Notes under the pieces: generated by a model | What the model saw: the letters and a program-made list of their open reading frames with translations, nothing else | Database searches by the model: none | What the model was told of the DNA's origin: nothing | Part shown: positions 1-64,000 of the stretch, one piece after another | Layout of the letters: the number at the start of each line of letters is the position of its first letter | Position numbering within the stretch: the stretch's first letter is position 1 | Assembly: GCA_963709405.1 (NCBI GenBank) | Contig: CAVPXM010000063.1 | Location: forward strand, 64,001 to 128,000 | Direction: 5' to 3' | DNA: 64,000 bases | From: an uncultured Nitrososphaerales archaeon | GTDB taxonomy: Archaea; Thermoproteota; Nitrososphaeria; Nitrososphaerales; Nitrososphaeraceae | Translations under genes and position numbers: made by a program

Positions 1-381
1 TAAATATGGATTATCCGTCTTGCGGAATTTCATCATTGTGAATAGCCCTTCTAAAGGTTGAATTGCTCTAATGAGTACTGCTCCTGCGGAGCGATCAATT
101 GAACGGGCTGTTACGTTGAAACAAAAATGATTACCATATGAAAGATATACATAGACCCTGCCAACTTCTCCAAACATTATTGAGTTTCTTTCTGTAGAAC
201 CATTATATGCATGACTAGCTTCATCATTTGCAGAACCATATGCTTCGGTTTCAACAATTAATCCACTCAATATCTTCGGTGGCCTTGTCTTTTCAAGGAC
301 TCGCACCAATTTCTTGCCTATTAATTTTTTAGCCACTTCTTCAGTTGGCTGAGTATAAAAGCTACGACTAAGACAGTCCAC
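1..381 (-). CDS. mpg: DNA-3-methyladenine glycosylase (MPG/AAG family), runs off the window edge
   Basis: Manual minus-strand translation from GTG at 381: MDCLSRSFYTQPTEEVAKKLIGK...LIVETEAYGSANDEASHAY...GRVYVYLSYGNHFCFNV...GAVLIRAIQP, the typical AAG motifs. Not in the ORF track. Confidence 0.9.
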   Translation of the reverse strand, partial: MDCLSRSFYTQPTEEVAKKLIGKKLVRVLEKTRPPKILSGLIVETEAYGSANDEASHAYNGSTERNSIMFGEVGRVYVYLSYGNHFCFNVTARSIDRSAGAVLIRAIQPLEGLFTMMKFRKTDNPYL

Positions 382-522
382 ATTTAATTGGGTCTGAAAA
401 TCCTTTTAAGTTTTTTTGAAATACTTGCATTCAATAAGATCCACGTAGGGCATATGCCGATCTTATCGTCGCTCAACTTTGTAGCGGTTAACTAACAAAA
501 ACTAAAAAATTACACATTAGTT

Positions 523-1416
523 CTAAACCCTCACAAAGTCTAGATATTTCTTATATCTTAATTCAATATCTTCCCGCGTAATACTCAATAGCTTCTTGAC
601 ACCAAAGTCTTCGACAGCAAAAGAGCCCATGACATTCCCGTAAAGGACTGCCTCCTTCATAGTATCAATATCCATCATATTCCTTTCAGCTATATATCCC
701 AAAAAACCCCCTGCAAACGAATCTCCAGCTCCAGTAGGATCTACAACCTCTTCTAAAGGATAGCCGGGGGTAGGGAATATCGTGTCGTCTTGTACAAAAA
801 TAGAGCCGTGTTCTCCTTTCTTAATGATTATAAATCTTGTACCGAAAGATAAGATTATTTTTGCACATTTAACAAGATTCGATGTTCCGCAGAGCAATCG
901 AGCCTCCTCATCATTTACGACAACGCCATTTACGCTACTCATCATATTTATTACTTGATCACGCTTATTTTGAATCCAGTATTCCATAGTATCACACATT
1001 GTCATCATAGGCGAAACAAAATTAGACAGCAATCGAACGTTCTGGACAGGATCGTTATTTGCGAGATAAAGGTGTTTGGGCTTTGGATAACTGGACGGTA
1101 AAACTGCATCAAAATTGGCAGCGACATTTAATTCTGTCTTATTTGTGGTCCTATGCGACAAATCATAATCGAAGGACGAGTCGTAATGAAATGTATTGCC
1201 TTCTTTTGTAACTAGACCACGCATATCTAACTTCGTTTGAAGAATGTTTCTGTATTCTGCCGGAAAATCTGATCCTACAACACCTATAAGTGATGTCTCG
1301 ACAAAATGACAAGCTGAAAGGGATGCGTATGTCGCCGCTCCTCCCAAAACTCTTGCTTCAGTTCTAAACGGGGTTCTCGTCGTATCTAATGCAACGCTTC
1401 CAAATACACTTAGCAC
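523..1416 (-). CDS. PfkB/ribokinase-family carbohydrate kinase
   Basis: N-terminal GGAA motif and C-terminal DPTGAGDSFAGG signature. Confidence 0.9.
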   Translation of the reverse strand: MLSVFGSVALDTTRTPFRTEARVLGGAATYASLSACHFVETSLIGVVGSDFPAEYRNILQTKLDMRGLVTKEGNTFHYDSSFDYDLSHRTTNKTELNVAANFDAVLPSSYPKPKHLYLANNDPVQNVRLLSNFVSPMMTMCDTMEYWIQNKRDQVINMMSSVNGVVVNDEEARLLCGTSNLVKCAKIILSFGTRFIIIKKGEHGSIFVQDDTIFPTPGYPLEEVVDPTGAGDSFAGGFLGYIAERNMMDIDTMKEAVLYGNVMGSFAVEDFGVKKLLSITREDIELRYKKYLDFVRV

Positions 1417-1495
1417 TCTTTATACCCATACACTTTAAAGAAAATTGAAATATAGGCACTGTTATATATTCTTTAGTAAATTTGTCGTTCAGCCT

Positions 1496-2077
1496 ATGAG
1501 ATTAATAGTCGCGATTACCGGTAGTTCGGGAGTCATCTACGGCATAAGAATGCTAGAATGTCTCAAGGTCCTAAATATTGAGACTCACCTCGTCATGAGC
1601 GAATGGGGAGAGAAAAACATTGAGATAGAGACCGAGTGGAGTGTGAACCATGTGAGGGATTTAGCTAATGTATGCTATGATAGAAAGAATATGGCGGCCT
1701 CCATATCGAGTGGGTCGTTCAGGACCGATGGCATGGGAATCGTACCATGCAGTATGAAGACATTATCTAGTATCGCCAACGGCTACGATGACAACCTAAT
1801 ATCGCGAGCAGCGAGTGTTTGCATTAAGGAATCACGAAAGTTGGTAATAGTTCCAAGGGAAACACCCCTATCTAAAATTCATATAGAGAATATGAGAACA
1901 CTAGTCGGTGTTGGAGTCACTATCTTGCCTGCTGCACCTGGATTTTATCAAAAACCTAAGAGTATAGATGATATGATAAACCATATTGTTGGAAAAGTTT
2001 TGGATCAGTTCTCTATAAGTCATGATATATTTCGACGCTGGTCAGGCGAGATGATTAATGGCAATAAGACAAGTTGA
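1496..2077 (+). CDS. ubiX: UbiX-family flavin prenyltransferase
   Basis: MRLIVAITGSSG, SSGSF, PCSMKTLS and VPRETP motifs; ATG at 1496 preferred as start. Confidence 0.92.
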   Translation: MRLIVAITGSSGVIYGIRMLECLKVLNIETHLVMSEWGEKNIEIETEWSVNHVRDLANVCYDRKNMAASISSGSFRTDGMGIVPCSMKTLSSIANGYDDNLISRAASVCIKESRKLVIVPRETPLSKIHIENMRTLVGVGVTILPAAPGFYQKPKSIDDMINHIVGKVLDQFSISHDIFRRWSGEMINGNKTS

Positions 2078-2555
2078 CTTGTCCTATTCAGTCTGAGCTC
2101 GTTGTGCTTGACATTCAGGTGAGGCAACGGACTTAAGTCAAGACCATAGTGCAATCAAATTCTAAAACTTTGGTTTTAGTCTGATTCCAATTGCAATATT
2201 CGGTACATGACTATTTTAGGACTCGATTTCGTATCTACAACCCTAATGTCAATCTATTCGTCTGCCTTAGATATTCCATATAGAAATTAGATACCACATT
2301 TTGATTATGAAATTATGCGTAAAAAATACTCTAGGAATAGCAGGAATACATCCCTACATCAAGATTTCCTTCTAATCATATTGTCGTTATTATTTATGAG
2401 CACAACCAAGGATACCGTATAGCACTTCCCAAAACTAAAATTAATAATGAAATTTGCTGGAGTAGGCGTGGATTTCATGCTATCTCTCGCACCCAAACTG
2501 ATTAGGTAAGTCCTTCTATCCTTGAGCCGTATTTCAGTGTAGCTTTTAGAGCAGA

Positions 2556-3137
2556 TCACTCTACGTCTCGTTTCAAATTATTATCTTCCCACAAGTACAA
2601 TTTCGATATTTTAGCTCGTCTCCTCTTTTCTTGAAGCAAGTTGTAGACTGTTTTGTGCGAGCTTCCCTTAACAAGGTGAAGGACGGCATCTGTCGCAAGT
2701 TTGATATCTTCAAAATTGCCTATTATACTTACGGTATGTCCATATATTGAAATATTCGTCCCAGTTAGCTCTTCAATCGTCTTCCGCGATTTGCCACCCT
2801 CTCCAATAATTCTTCCTTTTAATCTTGCCATGTCGTTAGATGATCGACCTACATAATCGTTCAGATCAATAATTTGAAGGTTAATTTCTTCCCTCAATAG
2901 TCTGTAGGCGCGTTGGGGAGAAAATCCTCTCGAAATAGCAGAGATTATATCCACTGCCTTAAAAGCTTGGTCCAATGGGGCCGAATCGTGCGGCGACACA
3001 ACTACACTACCGCTCTCACTATCAATCTGAATCAGAACTTTGCATTTATCCTCTATGTCATCTTTTACCTTACCCTCCTTGCCTATTATAACACCGATTC
3101 GGTCACCGGGGACTTTTACTACTTGATGAAAGCTCAC
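2556..3137 (-). CDS. KH-domain rRNA-processing protein (archaeal Dim2/Pno1)
   Basis: Two KH GxxG motifs (IIGKEG, IIGEGG), RGFSPQRA and GSSHKTVY. Confidence 0.88.
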   Translation of the reverse strand: MSFHQVVKVPGDRIGVIIGKEGKVKDDIEDKCKVLIQIDSESGSVVVSPHDSAPLDQAFKAVDIISAISRGFSPQRAYRLLREEINLQIIDLNDYVGRSSNDMARLKGRIIGEGGKSRKTIEELTGTNISIYGHTVSIIGNFEDIKLATDAVLHLVKGSSHKTVYNLLQEKRRRAKISKLYLWEDNNLKRDVE

Positions 3138-3276
3138 GTCTACTCTCCGTCCTCCAGGTAGTAACTAGAAGTGTACAACGTTCCAAGATCTCCAATTCGA
3201 TAGTCCGGTCATTATATAAGTATATTGGCATTCAAAATTCAACTAAATTAGAGAATAAGAGCACAGTAGGAATTTA

Positions 3277-3615
3277 TTAACCGGTTGAGTGTTGGAACTT
3301 GAATATCATTAAAAAAGGTACTCCCTGAATATTTTTGACCGTTATTTGCTTTGCCAATTTCATGTCTATAGCCAAGTTTATTATCCTATTTCCAACCAAG
3401 TTAAGTATAGATGATGATTTCAAGATATTCTTCGCTTCTGACTGACTAATAAGCTCCTCGAGGAAATATTCTCGAGTTAGACTTATTATGTGATCTCCAC
3501 TCCTAACCTGTCTCCCGACTAGCTCAAAGTCGCATATGTTTGCGATAACTGACCTTTCATATCTTATAGTTCTCAGTGCATACTTGTAGTTCAAGCGTTC
3601 ATCAGGCTCGAACAA
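3277..3615 (-). CDS. DUF424 family protein
   Basis: ANICDFELVG...SSILNLVGNRII pattern typical of archaeal DUF424. Confidence 0.75.
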   Translation of the reverse strand: MFEPDERLNYKYALRTIRYERSVIANICDFELVGRQVRSGDHIISLTREYFLEELISQSEAKNILKSSSILNLVGNRIINLAIDMKLAKQITVKNIQGVPFLMIFKFQHSTG

Positions 3616-3857
3616 ATTTAGAAGACTCCATTCGTGCTTAATTAATTAATTGTACGAATCTTATTTATGGTTGCTGATATATAGATTTATGAGGTTCTTG
3701 GAAATACACTAATACCTGCGTGGATTACTTGGATTACCTCAAGTTCCTTGCCAAGTTGTTAACGGCAACAAGTCCTCTCGTCTGTACAATCTTACCGGTA
3801 TATTTTGAGATTAATTAATTAATTGGTAGAGTACTCTCAGAATGTACGCCATCGGCA

Positions 3858-5033
3858 ATGTCAAGAACGTATAAGGCAGATGATGAAGTGAAAATGGATT
3901 TCAGTCGAGACATGGCATCAAAGTCTCCACTTATTCATAATAGGATTCTAGTTCTGTGCATAGATCGTGATGACGACATCGGTTCCAAAGGAGGAGTGAA
4001 GACTCCCATAATTGGAAAGGAATCTTGTATAGATGCTGGTATTAGATTAGCTTTAGAAGACCCTGAAGATGCTGATGCTAACGCCATATTTGGGGCTATA
4101 AAGATGCATCAAGATCTCTTGGCAAAAGGATATGACACGGAAGTGGCCGTGGTGGCAGGCAAAATAAACCGAGGAGTAGAAGCAGATGAAAAAATAGGAT
4201 TTGAGATACAAACTGTCCTGGATAATTACGCCGCAGATGGGGCAGTTCTAGTGTCCGATGGAGAGGATGATGAGACGATAATACCCGTAATTCGTACTAT
4301 ACTACCCATTATTTCGGTACAGCGCGTAATAATTCGACATAGCCGCAGCGTAGAGTACTCTTACGCCATCTTGGGGAGGTACATCAAGATGCTTGTTTAT
4401 GATCCACGATACTCAAAATTCTTTTTAGGAGTACCCGGAGCACTCCTATTAGTATCTGGAATAGCTACGATTTTTGGGTTGACTAGGGAAGCGGTGGCTC
4501 TTGTTTTAAGTATGCTCGGTATCGCCTTCATTATAAGAGCTTTTGATCTAGATAAGGCAATTAGTTCTCTGGGAAGACCTACACCATCTGGATTCATTAG
4601 AATCTTTTCGACCTTCGCGGGAGTTTTGATCATCGTAGTCTCCATAGTAAATGGATTTTCAAATATCCCTGTCGATATTATCTCGCAACATGCCAGCTTG
4701 CTTAGTATCGTAACTAACAGAGTAATCATAGGTAGTTTTATGCATGGGACGATAACCTTACTATGGATAGGATTAGCAACGATATTGGCGGGTTCCTTGC
4801 TAAGTAACTGGTTCAAGGGAAGTATCGGAACTATGTCTGACATTCTGAGATTAGTTGTTTTGGCGTTGCTCTATATTCCCATCTTGCAGTTTACTTCTGT
4901 ACTGATCGAAAGGACTAATCCTTTTTCATTGATATCGTCCCTCCTAATTGGGCTGGCGATAACTCTAATAGCTGCCACTTTCTTGTTCCAATATTTTAGA
5001 AATAGAAAGGGTGGGGAGGCACTCAAGCATTGA
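3858..5033 (+). CDS. DUF373 family membrane protein
   Basis: LVLCIDRDDDIG, DPEDADAN and VSDGEDDE motifs, followed by C-terminal TM helices. Confidence 0.85.
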   Translation: MSRTYKADDEVKMDFSRDMASKSPLIHNRILVLCIDRDDDIGSKGGVKTPIIGKESCIDAGIRLALEDPEDADANAIFGAIKMHQDLLAKGYDTEVAVVAGKINRGVEADEKIGFEIQTVLDNYAADGAVLVSDGEDDETIIPVIRTILPIISVQRVIIRHSRSVEYSYAILGRYIKMLVYDPRYSKFFLGVPGALLLVSGIATIFGLTREAVALVLSMLGIAFIIRAFDLDKAISSLGRPTPSGFIRIFSTFAGVLIIVVSIVNGFSNIPVDIISQHASLLSIVTNRVIIGSFMHGTITLLWIGLATILAGSLLSNWFKGSIGTMSDILRLVVLALLYIPILQFTSVLIERTNPFSLISSLLIGLAITLIAATFLFQYFRNRKGGEALKH

Positions 5034-5107
5034 CAGTATTATGTATTGTTTTTGACCGATGCTAAAGAAAATGAAAATTGTCACAAATGGATCCGGGGAA
5101 TTGATAG

Positions 5108-5923
5108 ATGAGCATATCCGATATCGCAAATAGGAGGGCAATTGCCGACGTCATATTCAAACGCAGTGGCCTTTATATCCTATACGAACGACACTTAGAA
5201 TCAGAGATTAGTAAGCACCCTCTCCCCAACCATATTGCTATCATATTAGATGGTAACAGAAGGTGGGCACGGACGAACCTAATACGCGAGTCGACCGGCC
5301 ATTTCGTTGGGGCAGATAAGGCGGAAGAGTTGCTGAACTGGATACACGAGCTAAAGATAAAGATTACAACTCTTTATGTATTGTCAAACGAAAATCTCGA
5401 TCGAGATGAGGAGGAAGTTGATAATATCTATAAGCTTCTGCAGATAAAATTAGACAAGCTGTACGCAGATTCCAGAATACATCGTTTACAAATGAGAATA
5501 AAGGCAATCGGAAATCTTTCGATCCTTCCGATAGGATTACAGGAAATCCTCTGCAAATTGGAGAAGGTGACTGTAAAATACAACAGCATGTTCTTGAATA
5601 TTGCTATCGCTTATGGAGGACAGAAAGAAATCGTTGAAGCAATAAAGAAGATCGCTTTTATGGCAAAATGCGGGGAGCTGGATATAGAGAAGATTGATGA
5701 AAAGCTTATAGAATCGTGCCTATATACATCACATTTACCGCAGCCTGAGCCCGATTTAATATTGCGTACGTCTGGCGAAAAGAGGTTAAGTGGATTCCTA
5801 GTATGGCAGAGCGCCTATAGCGAATTGGTATTTATGGATGTCTTTTGGCCTGAATTTAGAAAAATAGACCTTATGAGAGCGATTAGAACTTATCAGCGTA
5901 GAATACGCAAATACGGCAAATAG
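5108..5923 (+). CDS. uppS: cis-prenyltransferase (polyprenyl diphosphate synthase)
   Basis: HIAIILDGNRRWA, RTSGEKRLSGFLVWQSAYSEL, FWPEF. Confidence 0.95.
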   Translation: MSISDIANRRAIADVIFKRSGLYILYERHLESEISKHPLPNHIAIILDGNRRWARTNLIRESTGHFVGADKAEELLNWIHELKIKITTLYVLSNENLDRDEEEVDNIYKLLQIKLDKLYADSRIHRLQMRIKAIGNLSILPIGLQEILCKLEKVTVKYNSMFLNIAIAYGGQKEIVEAIKKIAFMAKCGELDIEKIDEKLIESCLYTSHLPQPEPDLILRTSGEKRLSGFLVWQSAYSELVFMDVFWPEFRKIDLMRAIRTYQRRIRKYGK

Positions 5924-6169
5924 TCTAGTTTTACGAGATTTGATTCTATTCACGATCACAAGTCCAATCCATGTTTGTGTTACATTGAAATAGATTGTCA
6001 CAAACGTGGCGTCAGCCTACTGTCAGCGTCTTACGAAATTTCATAACATCTGATCTTGGTAAAGGTATGAACATGATCCTGGTCGAGGGTATACTCAAAT
6101 AGCGGCCCAAGTCGTTGCTTTGCGGCAGATATCAAATCCCATCTGCTCACAACCCAATAAGTATCTAAT

Positions 6170-6937
6170 TTAGCCTTTTTTAATAGTGTTTGTCTGTTCT
6201 TTAAAGAGTCTAGCAGTTTTCAGAGGGTCCTTCGACTGAATTATCGATCTTCCGACTATAAAATAGTCTGTCCCTGATCTTGCAGCTTCATTCGGATCTC
6301 CACCTTGGAGTCCTAGACCAGGAGAGTAAATAGGCGATTTTTTTTCTCGGGAAATACTATTTATGACATCTATTCTTGTTCCTCCGACGATTATGCCATC
6401 AACGTCACACCCATTAGAGTATTCCAGTAATCTCATATACAATGGAGATGCTTGACTTGAAGTCTCAATATCGTTTATAACACTAAGGCCAAAGCCTTCT
6501 CTTGCACCGACATGACTCATATAGACTAGAGAAATTACACCAAAGTTATAATCATGCGAAAGTCCAACAGCTTTACTTAGTTCGTTCATCCCAATGATCG
6601 GATTGACGATAACTGCATCAAAACCCATATTGACAAGATGGTTTATGGCAATCTGATTTGTAGATGAAATGTCGTTCAATTTCAAATCCGCGATCGATTG
6701 CAGACCACAAGAATGGACAGTATTGTTTACATTCAACATATCCTGCAAGGAGAGTGGTAAAATGACATGGAAGTTGAACTTTATGGCACAAACCTCTTCT
6801 CGGAGTAGACATATCTTGTCATTGAGGTAATCTATCAGACTACTACAATTTATTGGATCTAACGCCAGGATAATTCGGCTATTTTTGCGATCTGAACAAT
6901 ATTCCATTCTTTCTCGATAGCAGGTTATTCTACCCAT
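6170..6937 (-). CDS. pyrF: Orotidine 5'-phosphate decarboxylase
   Basis: IILALD, DLKLNDI (DxKxxDI), SPGLGLQGG, IVGRSI. Confidence 0.92.
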   Translation of the reverse strand: MGRITCYRERMEYCSDRKNSRIILALDPINCSSLIDYLNDKICLLREEVCAIKFNFHVILPLSLQDMLNVNNTVHSCGLQSIADLKLNDISSTNQIAINHLVNMGFDAVIVNPIIGMNELSKAVGLSHDYNFGVISLVYMSHVGAREGFGLSVINDIETSSQASPLYMRLLEYSNGCDVDGIIVGGTRIDVINSISREKKSPIYSPGLGLQGGDPNEAARSGTDYFIVGRSIIQSKDPLKTARLFKEQTNTIKKG

Positions 6938-7616
6938 CTAAATTCACCAAAGGATGAGTCGACGCTAATTTTATCACTTTGAGGTAAATGCATCCATGTT
7001 CGTCTAACTTGCTAGAAAATGAAGGATGTTCAGTCTTTTGACTAGAATACTTTACAAAAGGATTGGGTGGAAGATAATCAAGAAGGACATAATAGAAACA
7101 GTAGAAATCATCGGTCTCACTCAAACTGGTGGCGGCTCCGATTACAATCTCCTTACTTTTTTTGTGTTCAAAGAGAAGCAAAGGAAGTGGAGGCTCATCA
7201 TAAGCAGACTTGTACGCACAGACTTTGACAAGGCTAGTCAAGTCCTTTAATTTAATCCCCGTGTATCCCGACCTTGGCTTAGTCCTAGTATTTCTTCTTA
7301 AGGGCAACGGAAATTCATCGACGTTTATTATTGGTGAATAACCAAAACTCGGATTGCTTACGTAGTCCACCACTGCAACTTCTTCCAGCCCGCCATTAAT
7401 TCTATATGCTAAATATTCTCCTCCCTTATTATTTTTATCATGTACGAAGAACATTATTGGTCTTCCGAACATGAAGTCAGTTTGTACTGCATACACGCGC
7501 TCGCTATTCATATTTAGAGATAAAGACAGTAGCGGCACGTGCTCCAAAGCACAAACAAATCTTCCAAAATCGTTAAGGCTTGACAATTCTATATAATATG
7601 GAGATTTAGTACGCAA
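6930..7616 (-). CDS. Hypothetical protein
   Basis: 228-aa ORF with protein-like composition, overlapping the pyrF start; no motif recognised. Confidence 0.7.
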   Translation of the reverse strand: MRTKSPYYIELSSLNDFGRFVCALEHVPLLSLSLNMNSERVYAVQTDFMFGRPIMFFVHDKNNKGGEYLAYRINGGLEEVAVVDYVSNPSFGYSPIINVDEFPLPLRRNTRTKPRSGYTGIKLKDLTSLVKVCAYKSAYDEPPLPLLLFEHKKSKEIVIGAATSLSETDDFYCFYYVLLDYLPPNPFVKYSSQKTEHPSFSSKLDEHGCIYLKVIKLASTHPLVNLDG

Positions 7617-8041
7617 CTGACTACTATTTTTAATTGCTTCGATATTAATGTCCTTTGATAGTAGCTTTCAAGACGGCCTTCAATCAGGTGGTGTTGCTCC
7701 TGATATACTAATATACATAAGGTTTGGAACGTAATTAGAATTTACTGAAGTTTCGGTCCAGCCCGACATTCCTGGGTTAATAGGGATTCTTTCAATCGAC
7801 TGCACTAATTATATCCATATCTCAGTTAGGTCGAATATCCTTATTGTCTTAATAATGCACTATTTGGTTAATATCTCTAGAATGGCAATCATGTTTATTT
7901 CAATCCAGTTTGAATAGGTGGGACTGTTCTTTGAGGAGATGGCTCTCATCAGATAGCTATGCCCACGAAAATAACTAACTTCAATTACTAACTACAAGAA
8001 CGATTACAAAATGGCCATTTATATTTTTTACAATTCTACGA

Positions 8042-9052
8042 TTATTTTTGAGGTCTCCTATCGATTACCTCTGTCAGGTCCTCGCCAGTTCCTATTATAG
8101 TAACAGGCTTACGAGTTTCAATCTCAATATTTTCTATGAATTGTTTAGCTTTTTCTGGCAATTTTGCAAAATCCTTCATTCCAGCACACTCAGGAAATAC
8201 AATATCAAGTTTTGTCACTGCCAATTGACTGGCACTATTCAATTTAATCGCTTTTTTTGCCAGATTAATATCAAATGGAGCCGCTCTCCTTAGTCTACCA
8301 GTTACACTCCCATATTCCTGCCAACCTCTGCTTTCTGTCTGCTCTGAAGTAAACTCATCATTTAATGGTCCTTTACCTACTCTGGTTACATAGGATTTAA
8401 AAACGATCAATACTTCATCGACGCTTTTGGGACCAATGCCTACATCTGAGCAAACAGCAGAGGCCGTTACGTCCTTGGAAGTGACATAGGGATAATCTCC
8501 ATGATACAGAGAAAGGTATGTTCCTTGAGTACCTTCTGCTAGAATATTTTCGTTGTTTTCCAAAGCTCTAATAACCGCATCACTCACATCTTCTAGATAT
8601 ATCGCGAGCTCAGGAATTTCCTTTGCGATTCTTGCTGTCCTGAGTGCCCTATCCGCGTTCGCCGGACCGGTACCTGTTCCTGTTGTTCCCACCTTTTCCA
8701 CAAGATGGTTAAGAGAGCTGTCCTTCTCGATGTGTTTTTTTTCGATAATCGCACAGTTTCGGTCAACAAATGTTCTGTCCTGGGAATTAAACGCTTTGAT
8801 TTCAGATTGTAAGACCGTTGGATCAATAAGAACACCCGGACCAATAAGCAACCTTGTAGAGGGGTTCAAAACCGCACTTGGAAGCATTCTAACCTTATAT
8901 TTTATTCCATCGAGTGCAAACGTGTGTCCAGCATTTGGCCCCACACCGCCCCTAACCGCAATTGATATTTTGTCTTTTTGAGCTAAATATGCTATGAGTT
9001 TTCCTTTACCTTCGTCACCGTAAAATCCCCCAACTACCACGGTACATGTCAT
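8042..9052 (-). CDS. purA: Adenylosuccinate synthetase (short archaeal form)
   Basis: GDEGKGK, GPNAGHT, EGTQG, YPYVTS, VTGRLRR, TKLD. Confidence 0.97.
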   Translation of the reverse strand: MTCTVVVGGFYGDEGKGKLIAYLAQKDKISIAVRGGVGPNAGHTFALDGIKYKVRMLPSAVLNPSTRLLIGPGVLIDPTVLQSEIKAFNSQDRTFVDRNCAIIEKKHIEKDSSLNHLVEKVGTTGTGTGPANADRALRTARIAKEIPELAIYLEDVSDAVIRALENNENILAEGTQGTYLSLYHGDYPYVTSKDVTASAVCSDVGIGPKSVDEVLIVFKSYVTRVGKGPLNDEFTSEQTESRGWQEYGSVTGRLRRAAPFDINLAKKAIKLNSASQLAVTKLDIVFPECAGMKDFAKLPEKAKQFIENIEIETRKPVTIIGTGEDLTEVIDRRPQK

Positions 9053-9144
9053 ATGTCCCTCTCCTTATCTTCTATATTTAAGTCTGATATCCTAATCGAG
9101 TTAAAAGTACGTTCTTATATACTGGACATTATTTTCGTAATTCT

Positions 9145-9615
9145 GTGGAAATGGATCACTCATTGTCAGCAGATATTCTTAGCATTCTATCCAATCTTCC
9201 AAAACATTTAAGAAAATCCATCGTTCTGAAAAAGATTGATGAATTCGCTTCAATGAGCGATGAACAAAAAATGGAAACTATTGATTCTGTATTAATAGGG
9301 TATCGGAAACTAAAGAAGAAAAAGTTAACTCCGTTGCTAACGACCTGCTTCGAAATAATTTCAACCCTCGATAGCCGAATGATCGTTCATATGTTTAGCA
9401 TTTACTTCGAAACGTACCTGCTAAATCCAGAACTCATCCTGTTACTGGATCTTCAACCCATAGTTGAGGCATTAGAAGCCCTCAGCGCTGGTCAGAAACG
9501 GTTAATATTCGACTGCTATTTTGAGGCCTTGCTATTGCACCACAAAAGAGAGATATTAAAATCGACGATCCCAAACTTTGCTATTCAAACACTCGACTCG
9601 AATCCTAGGAATTGA
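9145..9615 (+). CDS. Hypothetical helical protein
   Basis: 156-aa ORF, no motif recognised. Confidence 0.6.
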   Translation: MEMDHSLSADILSILSNLPKHLRKSIVLKKIDEFASMSDEQKMETIDSVLIGYRKLKKKKLTPLLTTCFEIISTLDSRMIVHMFSIYFETYLLNPELILLLDLQPIVEALEALSAGQKRLIFDCYFEALLLHHKREILKSTIPNFAIQTLDSNPRN

Positions 9616-9634
9616 TATTAACAAGTCTCAAGGT

Positions 9635-9889
9635 TTAAGGTTTTTGATCAGGGTTCTTCTGAAATTCTCCTTCAGGTTTTTCTAATCCAAAGAACATCCT
9701 TTCATATTTTCTTAACGCCCGTCTGTGCTCTGGCATTGACATATCCAACCTCATTTCATTCATAACCATTACGGCATATTTTTTCCATTCGTTCCAACAT
9801 TCGAGACAGGAAGGAAACTTCTCAGCAGCAGGATCGTCAATCTCCTTTTCATCAAAAATCTTAGTACATTTAAGGCATGTTTTTGTCAT
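9635..9889 (-). CDS. YggX-like Fe(II)-trafficking protein
   Basis: N-terminal Cys, then CWNEWKKYAVMVMNEMRLDMSMPEHRRAL...MFFG, resembling YggX. Confidence 0.75.
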   Translation of the reverse strand: MTKTCLKCTKIFDEKEIDDPAAEKFPSCLECWNEWKKYAVMVMNEMRLDMSMPEHRRALRKYERMFFGLEKPEGEFQKNPDQKP

Positions 9890-10184
9890 TTATTTCATCA
9901 TCATCGTTTGGATATTTTATCCTTTATCACCCTATTGTTCGATAACTGAATTTTTATTTTACTAACTGGACGAATATTAATACTAATCAGTTAGCCAGAA
10001 TTGTGGATTTCCAAATAGTTATCTCTTTTATTTGCCTTATTGAACACATTGCATTTCAGTACGTGACCAGTATGATTTTGTGAGCCAATAATAAGGAAAA
10101 ATTGTATTTGTAGACGGTGTCGATTTTTTGATACACATCATAACAAAAAGGATTACATAATAGTTTATGCTAAAATACTTAATT

Positions 10185-10529
10185 ATGAAGAAGATCGAAG
10201 CAGTTGTTCCCCATTCGAGGTTAGACCTCGTACTTTCGGCCTTGAAGCAGTTAGATCTTGGCGGAGTTACATATTATGAATCCAAGGGAAGGGGACAGAT
10301 GCCAAGGCCCAAAATACAATCAAGTAGAGGCACGTCAACCTATATTCCTGAGTTCAATGTAAATTCAACGATCGTTATTGTAATAAAGGACTCGGCCTTA
10401 CAACACGTGGTAGATACCATAACAAATAGTGCTAGTACTGGCTTAGCTGGTGAGGGCAAAATATTCATATCAGATATTGAAGAGGTAGTCGATATTGGCT
10501 CCAAAAAAAGGGGAGAATACCAAATATAG
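10185..10529 (+). CDS. glnB: P-II nitrogen regulatory protein
   Basis: MKKIEAVV, KGRG T-loop start, TGLAGEGKIFIS. Confidence 0.9.
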   Translation: MKKIEAVVPHSRLDLVLSALKQLDLGGVTYYESKGRGQMPRPKIQSSRGTSTYIPEFNVNSTIVIVIKDSALQHVVDTITNSASTGLAGEGKIFISDIEEVVDIGSKKRGEYQI

Positions 10530-11013
10530 GATTCTACTGGATAGTACGTTCTGGCAAATCAATATTGCTCATTAAGGAGCAATTTAACTTTTCTTAAGTC
10601 GGAAACGAAATCGTTTGGATTAAGAATATAATTCATATGTACTCACCGGTCCCAAATTCCAGAGAATGTAAATTATAGCTGTCTCAATTCTAGTCCATTA
10701 AAAACCAAAAAAAGTCCAGATTAACGGCCTAAAAAGTTATGTCTCATCAAGGCTCTTTATTAATTCATCTATGGCCTGCTCATAGCTAGTCATACCCCTC
10801 GTCGTAGCGTATTCCTTTATTATACTTAATTTATCTGAAGCAAAACATACTGGAATAGTTCTATCTTGAGCACTTTTCATTATAACTCAATATTTGCTGT
10901 GCGCTATATATGTTTCTTTTTCTGTGGAACTGAGGGTTTTTCGTCAAGGTGTGCAATGTGTAACTAAAACATTCGCTAACCGATACCGCTTTGCAGACTT
11001 GATCAAAATTCAT

Positions 11014-11406
11014 CTATCCTTTTGCCCTGACAATTTTTATCCTTCCCAAGACCTTCCAGTACTCAACTTCTCCACCCTGCCTGATTTTATCCTTAATCTC
11101 ATCTTCAACAGAAGAGGTCTCAAATACCTCGAAGGTCTCTAAATCCATAATTTGAAGCGTTTGCCCGGATATAGAGATGACCTGGCCACTCCGTTTGTCA
11201 ATTAGAGGAACTTCCATGTTTGCAGATACTGGCGACACCAGACTATGTTTAGAACCATCGAAAACTCCAATCGCCGCTACCCTGGCTTTAGCAGAACCAT
11301 GCTTGCCTGGTTTGCTATGATCATATGAAACTATCCTGCATGGTTCTCCATCTATAACAATATAAGATCCAACCTTCAAACTGCCTAAATCCATAGGTTT
11401 GCTCAA
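11014..11406 (-). CDS. eif5a: Translation factor aIF5A
   Basis: SKPGKHGSAK hypusination motif. Confidence 0.97.
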   Translation of the reverse strand: MSKPMDLGSLKVGSYIVIDGEPCRIVSYDHSKPGKHGSAKARVAAIGVFDGSKHSLVSPVSANMEVPLIDKRSGQVISISGQTLQIMDLETFEVFETSSVEDEIKDKIRQGGEVEYWKVLGRIKIVRAKG

Positions 11407-11456
11407 GATATATCATGCATAGCGCCATGGATTTCATATTTAACAGTTCTGATTGT

Positions 11457-12059
11457 TCATTTCAATTTCTCAAGAATTGATAGACTTATCAAATTACTTA
11501 ACGCGATGCCCCTTCTAACCACATCTCTCCTAGTACGTTCACAGTATTTTTGATCGCTCTGATGGGTTTTGTCACCGTCAACTTCGAGAACGAGGACATT
11601 TTTGGAATACGGAAATGCAAACTTGATGTGCCTTGAATTGAGTAGTTGAATATTTGCTAAACTAGCCTTGCTTACCCTATCGCGTCTGGCAATAATGTTA
11701 GCAATATCACTCATTTCATTAGCACCATACGAATATTTCATAAAATAAATCGAAATATAATTAAGCTTCTCATAAGTCTTCTCAAATATCGAGTTACTTA
11801 TATTGAATACAAAAGTCAACTTGCTATTAATTCCTTCCTTTATCTTTTCGCGGATGGATGAAGGATTTACAAACGAGGCCAATATATAGTGATTAGCTTC
11901 ATTTGGAAAATAGGGCAAAATTTCCTCCGAAAAAGTAGCTGTAACAAAGTACATATTGATTACGTCGTCACTTTTCTTCCAACAATTTATTAGCTCGTCG
12001 TAGTGGCTCTCATGCGGTGAACAAACGTACCCGTAAGATGATGTCCCGGAATATTCCAA
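11457..12059 (-). CDS. Hypothetical protein
   Basis: 200-aa ORF co-oriented with its neighbours; no motif recognised. Confidence 0.65.
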   Translation of the reverse strand: MEYSGTSSYGYVCSPHESHYDELINCWKKSDDVINMYFVTATFSEEILPYFPNEANHYILASFVNPSSIREKIKEGINSKLTFVFNISNSIFEKTYEKLNYISIYFMKYSYGANEMSDIANIIARRDRVSKASLANIQLLNSRHIKFAFPYSKNVLVLEVDGDKTHQSDQKYCERTRRDVVRRGIALSNLISLSILEKLK

Positions 12060-12119
12060 ACCACAACTGGTACTACACGTATATATTAATACCTAACTAG
12101 CCATTAAAACAGAATATTA

Positions 12120-13049
12120 TTACGTATTATTCTCTATGTCCTGTCTCGAGATAAATTCATCATAGTCTATGGATTTAGTGGTCTTTGAAGTATTCCATTT
12201 TGCGTTGTCCGTTCCACCTATTTTTCTAGAGAAGTACGGAACTAACATTAAAGAAGTGGCCGCTGCAGCGGCCTCCAAGGGTTTGGTACATATTGAACTG
12301 AGTACGCTCCCAAGCAATGATCTTAATGATGCGTGTAAGTTAAGTTCGTTTTGTAGCGTTTTCACTTGTTTATGGCCATTCTGAGCTCTTATCACCTGTG
12401 ACGAGAATTCAGATAGATTTGTAGGAGGCTTAAAGTAGACCAAGGCTCTGTCATTATAAATAACGTCGAAGCGGCTTTTCAGGACCAAACACTGAAGATA
12501 AAGATCTACTGCTATAATTTCTTGTGGAATTTGAATGCTTTTTGCGAGATCGGAACAAATACACAATGCTCTCCCCATGACTGTATATTTGGACAGTTCC
12601 CTCTTTCTCAGCGAGCGAAGCCATTCCATAATAAAGGAACAAGCTTTTCCAGTGATACCTGTTGTTTCTATTGGACTTTGATTCGTTGCGCACAGTCCTA
12701 CCCGTTCCTTTTTGGCCAATGAACCCACCAATTCTGCAATACAATCTCTTTCAACGACAACATCTGCATCAAATAATATTATTATTTTCTCCATTGCTTC
12801 CTTGAATATCTCATTCCACGCAGCCGCTGTTCCCCTTCTGATATCATGATGATGAAGTTTGACATTTAGCGATGGATTCCGTTCTTTGAAGTTCTGAATT
12901 AATTGAGGTGTAGAATCCGTAGAGTCATCAGATATAATTACTTCTTTGATGAGGATCTTATCAATATTGGATGAAAAAATGGATTTCAAGAGATTAGTTA
13001 TATTCCCTTCTTCATTGTATGAGGGGATTCCTATCGTCACTTCATTCAT
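12120..13049 (-). CDS. Glycosyltransferase family 2
   Basis: IGIPSYNEE, DDSTDST, FDAD (DxD) and QVIR; start MNEVTIG at 13049 avoids overlap with hemB. Confidence 0.9.
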   Translation of the reverse strand: MNEVTIGIPSYNEEGNITNLLKSIFSSNIDKILIKEVIISDDSTDSTPQLIQNFKERNPSLNVKLHHHDIRRGTAAAWNEIFKEAMEKIIILFDADVVVERDCIAELVGSLAKKERVGLCATNQSPIETTGITGKACSFIMEWLRSLRKRELSKYTVMGRALCICSDLAKSIQIPQEIIAVDLYLQCLVLKSRFDVIYNDRALVYFKPPTNLSEFSSQVIRAQNGHKQVKTLQNELNLHASLRSLLGSVLSSICTKPLEAAAAATSLMLVPYFSRKIGGTDNAKWNTSKTTKSIDYDEFISRQDIENNT

Positions 13050-13115
13050 TTTTATACTAGTACTGATAGAAAAATGGTTTTTAAGGGTTAGCAACCGAAT
13101 ATTGATATTGGCCGG

Positions 13116-14114
13116 ATGAGCAGAGTTCGAAGAGTGAGACAGCGTAGAATTCAAAAGAATAGATCATTGATCTTGAAAATGCTTATGGAAATAGGCCTTA
13201 GAAGGGAACAGCTCATAATGCCCCTCATCATCTATGAGAATAGAAAAATAAATAAAGATGACATAATACCTGGTGCGGTCTACGATTGTGAAACTGACAT
13301 TGTATACTCCGTTCGAAAAGGTCTCGAAGTAGGTATAAACTCATTCATTTTATTTGGAGTTCCAGATAGGCGGGATTCGAGAGGAACAGGGGCGTCTGAT
13401 AGTCACGGCATTGTTCAACGATCGGTAAGAAAGATTAAGAAAGAATTTGGAGATCAAGTAGAGATAATCACTGATGTTTGCGTCTGTCAATACAACCTAA
13501 GCGGTCACTGTGGATTAACAGAGTATCATAATAACATTGTTGATAATGACACAACATTAGATCTACTTTGTGAGATCGCCCTGAGTCATGCGGAGTCTGG
13601 TGCGGACATGGTCTCACCTTCATCGATGATGGACGGTCAAGTTTATCGTATCCGTTCGTCATTGAATGAAAAAGGTTTCAAGAATGTCAAGATAATGTCA
13701 TTTTCTGCAAAACACTCTTCAAATTTATATGCACCATTTAGGACGATGGCTTTTACCAGCAATCTTCAAACCAGACCTTATCTCGATAAATCCACTTATC
13801 AGCTTTCCTTTTCCAATCAGCGTGAAGCTTTAAGAGAAATCGAAGCTGATATTAATGAGGGGGCAGATATCGTTATGGTAAAGCCTAGTCTAGCATATCT
13901 GGACCTACTACCGATGATCAGAGATAACATTGGTGATTTCCCTCTTGCTGTTCAAGTTGTTTCTGGAGAATTTGCAATGATCAGGGCAGCTTCATTACAC
14001 AAATGGATAGATGAGTCAGAATGGACTGTTTACTCGATCGCTTCAACTAGGAGAGCCGGCGCGGATAGGATTATCACGTACTCTTCCATAGATATTGCAG
14101 AATACCTGAAGTAA
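13116..14114 (+). CDS. hemB: Porphobilinogen synthase (Zn-dependent)
   Basis: DVCVCQYNLSGHCG zinc site, SMMDG, SAK...YAPFR, MVKP, SGEF. Confidence 0.95.
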   Translation: MSRVRRVRQRRIQKNRSLILKMLMEIGLRREQLIMPLIIYENRKINKDDIIPGAVYDCETDIVYSVRKGLEVGINSFILFGVPDRRDSRGTGASDSHGIVQRSVRKIKKEFGDQVEIITDVCVCQYNLSGHCGLTEYHNNIVDNDTTLDLLCEIALSHAESGADMVSPSSMMDGQVYRIRSSLNEKGFKNVKIMSFSAKHSSNLYAPFRTMAFTSNLQTRPYLDKSTYQLSFSNQREALREIEADINEGADIVMVKPSLAYLDLLPMIRDNIGDFPLAVQVVSGEFAMIRAASLHKWIDESEWTVYSIASTRRAGADRIITYSSIDIAEYLK

Positions 14115-14437
14115 GATAGGTGTTGTGCGAAGTGATTGTCTCCGTCATGTTTGATTTTCAGATTCCTTATCAATAAAGTAATTTACCACATAGTAAAGCA
14201 ACACACAAGCGGGCCCGATAGTCCTATGTCATCTTCAACAGATTAGAGTTTCTGGTGGAGTCACTCGTACTTGTACTGCACTTAACCAGCATACCAATGT
14301 ATATTACCAACCTTCACTTGTCAACTGGACCAAATATAGAATTAGGCCCATAAATCTACTGTTATACACAAGGATTTTGGCTATTTATCCACAATCGAGT
14401 CACAATTATATACCATTCAAGTAGATCACGAAAATAT

Positions 14438-14609
14438 CCCGCGGTAGCTCAGCCTGGTAGAGCTTTCGGCTGTAGAAGTTGGCTTATAAATAGATATCAA
14501 GCTGACCGCGTAAACAGCCTATCGGGCATACACTGTGCAGTTACCGAAGAGTCGCAGGCTCAAACAAGGCTAGCAAAATCTTGCTTTGGGGCAAATCCTG
14601 CCCGCGGGA
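14438..14609 (+). tRNA. trnY: tRNA-Tyr(GTA) with introns at 37/38 (14476-14542, probably compound) and 58/59 (14564-14594)
   Basis: CCCGCGG/CCGCGGG acceptor with C1-G72, TTCGG/CCGAA anticodon stem, GTA at 14472-14474, GCAGG/CCTGC T-stem. Removing both inserts gives a normal cloverleaf. Confidence 0.92.
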
Positions 14610-14846
14610 TATATTCTTGTTATCACACATACATTCTATGCTAACGAGTTATCCTATACTACAAAACCAACCATGATTACGTTTCGTTTGATCCTCCTAG
14701 GATTATCGCATTCCATCCTACGATGCAAAGTCGTTCTGAGTACAGATATTTATCAGCATAAGAATATCTTTCATTACAAAACAGACGCCTCACGATGAAA
14801 TCATTAAGAAGAGTACCTATGTGTATAATGAAGAAATGAGGATGGT

Positions 14847-15224
14847 TTAACTAGTTCTCGTTCGACTAGCTACCCATTTTCCTTCCTTTGAATTTGATTC
14901 CTGTAATTTCTGAAATTTTATCCTTAGGCGCTTAATGGTACCCGAGATGCATAATACTAGGGCTGGGGGGTCCATAAGTGGGATTGTCGAGAGTACAGTT
15001 TCTAAGAAGATTAGGTTACATCTGATTATATATACAGCATTGTCGTTATGACCGATATCCCTAACTGAAGACTTGTGAGCAACAATGAATCCATAAAGCT
15101 CCGCGATTCTCTGCGTTAATTCGAAGGCAAAGCCAGAATTGTGAAATCTATTCCCTGCAGCATCAGAAGTGAATCTGTCACATCTAACGGCGATGTATCT
15201 TCGCTTATGTCTCCTCTTCAACAA
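14847..15224 (-). CDS. rnp2: RNase P protein Pop5/Rpp14
   Basis: KRRHKRRYIAV...ELYG...IIRC...CISGTIKRLR pattern, adjacent to Rpp30. The longer ORF-track start (15452) overlaps Rpp30. Confidence 0.75.
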   Translation of the reverse strand: MLKRRHKRRYIAVRCDRFTSDAAGNRFHNSGFAFELTQRIAELYGFIVAHKSSVRDIGHNDNAVYIIRCNLIFLETVLSTIPLMDPPALVLCISGTIKRLRIKFQKLQESNSKEGKWVASRTRTS

Positions 15225-15702
15225 GATTAGTACACCGCTTAAGTAATCTGCTTTGTAGCCAGTTATTAAGGTCGTTCCAATAAGACAAAGGATCGATGTC
15301 ACATGTCCTAAGTAGTGCATCGAAGCTACGCCCAGAAACCATCTCGCAGATCGAAGATGCTCCACTGGATAGTATAAATTGGAATCCAGCATGTTTGCAG
15401 TAGGCGTAGAGAGATGAAATGTCAGCGATCCATTTGCCGAGCAGTTTTCCATCGGCTTGTCGTAGGTCTGATACAGTTACCTCCAGCCCAATGCCATGAC
15501 GCAACTTCCTTATGTCATCTAATCTAAGGTTGATATCCGTTAAACGAATGATATCAATATTGGGGATCGAGGATAAATCATTGATACATTTTGTCGTAAT
15601 AAGAAAAGGAGATTTAGGAACTGACGTTCCACTAGATCTGTATATTAAACTTGCTTTGATCTTTGTAAAATAATCATCAGTACCAAAGAGTGCAATGCCC
15701 AT
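15205..15702 (-). CDS. rnp3: RNase P protein Rpp30-like (short form; true start may lie upstream)
   Basis: GIGLEVTVSDL...FILSSGASSICEM pattern, in conserved synteny with Pop5 and the DUF54 protein. Confidence 0.7.
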   Translation of the reverse strand: MGIALFGTDDYFTKIKASLIYRSSGTSVPKSPFLITTKCINDLSSIPNIDIIRLTDINLRLDDIRKLRHGIGLEVTVSDLRQADGKLLGKWIADISSLYAYCKHAGFQFILSSGASSICEMVSGRSFDALLRTCDIDPLSYWNDLNNWLQSRLLKRCTNLVEEET

Positions 15703-15755
15703 AGATTGAGGGATGTCGCTCAGTTCATCAGCCTTGGAAAATCGAACGTATAAAT

Positions 15756-16217
15756 CTATTCGCCTAACGATAGAATCACCTTGTAGTCTGGTATGTGCGC
15801 TAGTTTCCTATAGGTTTTTACCGGCTTAAACTTTATCCTTACGGCATCAAATTCGCTAAGTTTTATTTTACCTCTACACATGGCTTGCTTATCGATTCTG
15901 ATGTACATATTTCCTTTTTCATCGACTAGGCTATGAAGTGTATTTTTCAATTGAACTTTGTCAACAGAATTCAATGCTAAAGAAATACTCAATGCCGTTG
16001 TCCTTGCCTCTTTTCCATCCAGAAGTGCAAATAAGTATGTTATAGGATTTCCCCAATGACCTTCTAATCTTTTGAAGAAAAACTTGTCTTCAGATATTGA
16101 AAATAGTTTTGCAGCTGACTTGAGGACACTATTTTCATCTTCAGTGGCATGCAAAACACAGCTTATCTCAGCCCCTGAAAACTGTTCAGATCCATTCACT
16201 TCATATTTGCTGGACAT
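15756..16217 (-). CDS. RNA-binding domain protein (DUF54/COG1325)
   Basis: HATED, GHWGNPI and YIRIDKQ motifs. Confidence 0.85.
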   Translation of the reverse strand: MSSKYEVNGSEQFSGAEISCVLHATEDENSVLKSAAKLFSISEDKFFFKRLEGHWGNPITYLFALLDGKEARTTALSISLALNSVDKVQLKNTLHSLVDEKGNMYIRIDKQAMCRGKIKLSEFDAVRIKFKPVKTYRKLAHIPDYKVILSLGE

Positions 16218-16259
16218 CGAGGCCGTATGATTTCATTGAAGGGAATAACTATAAAGATT

Positions 16260-16949
16260 CTATGCTGCTGCCTCAGCAGTCTGTTCACTGTCCTCAGGCA
16301 TTACCTGAATTTCTTTAGCCTCTTCAATTGCCCTTGATTGAGGTGTGGAGATCAACTTGGTTTTCTTAATTCCTATATGACGAAGTGACGCGATCTTCTT
16401 CGCCTCAGCCAGGAGATCGGCACCCATTTTTCCAAGGGTCACCTCCTGGACAAATTGATCTACCGTTAGTTTTGCGATATTAGCAGTCAACTGACTATGT
16501 GCTACCATGCGAATTTGATGCTTCTTGGAAGAGTTCAATCTTCTCTGAGTAAATGCTACTACTTCAACTCTAAAGGTGTAACCGTCTGTAGTCATGTAAT
16601 CGTGTATAAAACTTATCATAGAACTGCCTCTTCTTATTAGGCTTCTCAAGAACTCTTTTGCATACTCATGACCTTTGAAAACCGTGGTGGCTGAACCCTC
16701 AGCAATCTTCTCAATTTTAACGAAAACTTTTGTTTGATGTTGTGTTGGATCTTGTTTTAAGATGTCAAACATGGTATTTTCGAGTACTCGACCCTTCGCA
16801 CCATTCTGATCAGTAATCGGAACGTAATTTAGCGCACCGCCACCAAAAGCAGAAGGCGAATTAACGATTATCCATTGTTTGTCACGCCATTTATCTCTAA
16901 CTCGACCTCCCCTTTTACCTCCCTTTACCATCAAATCTACATTTTGCAT
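16260..16949 (-). CDS. rps3ae: 30S ribosomal protein S3Ae (eS1)
   Basis: RVRDKWRDKQW, GRVLE, FKGHEYAKEFLRSLIRRGSS, TTDGY. Confidence 0.95.
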   Translation of the reverse strand: MQNVDLMVKGGKRGGRVRDKWRDKQWIIVNSPSAFGGGALNYVPITDQNGAKGRVLENTMFDILKQDPTQHQTKVFVKIEKIAEGSATTVFKGHEYAKEFLRSLIRRGSSMISFIHDYMTTDGYTFRVEVVAFTQRRLNSSKKHQIRMVAHSQLTANIAKLTVDQFVQEVTLGKMGADLLAEAKKIASLRHIGIKKTKLISTPQSRAIEEAKEIQVMPEDSEQTAEAAA

Positions 16950-17639
16950 CCAAAATATAAGTTGTTGGAAAAGTGTCGCGAAAGCCTGAGAAGCATCATT
17001 AACTAGACGAGAACTGAACTTTGATGAGTAGCTGGGGGTAACCAGCCCTCTCTAGTCTAAGACCGTTCTTGAATCCTTTATCTTCCTTTAGTTTCTTCAA
17101 TGACTAGGCCCTTTAGTAGATTCATTGTATGTATTGCATAAGTCCCCTTGTGGTTCTCTATATAACAACTGCGATGGACAGAACTTTTCGCTCAACTTTT
17201 CATGGTAATTCCAGAATATACTAAACTATTTTCTCTTATTTCAATTCATATTATTCATTTTCGTCCTTGTTGGGTAGTCGAATACAGGGTTCTAGTACAT
17301 TTCACATTCACCAATAACATTCGTAAGGTATTTTTGTACCACTGAAATTGTGTCTTAATGAATCGAGTAAGGTTTATCAGCACATAAACCAGGAGAAAAA
17401 TCGTTACCTAAGGGCTTCCATTTGCCAACACTAAAAATCAGGCAACAGGACGTCTTCACTTTAATCCCTAACAGCAGTCTATCTAGGGAGCTAGCAGTAA
17501 AGATACAATATTGCATGACGCTCTCGCCAATCATCCTGACAATAAATTAATTCTTGAATTAGCTACTGATTTAACAAAAAAGGAGAGATTGGACGGGTTT
17601 GATGTCCGCTTAATTCTGTGCGCCGGTCTCAGTTTTTCA

Positions 17640-20600
17640 TTAAGCACAACCTACTGCGGCTGCTGCAGCTGCTGCAGCTGCCGGCGAAGCTCCAGCTCGC
17701 TGTTGCTGCTGCTGCGGCTGCTGCAGGCTGTACCAGCTGCCGATGCTCCACTAGCTGCTGCGCTTGAGGCTGCTGACGCTGCGGCTGCTGCGAGCTGCTG
17801 GCGAAGCGCCTGCTACTGTAGTGGCTGCTGCGGCTGCCGCTGCGGCTGCTGCGGCTGTACCAGCTGCCGAGGCTCCACTAGCTGCTGCGCTTGAAGCGGC
17901 TCCTGCTGCTGCTGCTGGCTGGCTGCCTGGCGATCCTCCTGCTGCTGCTGCTGCGGGCTGCTGCCGGCTGCTGCAGCGGATGCCGTTGGTGAACCTCCAG
18001 CAGATGAAGCTGCCTGCTGCGGCTGCAGATGCCACGCCACCTATAGATGCTCCGGCTGCGACTGCGGATGAGGCTGCACTCGCCGCTGCCAATGCCGCTG
18101 ATGCACTACCACCTGCTGAAGATGCGGCTGCTGCGGCGGATGCTGCTGGTGGTACCACCAGCTGGCTGCGGCTGCTGCGGCTGCTGCTGCTGGCCGGCGA
18201 TGCTCCTGCTGCTGCTGCTGCTGCTGCGGCTGCTGAGGCAACTCCGGTTGGTGAGGCTCCATTAGCTGCTGCGCTTGAAGCTGCTGCTGCGGCTGCTGCT
18301 GCGGCTGCTGATGAAGCTCCTGCTGCAGAAGCGGCTGCTGCGGACGCTGCTGCGCAGGTACCACCTGGTGAAGCTCCAGCTGCTGCGGGCTGCTGCCGGC
18401 TGCTGCTGAAGCAACTCCGGATACAGATGCTCCACTAGCTGCTGCACTTGAGGCTGCTGACGCTGCGGCTGCTGCTGCCGATGTGGATGAGCCAGCCTTT
18501 TGCGCAGCAGACGATGCGGCTGAGGATGCTGCTGTGGCTGCTGCTGAAGAGATTGGGGATTTCAAAAGTGATGACGCTGGCGGCTGCTGCTGTTGCCGCT
18601 GTCGAAATTGAGGAGGATATAGTGGATGCGGCTGCCGATGAGGCTCCAGCTGCAGTTGCTGCTGCTGCGGCTGCTGTGGCAACTCCTGAGGCTGAGGCTC
18701 CACGAGCTGCTGCACTTGCTGCTGCTGCGGCTGCTGCGGCTCCGGCTCCTGGTGAAGCTCCAGCTGCACTTGCTGCTGCTGTCGGCTGCTGCGGCTGCTG
18801 CTCCACCAGGTGAAGCTCCTGCTGCTGCTGCGGCTGCTGCGACTGCTGCTGGCTGTTCCAGCTGCCGATGCTCCACTAGCTGCTGCGCTCGAAGCGGCTG
18901 ACGGCAGCTGCTGCGGCTGCCGCAGATGAAGATCCAGCTGAAGATGCGGCTGCTGCGGCTGCTGCAGAGGTGGCTCCACCTGCTGCGGCTGCTGCGGCTG
19001 CTGCGGCTGCTGCAGGTGAGGCTCCAGCTGCTGTTGCTGCTGAGGCTGCTGGAGATGCTGCACTTGCTGCTGAGGCTCCACTAGCTGCTGCACTTGCTGC
19101 TGCTGCGGCTGCTGCGGCTCCGGCTGCTGGTGAAGCTCCAGCTGGCACTTGCTGCTGCTGCGGCTGCTGGCGGCTGCTGCTCCACCAGGTGAAGCTCCGG
19201 CTGCTGTTGCGGCTGCTGCGGCTGCTGCGGCTGTTCCAGCTGCCGATGCTCCACTAGCTGCTCGCGCTCGAAGCAGCTGCTGAAGCTGGCCTGCGCTGGC
19301 TGCTGCTGAAGATCCAGCTGAAGATGCGGCTGCTGCGGCTGCTGCAGAGGTGGCTCCACCTGCTGCGGCTGCTGCCGGCTGCTGCGGCTGCTGCAGGTGA
19401 GGCTCCAGCTGCTGCTGCTGCTGAGGCTGCTGCAGATGCTGCACTTGCGGCTGAGGCTCCACTCAGCTGCTGCAGCTTGCTGCTGCTGCGGCTGCTGCGG
19501 CTCCGGCTGCTGGTGAAGCTCCAGCTGCACTTGCTGCTGCTGCGGCTGCTGCCGGCTGCTGCTCCACCAGGCGAAGCTCCAGCTGCAGTTGCGGCTGCCT
19601 GCTGGCTGCTGCGGCTGTTCCAGCTCGCCGATGCTCCACTAGCTGCTGCACTGCTGCGAGCTAGCTGCTGAAGCTGCTGCTGCGGCTGCTGCTGAAGATC
19701 CAGCTGAAGATGCGGCTGCTGCGGCTGCTGCAGAGGTGGCTCCACCTGCTGCGGCTGCTGCCGGCTGGCTGCGGCTGCTGCTGGTGAAGCTCCAGCTGCC
19801 TGCTGCTGCTGAGGCTGCTGGCAGATGCTGCACTTGCGGCTGAGGCTCCACTAGCTGCTGCACTTGCTGCTGCTGCGGCTGCTGCGGCTCCGGCTGCTGG
19901 TGAAGCTCCAGCTGCACTTGCTGCTGCTGCCGGCTGCTGCGGCTGCTGCTCCACCAGGTGAAGCTCCAGCTGCGGTTGCGCGCTGCTGCGGCTGCTGCGG
20001 CTGTTCCAGCTGCCGATGCTCCACTAGCTGCTGCGCTTCAAGCTAGCTGCTGGAAGCTGCTGCTGCGGCTGCTGCTGAAGATCCAGCTGAAGATGCGGCA
20101 GCTGCCGGCTGCTGCAGAGGTGGCTCCACCTGCTGCGGCTGCTGCGGCTGCTGCTGGCTGCTGCAGGTGAGGCTCCAGCTGCTGTTGCTGGCTGAGGCTG
20201 CTGCTGCGGCTGCTGCTGCGGCTCCATTATCAGCTGCGCTTGAAGCGGCTGCTGCGCGCTGCTGCTGCTGGCTGCGGTGAAGCTCCAGCTGCGGTGGCGG
20301 CAGTTGCGGCTGCTGCGGCTGCTGCTGCACTTGGAGTTGCACCCGAAGCAACTAGTGATGAGGCTGCCGATGCGCCTGCACTTGCTGGTAACAACCCTTG
20401 GCTAGTTGCTGTTTGTGCCGCTGAGGTTGCATTAGAAAGTTGTGCTGGGTCTAATTTCTGAGTTGATAAGGCACTCTGTAAGGTTGATTGGAACTTTTCA
20501 GTTGATATGTTTTTGGCTGGCTAAAGTTTGCCCTGGTGGTGCAAAGCCAGGTGCTGTTGCATTTTGTTCCGATGAGAGGGCGGCGGCATTTTGAATAGGT

Positions 20601-21421
20601 CCAGGTGCTGTTGCATTTTGGGGTTGAGCTCCAGTTGCATTTTCAATTGGTGCAAAGCCAGGTGCTGTTGCATTTTGGGGTTGAGCTCCAGTTGCATTTT
20701 CAATTGGTGCAAAGCCAGGTGCTGTTGCATTTTGGGGTTGAGCTCCAGTTGCATTTTCAGGAGCAGCCAATTGTTGTGGGAAGTTTGTTGCTGGTCCGGT
20801 TAGGTTTTCAGGACTGGTGGCTGCTCTGGTGCTGGTGGTTGTTCCGGAAGGGTTTCAGGCTCCGGTTGGTTTTCAGGAGCGTGTCTGCTCTAGTTGCGCT
20901 GGTGGTTGTTCTGGAAGACCAGTTGCTGGTCCGGTTAGGTTTTCAGGAGGTGTCTGCTCTGTCGCTGGTGGTTGTTCTGGAAGACCAGTTGTTGGTCCGG
21001 TTAGGTTTTCAGGAGGTGTCTGCTCTGTCGCTGGTGGTTGTTCTGGTTGGCTAGTGTTATTTTCAGTTGAGGGTTGTCCGCTATTACCAGTTGAGGGTTG
21101 TTCGTTATTTTGAGTTGAGGGTTGAGGAATGATCGTGGGCAATGATCCTGAAGGGTTGTTTTCAGTTGACGGTTGTCCGCTATTATCAGTTGAGGGTTGT
21201 CCGCTATTATCAGTTGAGGGTTGTTGTGAAGGATTATTTCCGTTCGTATTATCATTAGTCGAGGAGTCCTGAGATCCGGAACTTCCACCTGAATCTTTCT
21301 TACTCTTTGAGAAAGATACTTGATATGTACTCAGAGGAAGTATCCCTGACAGAACGACGATTGAAACTATTACGACCGCAAATAACTGCTTATTTTTGGA
21401 TCTAAATGGATCGTAAAACAC
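17640..21421 (-). CDS. Large secreted repetitive protein (~1,260 aa): signal peptide, Pro/Gln/Asn/Thr stalk and ~900 aa poly-Ala/Gly/Ser repeats; frameshifted in this assembly
   Basis: Reconstructed by hand across frames: GTG-FYDPFRSKNKQLFAVVIVSIVVLSGIL (signal), PSTDNSGQ, PEQPPATEQTPPENLTG and ENATGAQPQNATAPGF repeats, ...QLSNATSAAQTATSQGLLPASAGASAASS..., (GASP/GASA-An) arrays, ending AAAAVGCA-TAA at 17640-17642. Confidence 0.75.
17650..20340. repeat. GCA/GCC (Ala-codon) low-complexity array with a ~384-nt higher-order period
   Basis: The marker gatccagctgaagatgcggc recurs at 18931, 19311, 19697 and 20080 (spacings 380, 386, 383). Confidence 0.92.
20540..21230. repeat. Coding tandem repeats of 57 bp (19 aa), 66 bp (22 aa) and 24 bp (8 aa)
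   Basis: ggtgcaaagccaggtgctgttgc at 20649 and 20706; ggtccggttaggttttcagg at 20928 and 20994; cagttgagggttgtccgctattat-like copies across 21060-21225. Confidence 0.9.
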
Positions 21422-22440
21422 AGTTCCAGGTAGGCACCGTAATATAAATATGATTCGCCAATTCTGCAATACACTAGGATGCTAAATTAGACGCGTTGGT
21501 TTCGAAATTAGATTTATAATAACTGTCGTAATAGCACTAAAATATACAGGAATACTTACAATACCCGAACAAATGCCCCTAGGCACTGTCTTTTATGCAT
21601 GAGTTTAACATAACAGCAGTGACATGCCGAACGTATCGCAAATTAATCATCGCATCCTGCCTTTCTCGGAATAAACTATATTGTTTAGGGTTACGATGCG
21701 AATCATTCACGTACTAATTCCAATTCCAATTATCGCGACAAAAATCATATCTTCGTCTACTTTTTTGAAATGCAAATGCTTGGACGTGGCTACCAATTTA
21801 TTGTATGACCTATGCGGCGAATGCCAACGTTCAATCAATATTATCTCCACTTTGACAAGTTGGAATGAAATGTGCTCGAAAAGGGTTTTTGCATGTTAAT
21901 GCAGGTATACGCGGTCTTTATGACTTGCAAATATTCTTACCTACAGCTCGTTGACGATTGCCTTCCACACGTTGATAATCCAGGATTCTGAAAGGCCACG
22001 CCTGTGCAGGAAACTGAATCCGTCATAACAAGGATTGCAACAATAAACGACTAGGCGGTAAGTACCAAACCCCGCCTGTGCATGATACTAATCCTTGTAG
22101 CTAGACGCTATTAATGCCTATATCCACTTTACAGATTGTGCAACATCATTGCCATTATCCAGTAGAGTGGCACTAAGAACGAGTACTGTGTTAGCCTTCT
22201 CTCCACACCAGTTAACGTAGACGGAATGTATACGTTTAGTGATTTTACCTCTATGATCTCTATATAACTTGGATACACTTTTACGTAACGGTTATGCATT
22301 GGGTTAGTTATGTGAAAAATCGGAGTATGGAAGTGTACGAAGGCCTACTCGCTTCAAATATACAAGGAAAAAGACCAAAAGTGTAATTAGATGCGAATAA
22401 TTGTCAATTTACTAGATGTAAACCAACGGACAAAGAAACT

Positions 22441-22605
22441 CTCGAATAGGTTCTTAGGTCAAATTACAACGGTTCACCCTCGATATCTAAACATTACTTC
22501 TTTCAGGATGTTTCAATCCGATATTAGTCAAATTACAATACAACAACACACACACCCACAATCTCAGATAGGAGTGTTTCAATCCTATGTTAGTCAATTT
22601 ACAAC
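22441..22605 (-). CRISPR. Orphan CRISPR mini-array: three 30-nt repeats (one degenerate) and two spacers of 39 and 36 nt
   Basis: Repeats at 22576-22605 (minus strand GTTGTAAATTGACTAACATAGGATTGAAAC), 22510-22539 and, degenerate, 22441-22470. Canonical ATTGAAAC 3' end. No cas genes in the window. Confidence 0.75.
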
Positions 22606-22804
22606 CTCAACCACTTTTAGGATCGGTTCCTAGATGGTCATGCATATAGTATTGTCTGCAAGTGTTTTGACTGCTTCAACTATGCGTGCCTTTACCTAAG
22701 CAACGAGGCCTATACACTTTGTCTTTCTTGCTAAATGTCTATACATGACTTCATAAGAAGCAGAAAGAAGGAATCTACATACCTAATTGCAGCCATTCTC
22801 AAAT

Positions 22805-24706
22805 TCACAACATATCATATTGTTCTGTAAATTCTCTAAATAATTGGTGTTTCTTTATTTGGTGCCGTTCTTCGGTACTTAGTAAGGCTGCAAGCGTTTT
22901 GACCGCTTCAGCTATGTGTGTACCATTGTTCAGCATCACACATTCTGCACGCTGGCCCATTATCGCATCAGTTATTTCTGCGCGACTCCTAAGGCCACTT
23001 TCTGTCAAGCTCTCTAGTATCTGGGTGGCTAATATGACAGGGATATGTGCAGCCTCGCACAAACATAGTATATCTTCCTGAACGAATGCCAAATTTTCAA
23101 ACCCCACTTCTACAGCCAGATCTCCCCTAGCAATTAAAATCGCGAATTTTGGCAATTCAAGTCCGGCGATAAGTATTTTAGCCAGATTATGGATGGAATC
23201 AACTGTTTCTATCTTTGCGACTATACCGAAATCAGGCCTGTTTAATTCAAACAGCTTCTTGCGTAATTCATCAATATCTTCAGGTTTTTGAACGAAACTT
23301 AATCCCACCATATTCGCATTATTGACAACAAATTCCAAGTTTCCAAGGTCTTCTTGTGTCAGTGCAGGCATTCTAATAGAAGAGTCTGGAAAGTTTATAC
23401 CTTTGTGCGACTTGATTTCAGCCATCACACCTTTTGGCGAAACGATTTCCAACTCAAGATATTGGTCATTCGATGACCTCACTATGGCTTCAATTTTTCC
23501 ATCATCTATGAATACCCTGTGGCCTATCATAACACGGTCGAGTACCTCTGGATGGGTACAACTAATGCCGGCAGGAGTACCATTTGCTTTATTAGCGCTG
23601 TGACCTAACTTTGCATTATCTCTGTAAAGGCGCAGCGTGTTTCCTGCTTCTACATTAATTTCAATTGCTTGTGCCGTAATCCTACCTATGGTAAATGAAC
23701 ATTTACTATCGTTTTCAACGGCACTGTTTGACTGACATTCTAATTTTATACCCTCTTTCAAGTATGCGGTGTGCTCCAGTCCAATCCGAACTTTGGTAGG
23801 ACTTATCCTTTCAAGGACCGTGAACGTGCGCAGCCGTTCATCCCTTGCATCCTTGAAGGTTATTTTCTGGCCTATCTTCAAACTACCTAACCCACCGTAT
23901 TCAATTTTTGATATTGCGATAACAAAGCTTGATGGTGTCCCTTCCAGACTGATTAACTCAGTTTGGCTTGCTTCACTGTCTAGGAACCCTTCAACAAATC
24001 GCACAGGGCGGCCGTGAAGATCCTTTAAAACGGAAATTTTTAGTGGACTAACTTTAAGCTCCATTGGACCCGTACGAATTTTTGGACCTCCTAAATCCAT
24101 TAGGATTATACATTGATGTCCAATTTCCTTACCACGTTCAACCAATCGTTGTTCTGCGATACGGATTGATTCGATTAGTAGCTTCCACTCCCTCTTCGAG
24201 TTGTGAGCACAATTAATACGAGCGATATCAAGACCGTTCTCGAGTAGCTGCTCAATTAGATCATATTGGAAAATATCTGAGGCATCAAGCGTTACCATAA
24301 TACGTGTTCTTCTTCCCTTCCCTGGAGATCCAAACAATAATTCAGTCCGATTACCCAACGTCAAACTACCCCATTGAGAAGTAACCTTACACAATTTGTC
24401 ATGTTTCGTAGGTGTTATTCCAAAATGTTTTAGAACTTGTTCGATACTGGTTAGTACATTACTTTCAATCATTCCTAAGGAAGAAAGGCCCTCTTCAGCT
24501 AATCGCAGCTGCAAATCTGACAAATCATGCTTTCTTAGTGCCAAATAGCACAACAGATTATCACGACTACATCTCTGTTCACTTCTATTTGACTCAAATT
24601 TGATCTTACTTTGTGTTTTTTCGGCATTTTCTATGGTGTTAACATAGAGCGAATGAAGCTCTCGACCAAGGTTTTCAAAGTCTTCACTCCGTTGGACTGT
24701 AGCCAT
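22805..24706 (-). CDS. pyk: Pyruvate kinase, long form with N-terminal extension and enlarged B domain
   Basis: RTRIMVT, ARINCAH, DLGGPKIRT, AKIET, ARGDLAVE, ATQILES, RAEITD, CVMLN. Confidence 0.92.
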   Translation of the reverse strand: MATVQRSEDFENLGRELHSLYVNTIENAEKTQSKIKFESNRSEQRCSRDNLLCYLALRKHDLSDLQLRLAEEGLSSLGMIESNVLTSIEQVLKHFGITPTKHDKLCKVTSQWGSLTLGNRTELLFGSPGKGRRTRIMVTLDASDIFQYDLIEQLLENGLDIARINCAHNSKREWKLLIESIRIAEQRLVERGKEIGHQCIILMDLGGPKIRTGPMELKVSPLKISVLKDLHGRPVRFVEGFLDSEASQTELISLEGTPSSFVIAISKIEYGGLGSLKIGQKITFKDARDERLRTFTVLERISPTKVRIGLEHTAYLKEGIKLECQSNSAVENDSKCSFTIGRITAQAIEINVEAGNTLRLYRDNAKLGHSANKANGTPAGISCTHPEVLDRVMIGHRVFIDDGKIEAIVRSSNDQYLELEIVSPKGVMAEIKSHKGINFPDSSIRMPALTQEDLGNLEFVVNNANMVGLSFVQKPEDIDELRKKLFELNRPDFGIVAKIETVDSIHNLAKILIAGLELPKFAILIARGDLAVEVGFENLAFVQEDILCLCEAAHIPVILATQILESLTESGLRSRAEITDAIMGQRAECVMLNNGTHIAEAVKTLAALLSTEERHQIKKHQLFREFTEQYDML

Positions 24707-25411
24707 CTCTAATGACTTCTATGCCAACTATTTGTTATGTCTTTTACTCAACGTATTTTCATCTTCAGGAATTTCCTAGTACCTAGTTCAGATCATCTGC
24801 ATCAATAACCAGAGTGTTTCCAATTTCCAAACCTACCTACTCAGGTTGGATCTCGATAATCCCATTTAATCCTACCATTCGAACTCTAACAGCCAGTTCA
24901 GAGTTATTAGTCCGAAACACTAGAACCTGTAAATTCCGATCTGGATGCATTCAAACTGAACATCGAATCATTCCTACCGTACCAAGCAACGCACCAAAAT
25001 AGGATACTTCTTACTACAAAAATTCCTTCAAATAACTTTCATCAAGGATTAGGTCATCGTACCCAACCTAAACTATCATCGCAGATTGTGATGGCACACG
25101 ATAGGTTTATACGCCTAAGCCTTGGGTGTTGTGTTCATGTCTTGTTAGTATTGTCTATAACCAATGTATCTTCGACTAACTGTTTTACAGTAGTGGATGC
25201 ATTCTTTTATTCTGTATTACTATGATTCAGTATATTTTATAATCAATTCCTCCCTAAGACATCTATCCTCTGTATTGGTGCTAATACACTCTCGATTATC
25301 AATGGCAATTGCATTCAATATAAATAATAAATGCTAATAACAATTTTACTATACAAGGCAGCACAGTGCAACACTGATAACTTAATTTTGTTTTAAATGT
25401 AAAATTCATAA

Positions 25412-25669
25412 TTGATAATAGAGAAAATGTTTGAAAGATATACATGGGTATGCTCAACATGCGGACAAGGCCTTACGAGAAAGAGTAGCGCCAGGAGACA
25501 CAACGATAATCTTCACTTTGGACAAAGCAGTATAATCAGACCAGTTGGAAGGTCAAATGGTAAAATCCCCCCCACAATTAATCCTTTACTATTCCAACTG
25601 CTATTAAGGTGCCCATTATGGCGAGTATCTTTTGGCGAAAGTTATTCAATTCCTATAAAAAAAAGATAG
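25412..25669 (+). CDS. C2H2-type zinc-finger protein (possibly truncated)
   Basis: WVCSTCGQGLTRKSSARRHNDNLH = C-x2-C-x12-H-x4-H. Confidence 0.6.
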   Translation: MIIEKMFERYTWVCSTCGQGLTRKSSARRHNDNLHFGQSSIIRPVGRSNGKIPPTINPLLFQLLLRCPLWRVSFGESYSIPIKKR

Positions 25670-26408
25670 TTATAATAAAGAGTTGAAGGCATTTTTGATT
25701 AATGTTAATAATAACATGTTATTATTTATTTTATGTTAATTATTTTAATAATTTCAGAGAACTAAGTTCACTTAGTAAGTCAGCCGTACATTTACAGGAA
25801 GTGGTCGATAGAAAGGAGAACAAGAGGAGTTACCCGGGACTGCAGGAGACTCGGCAATCTCATGATCTCGCTGCATCTTTCATGCCCCAATTCATTTTGT
25901 ATTTTCTTTAAACATTTGTTAACTTGTAAAAGACGTATCTAGTAGATAATGGTATAATAACGAGAATTAGAGTTGTAACTATGCTAGCTTTTGAGATATT
26001 GAAACCAACAAAAATACAAGTACTATGATAATGATAAATGCAGTGAATAATATGCCAAATACCCTTTTAAAATTTACCTGTGACACAAATCTACCTATCA
26101 TTCATTGTTTAAAGTCTTTGTCCGAGCCAACACTCAAAGTCGAACGTTTTAACTATTTAAAAAGATCCTGATTGACTGAGATGAGTCAGATACCATCTTA
26201 TAATATTCGGTAATTAGATAAATAGATCAATCATATTGTCGAATCTTGATTTTGCAAATTTTTCAACTCAATCCTCACTAAAGGCAGAAAGGACAATACA
26301 TACAAATTTGCCCTTGCGAGATTCTTAGTTGAATATTCACACGAACAGAACAAATCAGATATTGAGATCAAGATAAAGAATAATGAAACTACTATCTAAA
26401 ATATTCTG

Positions 26409-26660
26409 TCATTGCCAAGCACCAGCTGCTGTTTCTTTAACTTCCATGATCCATTCACATTTTATTCCTATTTTCTGATGATTTTTTTCAACTGCATCTT
26501 TGCTTGGAGCATCCAATATACAATACACTCTGTCTGCTTCGGGATTGAAAAGAATATTCACATGGGTAACACCAAATTCATCTTTTGGTGATATTTGTAT
26601 TTGCTTTAAAGTATCCTCAGTAACTCCTTTCATAGGATGGACATCAAGGAATTTTGGCAA
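26409..26660 (-). CDS. DUF4242 / SCO4226-like small metal-binding protein
   Basis: MPKFLDVH...GVTH...VYCILDAPSKDAVEKNH...CEWIMEV. Confidence 0.82.
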   Translation of the reverse strand: MPKFLDVHPMKGVTEDTLKQIQISPKDEFGVTHVNILFNPEADRVYCILDAPSKDAVEKNHQKIGIKCEWIMEVKETAAGAWQ

Positions 26661-27091
26661 TTAACTTTAGTTACTAAATTTTGTATTTAAGTTTGGCTAT
26701 TATTTTTTGATGTAGTTAAAAGATGTAGTAAAAAGACCGTGGTATATGCTTTGAAATTTGGTAAGGAACTACCACACTTTAAAGATCAGTTCCAGTATCG
26801 TGTTGATGAAATATACAGTCTTGAGTATTCAGGAGAAAACTAGGGAGGATATACTTATGCCTATCACCAACTAGACTTTCCATATTTGAGCCACTTGTCC
26901 TAGGCTAGCCGGTATGGCTTATTGTAACCAGCTTGGTCCTTGTTTGCGTATCATTTCATACGATCGCCATATGTGTTTATTTATTTCTGTATATCAACTG
27001 TGAAGCACCAGACGTTTTATAGGAGTTGTACCTGAAATCGCAGTTACAAGTGAGCCCAAAAATATTGCATCCGCTCTAACAATAATTATTA

Positions 27092-27553
27092 TTAATCCCA
27101 ACCAGCAATGTTCTTTTCTGCCATTATTCTTGTAGGTCTTGTTCGTACAAGCACTGCACCTTCGCTACTATTCCTTCTACTGTGAGCTTCAGCATTTTTC
27201 CTACCCATATATCGTTCTGCTATTTTACTGGCCCATTTTGAAACCTCTTTTTGGCTGTAAGTGTGTATTTTTGCACTTCCAAATATTGTTACAAAAGAAA
27301 ACGGTCGTGTCTGATCGTCTATACAATTACTTACCTTATTATTACGCTGAATATAGGTTGCTTTGACTGATGTGCTATCAGTGGTAAATATGTTATCTCC
27401 TATTCTACTCCTTCTTTTGCTATTCTCATTATCCACTACAAACCAGATTGGAACAACATGAGAACGTCCATCTTTTCTCAGTGTAGCGAGTTTTCCTGTG
27501 AATGTACCTTGCATAACAGATCTCGCAATTTCCTCTTTGCACATTTCTGTCAT
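27092..27553 (-). CDS. PPOX-class (putatively F420-dependent) oxidoreductase
   Basis: TGKLATLRKDGRSHVVPIWF...SVKA..IQRNNKV...IAERYMG; start chosen at MTEM. Confidence 0.82.
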   Translation of the reverse strand: MTEMCKEEIARSVMQGTFTGKLATLRKDGRSHVVPIWFVVDNENSKRRSRIGDNIFTTDSTSVKATYIQRNNKVSNCIDDQTRPFSFVTIFGSAKIHTYSQKEVSKWASKIAERYMGRKNAEAHSRRNSSEGAVLVRTRPTRIMAEKNIAGWD

Positions 27554-27843
27554 TGTTGTTATTATCTTATCTTGTTTGTTGAACATAATGTGTGTTCTTT
27601 CTTGTCCAAATTCCAGGATGGCTATTTCTGGCCGCTCATAGTCGGGCTTTTCTAATGTTGTAGGAAATGGATTATCTTTGTAAGTCTTTAAGCTCAGTTT
27701 GTATATTGTTGCAGCGGTTATCTTAAGCATTTTAGTTGGAAGAAAAATCGATTAAACCAAGATATAGTGTAATTCAATGACACCAAAGTCAAGTACTAGT
27801 AAGTCCCTACCGCTGAACAAAACCGAACCCTAAAATGACTAGA

Positions 27844-28053
27844 TTAGTTTTTGTCGTCTTTAAAATTAATTACTTTGTGCATACCATCGCGAAATGGCTT
27901 GTTAGTGGACGCACCACAACGACAAAGAGTATAATGTTCTTTTGATGCTCCATCTCCGAATTGTATATTGTCTCCAATCAAATCTATACCTCCAGTAATG
28001 ATAAAAGGTCCATCTTTAGAAACCGTAACCACTGGCGATCTTTCGCTACTCAT
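27844..28053 (-). CDS. CDGSH iron-sulfur domain protein (third Cys reads Arg)
   Basis: DGPF...LCRCGASTNKPFRDGMH, against the canonical CxCxxS...PxCDGxH. Confidence 0.75.
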   Translation of the reverse strand: MSSERSPVVTVSKDGPFIITGGIDLIGDNIQFGDGASKEHYTLCRCGASTNKPFRDGMHKVINFKDDKN

Positions 28054-28200
28054 ACCTCAATAATGGTTGTATTTGTACTGTTAGGTAAATATCCGGTAGT
28101 CGACAGTTTTGTTGGCATTGTTTGATGTTATGACCTCCTGTTGACATGGCTGAAACTTCCATTGTATAGTAATCTTCAGTATTTGAACCCGTATACATAC

Positions 28201-28274
28201 TGGGCCCAAGGGGATTTGAACCCCTGGCCGACCGGTTATGAGCCGGTCGCTCTTCCAGGCTGAGCTATGGGCCC
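28201..28274 (-). tRNA. trnI: tRNA-Ile2(CAT)
   Basis: GGGCCCATAGCTCAGCCTGGAAGAGCGACCGGCTCATAACCGGTCGGCCAGGGGTTCAAATCCCCTTGGGCCCA. The GGGCCC acceptor is typical of archaeal Ile tRNAs rather than Met. Confidence 0.88.
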
Positions 28275-28330
28275 TCGGACAAAAATCTCATGATTAAGAG
28301 CATATAAAAGGGTTAACAATAGACCGTATG

Positions 28331-29022
28331 TTACCCGTTTGGAGCTTGTTTCACGTACTTTTCTTGTACGTCGTCAAGTATGCTATTCAAGCATGCCAAT
28401 GACGACTTTGATGCTAATAAAGCTTCCTCCTGTTCCGCCCTCGAATCAATAGACATCAAAGCTTCACGCCATATGGCAGCATGCTTGATATCAATTTCCT
28501 GATGGATGTCGAAGTAGTTGAGACATTTCTTGTCAGTTAATCCATAGAAATTTCGAAGACCATCTATCTTGGTATTACTAATTTTTGGAAGCTCTTTTTC
28601 ATATGCATACATCGCTCGGCACCTTGTGATACTGAGCTTTGAGTTAATTTTCTCATATCCTCAATGGCCTTGTTAGTTTTATCACTTCCTTGATAATCTA
28701 GCAGTGCCTTTTTCGATACGCCTAACGAGGTGGCAAAATCTATCCAAGGTTCGACATGATCGGATTCTTCTTGCATGCTGTTATTTAGCATCTCTTTAAA
28801 TGAGTCATTGGCAAAGTATGAGGCATTTGAAAGAGACGAATTCGTTATGATGTTCCCTACAAATCCAGGTATCGATTTTACTAATTGAAAATATTCCTTA
28901 GAGTATCCTTGAAGATGATTAATATGGAGCTCCCCTTTGGACCATAGCTGGTAAAATGCATGTTTTAGCAAACTCTTTCTTTCAATTTCCTGATCTATCC
29001 TAAATACAAAAGTGCTTTGCAC
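28331..29022 (-). CDS. CADD/PqqC-like heme-oxygenase-fold diiron enzyme (frameshift near 28615)
   Basis: LLKHAFYQLWSKGEL...YSKEY...EE..H...W joined to YAYE...KIDGL...YFDIHQEIDIKH across two ORFs. Confidence 0.85.
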
Positions 29023-29133
29023 GTCAAGAACTTCAGCTTACCCATAAAAAAACTTTTTTGCATCAATAAATATTATTCTACATTGATAGTCTAAGAAACG
29101 ATTTTATGTGAATATATTTTACTTGTCGAACGA

Positions 29134-29256
29134 GCTCCGGTGGTGTAGTAGGGCATGTGTCTTCATGAACTAATAGACGACAACTAGCTGCACAATTCGG
29201 TCAAGCATTGTGGCCTTTCGAGTCGCAGATCCCGGGTTCAAATCCCGGCCGGAGCA
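29134..29256 (+). tRNA. trnE: tRNA-Glu(TTC) with a D-loop intron (about 29149-29195, position 15/16)
   Basis: GCTCCGG/CCGGAGC acceptor, TTC at 29217-29219, CCGGG-TTCAAAT-CCCGG T-arm, and a 47-nt insert in the D-loop. Confidence 0.9.
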
Positions 29257-29358
29257 ATATATATATATTTTTCGCCTATAGAATTCGTTTCAAATATATT
29301 GTAAAGCATTAATAACCTCAACATTTCAACATAACACAAGGCAGGAAAGAACAGATCT

Positions 29359-30231
29359 TTGAACAGAAATCCAAGTGTAAATCCATTGATTGAGCTATTT
29401 AGCGACTATCTGTCCAAGATTGATGGTGCGTTGGAAAGAGAGATCGATCTTTATTCTTGGTCGGAATTCTATGCACCCTTACGATATGCATGCGACGGCG
29501 GAAAGAGAATACGACCACTCATTTTAGTTCTCTCTTCTGAATCTGTCAGAAATAGAGAGGTTGAATGTGATATCAAAATTGGTGAACCTACATTTTTGGC
29601 AGCATCAGCCATCGAGCTTCTACACACGGAATCAGTGATACACGATGATATTATAGATGAACAGAATACTAGACGAGGTTTGCCATCCTTTCATATTAAA
29701 TACGGATATAATAGTAGTATACTTACTGCGGACTTTGTACTTGGCATAATCCTAAACATAGGTTCAAAGATTAATAATCCTCGAGTGTCCGCAGAACTAT
29801 CTAATGCGGCCCTCAAGATGAGTGAAGGTGAAATGATCGAAATAAAACTTGGCAAGCAACCTGAAATAGACGTCGATGATTACATCAAAGTCCTTGAATA
29901 CAAAACTGCTTCTCTTTTCGAGGCCTCAGCAAAGATTGGAGCGATAATGGGTAATGGATGTGAGGATGAGATCCACGCACTTGCCTCGTTTGGAAATTTA
30001 CTTGGGATAGCATACCAAATACATGACGACTTGATTGATTGGAATAATGAGGACAGGCTATTTAATCTGTTAGCCAGGAAAAACGGACGGTCTGTAGAGT
30101 TTGTTAATAGTATGGAAGATATCTACTTCTCTTATTCTGTCAAAGCAAAGAACGAACTTCGAAAGATCAGGAATAGTATAACAAAGAACCATTTGGAACA
30201 CTTAACTGATTTGGCTGCGATCCAGAAATGA
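29359..30231 (+). CDS. trans-Polyprenyl diphosphate synthase
   Basis: GGKRIRP, HDDIID...RRG, KTASLF, YQIHDDLID. Confidence 0.92.
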   Translation: MNRNPSVNPLIELFSDYLSKIDGALEREIDLYSWSEFYAPLRYACDGGKRIRPLILVLSSESVRNREVECDIKIGEPTFLAASAIELLHTESVIHDDIIDEQNTRRGLPSFHIKYGYNSSILTADFVLGIILNIGSKINNPRVSAELSNAALKMSEGEMIEIKLGKQPEIDVDDYIKVLEYKTASLFEASAKIGAIMGNGCEDEIHALASFGNLLGIAYQIHDDLIDWNNEDRLFNLLARKNGRSVEFVNSMEDIYFSYSVKAKNELRKIRNSITKNHLEHLTDLAAIQK

Positions 30232-30295
30232 TACTACAATTAAGGACTCGCCTGAATTAGTTTTAATACAGATTATCGAATGTCATAGTTCACAT

Positions 30296-31871
30296 TTAAT
30301 GTACAGGAATTAATAATTGGCCGGAATTAGTATTGATACCATGAGTAGTAATAACTGGCGACGGTTTTGATAAGCCTATGTTGAATGTGTTACTAAATGT
30401 AGGTACCGCCTTAGCTGCGAATTCAAGAAGAGGTGCGTGCCAAATTCCGAAACCAACCATAAACACGACAGCAAAGATCAATACCGCAACGGTGGCTCGT
30501 GGTTCCTTAACTCTAGTCATATCAGGTCCTTCTTCCATGTACATTTTTCTTATAATCCAAGCATAGTAAGCCAGCGACAAAGCACTATTAAGTACGCCAG
30601 CTATCGCCAAGTATGGACCCCATGGGACTTGAGTACCGCTATTAATCGCTGCGCCAAAGACCACCAACTTACTCCAAAAGCCATTTAGTGGAGGCACGCC
30701 TGCAAGGGCTAATAATGAAATCGAAAATGCTATGGCCGTAATTGGCATACGGTAACCAAGTCCTCTGTACCTCTCCAGACTATAGCTTGCTAGAGCAGTA
30801 GCGACTGCCGCAGGCAGCAATAAAGCCGGCTGATTTCATGACAGCATGATTCATAATATAAAATAGCGAACCTGTCAACGCTTGATCAGAATATGGTGCA
30901 AGTGCAAGACCAATCAAAATATAGCCTGCTTGAGCAATGCTTGAGTAAGCTAGAATCCTAGGAACGCTTTTCTGAACTAGTGCACCGAAGTTTCCTAGTG
31001 TCATAGTAAATACAGCTACCACAGCTAATACTAAACTCCAATCTGGATTTAGGACGAACATTCCCAGCACAATTACTCGAATCGCTGCCGCAAAGCCCGC
31101 CTTCTTGGTCCCAGCTGCTAACAGTGCACCTATAGTGGTAGGCGAACCTTCGTATGCATCAGGGAGCCACATATGGAATGGCACTAGACCCATCTTGAAC
31201 CCAAAACCAGCTATAAATAGGCCTACCGCTAGTAGACCAACTGGTAACATATCTTTTTGAATATGAGCCATCGCTTGGATCGATTGAGCAATATTCGTAG
31301 TTCCTGTTATTCCATACACTAGACCTATAGCAATTACAAGAATAGCCGAAGAAAGCGCGCCGAACATAAAGTACTTGATAGCGGCTTCATTGGAAATCGG
31401 ATCTCTTTTTGAAAAGGCTGCAAGTGCATAGGTTGGAAGCGACATTAATTCCCAAGATACAAGCAACATGACTAGATCGGTAGAATAAGCGATTAGTACC
31501 ATCCCTATGGTAGACAAAAGAATGAGAGAATAGTATGCCGCAGGGTTTGTCTTGCCCTTCATATAGTTCCATGAAGATACCGTTACCATAATAGAGACGA
31601 TTAAGAACGCAGTAGCGAAAAACGATCCAAATACGTCGTTAGAAAGAACACCTGGACCAAATGCCATACCTGGAATTACTTCCCCAGACAATACTCTAAA
31701 AAGGACAAATCCTATGGCAAAAATTAAGGTTCCAACAGAAATACCACTGTATAGCTTGTTACTATCACCTCTCTCTTTCCGTAATCCATCAATAACTGGT
31801 ATAGCAAGTCCTACTACTCCTAATACTACTGTAAGAATAAGTGGTGTTGATATTACTAGATCTTCAACCAT
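30296..31871 (-). CDS. nuoN: NADH-quinone oxidoreductase-like subunit N (frameshift near 30815)
   Basis: SNEAAIKYF, FKMGLVPFHMWLPDAYEG and LAYSSIAQAGY, continuing into LAGVPPLNGFWSK. Confidence 0.92.
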
Positions 31872-31887
31872 TTTTCAATATCTCCTG

Positions 31888-33951
31888 TTAAATCAAAAGT
31901 AACATGATGATGATCATGATACCGACTCCGAATACAAACAAATAAGTCTGCGTAATTCCTGTTTGAGCTGCTTTGACGATCTTGGAAAACGATGCCATAG
32001 AAAACTGAAATGCTGGATTAATGCCTTCAATCACTACACTTTCAAAGTATCTCCATACTACTCGATAAATTACTACTGGGCCAATTACTCCACCCCAGTA
32101 TAATGCAGTATTAAGATACCATCTGTTGTACAAAAATTTCCAGATGGCCCTTGTAATTACTGATGCGGATATTATTTTCGGGTCTACATGTCTTCCAATA
32201 TAAAATACGTACCCGAGCCCCCCTCCTATCGCAAAGGCGCCAACAGACGCCACTGCAGCGGTAGGATTAAGGCCTAGAATTGTAGTAGCTGCTCTACCCG
32301 AATTTTCAGTAGTTGTATGCTCTCTTATTCCGAACGAACTTGCAAGATATTCTGCAAAAGTATGATGCAATTGAGCTTCGAATATGGGACCAATTAGCCC
32401 TCCCACGATTGTTGCAACTGCCAATATGCCAAACGGAAGCCACATAACCTTACCTACCTCGTGTATGTGGTGCCCAGTCTCTTTCATATGCTTTACATGC
32501 TTGCTCTCCTCACCGAAAAAGGCCATTCCTACCATTCTAAAGGTGTAAAACGCGGTCATAATTGCAACTATTACAGCTATCGCAAAAAGGGGAACGGCGT
32601 GTACGTATCCCGAATTAAGAACAGCAGCAAATATCGCATCCTTGCTCCAAAACCCAGATGTCACAAGTGGCGCAGCCGCAAGCGACAATGCGGCTAATAG
32701 CATGAATATATATGTTTTTTTCATGTATTTGCGCATTCCACCCATATCCGTCATGTATCTGGAGCCCACAGTGTGTAAAAGGGCACCCGCGCCCATGAAG
32801 AGAGACGCCTTAAATAGAGCGTGACTCATAAGTTGAAAGAATCCAGCCGTGTAACCCTCGACAAAGTTAGTCGAAAGCCCGGCGATTCCCAATGCCATCA
32901 TCATATAACCTATTTGAGAACCAGTGGAATAGGCAAGGACTTTTTTGATTTCAGGGTTTACTAGGGCTTGTGTTGCTAGCAAAAATGCGGTTATTGCACC
33001 TACCCAGGCTACAACCTCAAAAAACTGACTGACGCCAAATGCAGCCAAGGCGAAAAAGAGGGGGCCAACCTGCGCTACCAAAAAAACACCAGCCTTTACC
33101 ATGGTTGCTGCGTGAATCAGTGCCGAGACTGGAGTAGGCCCAGTCATGGCCTCCAAGAGCCATTCATTCAATGGGAACTGAGCTGATTTTCCGATTGCTC
33201 CTCCGAAGAGCAGTACAGCTGCAGGTACGAGCAGGTTTTGATGAGCCATTTGGACGGACCATTCTTGATTCTGAGCTAGTTCTTTAAACCCAAAGGTACC
33301 GGAATAAATGAATATCAAAAACATGCCTGCAAGCATCATCGTATCCCCAGCCCTTGTCATGAGGAAAGCCTTCATACCCGCGTGAGTGGGAGAGGCCCAC
33401 ATTGCAATACCTCCTGCAAAATGCCCTTCCTTGCCGACGTTGTCTTTCTTTCTGTCCGCATGCCAAAATCCAATAAGAGCATATGATGCCAGACCCACAC
33501 CTTCCCATCCAAAGAACATCATCAGAAGGTTATCCGATAATACTATCAACTGCATTGAACCGATGAAAAAAAGCATGAAAAACCAATAACGTGTTAGATC
33601 CTTGTCTTCGTGCATGTATCCTGTCGAATAGACTATAATCAGAAAGGATATCCATGCCACGAGGTTGGTCATTATCACAGACAATGGAGTAGCAAGAACG
33701 CCAGTCTTGAGCCCTAAAGCTCCTATCCAACTAACCTGGCTATCAATCACACTGTTACTAGCAATTAGCGGCAACAACGTTGAAGCAGAAATTGCGCTAG
33801 CTAAAGCGAAACCGACAGCAGTATAGTTTTTAATTCGGTCAGGTCTGTGTGAAACAGCTGGTATTACAGCTGCTCCGACGAATGGGAGGATCCATACCAA
33901 CCAAACGTTAACGCCCAGCCCTTGAAATCCAATTACTTCATTCATTGTCAC
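31888..33951 (-). CDS. nuoL: Complex I subunit L
   Basis: GWEGVG, GKSAQFPL..WL.EAMTGPTPVSALIHAATMV, HALFKA, GFWSKD. Confidence 0.95.
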   Translation of the reverse strand: MTMNEVIGFQGLGVNVWLVWILPFVGAAVIPAVSHRPDRIKNYTAVGFALASAISASTLLPLIASNSVIDSQVSWIGALGLKTGVLATPLSVIMTNLVAWISFLIIVYSTGYMHEDKDLTRYWFFMLFFIGSMQLIVLSDNLLMMFFGWEGVGLASYALIGFWHADRKKDNVGKEGHFAGGIAMWASPTHAGMKAFLMTRAGDTMMLAGMFLIFIYSGTFGFKELAQNQEWSVQMAHQNLLVPAAVLLFGGAIGKSAQFPLNEWLLEAMTGPTPVSALIHAATMVKAGVFLVAQVGPLFFALAAFGVSQFFEVVAWVGAITAFLLATQALVNPEIKKVLAYSTGSQIGYMMMALGIAGLSTNFVEGYTAGFFQLMSHALFKASLFMGAGALLHTVGSRYMTDMGGMRKYMKKTYIFMLLAALSLAAAPLVTSGFWSKDAIFAAVLNSGYVHAVPLFAIAVIVAIMTAFYTFRMVGMAFFGEESKHVKHMKETGHHIHEVGKVMWLPFGILAVATIVGGLIGPIFEAQLHHTFAEYLASSFGIREHTTTENSGRAATTILGLNPTAAVASVGAFAIGGGLGYVFYIGRHVDPKIISASVITRAIWKFLYNRWYLNTALYWGGVIGPVVIYRVVWRYFESVVIEGINPAFQFSMASFSKIVKAAQTGITQTYLFVFGVGIMIIIMLLLI

Positions 33952-33980
33952 TCAGACCGATCCTCATTATGCGTCATATT

Positions 33981-35792
33981 TTAATTCTGGGCTCCTCCAG
34001 ATCTTTGGACACTCAAGAGCATGCCTTTCGCATCTATATTGGAGATATGGTGAGGCATTTGAATATCGGATATTGGATTTATATTCCTATTAATTGGTAT
34101 TGGTAATTCATGACCATGTCCTGGCAGTGGCAAGACTTGTGGGTTATTTGCAAACATTGCCTGAATATAGCTTGAAATTGGCGTAATTAACGGATTAGGA
34201 TATACACCAATAATTAGAGTAATAGCAGCAAGAACAGCCATAGTCACTGTAATATATCTATTAGAGTCCTTCACCTGATGCAAATATTCTGGAAGCTTCC
34301 CGAAGAATATACGCTTGTACATCCACAAAATGTAGGCAGTGGACAACACTGTTGCCAATATACCAAATCCAAAAAGAATCACTCTAAATGAGTTCATGTC
34401 GTGCACTCCGGTTTGGAGAACTCCACTAAATAGAATCCATTCTGACATGAATCCGCTAGTTGGAGGAATACCAATAATCGTCAACCCTCCAATCATTGCA
34501 ATTACTGCAGTATAAGGCATCTTTCCAGCCAATCCTCCTAGTTTCGACATACTTCTTGTACCGGTCTGAAGAATAATTGATCCGGCCATCATGAATAAGA
34601 TGCCCTTTCCCAGGCCATGAGTAACATACATCAAGGTAGCTCCAGTAATCCCCAAGATACTTTCAGATCCTAAGCCAAAAAGGATATAGCCCATCTGGCT
34701 TATACTAGAATAAGCCAACACCTTTTTGATATCATCCTGCATAAGAGCCATGGCCCCTCCATAGATCATTGTAGCCAGTCCCCACATGTTTATGTAGATG
34801 CTATATTGAGCGTAATCTCCACTCAAAAGATCCATCCAAAGGCGAAGTAGGCCGTATGCGCCTATTCCAATCATCGCAGGAGATAACAATGCTGAGATCG
34901 GTGTTGGTGCTTCTGCATGTGCATATGGTAACCATATATGAAGTCCAAACGCAGCCAATTTAACACCTAGTCCTATCACAATCGCAAATACGATGATCGT
35001 TATCCACTGGACTGGTATATGTGAGGCGTTTGCCTTTACAACAGAATAATCGAAGCCTCCTGCTAAAAATCCCATAGCGAGCAATCCAAGCAACAAAACT
35101 ACAGCCCCGGCATGTGTCCAGAAAAAGAACATCAGAGAGATTCTACGTCTCGCTCCGTATCCATAAAAAGCAATTAGAAAAAATGATGGAACCAGCATAA
35201 GTTCGAAAAAGACGTAAAATTCTATCAAATTAGTGGCCAGAACAGTCCCTAACATGCCCATAGAAAACATCAGGTATAGCGCGAAGTACAGACCAGTTTG
35301 GGATTTTACGTAATTTTCTCTTTCTATTAAAGTAGTTCTCTGCTCGAGCGTTTCGATATTTAGCCGTCCCGATTGGCTAACTTCACCCCGACCTGGCTTA
35401 TCAGGGGCTAGATCATGGGAATTGGAATCCTTGCCGGTATTGTCAAATCGTTCCCTGGCCTCTTCTTCTATTCGATGAGCCATGTAAGGTTTTGAATAAA
35501 GAGCAAGCACGGTACACAAGATATAAATTGTTAACGCAAATGGCAAACTGAGTCCATCCAACCTGAGGCCGAAATTACCAAATTGACTCCATGTATAGCT
35601 TTCAACGTATGCAGATTTGCCCCCACCTAGCATCATCGCCGGAATGAACAGCATGATTGTTGATATGGCTATCACGGCAAATGAGAACCAGGTGGTTAAA
35701 TTGACACCGTATTTTCTACCCAAATAATATGCAACTGGAGCCAGGATTAGAGGTAGAAAGGTGGCAACCAACAAAAAATGTAGTTCAGCCAT
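33981..35792 (-). CDS. nuoM: Complex I subunit M
   Basis: FYVFFELML, HIWLPYAHAEAP, LAYSSISQMG, PPTSGFMSE. Confidence 0.95.
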   Translation of the reverse strand: MAELHFLLVATFLPLILAPVAYYLGRKYGVNLTTWFSFAVIAISTIMLFIPAMMLGGGKSAYVESYTWSQFGNFGLRLDGLSLPFALTIYILCTVLALYSKPYMAHRIEEEARERFDNTGKDSNSHDLAPDKPGRGEVSQSGRLNIETLEQRTTLIERENYVKSQTGLYFALYLMFSMGMLGTVLATNLIEFYVFFELMLVPSFFLIAFYGYGARRRISLMFFFWTHAGAVVLLLGLLAMGFLAGGFDYSVVKANASHIPVQWITIIVFAIVIGLGVKLAAFGLHIWLPYAHAEAPTPISALLSPAMIGIGAYGLLRLWMDLLSGDYAQYSIYINMWGLATMIYGGAMALMQDDIKKVLAYSSISQMGYILFGLGSESILGITGATLMYVTHGLGKGILFMMAGSIILQTGTRSMSKLGGLAGKMPYTAVIAMIGGLTIIGIPPTSGFMSEWILFSGVLQTGVHDMNSFRVILFGFGILATVLSTAYILWMYKRIFFGKLPEYLHQVKDSNRYITVTMAVLAAITLIIGVYPNPLITPISSYIQAMFANNPQVLPLPGHGHELPIPINRNINPISDIQMPHHISNIDAKGMLLSVQRSGGAQN

Positions 35793-36095
35793 TTAACCCT
35801 TCATACTCCTGAATTCCTCGACATCAATCTCCTTGTACAATCTATAGGCAACAATAATAATACCGAGGCCAACAGCAACCTCAGCTGCTGCGATTGCAAT
35901 AGAAAATAACGCAAAAAGTTGTCCCTGCGCATTATTAACGCTTCTTGAAAATGCGACGAGATTTATATTTGCCGCGTTCGCAATTATTTCAATCGCAAAT
36001 ATCATACGTATTGCATTTCTTTTTACCACTAATCCATATATCCCAATGGCAATGAGCATAGTGCTTACGACTATGTAATCAATCAGCTCGTTCAT
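35793..36095 (-). CDS. nuoK: Complex I subunit K
   Basis: AIEIIANA, AAAEVAVGL. Confidence 0.95.
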   Translation of the reverse strand: MNELIDYIVVSTMLIAIGIYGLVVKRNAIRMIFAIEIIANAANINLVAFSRSVNNAQGQLFALFSIAIAAAEVAVGLGIIIVAYRLYKEIDVEEFRSMKG

Positions 36096-36603
36096 TTCGC
36101 TGTTCTATGTCCTCCCTGCGAGCTAACGTCAACGCTCCAATGATGGCAACTGCTAGCACTAACCCGAGTACAATTAACGCAGGAGAATAATATGTGAGCA
36201 TCTGTTTTCCTATTGCAACAAAGTTGATACTCGAATTTTGAAATTTCATCAAATGTGGGTTATTGAGACCCGAATAGATGAGTATTGCTCCCAGTCCGGC
36301 CATAAATACTATCAAAAGGACTATTCCTGCACCTTTCCGTCCTCTGTCTTCTTTTCTCGAAAACAGTTCCTGAGTTCTTACTAGCATGACTGTGAAAATA
36401 ACTAATACCGCGACTGCTCCGACATACACAGTTATCTGAAACATAGCTACGAATGGCGAATCCAGAAGCAAAAAGAACCCAGCAACGCCCAGCATTGAGA
36501 TAGCCAGAGCGATTCCACCGTAGATTAGTTCTCTTGATTCCAAAGATACGATCGCAGCACCTATTGTTAAGACTGCAGTTGCAATAAAAATAGGATCAGC
36601 CAT
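36079..36603 (-). CDS. nuoJ: Complex I subunit J
   Basis: QITVYVGAVAVLVIFTVML. Confidence 0.93.
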   Translation of the reverse strand: MADPIFIATAVLTIGAAIVSLESRELIYGGIALAISMLGVAGFFLLLDSPFVAMFQITVYVGAVAVLVIFTVMLVRTQELFSRKEDRGRKGAGIVLLIVFMAGLGAILIYSGLNNPHLMKFQNSSINFVAIGKQMLTYYSPALIVLGLVLAVAIIGALTLARREDIEQRNERAD

Positions 36604-37093
36604 GCGTTGCCCCTCTCTCATCGATCTTTAGCTCGACGCTTCCATCATACTTTGGTTTAATCGCAAGTTGTGCAGGAGTGTAAATCAAGTGCTCTTTTGT
36701 ATAGGCTGACAATTCGTAGTCATCTGTCATATACAATGCATAGAATGGACAAGCATCAACACACAGACCACAGAACACGCACTTGCCAAAATCGATTTGA
36801 GGCATGATCGATTTTTTATTGTGTTTCCATTTCTCGTCAACTTTCACCATCCCGATTGCTTCTGCTATACCTTCACATGCGATAGCACATAACTGACAAC
36901 CTGTACATTTGTCATGAAATAGGATATGTCTTCCACGGTATCCAGCTATCCCAACCCCACGTTTGGGATCAAATTGGTAGCCGTCACCAACAAACTTTAG
37001 TCTTTTTTCAGGATAGCGTAGCGTAAATCTCTTTATTATCAGATGCTTCGAGCCTGATTCGATTGCCTTGATAAATCCTCCAGCAGCTGTCAA
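36596..37093 (-). CDS. nuoI: Complex I subunit I (2x[4Fe-4S])
   Basis: CTGCQLCAIAC and CVFCGLCVDACP; TTG start at 37093. Confidence 0.95.
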   Translation of the reverse strand: MTAAGGFIKAIESGSKHLIIKRFTLRYPEKRLKFVGDGYQFDPKRGVGIAGYRGRHILFHDKCTGCQLCAIACEGIAEAIGMVKVDEKWKHNKKSIMPQIDFGKCVFCGLCVDACPFYALYMTDDYELSAYTKEHLIYTPAQLAIKPKYDGSVELKIDERGATHG

Positions 37094-38394
37094 TGTGGTG
37101 TTAATAATCCTCCTGGGCCGAACACTCCTCCATAAACTAATGCGAGGGCTATAAACATATTTATGAATGACAGGACAATCAGCTTGTACCATCCTGTATG
37201 CAGGAGTATATCGATTCTAATTCTAGGGTTTATACCTCTTGGTAACAGCATCAACATTATAATTCCAAATGTCTTTAGCGAAAACCAGAAGACAGCATTG
37301 ACTGTCACAGCGTTGTATATGGGTCTAAGCGTAAGTAATTGGATTAATGGGCTCTGTGGACCAGGAGGACCAAGCACTTGAGGAAAGATCTGTGGACCCG
37401 CCCATCCACCTAGAAATAGAGTGACAAAAAGTGCGGCTAGGGCATACAACTTGATATAAGTTCCTAGCTGAAGAAGTCCATATATCATTCCCGATGTTTC
37501 AGTCAACCATCCTGCGACTATCTCGCTTTCTGCCTCAGGTAAGTCAAACGGAATCCTTTCCAGTTCTGCAAGAGAAGAGATAAAGAAGACAAATGCACTT
37601 ATGGGCAAAAAGAAGAAATACCAAACTTGTGTCTGAGCCAACGCGATATGTGTTAGATTCAGTGAACCCGAAAGTATAACTACAGACAATGCTGACAATA
37701 TAAATGGTATCTCAAAAGCTATCATTTGATGAAGCGCTCGCAAGCCGCCAATGAAGGGGTATTTGCTATTGCTAGCCCAAGAAAAGAGAAGGGCAATTAA
37801 TGGGAAGAAACCCAGGATTGCAAATGCAGCCAATAGGCCCACGTCTGTATTTGAAACAACCCATCCAGGAGCAACCGGTATTAACGAAATTACTGCTGCA
37901 GATGCTGCGACAAAAGCAACTGGCGCGGCCCAAAAAATTAGCTTGTCAGCCCCGGAGGGGATAATTATCTCCTTGGAGATGAGCTTTAAACCATCCGCAA
38001 TTAATTGTAGAATTCCTTCTATTTTTCCTGCATATAGAGGTCCGACTCTCAGCTGCATTTTAGCCAGAAACTTTCGTTCTACAAATATGGTAACTGCTGC
38101 GAATATTGCGGCATAACCGAAACCAGGAAATACCGCCACTTTAAACAGAGTAGTATGCATTATAAACTTCAGGACTGGAAGGGTTCTTGTTGGATCGACC
38201 ATCATAGATAAAAATAGGTATGGAGTAAGAACCTGGCCGTTAACTGGGGGCAGCGGGACATAAAATAAAATTATAAAAATAAGGGGAAGGGCTGCAAGTG
38301 ATACTATAACGAGTACAATTAATATTAACCATATTAGACTAGCAATAAAATTACCAAACCGAAATTCTACTATCCTTGACCCCCTTGACCCCAT
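37090..38394 (-). CDS. nuoH: Complex I subunit H
   Basis: ERKFLAKMQLRVGP, ADGLKLISKE, RIPFDLPEAESEIVAG. Confidence 0.96.
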   Translation of the reverse strand: MGSRGSRIVEFRFGNFIASLIWLILIVLVIVSLAALPLIFIILFYVPLPPVNGQVLTPYLFLSMMVDPTRTLPVLKFIMHTTLFKVAVFPGFGYAAIFAAVTIFVERKFLAKMQLRVGPLYAGKIEGILQLIADGLKLISKEIIIPSGADKLIFWAAPVAFVAASAAVISLIPVAPGWVVSNTDVGLLAAFAILGFFPLIALLFSWASNSKYPFIGGLRALHQMIAFEIPFILSALSVVILSGSLNLTHIALAQTQVWYFFFLPISAFVFFISSLAELERIPFDLPEAESEIVAGWLTETSGMIYGLLQLGTYIKLYALAALFVTLFLGGWAGPQIFPQVLGPPGPQSPLIQLLTLRPIYNAVTVNAVFWFSLKTFGIIMLMLLPRGINPRIRIDILLHTGWYKLIVLSFINMFIALALVYGGVFGPGGLLTPH

Positions 38395-38399
38395 GGTAA

Positions 38400-39576
38400 T
38401 TATCGATCAGCCTCCACAGGCCAATAGTTTAGTGCCCAATAAATTGCAGGCATGTCTGCCAATTTTGCTCCTACAAGCAAATGTGGCAATGCCAACAGAT
38501 TTCTGAAAGAACCAACAGATATCTTCACCCTGTATGGTTTTGGCGTACCATCGCTTATAATGTAATATCCCAATGCGCCTCTACCGGATTCTACCCTCCT
38601 ATAAGCTTCACCCGCAGGGCCCTTTGGATTAGGTTGCAGCTTTGCTCTAACCTCTCCTGATTGAGGAATCTTGTCTAGTAATTGCCTCATAATATAGCAT
38701 GACTCTTTCATATCTAAAAATGGGACATAGGCCCTGGCAAAACAATCTGAGCTTTTCATATACTGGACTTTAAAATCTATCTCGTTGTAAACATCGTAAG
38801 GCTCTGCCTTCCTAATGTCGTATGGAATATTTGACGCTCTCAGGTACTGAGCCAGTAACTCCTAACTTTATCGCATCATCCTTTGAAAGTAATGCTACGC
38901 CCTCCGTTCTCTGTCTCATTAAAGGATTGTTATAAAAGACACTTTCATACTCTTTCATTCTTTTCTCAAAGTATGCGATCTGCCTAAGACACTTTTCTGG
39001 GAATCCGTATGGCATATCATTTCTTACTCCGCCAGGAATGTTAAATGCATGAGTAACCCTGGCACCAGTCAACATTTCTAACAAATCAATAAATAACTCT
39101 CGGTCCCCAGTTGGCCACATAAACATCGTCGAATGACCTAGGAAAATGCCGTATATTGCTAACCAATATAGCGTGTACACTTGACGGTTCAGCTCTGAAG
39201 CTATAGCTCTGATAAATTGTCCTCTTCTGGGTACCTGAATGTTTGTCAATTCTTCAACTGCGAGGCTATAGGAATAAGTGATATTGTTGGAATCGTGTAT
39301 AACCGGACGTTCAAGATGAGGAATATTTTGAATAAAGTTGCGGTATTCGCACATTTTTTCTTCTCCCCGATGAACATAACCAGGGTCTGGATCACAATGA
39401 ACAATGTAATCACCGTCGACTTTTACAGTAAACCTAAAGTGCCCTGAACCAGGATGCTGTGGGCCCACGCTCAATGTCATGAGACGATCTTCTTCGGATT
39501 CTTTTACTATCTGTAAACCAGCAGTATTAGTATTGTTTTCGATATTTTCTTCGGTGGTTTCCGAGGTCAGTCTCAT
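38400..39576 (-). CDS. nuoD: Complex I subunit D (frameshift near 38840)
   Basis: GPQHPGSG, GYVHRGEEK and ELNR, continuing into ESGRGALG...VEADR. Confidence 0.93.
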
Positions 39577-39579
39577 ACT

Positions 39580-40146
39580 TCACCTTCCCTTTATCCTAAA
39601 CTCCTTTCTCATAGGGGGGATATCTGCCCAATCCTCTGGTAGAAGGAAGCGGTCATTTCTTGGGTGACCTTCGAAATATACTCCGAGCATTTCGAATGTT
39701 TCACGCTCGTGATATTCAACACTTTTATAAATATTTACTAATGAAGGCAATGATGAATTCTCTCGGCTAGTACGGGTGGCCAGCGAAAGTACGTGTGCAG
39801 CAAGTTCATCTCTAGTATAGGAACCTAAATGATATACAACTTCTATGTAATTGCCCTTCGGATAGTCGGTCCCAGCTACGGACTCGGCGTGATCGAAAAG
39901 CAGTACTTCTTTAATGAATGTTGCAATCTCAATAATGTCCGACCGATCAACCTCAACCTTCATCCTGAGTGGCTTTATGAAGGAAACTTTTATCTTATCC
40001 CCGAATTCAGAGATTAATTTATCCACTATTGATTTTTCAAGGGCTGGCACATCGTTTTGTTTTTTTTCGATCGGAGCACTTGGCTTAATCTTCGTGGAGG
40101 AATTCGCATTAGCATCATTTATACTAGAATTCCCTTTTTCGCTCAT
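39580..40146 (-). CDS. nuoC: Complex I subunit C
   Basis: HERETFEMLGVYFEGHP...PPMRK. Confidence 0.95.
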   Translation of the reverse strand: MSEKGNSSINDANANSSTKIKPSAPIEKKQNDVPALEKSIVDKLISEFGDKIKVSFIKPLRMKVEVDRSDIIEIATFIKEVLLFDHAESVAGTDYPKGNYIEVVYHLGSYTRDELAAHVLSLATRTSRENSSLPSLVNIYKSVEYHERETFEMLGVYFEGHPRNDRFLLPEDWADIPPMRKEFRIKGR

Positions 40147-40147
40147 C

Positions 40148-40663
40148 TTAGCCTATCTTCGACCTTTTTATTTTTTCCTGTAGAAGCATCGTACCCTGAA
40201 TCAATGTTTCTGGTCTAGGAGGGCAACCGGGGACATAAACATCGACTGGAATAATTCCATCAACACCAGGAAGAACATTGTACGAATCAATGTATAATCC
40301 CCCGGTAATCGCACAAGCACCCATAGCTATCACATACTTTGGATCAGGCATCTGGTCGTAAACCATCCTAAGTCTTGGTGCCATTTTTCTAGTAACAGTT
40401 CCCTGAACGACAACCAGATCACACTGTCGTAACGACCCGAAGGCCTCTATAATACCAAATCTTTCGACATCGTACCTTGGTCCAGAAGCAGCTCCAAATT
40501 CTACACTACAACATGCGGTCTCGAGATGTACAGGCCACAAAGACCAAATTCTTCCCCAGTTAATAGCATATCCGAGAGGCTGATCAAGAGCTTTGACCAA
40601 GACATCTCCCAATTTACTCACCAATACGTTAAAGTGTGTAGGGTTAATCAAGTCCTTTAGCAT
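40148..40663 (-). CDS. nuoB: Complex I subunit B
   Basis: TACCSVE, MGACA, VPGCPPRPE. Confidence 0.96.
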   Translation of the reverse strand: MLKDLINPTHFNVLVSKLGDVLVKALDQPLGYAINWGRIWSLWPVHLETACCSVEFGAASGPRYDVERFGIIEAFGSLRQCDLVVVQGTVTRKMAPRLRMVYDQMPDPKYVIAMGACAITGGLYIDSYNVLPGVDGIIPVDVYVPGCPPRPETLIQGTMLLQEKIKRSKIG

Positions 40664-40721
40664 GGCGCTTCACCTATTCGTCTACAATTTAAGTATTTAA
40701 TGTTTGTTAGAAAATTAGAAT

Positions 40722-41097
40722 CTACCAAATTCCCTTCTTCCCTGAGAGATATAACGCATAACCCATTGCCGAAAACATTATGCCCAAAAATGCCATCATC
40801 GGAAGAGTTGCGATCCTAGGTATAGAGAATAATGAAACACCCCAAATATACAAGAAAATGGCCATAACGTCGAATACTACGAACATTAAAATGTATGCAT
40901 AATATTGCATCATAAAATGTGTTCGGCCTTCTCCACTTGGGACCTGACCACATTCCATTGGTAGAAATTTGACTGGATTGTAGACTGTGTCTGGGAGAAA
41001 TTAACTTCGAAATAATTAGCGCAGGGATTGAGGCAACCAAACCAAAACCCAACATGTAAAGTACAGGAGCGAAGTCGGCACTCGATTCCCCAACCAA
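40722..41097 (-). CDS. nuoA: Complex I subunit A (frameshift near 40980)
   Basis: N-terminal TM helix, then MECGQ...QYYAYILMFVVFDV across two frames. Confidence 0.9.
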
Positions 41098-41138
41098 GGT
41101 ATCAGTTGCTGATTTAGGAATGATATAAAAATCTTGCT

Positions 41139-42341
41139 TTAACGTCTGAGGACCATATTGAAAAGGTTTCTTGCAGCCAATTTAGGATGACTTATCGCCA
41201 ATCTAATTATTGTTTTCGTCGTGAAATCCGCTTTAATGAAGTCCAAAAATTCTTCTGGAGATAAATCTCGTAAAATCTCAATCTCCTTATCCCAATCCCT
41301 GTCTGACAGCCCCATCCAGCGAGATTGAACTTTTAATGCTGCATTAATTTTTGAACCAATCTTATTCCGCCAAGCAATTTCGTAATTCATTAGAGATTCC
41401 TTATCGGATCCCATGGGGATTGACTTTGCTCCCACCATCCCTGCTAATCGACCGAATTCAATCGCATATCGGATTCCCTCAAGAACCAGGGGGTTTGATT
41501 GACCAGCGGAGTCTCCCACAAGTATCAGATGATCATAAACACCTGACCGGTGTATTCCTTCATTGGGTATGAAGCCGAAATGATATTCTACTGGTTGGAT
41601 ACGACCCATCTTATCTAATGGCTTGAGCCTTTTTTCCATAATTGTATGTAATTTTGTTGCAGGTTCCTCCTCTGAATGCGGTTTGCTGATTCCAACTCCG
41701 ACTCTAATTCTATTTCTCGAAACTGGAAATACCCAGGCATATCCCGCGTCGGAATAGGTACTGCCGACCATCAAGTGCCAAGTTTCCAAGTCAACTTTAT
41801 CACAATAGCATTCGTATTCCGCCCCTACTCCGTACCTGTTCCAATTTTTCACGACTCCCAATCTTCGTGCTACAATACTACTAAAACCACTAGCATCAAT
41901 AATTAGACTGCATTCAACACTAAAATCTCCCTTTGAAGTCCTAATATTGAGGCCAGAAATCTTGTTTTGTTTATCTTTGATGACATCAAACACGTTACTC
42001 CGCACCATGATCTTGGCTCCAGCTTCAGCCGCTTCAAAGGCAAGGTGTTGATAGACTTTACGAACATCCAGCACGCAGGATTCTGCGCGATTGCTCCTAA
42101 TTACGACCTCATTGGATGGAGAAATAAAGGAATAATTGTTAATTGGGTTATAATAATTGCTATTTATGCCAAGGCTTTCGATATTGCTTATCCATGTCAC
42201 ACCGCTTGTTCTGATATTATGAGCTATGGACGCATCTTTTTCAAACAAGACGACTCTAGCACCACCTTTGGCTGCTGAGTATGCTGCAGAAAGTCCAGCA
42301 GGCCCACCTCCTACGACTGCTATGTCATATTTCTCCATCAA
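41139..42341 (-). CDS. Geranylgeranyl reductase family FAD oxidoreductase
   Basis: GGGPAG, DASG, GYAWVFP, VGDSAGQSNPLVLEGIRYA. Confidence 0.9.
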   Translation of the reverse strand: MMEKYDIAVVGGGPAGLSAAYSAAKGGARVVLFEKDASIAHNIRTSGVTWISNIESLGINSNYYNPINNYSFISPSNEVVIRSNRAESCVLDVRKVYQHLAFEAAEAGAKIMVRSNVFDVIKDKQNKISGLNIRTSKGDFSVECSLIIDASGFSSIVARRLGVVKNWNRYGVGAEYECYCDKVDLETWHLMVGSTYSDAGYAWVFPVSRNRIRVGVGISKPHSEEEPATKLHTIMEKRLKPLDKMGRIQPVEYHFGFIPNEGIHRSGVYDHLILVGDSAGQSNPLVLEGIRYAIEFGRLAGMVGAKSIPMGSDKESLMNYEIAWRNKIGSKINAALKVQSRWMGLSDRDWDKEIEILRDLSPEEFLDFIKADFTTKTIIRLAISHPKLAARNLFNMVLRR

Positions 42342-42554
42342 TTCTCACTAACCATCGAGTTTTATATTTCGTTTTGATTTTCGGGCTCTCAGTACCACTT
42401 TTGTGAACTAATCGTAAAATAACTCAATTCAAAAAAATTCATTATCTTGACTTTGGTTATCCGTATTCGCAACTAGTGATGCTGAGTAAGTAGAAAAATG
42501 GATTTTCGATTTGCAGCAGTATTTGATGGTCTCCATGGGATTTAACTCGAGTTA

Positions 42555-43890
42555 TTACTGTCCAATAAACGCCATGTTTTCTATCCGAATATATGGAATA
42601 ACCGAGTCTGAAAAGGACTTTCGTTCTCTTGAGATACCCGTGATATTAGATAAAGCCTCAAATACATTTCCTGCAATCATCACTTCCTTTACCGCGAAGC
42701 TTATCTCCCCATTCTGAATATAATGACCGCCCTTGACTACACCAGAGAATTCGCCATTTACGGGATTTACGTTTCCTGAGAATCTATTCAATACAATTCC
42801 TCGATCAATTTCAGAACTAAGAGTGTTCAAATCTTTTGACCCTGCATTAATTACTAGATTCGTTGACGATACTACAGGAGGTGAGCTTGGTGGTCCGGCA
42901 GCATTTCCTGTACTCTCTACGTTATTCTTCATTGCGGTGTAGGTGTTGTAAATAAACGACTTCAAGATACCTCCCTCGATAATCCTAGTTCGACCGTGTG
43001 GAACCCCTTCTCTATCAAAGCTAGCGAGCAGCTAGACTCTTAGAATCGGTGGGATCATCCTCGATAGTTAACGAATCTGATGATACAACTTGTCCAATTT
43101 TTCCTTTAAATGCGCTTGTTTCCTTTTGTACTGAATCCGAATTAATCGAATGAGCAATAACGTCGAGAAGTAATTCTGAAACAGCATTAGGGCTTAGAAT
43201 CATTTCTCCCTTAAAGCTCTCAATTTTCCTAGCGCCTAAGGAATTCAGTGTATTTTGGGCAAGTGTCTCGCCAGAAGAAGAGACCTTGATGTCGGCAAGC
43301 ATATGACAACCATCAGATTGAATGTCAAAACTAGAAACATCAGATCCGTCTATTGCCATGCCCAAAATCGACCAGAAAAATGATGTGATCTTCTCACTAT
43401 GTCTCACTCCGTTAGAATTGTATATCGAATGGATCATAAAGGAATTTGTGAAATTCCCACTATCAACACTTACTCTCTCGTCATATGATTTAGCTGCTTG
43501 TAGCATCTGGGAGGCCATGGTAGTACAACCGGCTATGGTAAACGATTCCGCGTTTTCATCGAACAGTTTAGGTTTCTGTATATCAGTGTTGGACACACAG
43601 GGCAATACATTGAATCTATCTGGAGGACTTGCGGCAGCGACCTTTAATGCCCGAAGAACACTCCGTCGAATGCTGTCCTTTGTAAGCGAGTTCGCATATG
43701 AAAAGCCTAGACGATGATTCACGAAAAGTCTAATACCAAGACCTCCCATGGTGTGCGATTTGGCCTGTTTGATATCGTTATTTTCAATAGAAACCTCTGA
43801 CTCGCGATTGTTTATCGCACATGCCTCTGCTTCAGTTGCTCCATTTATCTCTGCCTCCTTTACTGCAAATTCACAAATCGTATCAAGCAA
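42555..43890 (-). CDS. pmbA: PmbA/TldE family protein (frameshift near 43025)
   Basis: GLGIRL...GFS and LTIEDDP, then FDREG and TGNA...NPVNGEFSG in the next frame. Confidence 0.88.
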
Positions 43891-43899
43891 TTCGAATGT

Positions 43900-45313
43900 T
43901 CACTCAAGACTCCCAACTGTTGCTTTGCATCGTAGATGCGGACCACCACCGTCCACTTTTGCTACCTGAAATTTTCCACAATATCCTGTTCCAATACCAT
44001 AACAAAAATCATCTCCTACCATGTCTACTGACTTTAATACCTCGAATGCATTTCCAGATATAGTTGCTCCTCGTTTCAAGTCTGTGATCTCACCTCCTTG
44101 AATGAGATGAAGCTCTTGAGCACCAAACATGAACTCTCCATTTGCGTCGGCCTGTCCATTTCTGGGGCCCTTAATTAGATAGCCGTATTTTGTTTCTTTG
44201 ATGATATCTTCTATCTTATCGTTTCCTGGCTTGATAAAAGTATTCCTCATTCTTATGATTGGCTCATCAGTGTATTCAAAAGCCCTCGCATTACCTGTCG
44301 GTTCGGTATCAAAAAGAAATGCAGTCTCTCTATTGTGTAGATAAGATCTTAATTTTCCATTTTCTATCAAGACAGTATCACCTGCAAGTACTCCCTCATC
44401 ATCCACTGCGATCGTCCCTGCTGCCGCTCCTGAGTACAGCGAACGCCCGCTGTCTACCAGAGTTACTTTCTCACTTGCCACCATCGTGTCTAACTTATCA
44501 CTTACTATCGAGCCGGACAGTACAAAGTCAGCTTCGACCATATGCCCAATTGCCTCATGGGAAATTAGTCCTACCATACCAGGATCCAGAATTACAGTGC
44601 TTCTTTCACCTGAGACGTGCTTTGCTTCAAGTAATCTTAAAGCTCTATGAGAAGCGCGCCTGGCGTACTGGACATGGTCATTTACTTGGAACAAATCCTT
44701 CCATCCACCAGTAACTCCTCTTCCTTCCGAAGCAGTGACGCTTTCGGCTCCTGAATTTGCTATACAGGTAATGCTAAATTCGGGTTTGGAATCAAAAGTT
44801 TCGAATTCAGCTCCATCGCTATTTACGATAGTTTTGTGATCTAGAATTTCCAGGTAACTGGAGTATGCTGACTTGATATCCACTGAACATTTTCTTGCCT
44901 CAGCTTCGGCCTCCTTTGTAACTTTGATTTTCTCCGCTATGTCTACTTCTTGAAGAGGGCCGTTGACCTTTGGTCTAAAAACGCCAGTGACGGGACGACG
45001 TAAAGGTCTCAAGCCTTTGACCTTTATCTTCTTGGTTGAAGAAAGGGCTTTCGCTGCCAGATATAGCTGTGGTAACACAATTCTCGAGCATCTCATCAGA
45101 CCTGCTATAAACACTACTAAACCCCCAACACCCATCAACAAGGGCTCTAACACAAAGTCCTGAGTTCTCAATTGTACTAATTTTCTCTAAATCTCCATTG
45201 CTAAATGCGACCTCGTTCAAGCTCCTAGCCTGATAACGAGCTTCAAGATAGTTTGTCTCATCAAATTTAGCCAACAATCTATTTAATCCCTCAATTGACA
45301 ATTCATAGTTCAT
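43900..45313 (-). CDS. tldD: TldD family metalloprotease (frameshift near 45065)
   Basis: GLCVRALVDGCWGFS, HEAIGH.VEAD, DDEG, TGNAR, RMRNT, CGK...GGP. Confidence 0.9.
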
Positions 45314-45703
45314 ACAAACACTACTCAAAACAGCTTTTACCTTTAATTATATCTAACGAGAACGAATATTAGATGAGTCTCCTCGCCTCATGTCGGTGAA
45401 TTCCTAATTCTGTATATAGAATATCCATTAATGAGAATCGTGATTTATAATCTGCAGGTTAAGAATCTTTGCCAAAATCCTGCCCGGAAAATCTAGCGTA
45501 CCCTTTATCTATTGGACAAACCTTGGTTATGGCCTCAATTTTAGCTTTTAACTATGACCGATAATTAGATATTATACGAGTCACTCATATCGGACTCATG
45601 ATATATGATTCGTGTCAATTTGCGGCAATGAAAATGAGTGTCTTCACGTTAAACCAATACGACGCTTTTATTACCATTTACCTTGAAAGGTTTTGATCTT
45701 TAG

Positions 45704-46702
45704 TTGGATTTAATACCTGCCATACCGGCACCAGATTTTAGACAAATTTCATCTTGGCATAATTCTAAAAGTCTTTCAATTAACGACTTGAAGGGAAACG
45801 TTATACTTTTAGATTTTTGGACTTTTACATGTATTTTTTGTTTAAGAACAATTCCGTTAATGAAGATCTTGGATAAAAAATATTCTAGATATGGATTAAA
45901 AGTGATTCAGGCTCACTCGTCTGAATACGAGTTCGCCAGATTGACTGAGAATGTCCTAAACGCCCTTACTTATTATAACTTGGACAAAATTCCTGTTGCT
46001 ATCGATAGCAATAACAAGACCTGGGAAGCATACGGTAATAGTTACTGGCCAAAACACGTGCTTGTTGATAATAATGGTTTTGTACGATACGAACATGCAG
46101 GTTATGGTAACATCACTGATTTCGAAGAACAAGTACGTGAGCTCCTCGAAGAAGCTGGACATACTATATCTGAACCCTTAGAGGTAACCAACCCGCCAGA
46201 TGAAATATATGAAACCTATGGGATGCATTTTGATGGAATAGCTCCTGAAATTTGTGTAGGCTATTCGAGACTTAGGAAGTTTGGAAATAAGCAAAAGATG
46301 AAGCCCAATGAGATCAATATTGCAACTGACCAAGGTATCCATTTGAATAATGTTGTCTATCTTCGTGGCGCATGGGTTTGGGAAAAAGAAGGGGTGAGAT
46401 CTTGTGCTAAGGCAGACGACGCCTCTTCTATAGCCATCAAATATAATTCAGCTTCGCGAGTCCATGCAATAATGGGTACCTATGATCGAAATCCCGGTAC
46501 CATTAAGATAAAGTTAGATGGGAAACCTCTTACTCGGAATCAGTTGGGAAGGAATGCGAAACTTGAAGCAGGATCAGCGACCTGTACTTTTGGAGCGCCA
46601 TTAATCTATAACTTGGTGAATACTCAAGTCAAAGAAACGCACGAGATAGAAATTTTTGCATCTTCAGATAACATCATTTTCTATACTTTTGTCTTTGGCT
46701 AG
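45704..46702 (+). CDS. Redoxin with DipZ-like C-terminal domain
   Basis: DFWTFTCIFC, HSSEYEF, NSYWP, and C-terminal YTFVFG. Confidence 0.85.
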   Translation: MDLIPAIPAPDFRQISSWHNSKSLSINDLKGNVILLDFWTFTCIFCLRTIPLMKILDKKYSRYGLKVIQAHSSEYEFARLTENVLNALTYYNLDKIPVAIDSNNKTWEAYGNSYWPKHVLVDNNGFVRYEHAGYGNITDFEEQVRELLEEAGHTISEPLEVTNPPDEIYETYGMHFDGIAPEICVGYSRLRKFGNKQKMKPNEINIATDQGIHLNNVVYLRGAWVWEKEGVRSCAKADDASSIAIKYNSASRVHAIMGTYDRNPGTIKIKLDGKPLTRNQLGRNAKLEAGSATCTFGAPLIYNLVNTQVKETHEIEIFASSDNIIFYTFVFG

Positions 46703-47142
46703 AGTTATCTAACACCGGCCGAGATCTCCTGCCTGACCAGCTCAGGACTAAAAGATTTGGTTTGAACCCATCTAGTCATGCCTCAAGCTTGTGGGCCAAA
46801 TCATGACGCAATACTCTTATTTTTCGTGATGTAAATAATTCCATCACGGTAAAGGTTCTCGGACTGATCTCCGTATGATTCATCTATTTACGTAGTACCT
46901 AAAAAAACACACTCATGCCTAGCGCAGATTCAGCATTATAAAAAAACCGCGATTAAAATCAGTAGGACATTCTGGGCACAATTGCTGTACAGAACTTTTG
47001 ATTCTTAATTGTCTTAATTTGAAGTGAGTTAGATTGGCCGTTTCCTATTAATATACATGCCAGTCGTTCTAAGTTAGCTACATCTAAATCTAAGATACCT
47101 GAGAGGTGAAGATTTTATTATTATAAGAATATATCATGAATC

Positions 47143-47646
47143 ATGGAAGATATTGATTCTGTTGCAAGCCCAAAAGAAGGCGACGTAGCGCCGGATATTG
47201 GATTCGAAGACAAGGACGGCAAAAGTGTAAAATTATCGGACTATCGAGGTAAGAAGAACGTAGTACTTTATTTTTATCCCAAGGATTTCACTCCAGGGTG
47301 TTCAATTGAAGCTGAGGAATTTAGTGGTGACTATGAAGAGTTTAAAGCGAAGGAGATTGAGATTTTAGGCATCAGCTCAGATGATAGCGAATCGCACAAG
47401 AGATTTAGGCAAAAATTGAATATACCGTATATCCTTGTGTCCGATCCGGACCACCTTTATTCAAAAAAATATGGTGTTTACGGGAACAAAAAGTTCATGG
47501 GAAAAGAATACATGGGAATAACCCGCTCTACTTTCCTAGTTGACAAACAGGGAAGAATAATAAAAATATTCTACAAAGTTAAGCCATCTGGTCACAGCAG
47601 AGAAGTTAGAGAGATATTTGCGGCTTACAATTCACCAGAATCTTGA
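47143..47646 (+). CDS. bcp: Peroxiredoxin, BCP/PrxQ family
   Basis: YFYPKDFTPGC, RSTFLVD. Confidence 0.93.
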   Translation: MEDIDSVASPKEGDVAPDIGFEDKDGKSVKLSDYRGKKNVVLYFYPKDFTPGCSIEAEEFSGDYEEFKAKEIEILGISSDDSESHKRFRQKLNIPYILVSDPDHLYSKKYGVYGNKKFMGKEYMGITRSTFLVDKQGRIIKIFYKVKPSGHSREVREIFAAYNSPES

Positions 47647-47656
47647 AGAGTAAGTA

Positions 47657-47744
47657 TGGTGCGGGAGATGGGATTTGAACCCACGAACCCCTGAGGGATA
47701 AGAGCCTCAGTCTTACGCCTTTGGCCAAGCTGGGCGACTCCCGC
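47657..47744 (-). tRNA. trnL: tRNA-Leu(GAG), CCA encoded
   Basis: GCGGGAG...TAAGA-CT-GAG-GC-TCTTA, long variable arm, GTGGGTTCAAATCCCAT, CTCCCGC-ACCA. Confidence 0.95.
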
Positions 47745-47880
47745 ATTTGTTAAAATTCGTTCGGTGCGCTAATTTGAATATTACCACTCATCGTAGGTAG
47801 GAATACACAATGGGTCGACAAATGAAGCGGCATTCTGTAAAATTTTGTCATGATTCGAAGTATTGTAATGATTTTTATAA

Positions 47881-48135
47881 GTGTCTGAGATAAAACAAAA
47901 GGTGCTAGTTCCAGTCCGCTGTTTCACTTGTGGTAAGATGGTCGGTGACAAATATCCTGAGTATGTCAACAGGATTAAAACTGAAGATCCAAGAAAAGTT
48001 ATGGACTCCCTAGGAGTAACTCGATATTGCTGCAGAAGGATGTTCGTATCGAGTCTAGAAACAATCTATCAGGTTATTCCCTATTACGAAGCATTGAGAA
48101 GAAGAAAGTCAGAAATCCAATCTGAGATAGAATAA
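47881..48135 (+). CDS. rpoN: RNA polymerase subunit N (Rpo10)
   Basis: PVRCFTCGK...RYCCRRM. Confidence 0.96.
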   Translation: MSEIKQKVLVPVRCFTCGKMVGDKYPEYVNRIKTEDPRKVMDSLGVTRYCCRRMFVSSLETIYQVIPYYEALRRRKSEIQSEIE

Positions 48136-48144
48136 CATACAAAA

Positions 48145-49392
48145 ATGCCTGTGATTACGGCTGTTAAAGGTCGTCTAGTATTTAATAGTCGAGGAAATAA
48201 AACTATTGAAGTTGACGTCTCGTCTGATCGTAAATTTGTTGGTAGAGCATGCGCGCCGTCTGGCGCAAGTGTTGGAATCCATGAAGTACAGAGTTTCCCG
48301 GACAATAGTCCTGAAAAGGCTCTGAGCACACTCCACGAAAATGTTGGAGACTTTATTGGGACAGATTCGTCTGATCAGCGAGCGATTTACGACGTAATGA
48401 AAAAAATTGATTCCTCTCCGGACTATGCAACTTTAGGCGGTGCCACAGCATTTGCTTTGAGCATCGCAGCACTGGAGTCTTGTTCGAAGGCGTTGGACGA
48501 ACCAATGTTTAAAGTACTAAAACAATCGAAACCTTATAAATTTCCCTTCCCATTAGGTAATGTTTTAGGAGGAGGTGCCCATGCTGGACCCGGCTCACCA
48601 GACATCCAAGAAATCTTGGTCAGTCCAATAGGCGCCAGAAGGATTGATGATGCTGTGGCTATGAATTTTAGAGTCCATCGAGAAGTTGGAAAGGTGATTG
48701 AATCCGTTGATAAGCGATTTACTTTTGGAAAGGGCGACGAAGGTGCATGGGCACCTAATATAGACAACGATAAAGCGATCGAAATCGTCGAAAAAGCTGT
48801 AGCCAATTGTGGATTCGCTCTGGGCAAAGAATTGGCCATTGGTATTGATTTTGCGAGTTCTTCTCTGTGGAATGAAAAGACTAAACGTTATGAGTACGTT
48901 CGGCAAGGAGTAAGCCGCACTAGCGAAGAGCAAATCAATTTCGTAAATGATCTTATTAAGAGATATAGACTATTCTACGTTGAGGACCCCGTCAATGAGG
49001 AAGACTTTGATAGTATGGCTTCCATTACTCAACACAACAGCACCTGCTTGATAACAGGAGATGATATGCTAGTTACGAATGCCTCATTAGTGAGAAAGGC
49101 TGTTAGCAAGGGGGCCTGCAGTGGTGCTATTCTAAAGGTAAATCAGGCCGGAAGTCTTTACGAATCATTGCTATTTGCAAAAGAGTGTATCGAAAATAAT
49201 ATTAGAATAATAACATCGCATAGATCTGGCGAATCAACCGATTCCCATATTTCACACATCGCAATTGCCACCGACTCCACATTCCTAAAGACTGGGGTAT
49301 TGGGAGGCGAGCGAGTTGCAAAGCTGAATGAGCTTTTACGTATCTCAGAGTATGGTTTAATAGAAGGCATGGCTGAGATTCATTTTGGTTAA
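48145..49392 (+). CDS. eno: Enolase
   Basis: NSRGNKTIEV, APSGAS.G..E, GDEG, EDP, GDD, LKVNQ.G, SHRSGE, ERVAKLN. Confidence 0.95.
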   Translation: MPVITAVKGRLVFNSRGNKTIEVDVSSDRKFVGRACAPSGASVGIHEVQSFPDNSPEKALSTLHENVGDFIGTDSSDQRAIYDVMKKIDSSPDYATLGGATAFALSIAALESCSKALDEPMFKVLKQSKPYKFPFPLGNVLGGGAHAGPGSPDIQEILVSPIGARRIDDAVAMNFRVHREVGKVIESVDKRFTFGKGDEGAWAPNIDNDKAIEIVEKAVANCGFALGKELAIGIDFASSSLWNEKTKRYEYVRQGVSRTSEEQINFVNDLIKRYRLFYVEDPVNEEDFDSMASITQHNSTCLITGDDMLVTNASLVRKAVSKGACSGAILKVNQAGSLYESLLFAKECIENNIRIITSHRSGESTDSHISHIAIATDSTFLKTGVLGGERVAKLNELLRISEYGLIEGMAEIHFG

Positions 49393-49394
49393 AA

Positions 49395-50195
49395 ATGGCT
49401 AGTGACGATAATAACGAAACTCCTAGTGAAGTTTTGGATAATAGAGATGCAAAGGATACTCAAGATGACTCACAAGTAAAGGGTGAAATCACTAACAACG
49501 AGACCGAGGATTCTGATAACCTGGATCCTGAAGATGCGGTATTAGCAGAGACCACTGAAGAGACCCAAACAATCGACGCGAGTTATTCTACTGAAGATAA
49601 CTTAGAAAAAATGATTCTCTCCACTGGAATTCGTGTGGGTACGCCAGTAAAGACAAAGTTCATGGCACCGTTCATCGTTAGAGCCAACCCGGAAGGTTTG
49701 TACATCCTTGACATCAGCAAGACATTGGCAAGAATAGATATTGCTGCAAAGTTTATTGGACGTTCAGATATTTCTAGAGTTGCAGTAGCATCAGCTAGAG
49801 AATATGGCAAGACGCCCGTAGAAAAATTCTGTGAACTAACAGGTGCGATCCCAATCTTGGGCAGGTTTATGCCTGGCACATTCACAAATCCATCTTTGCC
49901 TAAATATATGGAGCCGGAGATTGTAATTGTAACAGATCCTCAAGCAGACCAGCAAGGCGTGCTCGAAGCAACCCGAGCGGGCGTACCTGTAATAGCAATT
50001 GCCAATAGTGATAATGTCACGTCAAAGGTAGATCTGGTAATTCCAGCAAATAACAGGGGTAGGAAGGCTCTTGCTACCGTTTACTGGTTACTAGCCCGCG
50101 AAGTAATGAAAAAACAAGGGACCATCAAGTCGGATAATGAGATGAGGACTTCGATAGACGACTTTGAAACCAAGTTAGTCGAGGAGCTATCTTGA
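49395..50195 (+). CDS. rps2: 30S ribosomal protein S2 with acidic N-terminal extension
   Basis: GRFMPGTFTNP, DPQADQQ, IPANNRG. Confidence 0.96.
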   Translation: MASDDNNETPSEVLDNRDAKDTQDDSQVKGEITNNETEDSDNLDPEDAVLAETTEETQTIDASYSTEDNLEKMILSTGIRVGTPVKTKFMAPFIVRANPEGLYILDISKTLARIDIAAKFIGRSDISRVAVASAREYGKTPVEKFCELTGAIPILGRFMPGTFTNPSLPKYMEPEIVIVTDPQADQQGVLEATRAGVPVIAIANSDNVTSKVDLVIPANNRGRKALATVYWLLAREVMKKQGTIKSDNEMRTSIDDFETKLVEELS

Positions 50196-51046
50196 TTTTC
50201 GAACCCACGAGACCGCCGGCAGTAGCTGGTTTATTTTATCCGGCTGATCACGATGAGCTCACACAATCGATTCAACATGCTTTCGTGGATTCACAGTACG
50301 GACCTGGGAGACTTCCTCCAAAGTTAAGGTCCGAGGAACGCATTTATGGGATAATATCACCACATGCAGGGATACCCTATTCTGGTGCAGTCGCTGCAAA
50401 TGGCTTTTATGCAGTCTCACCAGCAGATTACAAAGATATTGTCCTGATAGGCCCCAATCATTACGGAATCGGATCGATGGTAGCAATAATGAAAAATGGG
50501 AGCTGGGCAACACCCTTAGGCGTAGTTAAAATTAATTCCGATCTAGCCCATTCGATTGCAAAAAATTCTAGAGTCATTAAGGACGATGAATTTGCCCATA
50601 GTAGAGATCATTGTCTAGAAGTCCAGATACCATTTTTCTTATTTATATGGAGGAGGGAATTTAGAATTGTTCCTATAATTATGGTGACGCAGGATATGCA
50701 GACCTCAATTGACGTAGGGAGATCGATCGCTCAGGCAGTTTCTGGATCTAATAATACCCTGCTATTGGCTTCATCTGATTTTACCCATTACGAACCGAAC
50801 GAAGAGGCACATAGAAAGGATACTAAATTAATAGATTCGATCCTGGCCATGGATGTTGCAAGTTTCTATTCCACATTAGAGCGAGAACGTGTTTCTGCAT
50901 GTGGTTACGGGGCAATTGCTTCGGTCATGACTGCCGCTAGATTATGCGGAGCAACCCAAGGGAAACTGTTGCGTTATGCAACGAGTGGAGACGTTACTGG
51001 AGATGATGACGCAGTAGTTGGCTACTCTTCTATAGCGTTTGTATGA
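50192..51046 (+). CDS. MEMO1 family protein (AmmeMemoRadiSam B)
   Basis: RPPAVAGLFYP, PHAG..YSG, GPNH, HCLEVQIPF, SSDFTHY, CGYG. Confidence 0.93.
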   Translation: MIFEPTRPPAVAGLFYPADHDELTQSIQHAFVDSQYGPGRLPPKLRSEERIYGIISPHAGIPYSGAVAANGFYAVSPADYKDIVLIGPNHYGIGSMVAIMKNGSWATPLGVVKINSDLAHSIAKNSRVIKDDEFAHSRDHCLEVQIPFFLFIWRREFRIVPIIMVTQDMQTSIDVGRSIAQAVSGSNNTLLLASSDFTHYEPNEEAHRKDTKLIDSILAMDVASFYSTLERERVSACGYGAIASVMTAARLCGATQGKLLRYATSGDVTGDDDAVVGYSSIAFV

Positions 51047-52027
51047 GTAAACTCAGATCTAGTTCCATTGCCTCTGCACCTGCAAAGGTCATTCTCTTTG
51101 GGGAGCATTTTGTTGTTTATAATATGCCCGCAATCTTAGTGTCTGTTAATAAGCGTATACAAGTTCAAGCCCGACTGATATCAGAGAAGGGTATTCACAT
51201 TCTATCGGACATCAAGGAACCCTTACATTACACATCGATGAAATGCGAATCACAAGTATCAGATGATATTGGGAATAATTCACTCTATCCTATCTGCGAT
51301 GCTGTGTTAAGGACCATTTGCAACAGAAACCTAGACACAGGAATCCAAATCGAAATCAAGTCCGATATTCCAGTTGGCGTTGGCCTGGGCTCATCTGGCG
51401 CAAGTTGCGTAGCTACGGTAGGCAGCAATTGAATATTTGTTTGACGTGCCTGATAGGAAACGAATTTGTTCAAAGGCAATTGAATCAGAGGCCCTTATCC
51501 ATAAGGGCTCCTCCGGAGCTGACTGCTTTGCATCTACTTTTGGTGGGATCATATACTACGTGAAAAATCATGGGTTTGATAGGATCAGTTTCCTTAAGAT
51601 GCCTCCTCTGATATTATTAAACAGCGGTGTAAAACATTCTACGTGGTCAATGGTATCTAGAGTTGAAAAATTTAAGGCTCAGAATGAATCAAAATTTAGC
51701 GAGTTATGTGTGCGAGCTTCCGAAATCTGTGAAAAAGGTAGGATGGCAATTCGAACTGGTCAAATAGAAGAAATTGGAAAATTAATGAATCAAAATCATG
51801 AGTTACTTCAAAATATTGGAGCATCACATGAGAAAATAGATGAATTAGTGGAGATTTGTAATAGAAACGGTGCATTAGGGTCCAAACTCACTGGCGCAGG
51901 CGGCGGAGGTAGCGTGATCACATTAGTGGAGGAAAAAGACCGTAAAAAAATGATCTCCGAAGTTATAAAACGTAATTGCGAAGTCATCCCGGTCGTAATT
52001 GACAACCGTGGTTTAGAGATACGCTAA
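51043..52027 (+). CDS. mvk: Mevalonate kinase (frameshift near 51420)
   Basis: APAKVILFGEHFVVY and PVGVGLGSSG, then H..SSGAD and KLTGAGGGG. Confidence 0.92.
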
Positions 52028-52066
52028 ACTTTAAATCCACATGAAAATTACCGTCTTCTAGAAAAT

Positions 52067-52864
52067 ATGAGCACTGGCCTACTGTTAATCAAGCTGGGTG
52101 GATCAGTGGTTACCTTCAAAGAAAAGCGTCTTTCTGCCAATCATGAAGCAATTGAAAGTATTTGTAAAACACTTAAGAAAATTAGTATACCTACTATTAT
52201 AGTGCACGGAGGAGGCTCGTTCGGTCATTATTGGTCGGTCAAATATAATATGCATACTCGTCCTGCGCGATATGATCCTCGGGGTGTATCGATCGTTCAC
52301 CAATCAATGGTAACACTTAATGAGATAATAGTTAATGCAATGACAAAACACAATCTATTGCCATATTCGATTATGCCTAATGCTTTAACGGTCAGATCAA
52401 AACCTTCTAAAGAGAAACTGATGGAACTTCGAATCATAGCCCATAGAAAAATTATACCGGTTACTTTTGGTGATGTTGTTCATGTCGGGAGCGGAAAATT
52501 TTCAATTTTATCTGGCGATGTATTGATGACTATGCTTGCCAAAGCTCTAAAGCCTTCGAAAGTCATCTTTGCTGTCAATGTTGACGGAGTATACCAAGAT
52601 TTGAAGAGCGGTCAAATCGTAAGTGAAATCGATGACATTAGCTTCAAATCACTTGAACTTTCCAAAGTAAAGTCAGATGCTACAGGAGGCATGAGACGGA
52701 AGCTATCTGAAGCCCTTAAGATGGCTGCTTCAGGAATAAACGTTATGATGATTAATGGATTAAAGCCTTGGAGAATAACTAACGTAGCTGCTGGCGACAA
52801 TTTTGAAGGGACCATAATAAGGGCCTCAAGCAGGAGCAAACTAAGATATGCCAGACACATCTGA
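52067..52864 (+). CDS. ipk: Isopentenyl phosphate kinase
   Basis: IKLGGSVVT.K, HGGGSFGH, SGD, DATGGM..K. Confidence 0.93.
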   Translation: MSTGLLLIKLGGSVVTFKEKRLSANHEAIESICKTLKKISIPTIIVHGGGSFGHYWSVKYNMHTRPARYDPRGVSIVHQSMVTLNEIIVNAMTKHNLLPYSIMPNALTVRSKPSKEKLMELRIIAHRKIIPVTFGDVVHVGSGKFSILSGDVLMTMLAKALKPSKVIFAVNVDGVYQDLKSGQIVSEIDDISFKSLELSKVKSDATGGMRRKLSEALKMAASGINVMMINGLKPWRITNVAAGDNFEGTIIRASSRSKLRYARHI

Positions 52865-53942
52865 TTTTTCTTCCGATATAGATATCATATCTCAAAGGAA
52901 GAAAGAGGGCATAGAGATACCGTTACATAGAAATGTTCAAGCAAGATTGACGTCGACACATCTAGAATTCGTTAAATTCGTACATAACGCCTTGCCAGAG
53001 ATCGATTATGACGAAATTGATACTTCAACTACATTTTTAAACACTCCCTTCCGTGCTCCCATTATGATAGATTCTATGACTGGCGGAACAAATGAGGCGA
53101 CAAAAATAAATGCCAGATTAGGGAATCTTGCCGAAAAGTATGGATTTGCAATGGGTGTTGGCAGTCAACGTGCAGGTCTACTAAATGAGAAGATGGCTGA
53201 CACCTATTTGGTAGCTCGAAGGAATGCACCTAATGCGTTTTTAATTGCCAATATCGGTGGGGCTCAATTGGCGAAGGGCTTGGGTATAGACGAGATTGAA
53301 AAGATCATAGACATGATTAAGGCCAATGCCTTGGCTATCCATCTTAATCCATTGCAAGAGCTTATTCAACCTGAGGGAGAACCGAAATATAAAGGGGTCC
53401 TAGAAAGGATTTCTGATGTAATCAAGGATGTTTCAGTTCCTGTCATAGTAAAGGAGGTGGGTGCAGGAATCTCTAGAGAGGTCGCACTACGATTGGAAAA
53501 GGTTGGCGTATCAGCCATAAATATAGCTGGCACTGGTGGCACGAGCTGGGCAGCCGTAGAAAAGATTCGTGCTGAATCAGTAATGGATAGTACCAGGATT
53601 CATTTAGGAGAATTGTTTTGGGATTGGGGAATACCTACAGCTGTTAGTGTAATGGAGGTAGGAAGCGTGCTCGAGCACACGCCCATTATAGCTTCAGGCG
53701 GATTGCGCAGTGGTTTAGACATGGCCAAATGTATAGCGTTGGGTTCGACGATGTGCGCAATGGCATATCCATTTCTGCGACAAGCTGATGAATCCATGGA
53801 GAAGCTGTTAACCTTTGCTGATACAGTGTTGGCCGAGTCTAAAGATACCATGTTCCTGATAGGCGCGAGGAATGTTCAAGCAATTAAGAGCTCAAGATAT
53901 ATATTGACAGGAGCTTTAGCAACAAGAGTCGAAGATAGATGA
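52848..53942 (+). CDS. fni: Type 2 isopentenyl-diphosphate isomerase
   Basis: SMTGG, GSQR, NIG, HLNPLQE..QPEG, KEVG.G, GGTSW, SGGLR. Confidence 0.96.
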   Translation: MPDTSDFSSDIDIISQRKKEGIEIPLHRNVQARLTSTHLEFVKFVHNALPEIDYDEIDTSTTFLNTPFRAPIMIDSMTGGTNEATKINARLGNLAEKYGFAMGVGSQRAGLLNEKMADTYLVARRNAPNAFLIANIGGAQLAKGLGIDEIEKIIDMIKANALAIHLNPLQELIQPEGEPKYKGVLERISDVIKDVSVPVIVKEVGAGISREVALRLEKVGVSAINIAGTGGTSWAAVEKIRAESVMDSTRIHLGELFWDWGIPTAVSVMEVGSVLEHTPIIASGGLRSGLDMAKCIALGSTMCAMAYPFLRQADESMEKLLTFADTVLAESKDTMFLIGARNVQAIKSSRYILTGALATRVEDR

Positions 53943-54948
53943 ATCTGGCTAATATTCAAGATGAGCTAGAAGCTAATGCATCTACAGTTAGCCAGTTTAT
54001 CCTATCTTCCCTAAAAGGTGAACCGAACGAGTTGTACGAGGCTTCAGCGCACTATATCGTCAGTGGTGGTAAACGTTTGCGTCCTTTTCTAGTAACAAAG
54101 TCTTGTGAAATGTTTGGAGGGACACCAAAAGTTGCATTACCAGCAGCTGCGGCTGTTGAGTTGATTCACAATTTTTCTCTGGTACACGATGACATAATGG
54201 ATAATGATGACGTGCGGCATGGGGTCCCAACGGTACATAAATCCTATGGTACCGCGCTTGCGATATTAGCCGGAGACATACTCTTTTCCAAAGCCTTCCA
54301 ACTCATCTCTGTAGATGGGAAGAAGGCTGGGATTGATGACAGAGCCATAGCGACTATGATTGCCAAGCTAGCAACTGCTTGCATATATGTTTGTGAAGGT
54401 CAGGCAATAGACATAGGGCTTGCCTCCAATCAAAGGTCTTTTCCAGAACCAACATACTTAAACATGATAACTAAGAAGACAGCTCGCTCTATTCGATCTT
54501 TCATGCACGCTCGGTGTCCTGTCTGCACCCTTATCCAGTGACTTTGACATCCAAAATTTATCCTCTTTTGGGCTGAATGTTGGAATCGCTTTTCAACTAA
54601 TTGATGACTTGTTAGGCGTAACCGGAGATCCAAAAATCACTGGCAAGTCAGTAGGTAATGATTTGCGAGAAGGCAAAAAGACATTCCCTATTCAACTAGC
54701 GCTTAACAGTACGGAGGGGGAAAAAAGGCGTAAGATTCTACGCGTACTTGGAACCAAAAAAACCACAAACTACGAAATAAGTGAGGCGGTAGAATCAATC
54801 TGTTCGTCTGGGATTGACTTTCACATTAGAAACATAGCTGAGATCTCATATTGAAGCCGCTCTTCGCTCAATTGATGGCTACACAAACTCTGCATCTAAA
54901 AGAGCATTGCAGCTGTCCGCAAATTTCGTAGTGGAAAGGAGTCTGTAA
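53939..54948 (+). CDS. idsA: Geranylgeranyl diphosphate synthase (several frameshifts in the 3' half)
   Basis: GGKRLRP, HDDIMD...RHG, GQAID and KT, then FQLIDDLL, GK..GNDLREGKKT, ending FVVERSL*. Confidence 0.88.
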
Positions 54949-54955
54949 TTCATTA

Positions 54956-56686
54956 TTGTCTCTAGATAGTTCAGTCGAACGAGTAATCAAAATACTGACT
55001 TTAAGAAATGCATTAGAATACGACGGGAAAGCCAAGCTTGAAGCCGTCATTTCTAAAACGATGGCGTCTAGGCCTGATCTACGCAGTAATATTAGGAGCA
55101 TAATTCCAGAGGTCATGCGCTTGTTAAACCAGATCAACTCACTTGGTCTAAATGAGCAAAAGGCTCTTCTTGAGCAAATGTCCCCAACCGATGATGGTAA
55201 GAAACACACTGAAAAGGCCTCTTCAAGTCTTCCGCCATTATACGGCGCTGAAATGGGAAAGGTGGTCACACGATTTCCTCCAGAACCCAATGGCTATCCT
55301 CATATCGGACACGCCAAAGCAGCGATAATCGACGACGAATATGCTAGAATGTACAATGGGAAATTCATATTGCGTTTTGACGATACAAACCCATTAGCAG
55401 AGAAGACTGAGTATTACGAAGCGATAAAGGAGGGCATAGAGTGGTTGGGGATTAGACCAGACATAATAAAAAATGCTTCCGATGACATATATATTTTACA
55501 AGACTACGGAAAAAAACTAGCCACGAACCGCGGCGCGTATGTGTGCCGCTGCGACCAAAAAACCGTCCAAGAGCTTAGAGCAAAGGGTCTAGAGTGCGTA
55601 TGTAGGAGTGAGGTCGATGACTTCGACAAAGTGTTGACAGAAATGTTTAATGGATCCTATGAACCAAATGAGGCGACAATTAGATTTAAGGGAGATATGG
55701 GCAGCCCCAATACAGTAATGAGAGACCCAACATTATTTCGAATTATTGAGGGGAATCATCCACTTTTGGGCACTAGTATACGTGTATATCCGACGTACGA
55801 TTTTGCTGCTCCAGTGGAGGATAGTCTTGATGGTGTGACTCATGCAATGAGAACTAAAGAGTATGAGCTACGAAATGAATTGTATAATGCAATTCTGGAT
55901 AGGCTTCATCTTCGAAAGCCTTTTGTTTCAGAATTTTCTAGATTAGAGTTTGAGGGTTTGCCGGTTTCTAAACGCAAGATAAAGCCATTGATAGAAAATA
56001 ATTCGTTGACTGGCTGGGATGATCCTCGTTTGCCAACCTTAATAGCTCTTAAAAGGAGGGGTTTCCTTCCGGAGGCAATTAGAAGGTACGTTTTGTCTCT
56101 TGGTTGGACGTTGTCTGAATCAAAACCCCCATTCGAAAGTTTAGAAGCTTTCAACAGGAAGATTATAGACGATGTATCTATGAGATTATTCTTTGTTCGC
56201 GATCCGATAGAACTGAAAATAAGAAATGCACGTCCTGTGAATGTCGCTCTCAAAAATCACCCATCAGCAAGGATGGGATCAAGAACAGTAAATGTCACTG
56301 ACAGCCTCTATATAGCTAGTGAGGATGCCAACAAATTATCAGTGGGTAGCATTATTAGACTGATGGAGTTATATAACGTAAAAATAACGGATATTCAACA
56401 TGCCGCTGGTAAGGCTCATCTGGATGCAAATGTGATTGGTACCGATTTGACTCATGAGATTCAGAAGATCCAGTGGATCGCGTCGGGCGACAAAATACCA
56501 TATAGCATCATTATTCCCAAGAAACTATTTTCGAACGAAGAGTTTGATCGAAATAGTCTACAAATAGCACGCGGATATGCTGAATCGTTCGTTTCCACCC
56601 TTCCATTGCATACAAGCGTTCAATTCGTGAGATATGGATTTTGTAGATTAGATGGTGATCAACAGGCTATTTTTACACATAGGTAG
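54956..56686 (+). CDS. gltX: Glutamyl-tRNA synthetase (archaeal)
   Basis: RFPPEPNGYPHIGH, RFDDTNP, VSKR, WDDPRLPT, QFVRYGF. Confidence 0.96.
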   Translation: MSLDSSVERVIKILTLRNALEYDGKAKLEAVISKTMASRPDLRSNIRSIIPEVMRLLNQINSLGLNEQKALLEQMSPTDDGKKHTEKASSSLPPLYGAEMGKVVTRFPPEPNGYPHIGHAKAAIIDDEYARMYNGKFILRFDDTNPLAEKTEYYEAIKEGIEWLGIRPDIIKNASDDIYILQDYGKKLATNRGAYVCRCDQKTVQELRAKGLECVCRSEVDDFDKVLTEMFNGSYEPNEATIRFKGDMGSPNTVMRDPTLFRIIEGNHPLLGTSIRVYPTYDFAAPVEDSLDGVTHAMRTKEYELRNELYNAILDRLHLRKPFVSEFSRLEFEGLPVSKRKIKPLIENNSLTGWDDPRLPTLIALKRRGFLPEAIRRYVLSLGWTLSESKPPFESLEAFNRKIIDDVSMRLFFVRDPIELKIRNARPVNVALKNHPSARMGSRTVNVTDSLYIASEDANKLSVGSIIRLMELYNVKITDIQHAAGKAHLDANVIGTDLTHEIQKIQWIASGDKIPYSIIIPKKLFSNEEFDRNSLQIARGYAESFVSTLPLHTSVQFVRYGFCRLDGDQQAIFTHR

Positions 56687-56696
56687 AAAGTAATTC

Positions 56697-57566
56697 ATGA
56701 AGATTGCTAGATTACATGATAAAATATATGGAGATAGCTATGGCTTAGTTTCAAGTGACGGGCAAAGGATAGCGACTAGAGCAGATATTCAAGAGCAGAC
56801 AGGTATTCCTATCCCACCTAGCGTAAAAGAATTTATGTTTAAGGGCTGGATCGAAGAACTTAATGTGTACAAGTATGAACTGGAGTATAATCAATATGTT
56901 AAAGACATTGAACTGCTAGCTCCGTTACCAAATCCTCCAAAAATCGTCTGTCTAGCATTTAATTATTATGACCACGCAAGAGACGCTGGGCTCACTCCAT
57001 CTGACGAGCCCGTAATCTTCATAAAGCCAAGAACTGCACTGAATTCACCTTTCAATGATATAATTTGTCCGAGATTTGTTAAGCGGCTCGACTACGAAGC
57101 AGAAATTGCTGCTATAATTGGAAAGGATATTAAGAAAGTATCTGAAGATAACTCTTTGGATTCAGTATTTGGATACATGATCCTGCACGACGTTTCAGCA
57201 AGGGACATTCAATTTAAGGATAAGCAATTCACTCGAGGGAAAAGCATCGATACTTTCGCCCCATGTGGACCATGGATCACAACAAGGGATGAAGTGGATG
57301 ATCCTCAGAATCTAAGAATTATAACTAAGGTGAATGGAGAGACAAGACAGGACTCTTCTAGCGGTAATATGGTACTTCCCATAAAGAGGATTATCTCAAG
57401 TCTGAGTTCTGTTATGACCATTGAAGCTGGGGATATAATTTCAACTGGCACCCCTGCTGGCGTCGCAATGTCTATGAAAGAACCAAAATACTTGAAGGAT
57501 GGCGATGTCGTAGAAATCGCCATTGAGAAGCTAGGGATGATTAGAAATCGTGTTGTATTTGCCTGA
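56697..57566 (+). CDS. Fumarylacetoacetate hydrolase family protein
   Basis: NYYDHA, DYEAE, HDVSARD, GKSIDTF.PCGP, TGTPAGV. Confidence 0.93.
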   Translation: MKIARLHDKIYGDSYGLVSSDGQRIATRADIQEQTGIPIPPSVKEFMFKGWIEELNVYKYELEYNQYVKDIELLAPLPNPPKIVCLAFNYYDHARDAGLTPSDEPVIFIKPRTALNSPFNDIICPRFVKRLDYEAEIAAIIGKDIKKVSEDNSLDSVFGYMILHDVSARDIQFKDKQFTRGKSIDTFAPCGPWITTRDEVDDPQNLRIITKVNGETRQDSSSGNMVLPIKRIISSLSSVMTIEAGDIISTGTPAGVAMSMKEPKYLKDGDVVEIAIEKLGMIRNRVVFA

Positions 57567-58202
57567 CCAAAATTCTCGGTTATCAGGCTTTGCAATATTA
57601 TTTCAATCTTAAGGCGAAATGCATCATAACTAGCTGATTCTTATGCAATATGTGTCATACTTAAAATGAACTTTTTGGTTATTAACCATAAACTACCTCA
57701 GTTAACATCATAATTCACTCGATTCAGGTACCTTTTACATTTATCCTATTTCAAGTAAATAATCTGAGCCCTTTAATCCTAATGTAAAGATGTCGCAAAC
57801 CTATACTCATACTTTTTTATTTAAATGGCCTATGAACTGGGCAAGGCATTAGCGGAATGATCGAATTAGCCAATTAGCTTCAATTCGTCGTGGATATTTG
57901 TGGAAATGGGAGCCACTCTGAGTAACTCAAATCTTTGAAAGGGGTAGACCTGCGTAATAACGATGTCTTTAAAGCAGATACTTGAGATGATTGGAGACCT
58001 GCGTGGATTAGAACATAGATCTCCGAAGATTTTTTTCGAAGATATCTCATTTAACAGATCATGTTAACCAAAATGAATACCTTTTAAAATTTGATAATGG
58101 ACAATCCTGCTGAGACACAAGTAATAGATCGTTGCATTAACGAATTCTCCAATGAACTCTTGCCACAGTTTAAGTATGGCAAAATAAATCTGTCTGGTAC
58201 TC

Positions 58203-58784
58203 GTGTTTAGCAAGTCATCCTGCACAATACTAGTCGTTGACAATCTTTCACCATTCACAAAAGATATATTAAATTGCCTGAATTTACTCAAAGTAAAGCA
58301 TTTATGTAAAAAGTTTTATGAATTGCAGGGGCTAACTCAAAACGAAGAGGGACAGTACGATAAGGTCATCTTGTCCGGTAGACAAGTGAACTGTAAAATG
58401 AGCAATGCTGTGAATTCCTCACTTTTAAAAAAGTGTATAAATAACAACATCCCCACGCTAGGTATTTGTTTTGGGGGGCAAATAATCGCCCTAACATTTG
58501 GAGGATCCATAAAAAGAATGGATCATCCTATTCGCCAAATAGTACCAATAGATATTTTAAAAACTAGCCCCATTGTGCCATGCGAGAGAAGCATTGATGT
58601 GTTTGAGAGCCATGGCTATAATATTGCCAAACTACCAAAGGATTTTGTTTGTATAGGGTCATCAATATTATGTCAGAATGAGATTATAGCTCATAGATCA
58701 AAAATGATCTTTGGAGTACAATTCCATCCGGAAAGAAGTGGAAGAGATGGCTTAAGGTTAATAAAAAACTTTGTTGAGATGTAG
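58203..58784 (+). CDS. Class I glutamine amidotransferase (GMP synthase A-like)
   Basis: ILSG, LGICFGGQ, ESH and GVQFHPE (Cys-His-Glu triad). Confidence 0.9.
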   Translation: MFSKSSCTILVVDNLSPFTKDILNCLNLLKVKHLCKKFYELQGLTQNEEGQYDKVILSGRQVNCKMSNAVNSSLLKKCINNNIPTLGICFGGQIIALTFGGSIKRMDHPIRQIVPIDILKTSPIVPCERSIDVFESHGYNIAKLPKDFVCIGSSILCQNEIIAHRSKMIFGVQFHPERSGRDGLRLIKNFVEM

Positions 58785-58832
58785 AGGATAGACAGCAATG
58801 ATATTTATTTGCTTATCTAACCAATTGTAATT

Positions 58833-59792
58833 ATGCATTCTCAAACTGAAGATCAAATGATTCACTTGCCGCTTGTAGGAAAGGAAACCGAACACGTGTG
58901 CCTTCCATTGGTGGTAAATGTCATTTCTAAATATTGGGGTGAAGAAATTAATCCAGATGAAGCCGATATTAGAGCAAAAAAGTATGAGGGTGTAAGAGGC
59001 ACGATGATGATAGAAGGAATTGAATTGGCTGAAAATCACGGCTTAATTTCATATATTTACAAGGGTTCGCTGAAGGATCTGAAAAAAAGAATAGATCAGG
59101 GTATCCCATCAATCGTGATAATGCCTGGTATACAGGAAACGATTCAGCATGCTTCGATAGTATGTGGTTATAGTAAGGATGAAAGGAGAATCTTTACTTA
59201 TGTTCCAGAACCTGATACAATCGGAGCCATTCCAGAAACTTTGTTCGAAAGCGATTGGGAACAAGAAGACATGACTACAATAGTCATTGTTCCTAAAGAT
59301 ATAGGAGAAATTCTCGAGAAGGAGAATTTAAAGTTCCGAAATTCAAATAGAGTATGTTTCGAAGTAGAGAAGTTAAAATATCAGCTGTCTATTAATGATG
59401 TGATACAGAAATTAAAATTAGCTCTAAGTAAAGAGAACGACAACCCTCAAGCATGGTATATTCTAGGATCTCTATATAACGAGAGTAATCTTTCGGAATG
59501 TATTAGCTGTTATGAACAAACCATCTCACTTAATGCGAAATACTATCTGGCACACCGAGGACTGGGAAATTATTTTCTAAAAAACAAGGACTTTCTTAAA
59601 GCTGAAGATCATTATACGAAGGCGATAGATATTAGTTCTAAGCGGTATGCTCCTATTTATAAAAATCGTGCGGTAGCTAGGACCGAGATTGGTAAAAACA
59701 AGGAAGCCAAACAAGATTTAACTGAATATCTTACGCAGCTTCCTAATGCTCACGATAGGGCCTCTGTTGAGGAAGCAATAAGGCAGATTTAA
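58833..59792 (+). CDS. C39-like peptidase domain plus TPR repeats
   Basis: HVCLP...YWG, GIPSIV, HASIVCGY; C-terminal TPR patterns (AWYILG..Y, AHRGLGNY, YKNRA). Confidence 0.75.
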   Translation: MHSQTEDQMIHLPLVGKETEHVCLPLVVNVISKYWGEEINPDEADIRAKKYEGVRGTMMIEGIELAENHGLISYIYKGSLKDLKKRIDQGIPSIVIMPGIQETIQHASIVCGYSKDERRIFTYVPEPDTIGAIPETLFESDWEQEDMTTIVIVPKDIGEILEKENLKFRNSNRVCFEVEKLKYQLSINDVIQKLKLALSKENDNPQAWYILGSLYNESNLSECISCYEQTISLNAKYYLAHRGLGNYFLKNKDFLKAEDHYTKAIDISSKRYAPIYKNRAVARTEIGKNKEAKQDLTEYLTQLPNAHDRASVEEAIRQI

Positions 59793-59883
59793 TTCAGAAA
59801 ATCATGAGTCTTGTCTCAATTTTGTGTAGACCAGACAGCATATCTTATCGAAAGATACAAACTGCCACGAAGGTCGTTAAGGT

Positions 59884-61032
59884 ATGAATAGTGACGAAAC
59901 TGTTCTTTTAATCTTTCCGTCATATTGTACTGATATAAGAAGGGCCAAAATCTTACCTGTGGTCAAGAGACGGTTTGAGTTGAGAGATATATCAATACGT
60001 CAAATTACCTATGAGCAATCATGCATTGTTGTTGAAGGCGACAATTTAGTCGACGCAATGTCTTCTATTTCGGAAATTTATGGCATAGATGAAGTTGCAA
60101 TAGCAAATATGGTGAGTAATCAATTCCAAGATATTGTAAATTGCATAGTTAGAGTTGGAAAGCAAATAGTTGTTCCCAATTGCTCATTCTTCATTAAGAT
60201 TCTGGTTGGTATCAATGCGAAGGTGGATTTCGTAAGTAAAGATCTTCAGTTCGTGGCCTCGGGAAATCTTCTGACAGAAGCAGCAAATGACAAACACCCT
60301 TTGAAAATCGCTAGTGAAGAAAAAAGAGCTGATTACCAGATCAAGTGCTATGTCGGTAGGAATTCAAGTTATGTCTTCATTCATTCAGAAATTGGCCTTG
60401 GAGGCCTCCCATTTAACTATCAAGATCGTAAAGTATTGTCAAGTATTCATAATGTGGTATCGGCTGCGTCATGTCTGACGTCGCTGAAATGTGGACTAGT
60501 TCCAGACATCTGTCTCTTGTACCATGATGATCAAGAATTGAAGGAAAATGTTAAGCTCTTGGGCCATATAGCTAATCGCACTAACCTAACGAGACTAAAT
60601 CTAAAGGTTGGGCATATCAACAGTGTGACGAGAGATAGATCAGGCGAGGAATTTTTGGTCAACGAGGCACTAGCGATAACTCTACTTACTTTACTACCAG
60701 GTCGAAATATTGTCTTGCCATTAAACGTATTCATTCACCCTTTTTCATTTATAGAACTGACAACTCAGAAAATGAGACAAGTGAACAAAGTCATTTTAAC
60801 ACCACTTCTATTTCTCACAGGAGAGCTTTTCGACATCATTAAGACTCTCGGCACAGGGGATAGGTTAACCACCATAGACAAATTAAATCTGAATGTCACC
60901 GCTGACAGACAGCAGTCTAGAAAATGCTATGACAAAGTAGACAAATTGTCACAATCATTGCTTGACAACCTGAAGACTATCTCAGTTAAGATAGGACCTA
61001 ATTATATTCACGATATTATCGATGCCATCTAA
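59884..61032 (+). CDS. ThiI-like THUMP-domain protein with degenerate PP-loop
   Basis: YGIDEV, THUMP-like region and GLGGLP linker; SGGxDS absent. Confidence 0.65.
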   Translation: MNSDETVLLIFPSYCTDIRRAKILPVVKRRFELRDISIRQITYEQSCIVVEGDNLVDAMSSISEIYGIDEVAIANMVSNQFQDIVNCIVRVGKQIVVPNCSFFIKILVGINAKVDFVSKDLQFVASGNLLTEAANDKHPLKIASEEKRADYQIKCYVGRNSSYVFIHSEIGLGGLPFNYQDRKVLSSIHNVVSAASCLTSLKCGLVPDICLLYHDDQELKENVKLLGHIANRTNLTRLNLKVGHINSVTRDRSGEEFLVNEALAITLLTLLPGRNIVLPLNVFIHPFSFIELTTQKMRQVNKVILTPLLFLTGELFDIIKTLGTGDRLTTIDKLNLNVTADRQQSRKCYDKVDKLSQSLLDNLKTISVKIGPNYIHDIIDAI

Positions 61033-62196
61033 ATTACCACTCAGCTTCATCAATTCTGTAGCCTTTCTGTAAACGGAACGATCGGCTAACAAGCGATGGA
61101 CAGTCTCGACAAGATTTTTTGGATTCATTTGATCTGACGGAATCATTGCACCAATGCCTATTTCAGATACTTTTTCAGAATTTCCTATTTGTTCACCATG
61201 ATTCTCTATGGGAATAGTCAGCATGGGCTTACCAAACTGAATAGCTTGAGAGATTACCGCGTGACCACCTCTAATCACCAGTAAATTACTGACAGCGAAA
61301 ATCTCATCCCGCACCGGACACCATTCATAATACCATCCGTTCGCTGCCATCCTCCTCGGTTCAGGTTCACCATTTGGGTTCCCACCAGAGACGATATACT
61401 GTATGTCTGGTCCGAGTGACTTGCAAGCTATAAGGATATCCTGTAAAATTCGTGACCTTGTACGCTTAGGCCCACTTAAGTGGAAAAATACTATCGGTCG
61501 GGATCGATTCAGTCCTAAACAATGACACACCTTCTCAAGGCGCTCGTTGGTGATCACGGGTTTTGGAGAAGTGAAGCCAACATAACAAAGCCTACTGGCA
61601 ACTGTGCTAGTATCCCAGACGTTCCGTTCGGCTATTGTGTACGGTGGAGGCAAATCCGGAATTAGAATTTTATCCGCCAATCTCCACAACATGCCTAGGA
61701 ACTCACCATTCATTTTTTCATATAGTCTAGCCATCTTGAATGCCCTTAGTCTAGGCGAAAGTAACAGTTTCACCTGGTTGAGAACCACTACAGAGGGTAT
61801 TCCGAGAATCTTAGCAATTAATAGTGGAGACAGTCTCGTGTCTGAGACTATTATATCCGGAGAGTATGATACGATGTATCTCATTTCTGCATTTAGCTGA
61901 CGAGCAAAATTAGCAAACAGCCGAGGTATGCTTGCGATACTTCCTTTTATCGAAAAGCTCCCCTCTGAGCTCCATACTAATTCCACAGGAGGAACTTGCA
62001 TGCAATCATAACCGTGCATGAGGAGGTAGTTCACTGCCTCTCCAAAGGAGGAAAATCTTACTCCTGCTCCAGACTTTCGGAATTGCTCCGCCACCGCCAA
62101 AAGTCGACTTGCATGGCCGAGTCCTACACCGTACGGAGCAAAGTATATTCTCGCCAAACTAAGTAGCTGGTGAGGAAACCCATTCATATATTTCAT
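60982..62196 (-). CDS. GT-B glycosyltransferase (GT28/MurG-like)
   Basis: GVGLGHASR, PDIIVSD, RGGH..ISQA..FGKP, EQIGN. Confidence 0.88.
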   Translation of the reverse strand: MKYMNGFPHQLLSLARIYFAPYGVGLGHASRLLAVAEQFRKSGAGVRFSSFGEAVNYLLMHGYDCMQVPPVELVWSSEGSFSIKGSIASIPRLFANFARQLNAEMRYIVSYSPDIIVSDTRLSPLLIAKILGIPSVVVLNQVKLLLSPRLRAFKMARLYEKMNGEFLGMLWRLADKILIPDLPPPYTIAERNVWDTSTVASRLCYVGFTSPKPVITNERLEKVCHCLGLNRSRPIVFFHLSGPKRTRSRILQDILIACKSLGPDIQYIVSGGNPNGEPEPRRMAANGWYYEWCPVRDEIFAVSNLLVIRGGHAVISQAIQFGKPMLTIPIENHGEQIGNSEKVSEIGIGAMIPSDQMNPKNLVETVHRLLADRSVYRKATELMKLSGNLDGIDNIVNIIRSYLN

Positions 62197-62239
62197 AAGG
62201 CAAGAATAAGTCAGTATTGCTTCTCTGCTTATCTACTAG

Positions 62240-62852
62240 CTACTCGGCAAGACTTACCTTAACAATGCTCCCATTTGGATGGATTTCCCTGAATATAATG
62301 GCTTGAAATTTATATAATTTTGTCCGCGCCACTCGCCAGATCTCCGGCGGAGCTCCAGCTTTATAACAAAGATTAGTCAAGTATTCCTCGACACTCCATT
62401 CGTACTCCAAAGGAACCTGAGGCAAAAACAACCCAGACCCATATTCCCAAGTTAGAATCAATCCATCTGTCCCTATCATAATGTTATTTAGATATTCATC
62501 CGGTCTGTTCACGTTTATTTCTGATGGATTAGTCAATACACTGACTTCAAAAATAACACTCGACAGTTCGCTCATTGTTATCGATTTAAATCTAGGGTCA
62601 TGTATGGCAGGCAGCGATTGAGGCCTCCTTGATTGTAGAACATAAGTCTTTATCAGCATACGGGAATCCAATACATCCACGTAGCTCTAACTGCCCACGA
62701 ATACTCCAACTAAAAAGACTCACAAAGGCTCCAGCCTTGACGCTAAGGTCAATCAAACTGCAGTCAAACTTTTTCTTGGAAATATAGCTCTCAACCGTCA
62801 ATCGGGCAAGCTTTACTAATTCCTCACCTTCATAATCGGTTAAGATTGACAT
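62240..62852 (-). CDS. AMMECR1 family protein (frameshift near 62610)
   Basis: LARLTV, GAFVSL and LRGCIG, then DPRF, EVSVLT, GLFLPQV, LCYKAG. Confidence 0.9.
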
Positions 62853-62959
62853 GGCTATGTATTATGACGAGATTGAGAACCGATCGAAAGTGTCTTTATT
62901 GATAGTTCAGTTATCATGTTAACACATACTATTGAATGGCAAAACTGATCAACTTGTTG

Positions 62960-63964
62960 CTACTCTGAATTATCATCACTGAATATCAGCTTCATTTCTT
63001 CAAAGCTTAATTTTTCCCCGCTAGACATCTTTTTCACTGCAGCTTCCTTCAATAAATTCCATCTCTCTTGATTTTCTTTGTTTCTCTTATTTCTTTCTTG
63101 AATTGCCTCGTACCTGTCATCGTGTCTGCCGTGACTTCTCTGCCTTCTGTGACGATAGTCTGCAGCATGTGCGCGAGATTTCTTAAATTCTATCGCATTC
63201 AGCTGGGTATCTACCATTTCTAATTTAGCCTCGGCTTCACGAACTTCTCTAATGTTCTTTCTTCTATCTTCATAAAGGCTTTCACGTAAATTTAGCAAAG
63301 CATCCAAATCAGTTTTCAACTTACCAATCTTTTCTCCTAGATCTGCTCTACCATCGAATATTTTGTTCATTGTTGATTTCAGGACGTCGTATTCAGATGA
63401 AATCTGGCGATATTTGTCTTCTTTTTTATAGATTATTTTCATGGTATGCAGTTTGGTTGCTATCTGTTTAGATCTCAAAACTAGCTTGCGTTCCTCGTCC
63501 TTTGAAAGTTTTCTGATTTGTATGTCACGTTCTATTTGATCCAGTGCCCGACTAAGGTGTGCCATATTTAGTCTCTCCTTCCGTGCATTAGGGCCAACAG
63601 TGGATGCTTTATCATCCAGTGACTTCATTTGGTTCCTAGCATCAACCAGGGTGGTTTTAAGTTCGGTAAATTTCGACAGATGCAAATCCTTTTGTTCATT
63701 TATTTCTTTAAGCATAACGCGTAAGTCCTCAAGCTGGATTCTTCCCTCGTCGATCTGCTTCTTTGTGTCCTCTATTTTCTTATTTAATCCTTCGATGTGT
63801 TTTTCTCCACTTTTCTGTTCTTCCAAGAGTGTTTTCTTGAATTCCAATAATGTCTTGAGATTCGAATCTTGATTCTGTGTCGACGAACTATTACTTCGAT
63901 TCTTTTCTGCAGAAGCAGTAGATGGTCCTACCCTTGCCGCACTGCCAATTCCATTACTATACAT
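62960..63964 (-). CDS. Coiled-coil protein
   Basis: Heptad E/K/L-rich sequence throughout; C-terminal GEKLSFEEM resembles archaeal coiled-coil proteins. Confidence 0.75.
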   Translation of the reverse strand: MYSNGIGSAARVGPSTASAEKNRSNSSSTQNQDSNLKTLLEFKKTLLEEQKSGEKHIEGLNKKIEDTKKQIDEGRIQLEDLRVMLKEINEQKDLHLSKFTELKTTLVDARNQMKSLDDKASTVGPNARKERLNMAHLSRALDQIERDIQIRKLSKDEERKLVLRSKQIATKLHTMKIIYKKEDKYRQISSEYDVLKSTMNKIFDGRADLGEKIGKLKTDLDALLNLRESLYEDRRKNIREVREAEAKLEMVDTQLNAIEFKKSRAHAADYRHRRQRSHGRHDDRYEAIQERNKRNKENQERWNLLKEAAVKKMSSGEKLSFEEMKLIFSDDNSE

Positions 63965-64000
63965 CTCGACCCACGTCGCTCGTCTGTTGTTGGATAAACA

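What the first reader, a model, noticed from the sequence alone, without database searches (positions are those of the whole stretch)
17640..21421. Hidden ~1,260-aa secreted poly-alanine (silk/antifreeze-like) protein in a thaumarchaeon
Seen: the ~30 fragmentary ORFs here join into one minus-strand gene. It starts with a signal-like N-terminus (KNK + LFAVVIVSIVVLSGIL) and a ~300-aa P/Q/N/T stalk. A unique junction (STEKFQSTLQSALSTQKLDPAQLSNATSAAQTATSQGLLP) reads without stops only in the Ala frame. About 900 aa of 15-20-aa units follow, such as GASPAAAAAAAAAAA, GGATSAAAAAAASSA and GASAAGTAAAAAAAATAA, ending AAAAVGCA*. Known: poly-Ala blocks with Gly/Ser spacers characterise spidroins and fibroins, and very Ala-rich helices characterise fish type I antifreeze proteins. 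Inference: an extracellular structural polymer (fibre, biofilm matrix, sheath) or a tightly packed alpha-solenoid, with S-P as N-cap and G as C-cap. I recognise no described archaeal family like it.
Basis: partly seen in the sequence, partly recalled or inferred. Interest (0 to 1): 0.85.

Follow-up and report, generated by a model that had tools for sequence, protein, structure and literature searches.

The report
Secreted poly-alanine repeat protein, archaeal
A soil ammonia-oxidising archaeon carries a real gene for a very long secreted protein that is almost two-thirds alanine; it looks shattered only because the assembly has stray extra bases, and what the protein does is still unknown.

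Summary
Window 21421-17640 (minus strand) reads as one gene of about 1,249 codons. It has a signal peptide, a 268-aa P/Q/N/T/S stalk with 13 N-glycosylation sequons, a unique junction, and a 903-aa region that is 64% Ala, 17% Ser and 9.5% Gly. That region is built on four 384-nt units and ends in VGCA.

About 44 frame breaks split the gene, 38 of them a single extra base. They look like assembly errors. Short-read contigs from three other soil studies omit one base at all 10 listed in-gene places, each within 4 nt of a predicted break (0 of 100,000 random placements do as well).

The Ala frame is the coding frame. A paralogue on the same contig has the same architecture plus a C-terminal head domain, and it is one unbroken ORF in three related genomes.

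The family was found only in one uncultured Nitrososphaeraceae genus. It has no Pfam, PDB or literature match.

Function is inferred, not shown. My best reading is a secreted, helix-rich, uncharged spacer or matrix protein of the cell envelope. A silk-like fibre is not excluded. A solenoid or antifreeze reading has no support. The organism is an ammonia oxidiser, since amoA is present.

The parts
21443..21450 (-). TATA-like box TATTTATA, 21 nt upstream of the start codon
   Evidence: Invariant across G000, G004, G002 and G005 in the upstream alignment. Its role as a promoter is inferred.
21419..21421 (-). GTG start codon
   Evidence: The GTG is conserved in all four genomes. The ATG used 30 nt downstream in the other three is AAG here. 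An 80-aa metagenome protein, P0108, starts with the same MFYDPFRSKNKQ.
21308..21421 (-). Signal peptide, residues 1-38: basic n-region, hydrophobic core L13-L30, S-F-S before KSKKD
   Evidence: Read from the sequence. The same pattern (A/S-x-A/S, then K-S-K-K) occurs in paralogues and in other secreted relatives. No signal-peptide predictor was available.
20506..21307 (-). Low-complexity stalk rich in P, T, Q, S and N, built of short tandem repeats. Holds 13 N-x-S/T sequons and 4 frame errors.
   Evidence: Tandem Repeats Finder: 24-nt units x2.6 and x2.5, a 66-nt unit x3.9, a 57-nt unit x2.8. Composition and sequons. Shifts at 20899, 20882, 20826 and 20521.
20395..20505 (-). Unique junction STEKFQSTLQSALSTQKLDPAQLSNATSAAQTATSQGLLP
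   Evidence: Contiguous with the Ala frame. Conserved in the G004 orthologue and alignable with the junction of paralogue 2.
17643..20394 (-). Ala-rich region, 903 aa: A 63.7%, S 16.6%, G 9.5%. It has 44 poly-Ala runs of 4-12 residues, 7 charged residues in all and no aromatics.
   Evidence: About 40 of the 44 frame errors lie here.
18640..20130 (-). Four tandem units of about 384 nt (128 aa), starting at 20130, 19746, 19360 and 18980
   Evidence: Anchor spacing and unit alignment. The G004 orthologue also has four GGATS anchors.
18480..18635 (-). Less repetitive island inside the Ala region (STISSSIS ... SLLKSPISS ... AAQKAGSSTS)
   Evidence: Conserved in the G004 orthologue (SAISSSIS ... SLLKSPVSS ... 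AAQNAGASS).
17640..17654 (-). C-terminus V-G-C-A and TAA stop
   Evidence: The G004 orthologue ends AAAAAAVGCRK and stop at the same point, so the C-terminal Cys is conserved.
17576..17581 (-). Oligo-T tract about 60 nt after the stop, a candidate archaeal terminator
   Evidence: Read. G004 has a T-rich tract at a similar distance. Its function is inferred.

Best explanation
Window 21421-17640 (minus strand) is one genuine, native gene. About 44 single-base errors in the assembly fragment it, mostly extra G or C. This part has odds of about 0.85.

The gene encodes a Sec-exported protein of about 1,249 aa:
- a cleavable signal peptide;
- a basic KSKKD start to the mature chain;
- a rapidly evolving stalk rich in P, Q, N, T and S that is probably N-glycosylated;
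- a conserved junction;
- about 900 aa of nearly uncharged Ala/Ser/Gly sequence, in which poly-Ala runs of 5-12 residues are broken every 15-22 residues by G/S/T(P) motifs;
- a conserved C-terminal Cys.

The mechanism is inferred, at odds of about 0.5. The Ala runs form short alpha-helices. Strung together they make a long, protease-poor, uncharged spacer or brush outside the cell, as part of the cell envelope or extracellular matrix.

In the sister gene on the same contig, the same module lies between the signal peptide and stalk and a beta-rich head domain. Other Nitrososphaeraceae carry that head domain at the end of Ser/Thr/Pro/Asn-rich stalks. The gene studied here is the headless version with an expanded repeat.
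For: Errors rather than decay:
- Repeat units differ by 15 singleton inserted columns against 1 deleted. The inserted bases are G 9, C 4, T 1, A 1. In the three closest units there are 14 insertions and 1 deletion against 12 substitutions.
- 38 of the 44 shifts are extra bases.
- One search listed 12 of 63 indel rows from contigs of four runs in three other studies. All 12 are 'one base left out'. The 10 that lie inside the gene each fall within 4 nt of a predicted extra base (0 of 100,000 random placements).
- The frame-tracking programme calls no shift in the Ala region of an intact relative.

Coding frame and reality of the gene:
- Paralogue 2 has the same N-terminus, stalk, junction and Ala region, and is one unbroken ORF in G001 (878 aa stop to stop), G002 (865 aa) and L033 (859 aa).
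- In G001 the Ala frame has 0 stops. The other two sense frames have 34 and 42.
- Third codon positions follow the AT-rich genome. GCA is 61% of Ala codons here, and TCA and GGA are the preferred Ser and Gly codons. The genome's long ORFs use GCA 39% and GCT 30%. Amino-acid content therefore explains the GC island, not foreign origin.
- The orthologue in G004 has the same gene order (pyruvate kinase, this gene, ribosomal protein S3Ae), four units and the VGC end.
- Orthologous N-termini follow pyruvate kinase in G002 and G005.
- The upstream TATA-like box and GTG are conserved in 4 genomes.
- Contigs from an RNA library lie on the gene body and also lack the extra bases. This is a weak hint of expression.

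Export:
- The n-h-c layout has small residues at -1 and -3, as in relatives.
- There are 14 sequons, none of them in the Ala region.

Helices and spacer role:
- AlphaFold2 on the intact paralogue draws 25 helices of 11-26 residues across residues 189-688.
- Pro sits directly before 8 of 42 Ala runs and after 0 of 42.
- Passages of PMC9620824 state that poly-Ala favours alpha-helix and that G and P act as breakers.
- The head domain sits C-terminal to varied low-complexity or Ala-rich stalks in relatives. It is present in 91 of 201 family genomes.
Against: - No read from the genome's own sample was seen. The contigs laid are 90-99% alike, come from other samples, and may in part be other strains or repeat units.
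- No genome has this gene, as opposed to its paralogue, as one unbroken ORF. G004 is also frame-broken (36 shifts). In G002 and G005 the contig ends inside the stalk.
- Why the errors concentrate in Ala-coding DNA is unexplained.
- The AlphaFold2 model is low confidence (mean pLDDT 39.1, pTM 0.32, only 3 sequences in the alignment) and is of the paralogue, not of this protein.
- No anchor to the cell was identified.
- Signal-peptide cleavage and glycosylation are read by eye.
- There is no functional, proteomic or strand-specific expression evidence.
- The neighbouring genes are housekeeping genes and say nothing about function.
Confidence: 0.6

Rival explanations
1. Self-assembling fibre or sheet. 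The poly-Ala blocks stack into beta-sheet crystallites or helical bundles, and the protein polymerises into a fibre, sheath or biofilm scaffold.
For: There are 44 poly-Ala runs, mean length 8 and maximum 12, punctuated by Gly and Ser, in tandem units within a secreted protein. A single conserved C-terminal Cys could link chains. The protein has no head domain, so the repeat itself may be the functional part.
Against: The spacers are 3-6 residues, not long Gly-rich blocks, and there is no GGX or GPGXX motif. Pfam found no family on the three pieces of this gene that I scanned, the N-terminal 198 aa and two Ala-frame pieces. In the paralogue the same kind of sequence lies between stalk and head, which fits a spacer. 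AlphaFold2 draws helices, not strands, though at low confidence.
Confidence: 0.18
2. A true pseudogene. The frameshifts are real in this strain and the gene is decaying.
For: The window as given has about 44 breaks. The orthologue in G004 and both copies of paralogue 2 in G000 and G004 are also broken. No reads from the strain itself were seen.
Against: Extra bases outnumber missing bases 38 to 6, and G/C insertions at singleton positions equal or exceed substitutions between repeat units. That is not the pattern of natural decay. Other samples' contigs lack exactly these bases. By eye the breaks are not at shared positions in G000 and G004. No stop codon lies in the corrected path. Paralogue 2 is intact in three genomes.
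Confidence: 0.07
3. A compact alpha-solenoid or an antifreeze-like ice-binding protein made of packed Ala helices.
For: Ala is 64%. Helix-length segments of 15-22 residues are separated by G/S(P) turns, with Pro only on the N-terminal side of the runs.
Against: No 11-residue period: the top autocorrelation lags are 3, 125, 16 and 38. AlphaFold2 gives no compact fold (pTM 0.32, pLDDT mostly below 50). There are almost no large hydrophobic residues to form a core.
Confidence: 0.05
4. Not a protein at all. It is a GC-rich satellite, or it is read on the opposite strand, which also has an Ala-rich frame.
For: The plus strand carries long Ala-rich open stretches, for example 224 aa here and 530 aa in G001.
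Against: Only the minus-strand Ala frame joins a conserved signal peptide and stalk, and in the paralogue a head domain with 131 database relatives. The antisense frame has 9 stops in G001, against 0 in the sense Ala frame. Codon third positions fit the minus-strand frame.
Confidence: 0.02

Closest known systems
Paralogue 2 of the same genome (G000:C63:207204-209983, minus strand). It is intact in G001 (P0001, 852 aa), G002 and L033.
   Same: Same signal peptide and KSKK motif, a low-complexity stalk with sequons, a homologous junction (..ASSL(I/V)..G(A)TP..), and an Ala/Ser/Gly region with GAS(P) breaks.
   Different: It carries a 160-aa C-terminal beta-rich head domain preceded by two Cys. 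Its Ala region is shorter (428 aa, 56.5% Ala) and not organised in four near-identical 128-aa units. The studied gene ends in VGCA with no head.
Head-domain surface proteins of Nitrososphaeraceae (for example P0003, P0004, P0025, P0030, P0070)
   Same: N-terminal signal peptide with an A-x-A/K-K-type junction, a long low-complexity stalk, and a secreted architecture.
   Different: Their stalks are rich in Ser, Thr, Pro or Asn, or are charged Ala-rich helices, not poly-Ala. All carry the head domain, which the studied gene lacks.
Spider spidroins and wild-silkmoth fibroins (recalled from general knowledge, not from a call)
   Same: Secreted proteins with tandem units that contain poly-Ala blocks of about 5-12 residues flanked by Gly and Ser.
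   Different: No match to any Pfam family on the three pieces of the gene that I scanned. Spacers are 3-6 residues rather than long Gly-rich blocks. There is no Tyr or Gln. The host is an archaeon, and the protein has an N-terminal glycosylatable stalk. The resemblance is in composition only.
Fish type I antifreeze proteins (recalled)
   Same: More than 60% Ala and helical propensity.
   Different: They are short (tens to about 200 aa) with an 11-residue Thr periodicity. No such period is present here. No ice-related evidence exists.
Streptococcal antigen I/II stalk, where an Ala-rich region pairs with a Pro-rich region (recalled)
   Same: An Ala-rich segment and a Pro-rich segment in one surface protein. 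In the paralogue these hold out a distal head.
   Different: No sequence similarity was found. The A-region there is a charged heptad-type repeat, not poly-Ala. The domain order and the LPXTG anchoring differ.

Membership tests
Genus-specific poly-Ala secreted protein family (defined here by paralogue 2 and its intact orthologues) | N-terminal signal peptide followed by a K-S-K-K-type motif | tested here: met
   The window N-terminus matches family members at E 1e-11 to 5e-27 in same-genus genomes. The motif is visible.
Genus-specific poly-Ala secreted protein family | Conserved junction leading in frame into an Ala/Ser/Gly region several hundred residues long | tested here: met
   The junction and Ala frame are contiguous. 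The junction is similar to that of paralogue 2, judged by eye. No formal alignment score was computed.
Genus-specific poly-Ala secreted protein family | C-terminal 160-aa head domain | tested here: not met
   The gene ends in VGCA and a stop, as does its G004 orthologue. G000 has a single head-domain match, at paralogue 2.
Spidroin / silk fibroin | Conserved non-repetitive N- and C-terminal domains (Pfam spidroin families, recalled) | tested here: not met
   Pfam found 0 families on the N-terminal 198 aa and on two Ala-frame pieces. The C-terminus is only VGCA.
Spidroin / silk fibroin | Poly-Ala blocks alternating with long Gly-rich (GGX or GPGXX) blocks | tested here: not met
   Motif spacings are 15-22 residues and the breaks are 3-6 residues. 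Gly is only 9.5%.
Type I antifreeze protein | 11-residue periodicity of Thr or polar residues on an Ala helix | tested here: not met
   Autocorrelation of non-Ala positions peaks at lags 3, 125, 16 and 38, not at 11.
Type I antifreeze protein | Ice binding or thermal hysteresis | not testable with these tools
   This needs the purified protein.
Sec-exported archaeal glycoprotein | Signal peptide with n-h-c regions and small residues at -3 and -1 | tested here: inconclusive
   The pattern was read by eye: R7/K9/K11, hydrophobic L13-L30, and S-F-S before K39. No predictor was available.
Sec-exported archaeal glycoprotein | N-x-S/T sequons actually glycosylated | not testable with these tools
   14 sequons are present, 13 in the stalk, 1 in the junction and 0 in the Ala region. 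Occupancy is unknown.

The most novel reading that the evidence does not exclude
A genus of soil ammonia-oxidising archaea makes a silk-like material. In this reading the headless 900-aa poly-Ala protein is secreted, is joined tail to tail through its conserved C-terminal Cys, and self-assembles by stacking of poly-Ala helices or beta-sheets into an extracellular fibre, sheath or hydrogel. That structure would form the cell's outer layer or biofilm matrix. It would be an archaeal structural polymer with no known counterpart.
Probability: 0.18. Interest if true: 0.85.

Novelty: new variant of a known kind. Interest (0 to 1): 0.58.

Why it matters
Homorepeat proteins are rare in archaea and bacteria. 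Passages of PMC9620824 read put them at under 1% of proteins. A 900-aa secreted domain that is 64% alanine is an extreme case, and I found nothing like it in print (their limits are stated under Tried and rejected). It belongs to a small family confined, among the genomes searched, to one uncultured Nitrososphaeraceae genus of soils.

If the protein forms part of the envelope or matrix, it bears on how soil ammonia oxidisers build their surface, attach, and resist proteases and drying. It would also be an unusual natural poly-Ala material.

There is a practical point too. Such genes are lost from catalogues. Short-read assemblies break inside them. The two more contiguous assemblies, G000 and G004, span them but are riddled with frame errors. 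The protein databases hold only fragments. Annotations of these genomes therefore miss or shred the family.

Tried and rejected
Database searches that found nothing on the Ala part:
- A whole-protein word search with the intact paralogue P0001 found nothing. The low-complexity words swamp it.
- A search with the window's junction against longer proteins found nothing.
- The ESM Atlas gave no usable hit.
- The first scan of genome contigs with the window N-terminus found no relative.

Structure:
- AlphaFold2 of the head domain with 6 sequences reached only mean pLDDT 43.9. I ran no fold search on it, because a low-confidence model gives meaningless matches. A deeper alignment would have been better.
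- A profile of 46 head-domain proteins found no PDB sequence (best E 0.47) and no Pfam family for the domain itself.
- Complex prediction with four copies of an 80-aa in-frame Ala piece returned 'no answer'. I take it as neither support nor evidence against.

Reads:
- The RNA-library contigs gave no cover of the flanks 17202-17603 and 21624-21824.
- Several bins within the gene had no cover.
- Joints skipping 341 to 2,030 bases appear in short-read contigs.
- I draw nothing from any of these. Copy number in other strains may differ, or short-read contigs may collapse the repeats.
- 51 further indel rows and 192 substitution rows were not shown to me.

Other:
- The bacterial-type promoter and terminator scan is not relevant to archaea.
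- Rfam and tRNA scans found only two tRNAs elsewhere in the window.
- I considered whether a methylation motif (GCWGC) or the tandem-repeat context causes the error hot spot. I could not test this. The platform of the assembly is unknown to me.
- Literature: no paper holds 'alanine-rich' together with 'Nitrosocosmicus' or with 'ammonia-oxidizing archaea'. None of the 15 listed papers had any poly-alanine term. One search gave only general papers. One search gave general papers on long-read errors, of which I saw only the search listing.
- Supplements were not consulted.


Full report
What is in the sequence

Window 17640-21421 is a GC island. GC is 0.56-0.67 per kb, against about 0.40 in the flanks and 0.373 for the genome. 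51 ORFs of 40 aa or more overlap 17000-22000. On the minus strand the Ala-rich reading hops among all three frames, which carry 18, 38 and 11 stops.

I trained a codon log-odds model on two intact relatives and let a dynamic programme follow the best frame, with penalised one- or two-base steps. From the GTG at 21421 to the TAA at 17642-17640 it finds a path without any stop. The path uses 44 shifts at penalty 6: 38 are one base too many and 6 are one too few. The count is 41-51 shifts over penalties 4-10. On an intact relative the same programme calls no shift in the Ala region. It calls only one compensating pair, in the Lys-rich stretch after the signal peptide.

The read-through is 1,249 aa:
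- Residues 1-38 look like a signal peptide: basic R7, K9 and K11, hydrophobic L13-L30, and S-F-S before K39.
- Residues 39-306 form the stalk. Over residues 1-306 the composition is P 16%, A 12%, T 11%, Q 10%, S 9.5% and N 9.5%. The stalk is made of 24-, 66- and 57-nt tandem repeats and holds 13 N-x-S/T sequons.
- Residues 307-343 are the unique junction.
- The last 903 aa are A 63.7%, S 16.6%, G 9.5%, T 3.4% and P 3.1%. They contain only 7 charged residues, no aromatics and 2 Cys. There are 44 poly-Ala runs of 4-12 residues (mean 8), and G-A/G/S-S/T motifs recur every 15-22 residues.

Four units of about 384 nt start at 20130, 19746, 19360 and 18980.

Are the breaks real?

Four lines say they are assembly errors.
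1. Among the four units there are 15 singleton inserted columns (G 9, C 4, T 1, A 1) against 1 deleted. In the three closest units there are 14 insertions and 1 deletion against only 12 substitutions. Natural divergence of a coding repeat does not look like that.
2. Extra bases outnumber missing ones 38 to 6.
3. I laid contigs from four public soil runs (three studies, none holding more than 0.16 of the sampled words) on 16800-22800. All 12 indel rows shown, of 63, are 'one base left out'. The 10 inside the gene are at 17725, 19552, 19599, 19603, 19762, 19767, 19930, 19981, 20105 and 20518. Each lies within 4 nt of a predicted extra base. 0 of 100,000 random placements do as well.
4. The same kind of damage sits in the Ala-coding part of a paralogue in this genome and in both family genes of genome G004. 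Meanwhile the paralogue is perfectly open in three other genomes.

Two further observations fit this. The loci with intact copies (L030, L031) have contig names in the k127_/k141_ style. The one with a broken copy (L032, the same contig as L020) is named in the 'contig_N' style. From my own knowledge these are the default names of a short-read and a long-read assembler. That suggests a platform effect, but it is inference, and I do not know how G000 was sequenced. The listing includes a paper whose abstract states that nanopore error is high in low-complexity repeats (PMC11912559; I saw the abstract only).

Caveat: the contigs come from other samples and are 90-99% alike. They show that the open form exists in nature and that the differences fall exactly at the breaks. 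They do not show directly that this strain's gene is open.

Which frame and strand?

The opposite strand also has Ala-rich open stretches, as any GCN-rich DNA does. The paralogue at G000:C63:207204-209983 settles the question. It has the same N-terminus (K..LFAV.I.SIVV.SGILPL), a sequon-rich stalk, a similar junction, an Ala/Ser/Gly region and then a 160-aa non-repetitive C-terminal domain.

In G001, G002 and L033 this whole arrangement is one ORF of 878, 865 and 859 aa stop to stop. In G001 the Ala frame has 0 stops, the other sense frames have 34 and 42, and the antisense Ala frame has 9. The Gln/Pro frame is thus excluded for the family.

Codon third positions also fit. In the window gene GCA is 61% of Ala codons, and TCA and GGA lead for Ser and Gly. 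This matches the A/T-ending bias of the genome's long ORFs, which use GCA 39% and GCT 30%. The high GC is simply what 64% alanine costs, and the gene is native.

Relatives and context

The genome has an archaeal amoA (E 5e-118). Related loci are titled Nitrososphaeraceae archaeon.

With the window's N-terminal 198 aa, matches at E 0.01 or better occur in 9 of 41 genomes including G000. That covers 5 of 6 other genomes of the same genus, and all matches better than 1e-10 are in that genus.

The true orthologue is in G004. The gene order there is pyruvate kinase, this gene, ribosomal protein S3Ae, as in the window. It also has four GGATS-anchored units, the conserved SLLKSP(I/V)SS island, and the end AAAAAAVGCRK and stop. 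It too is frame-broken, with 36 shifts. In G002 and G005 the orthologous N-terminus follows pyruvate kinase, but the contig ends inside the stalk repeats. The stalk repeats differ completely between species, so the stalk evolves fast.

Upstream, TATTTATA and the GTG are invariant in four genomes. The other three also have an ATG 30 nt further on, which is AAG here. An independent 80-aa metagenome protein, P0108, shares this and starts MFYDPFRSKNKQ.

Databases hold almost nothing:
- No Pfam family for pieces of the gene or for the intact paralogue.
- An exhaustive HMMER pass over 1.84 billion representatives gave 131 hits at E 0.001 or better. Nearly all hit the head domain. Five short N-terminal fragments and two mis-framed Ala fragments also appear.
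- No full-length relative of the window gene.

How it probably works

Shown:
- the domain order;
- the composition;
- conservation within a genus;
- a signal-like N-terminus whose S/A-x-S/A then K-K pattern recurs in many secreted relatives;
- sequons confined to the stalk and junction.

Inferred:
- Export by Sec and cleavage after S38.
- N-glycosylation of the stalk.
- An Ala region made of short helices.

For the helices I have only soft evidence. AlphaFold2 on the intact paralogue draws 25 helices of 11-26 residues between residues 189 and 688. Mean pLDDT is only 39.1 (57-70 only around residues 200-330), pTM is 0.32, and there is no compact packing. Pro directly precedes 8 of 42 Ala runs and never follows one, as expected for helix N-termini. 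Published work states that poly-Ala favours helix and that G and P act as breakers (PMC9620824, passages read).

The head domain of the paralogue occurs in 91 of 201 Nitrososphaeraceae genomes and 14 of 18 genera. This count includes two genomes flagged as unpublished, G114 and G054. In the relatives I read, it is C-terminal to Ser/Thr/Pro/Asn-rich or charged Ala-rich stalks. In the paralogue the Ala region therefore occupies the place of a stalk.

I conclude that the Ala module is most likely a long, uncharged, protease-poor spacer or brush outside the cell. The window gene would be a headless version with an expanded repeat, possibly linked through its one conserved C-terminal Cys. A self-assembling fibre remains possible. 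A solenoid or antifreeze has no support: there is no 11-residue period and no compact model.

Comparison with known families

The resemblance to spidroins and fibroins is compositional only. No Pfam family matched the three pieces of this gene that I scanned, and the spacers are 3-6 residues rather than long Gly-rich blocks. Type I antifreeze periodicity is absent. The Ala-rich and Pro-rich stalk of streptococcal antigen I/II is a functional analogy recalled from memory, without sequence similarity. The only real family is the genus-specific one described here, and the window gene lacks its head domain.

I found no paper linking alanine-rich or poly-alanine proteins with these archaea. I rate it a new variant of a known kind, namely secreted low-complexity repeat or stalk proteins, with an extreme and undescribed composition.

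Limits

- No reads from the source sample were seen.
- No unbroken copy of this exact gene exists in any genome searched.
- Both structure models are low confidence.
- No signal-peptide predictor was available.
- Expression rests on contigs from one RNA library lying on the gene body, which may include DNA carry-over.
- The cause of the error hot spot is unknown.

Noticed in passing
window 22509-22538 and 22575-22604 (+): Two copies of a 30-nt repeat, 66 nt apart, lie between pyruvate kinase and the poly-Ala gene. The 29-mer (up to 3 mismatches) occurs 33 times in G000, against 0 for the reversed control. It forms many scattered mini-arrays of 2-4 copies at 66-68-nt spacing. The geometry is CRISPR-like, but the arrays are dispersed. 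High short-read depth at 22428-22628 fits a multi-copy element.
   Followed up: partly
G000:C63:207204-209983 (-), outside the window: A paralogue of the studied gene with a 160-aa C-terminal head domain. The domain is predicted to be mostly beta at low confidence, and has no Pfam family and no PDB sequence match. It is present in 91 of 201 Nitrososphaeraceae genomes, often in several or tandem copies.
   Followed up: partly
G000:C21:228711-229076 and C21:292137-292427 (+): Two small ORFs with a signal-like N-terminus, a His-rich stretch and then G/S-punctuated poly-Ala runs. Each lies upstream of a conserved secreted protein of about 223 aa. Poly-Ala is thus a recurring theme in this genome's secreted proteins.
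   Followed up: no
G000:C21:101903-103211 (+): A secreted-looking protein with about 11 near-perfect GGGHDGGGGSGS repeats in a GC-rich island. One apparent frame break lies near 102,440.
   Followed up: no
window 21511 and 22489: Short-read contigs from several runs omit one base at these two places outside the gene. The assembly probably has scattered single-base errors elsewhere too.
   Followed up: no
window 24706-27092: About 2.4 kb with low GC (0.33-0.34 at 25-27 kb) and no ORF of 90 aa or more on either strand. No Rfam match.
   Followed up: no
G000 contig ends, e.g. C55:1-5473 and C55:430320-455409: Long stretches with more than 60% GC in a 37% GC genome, not Ala-rich in any frame. They may be foreign or mis-binned sequence.
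   Followed up: no
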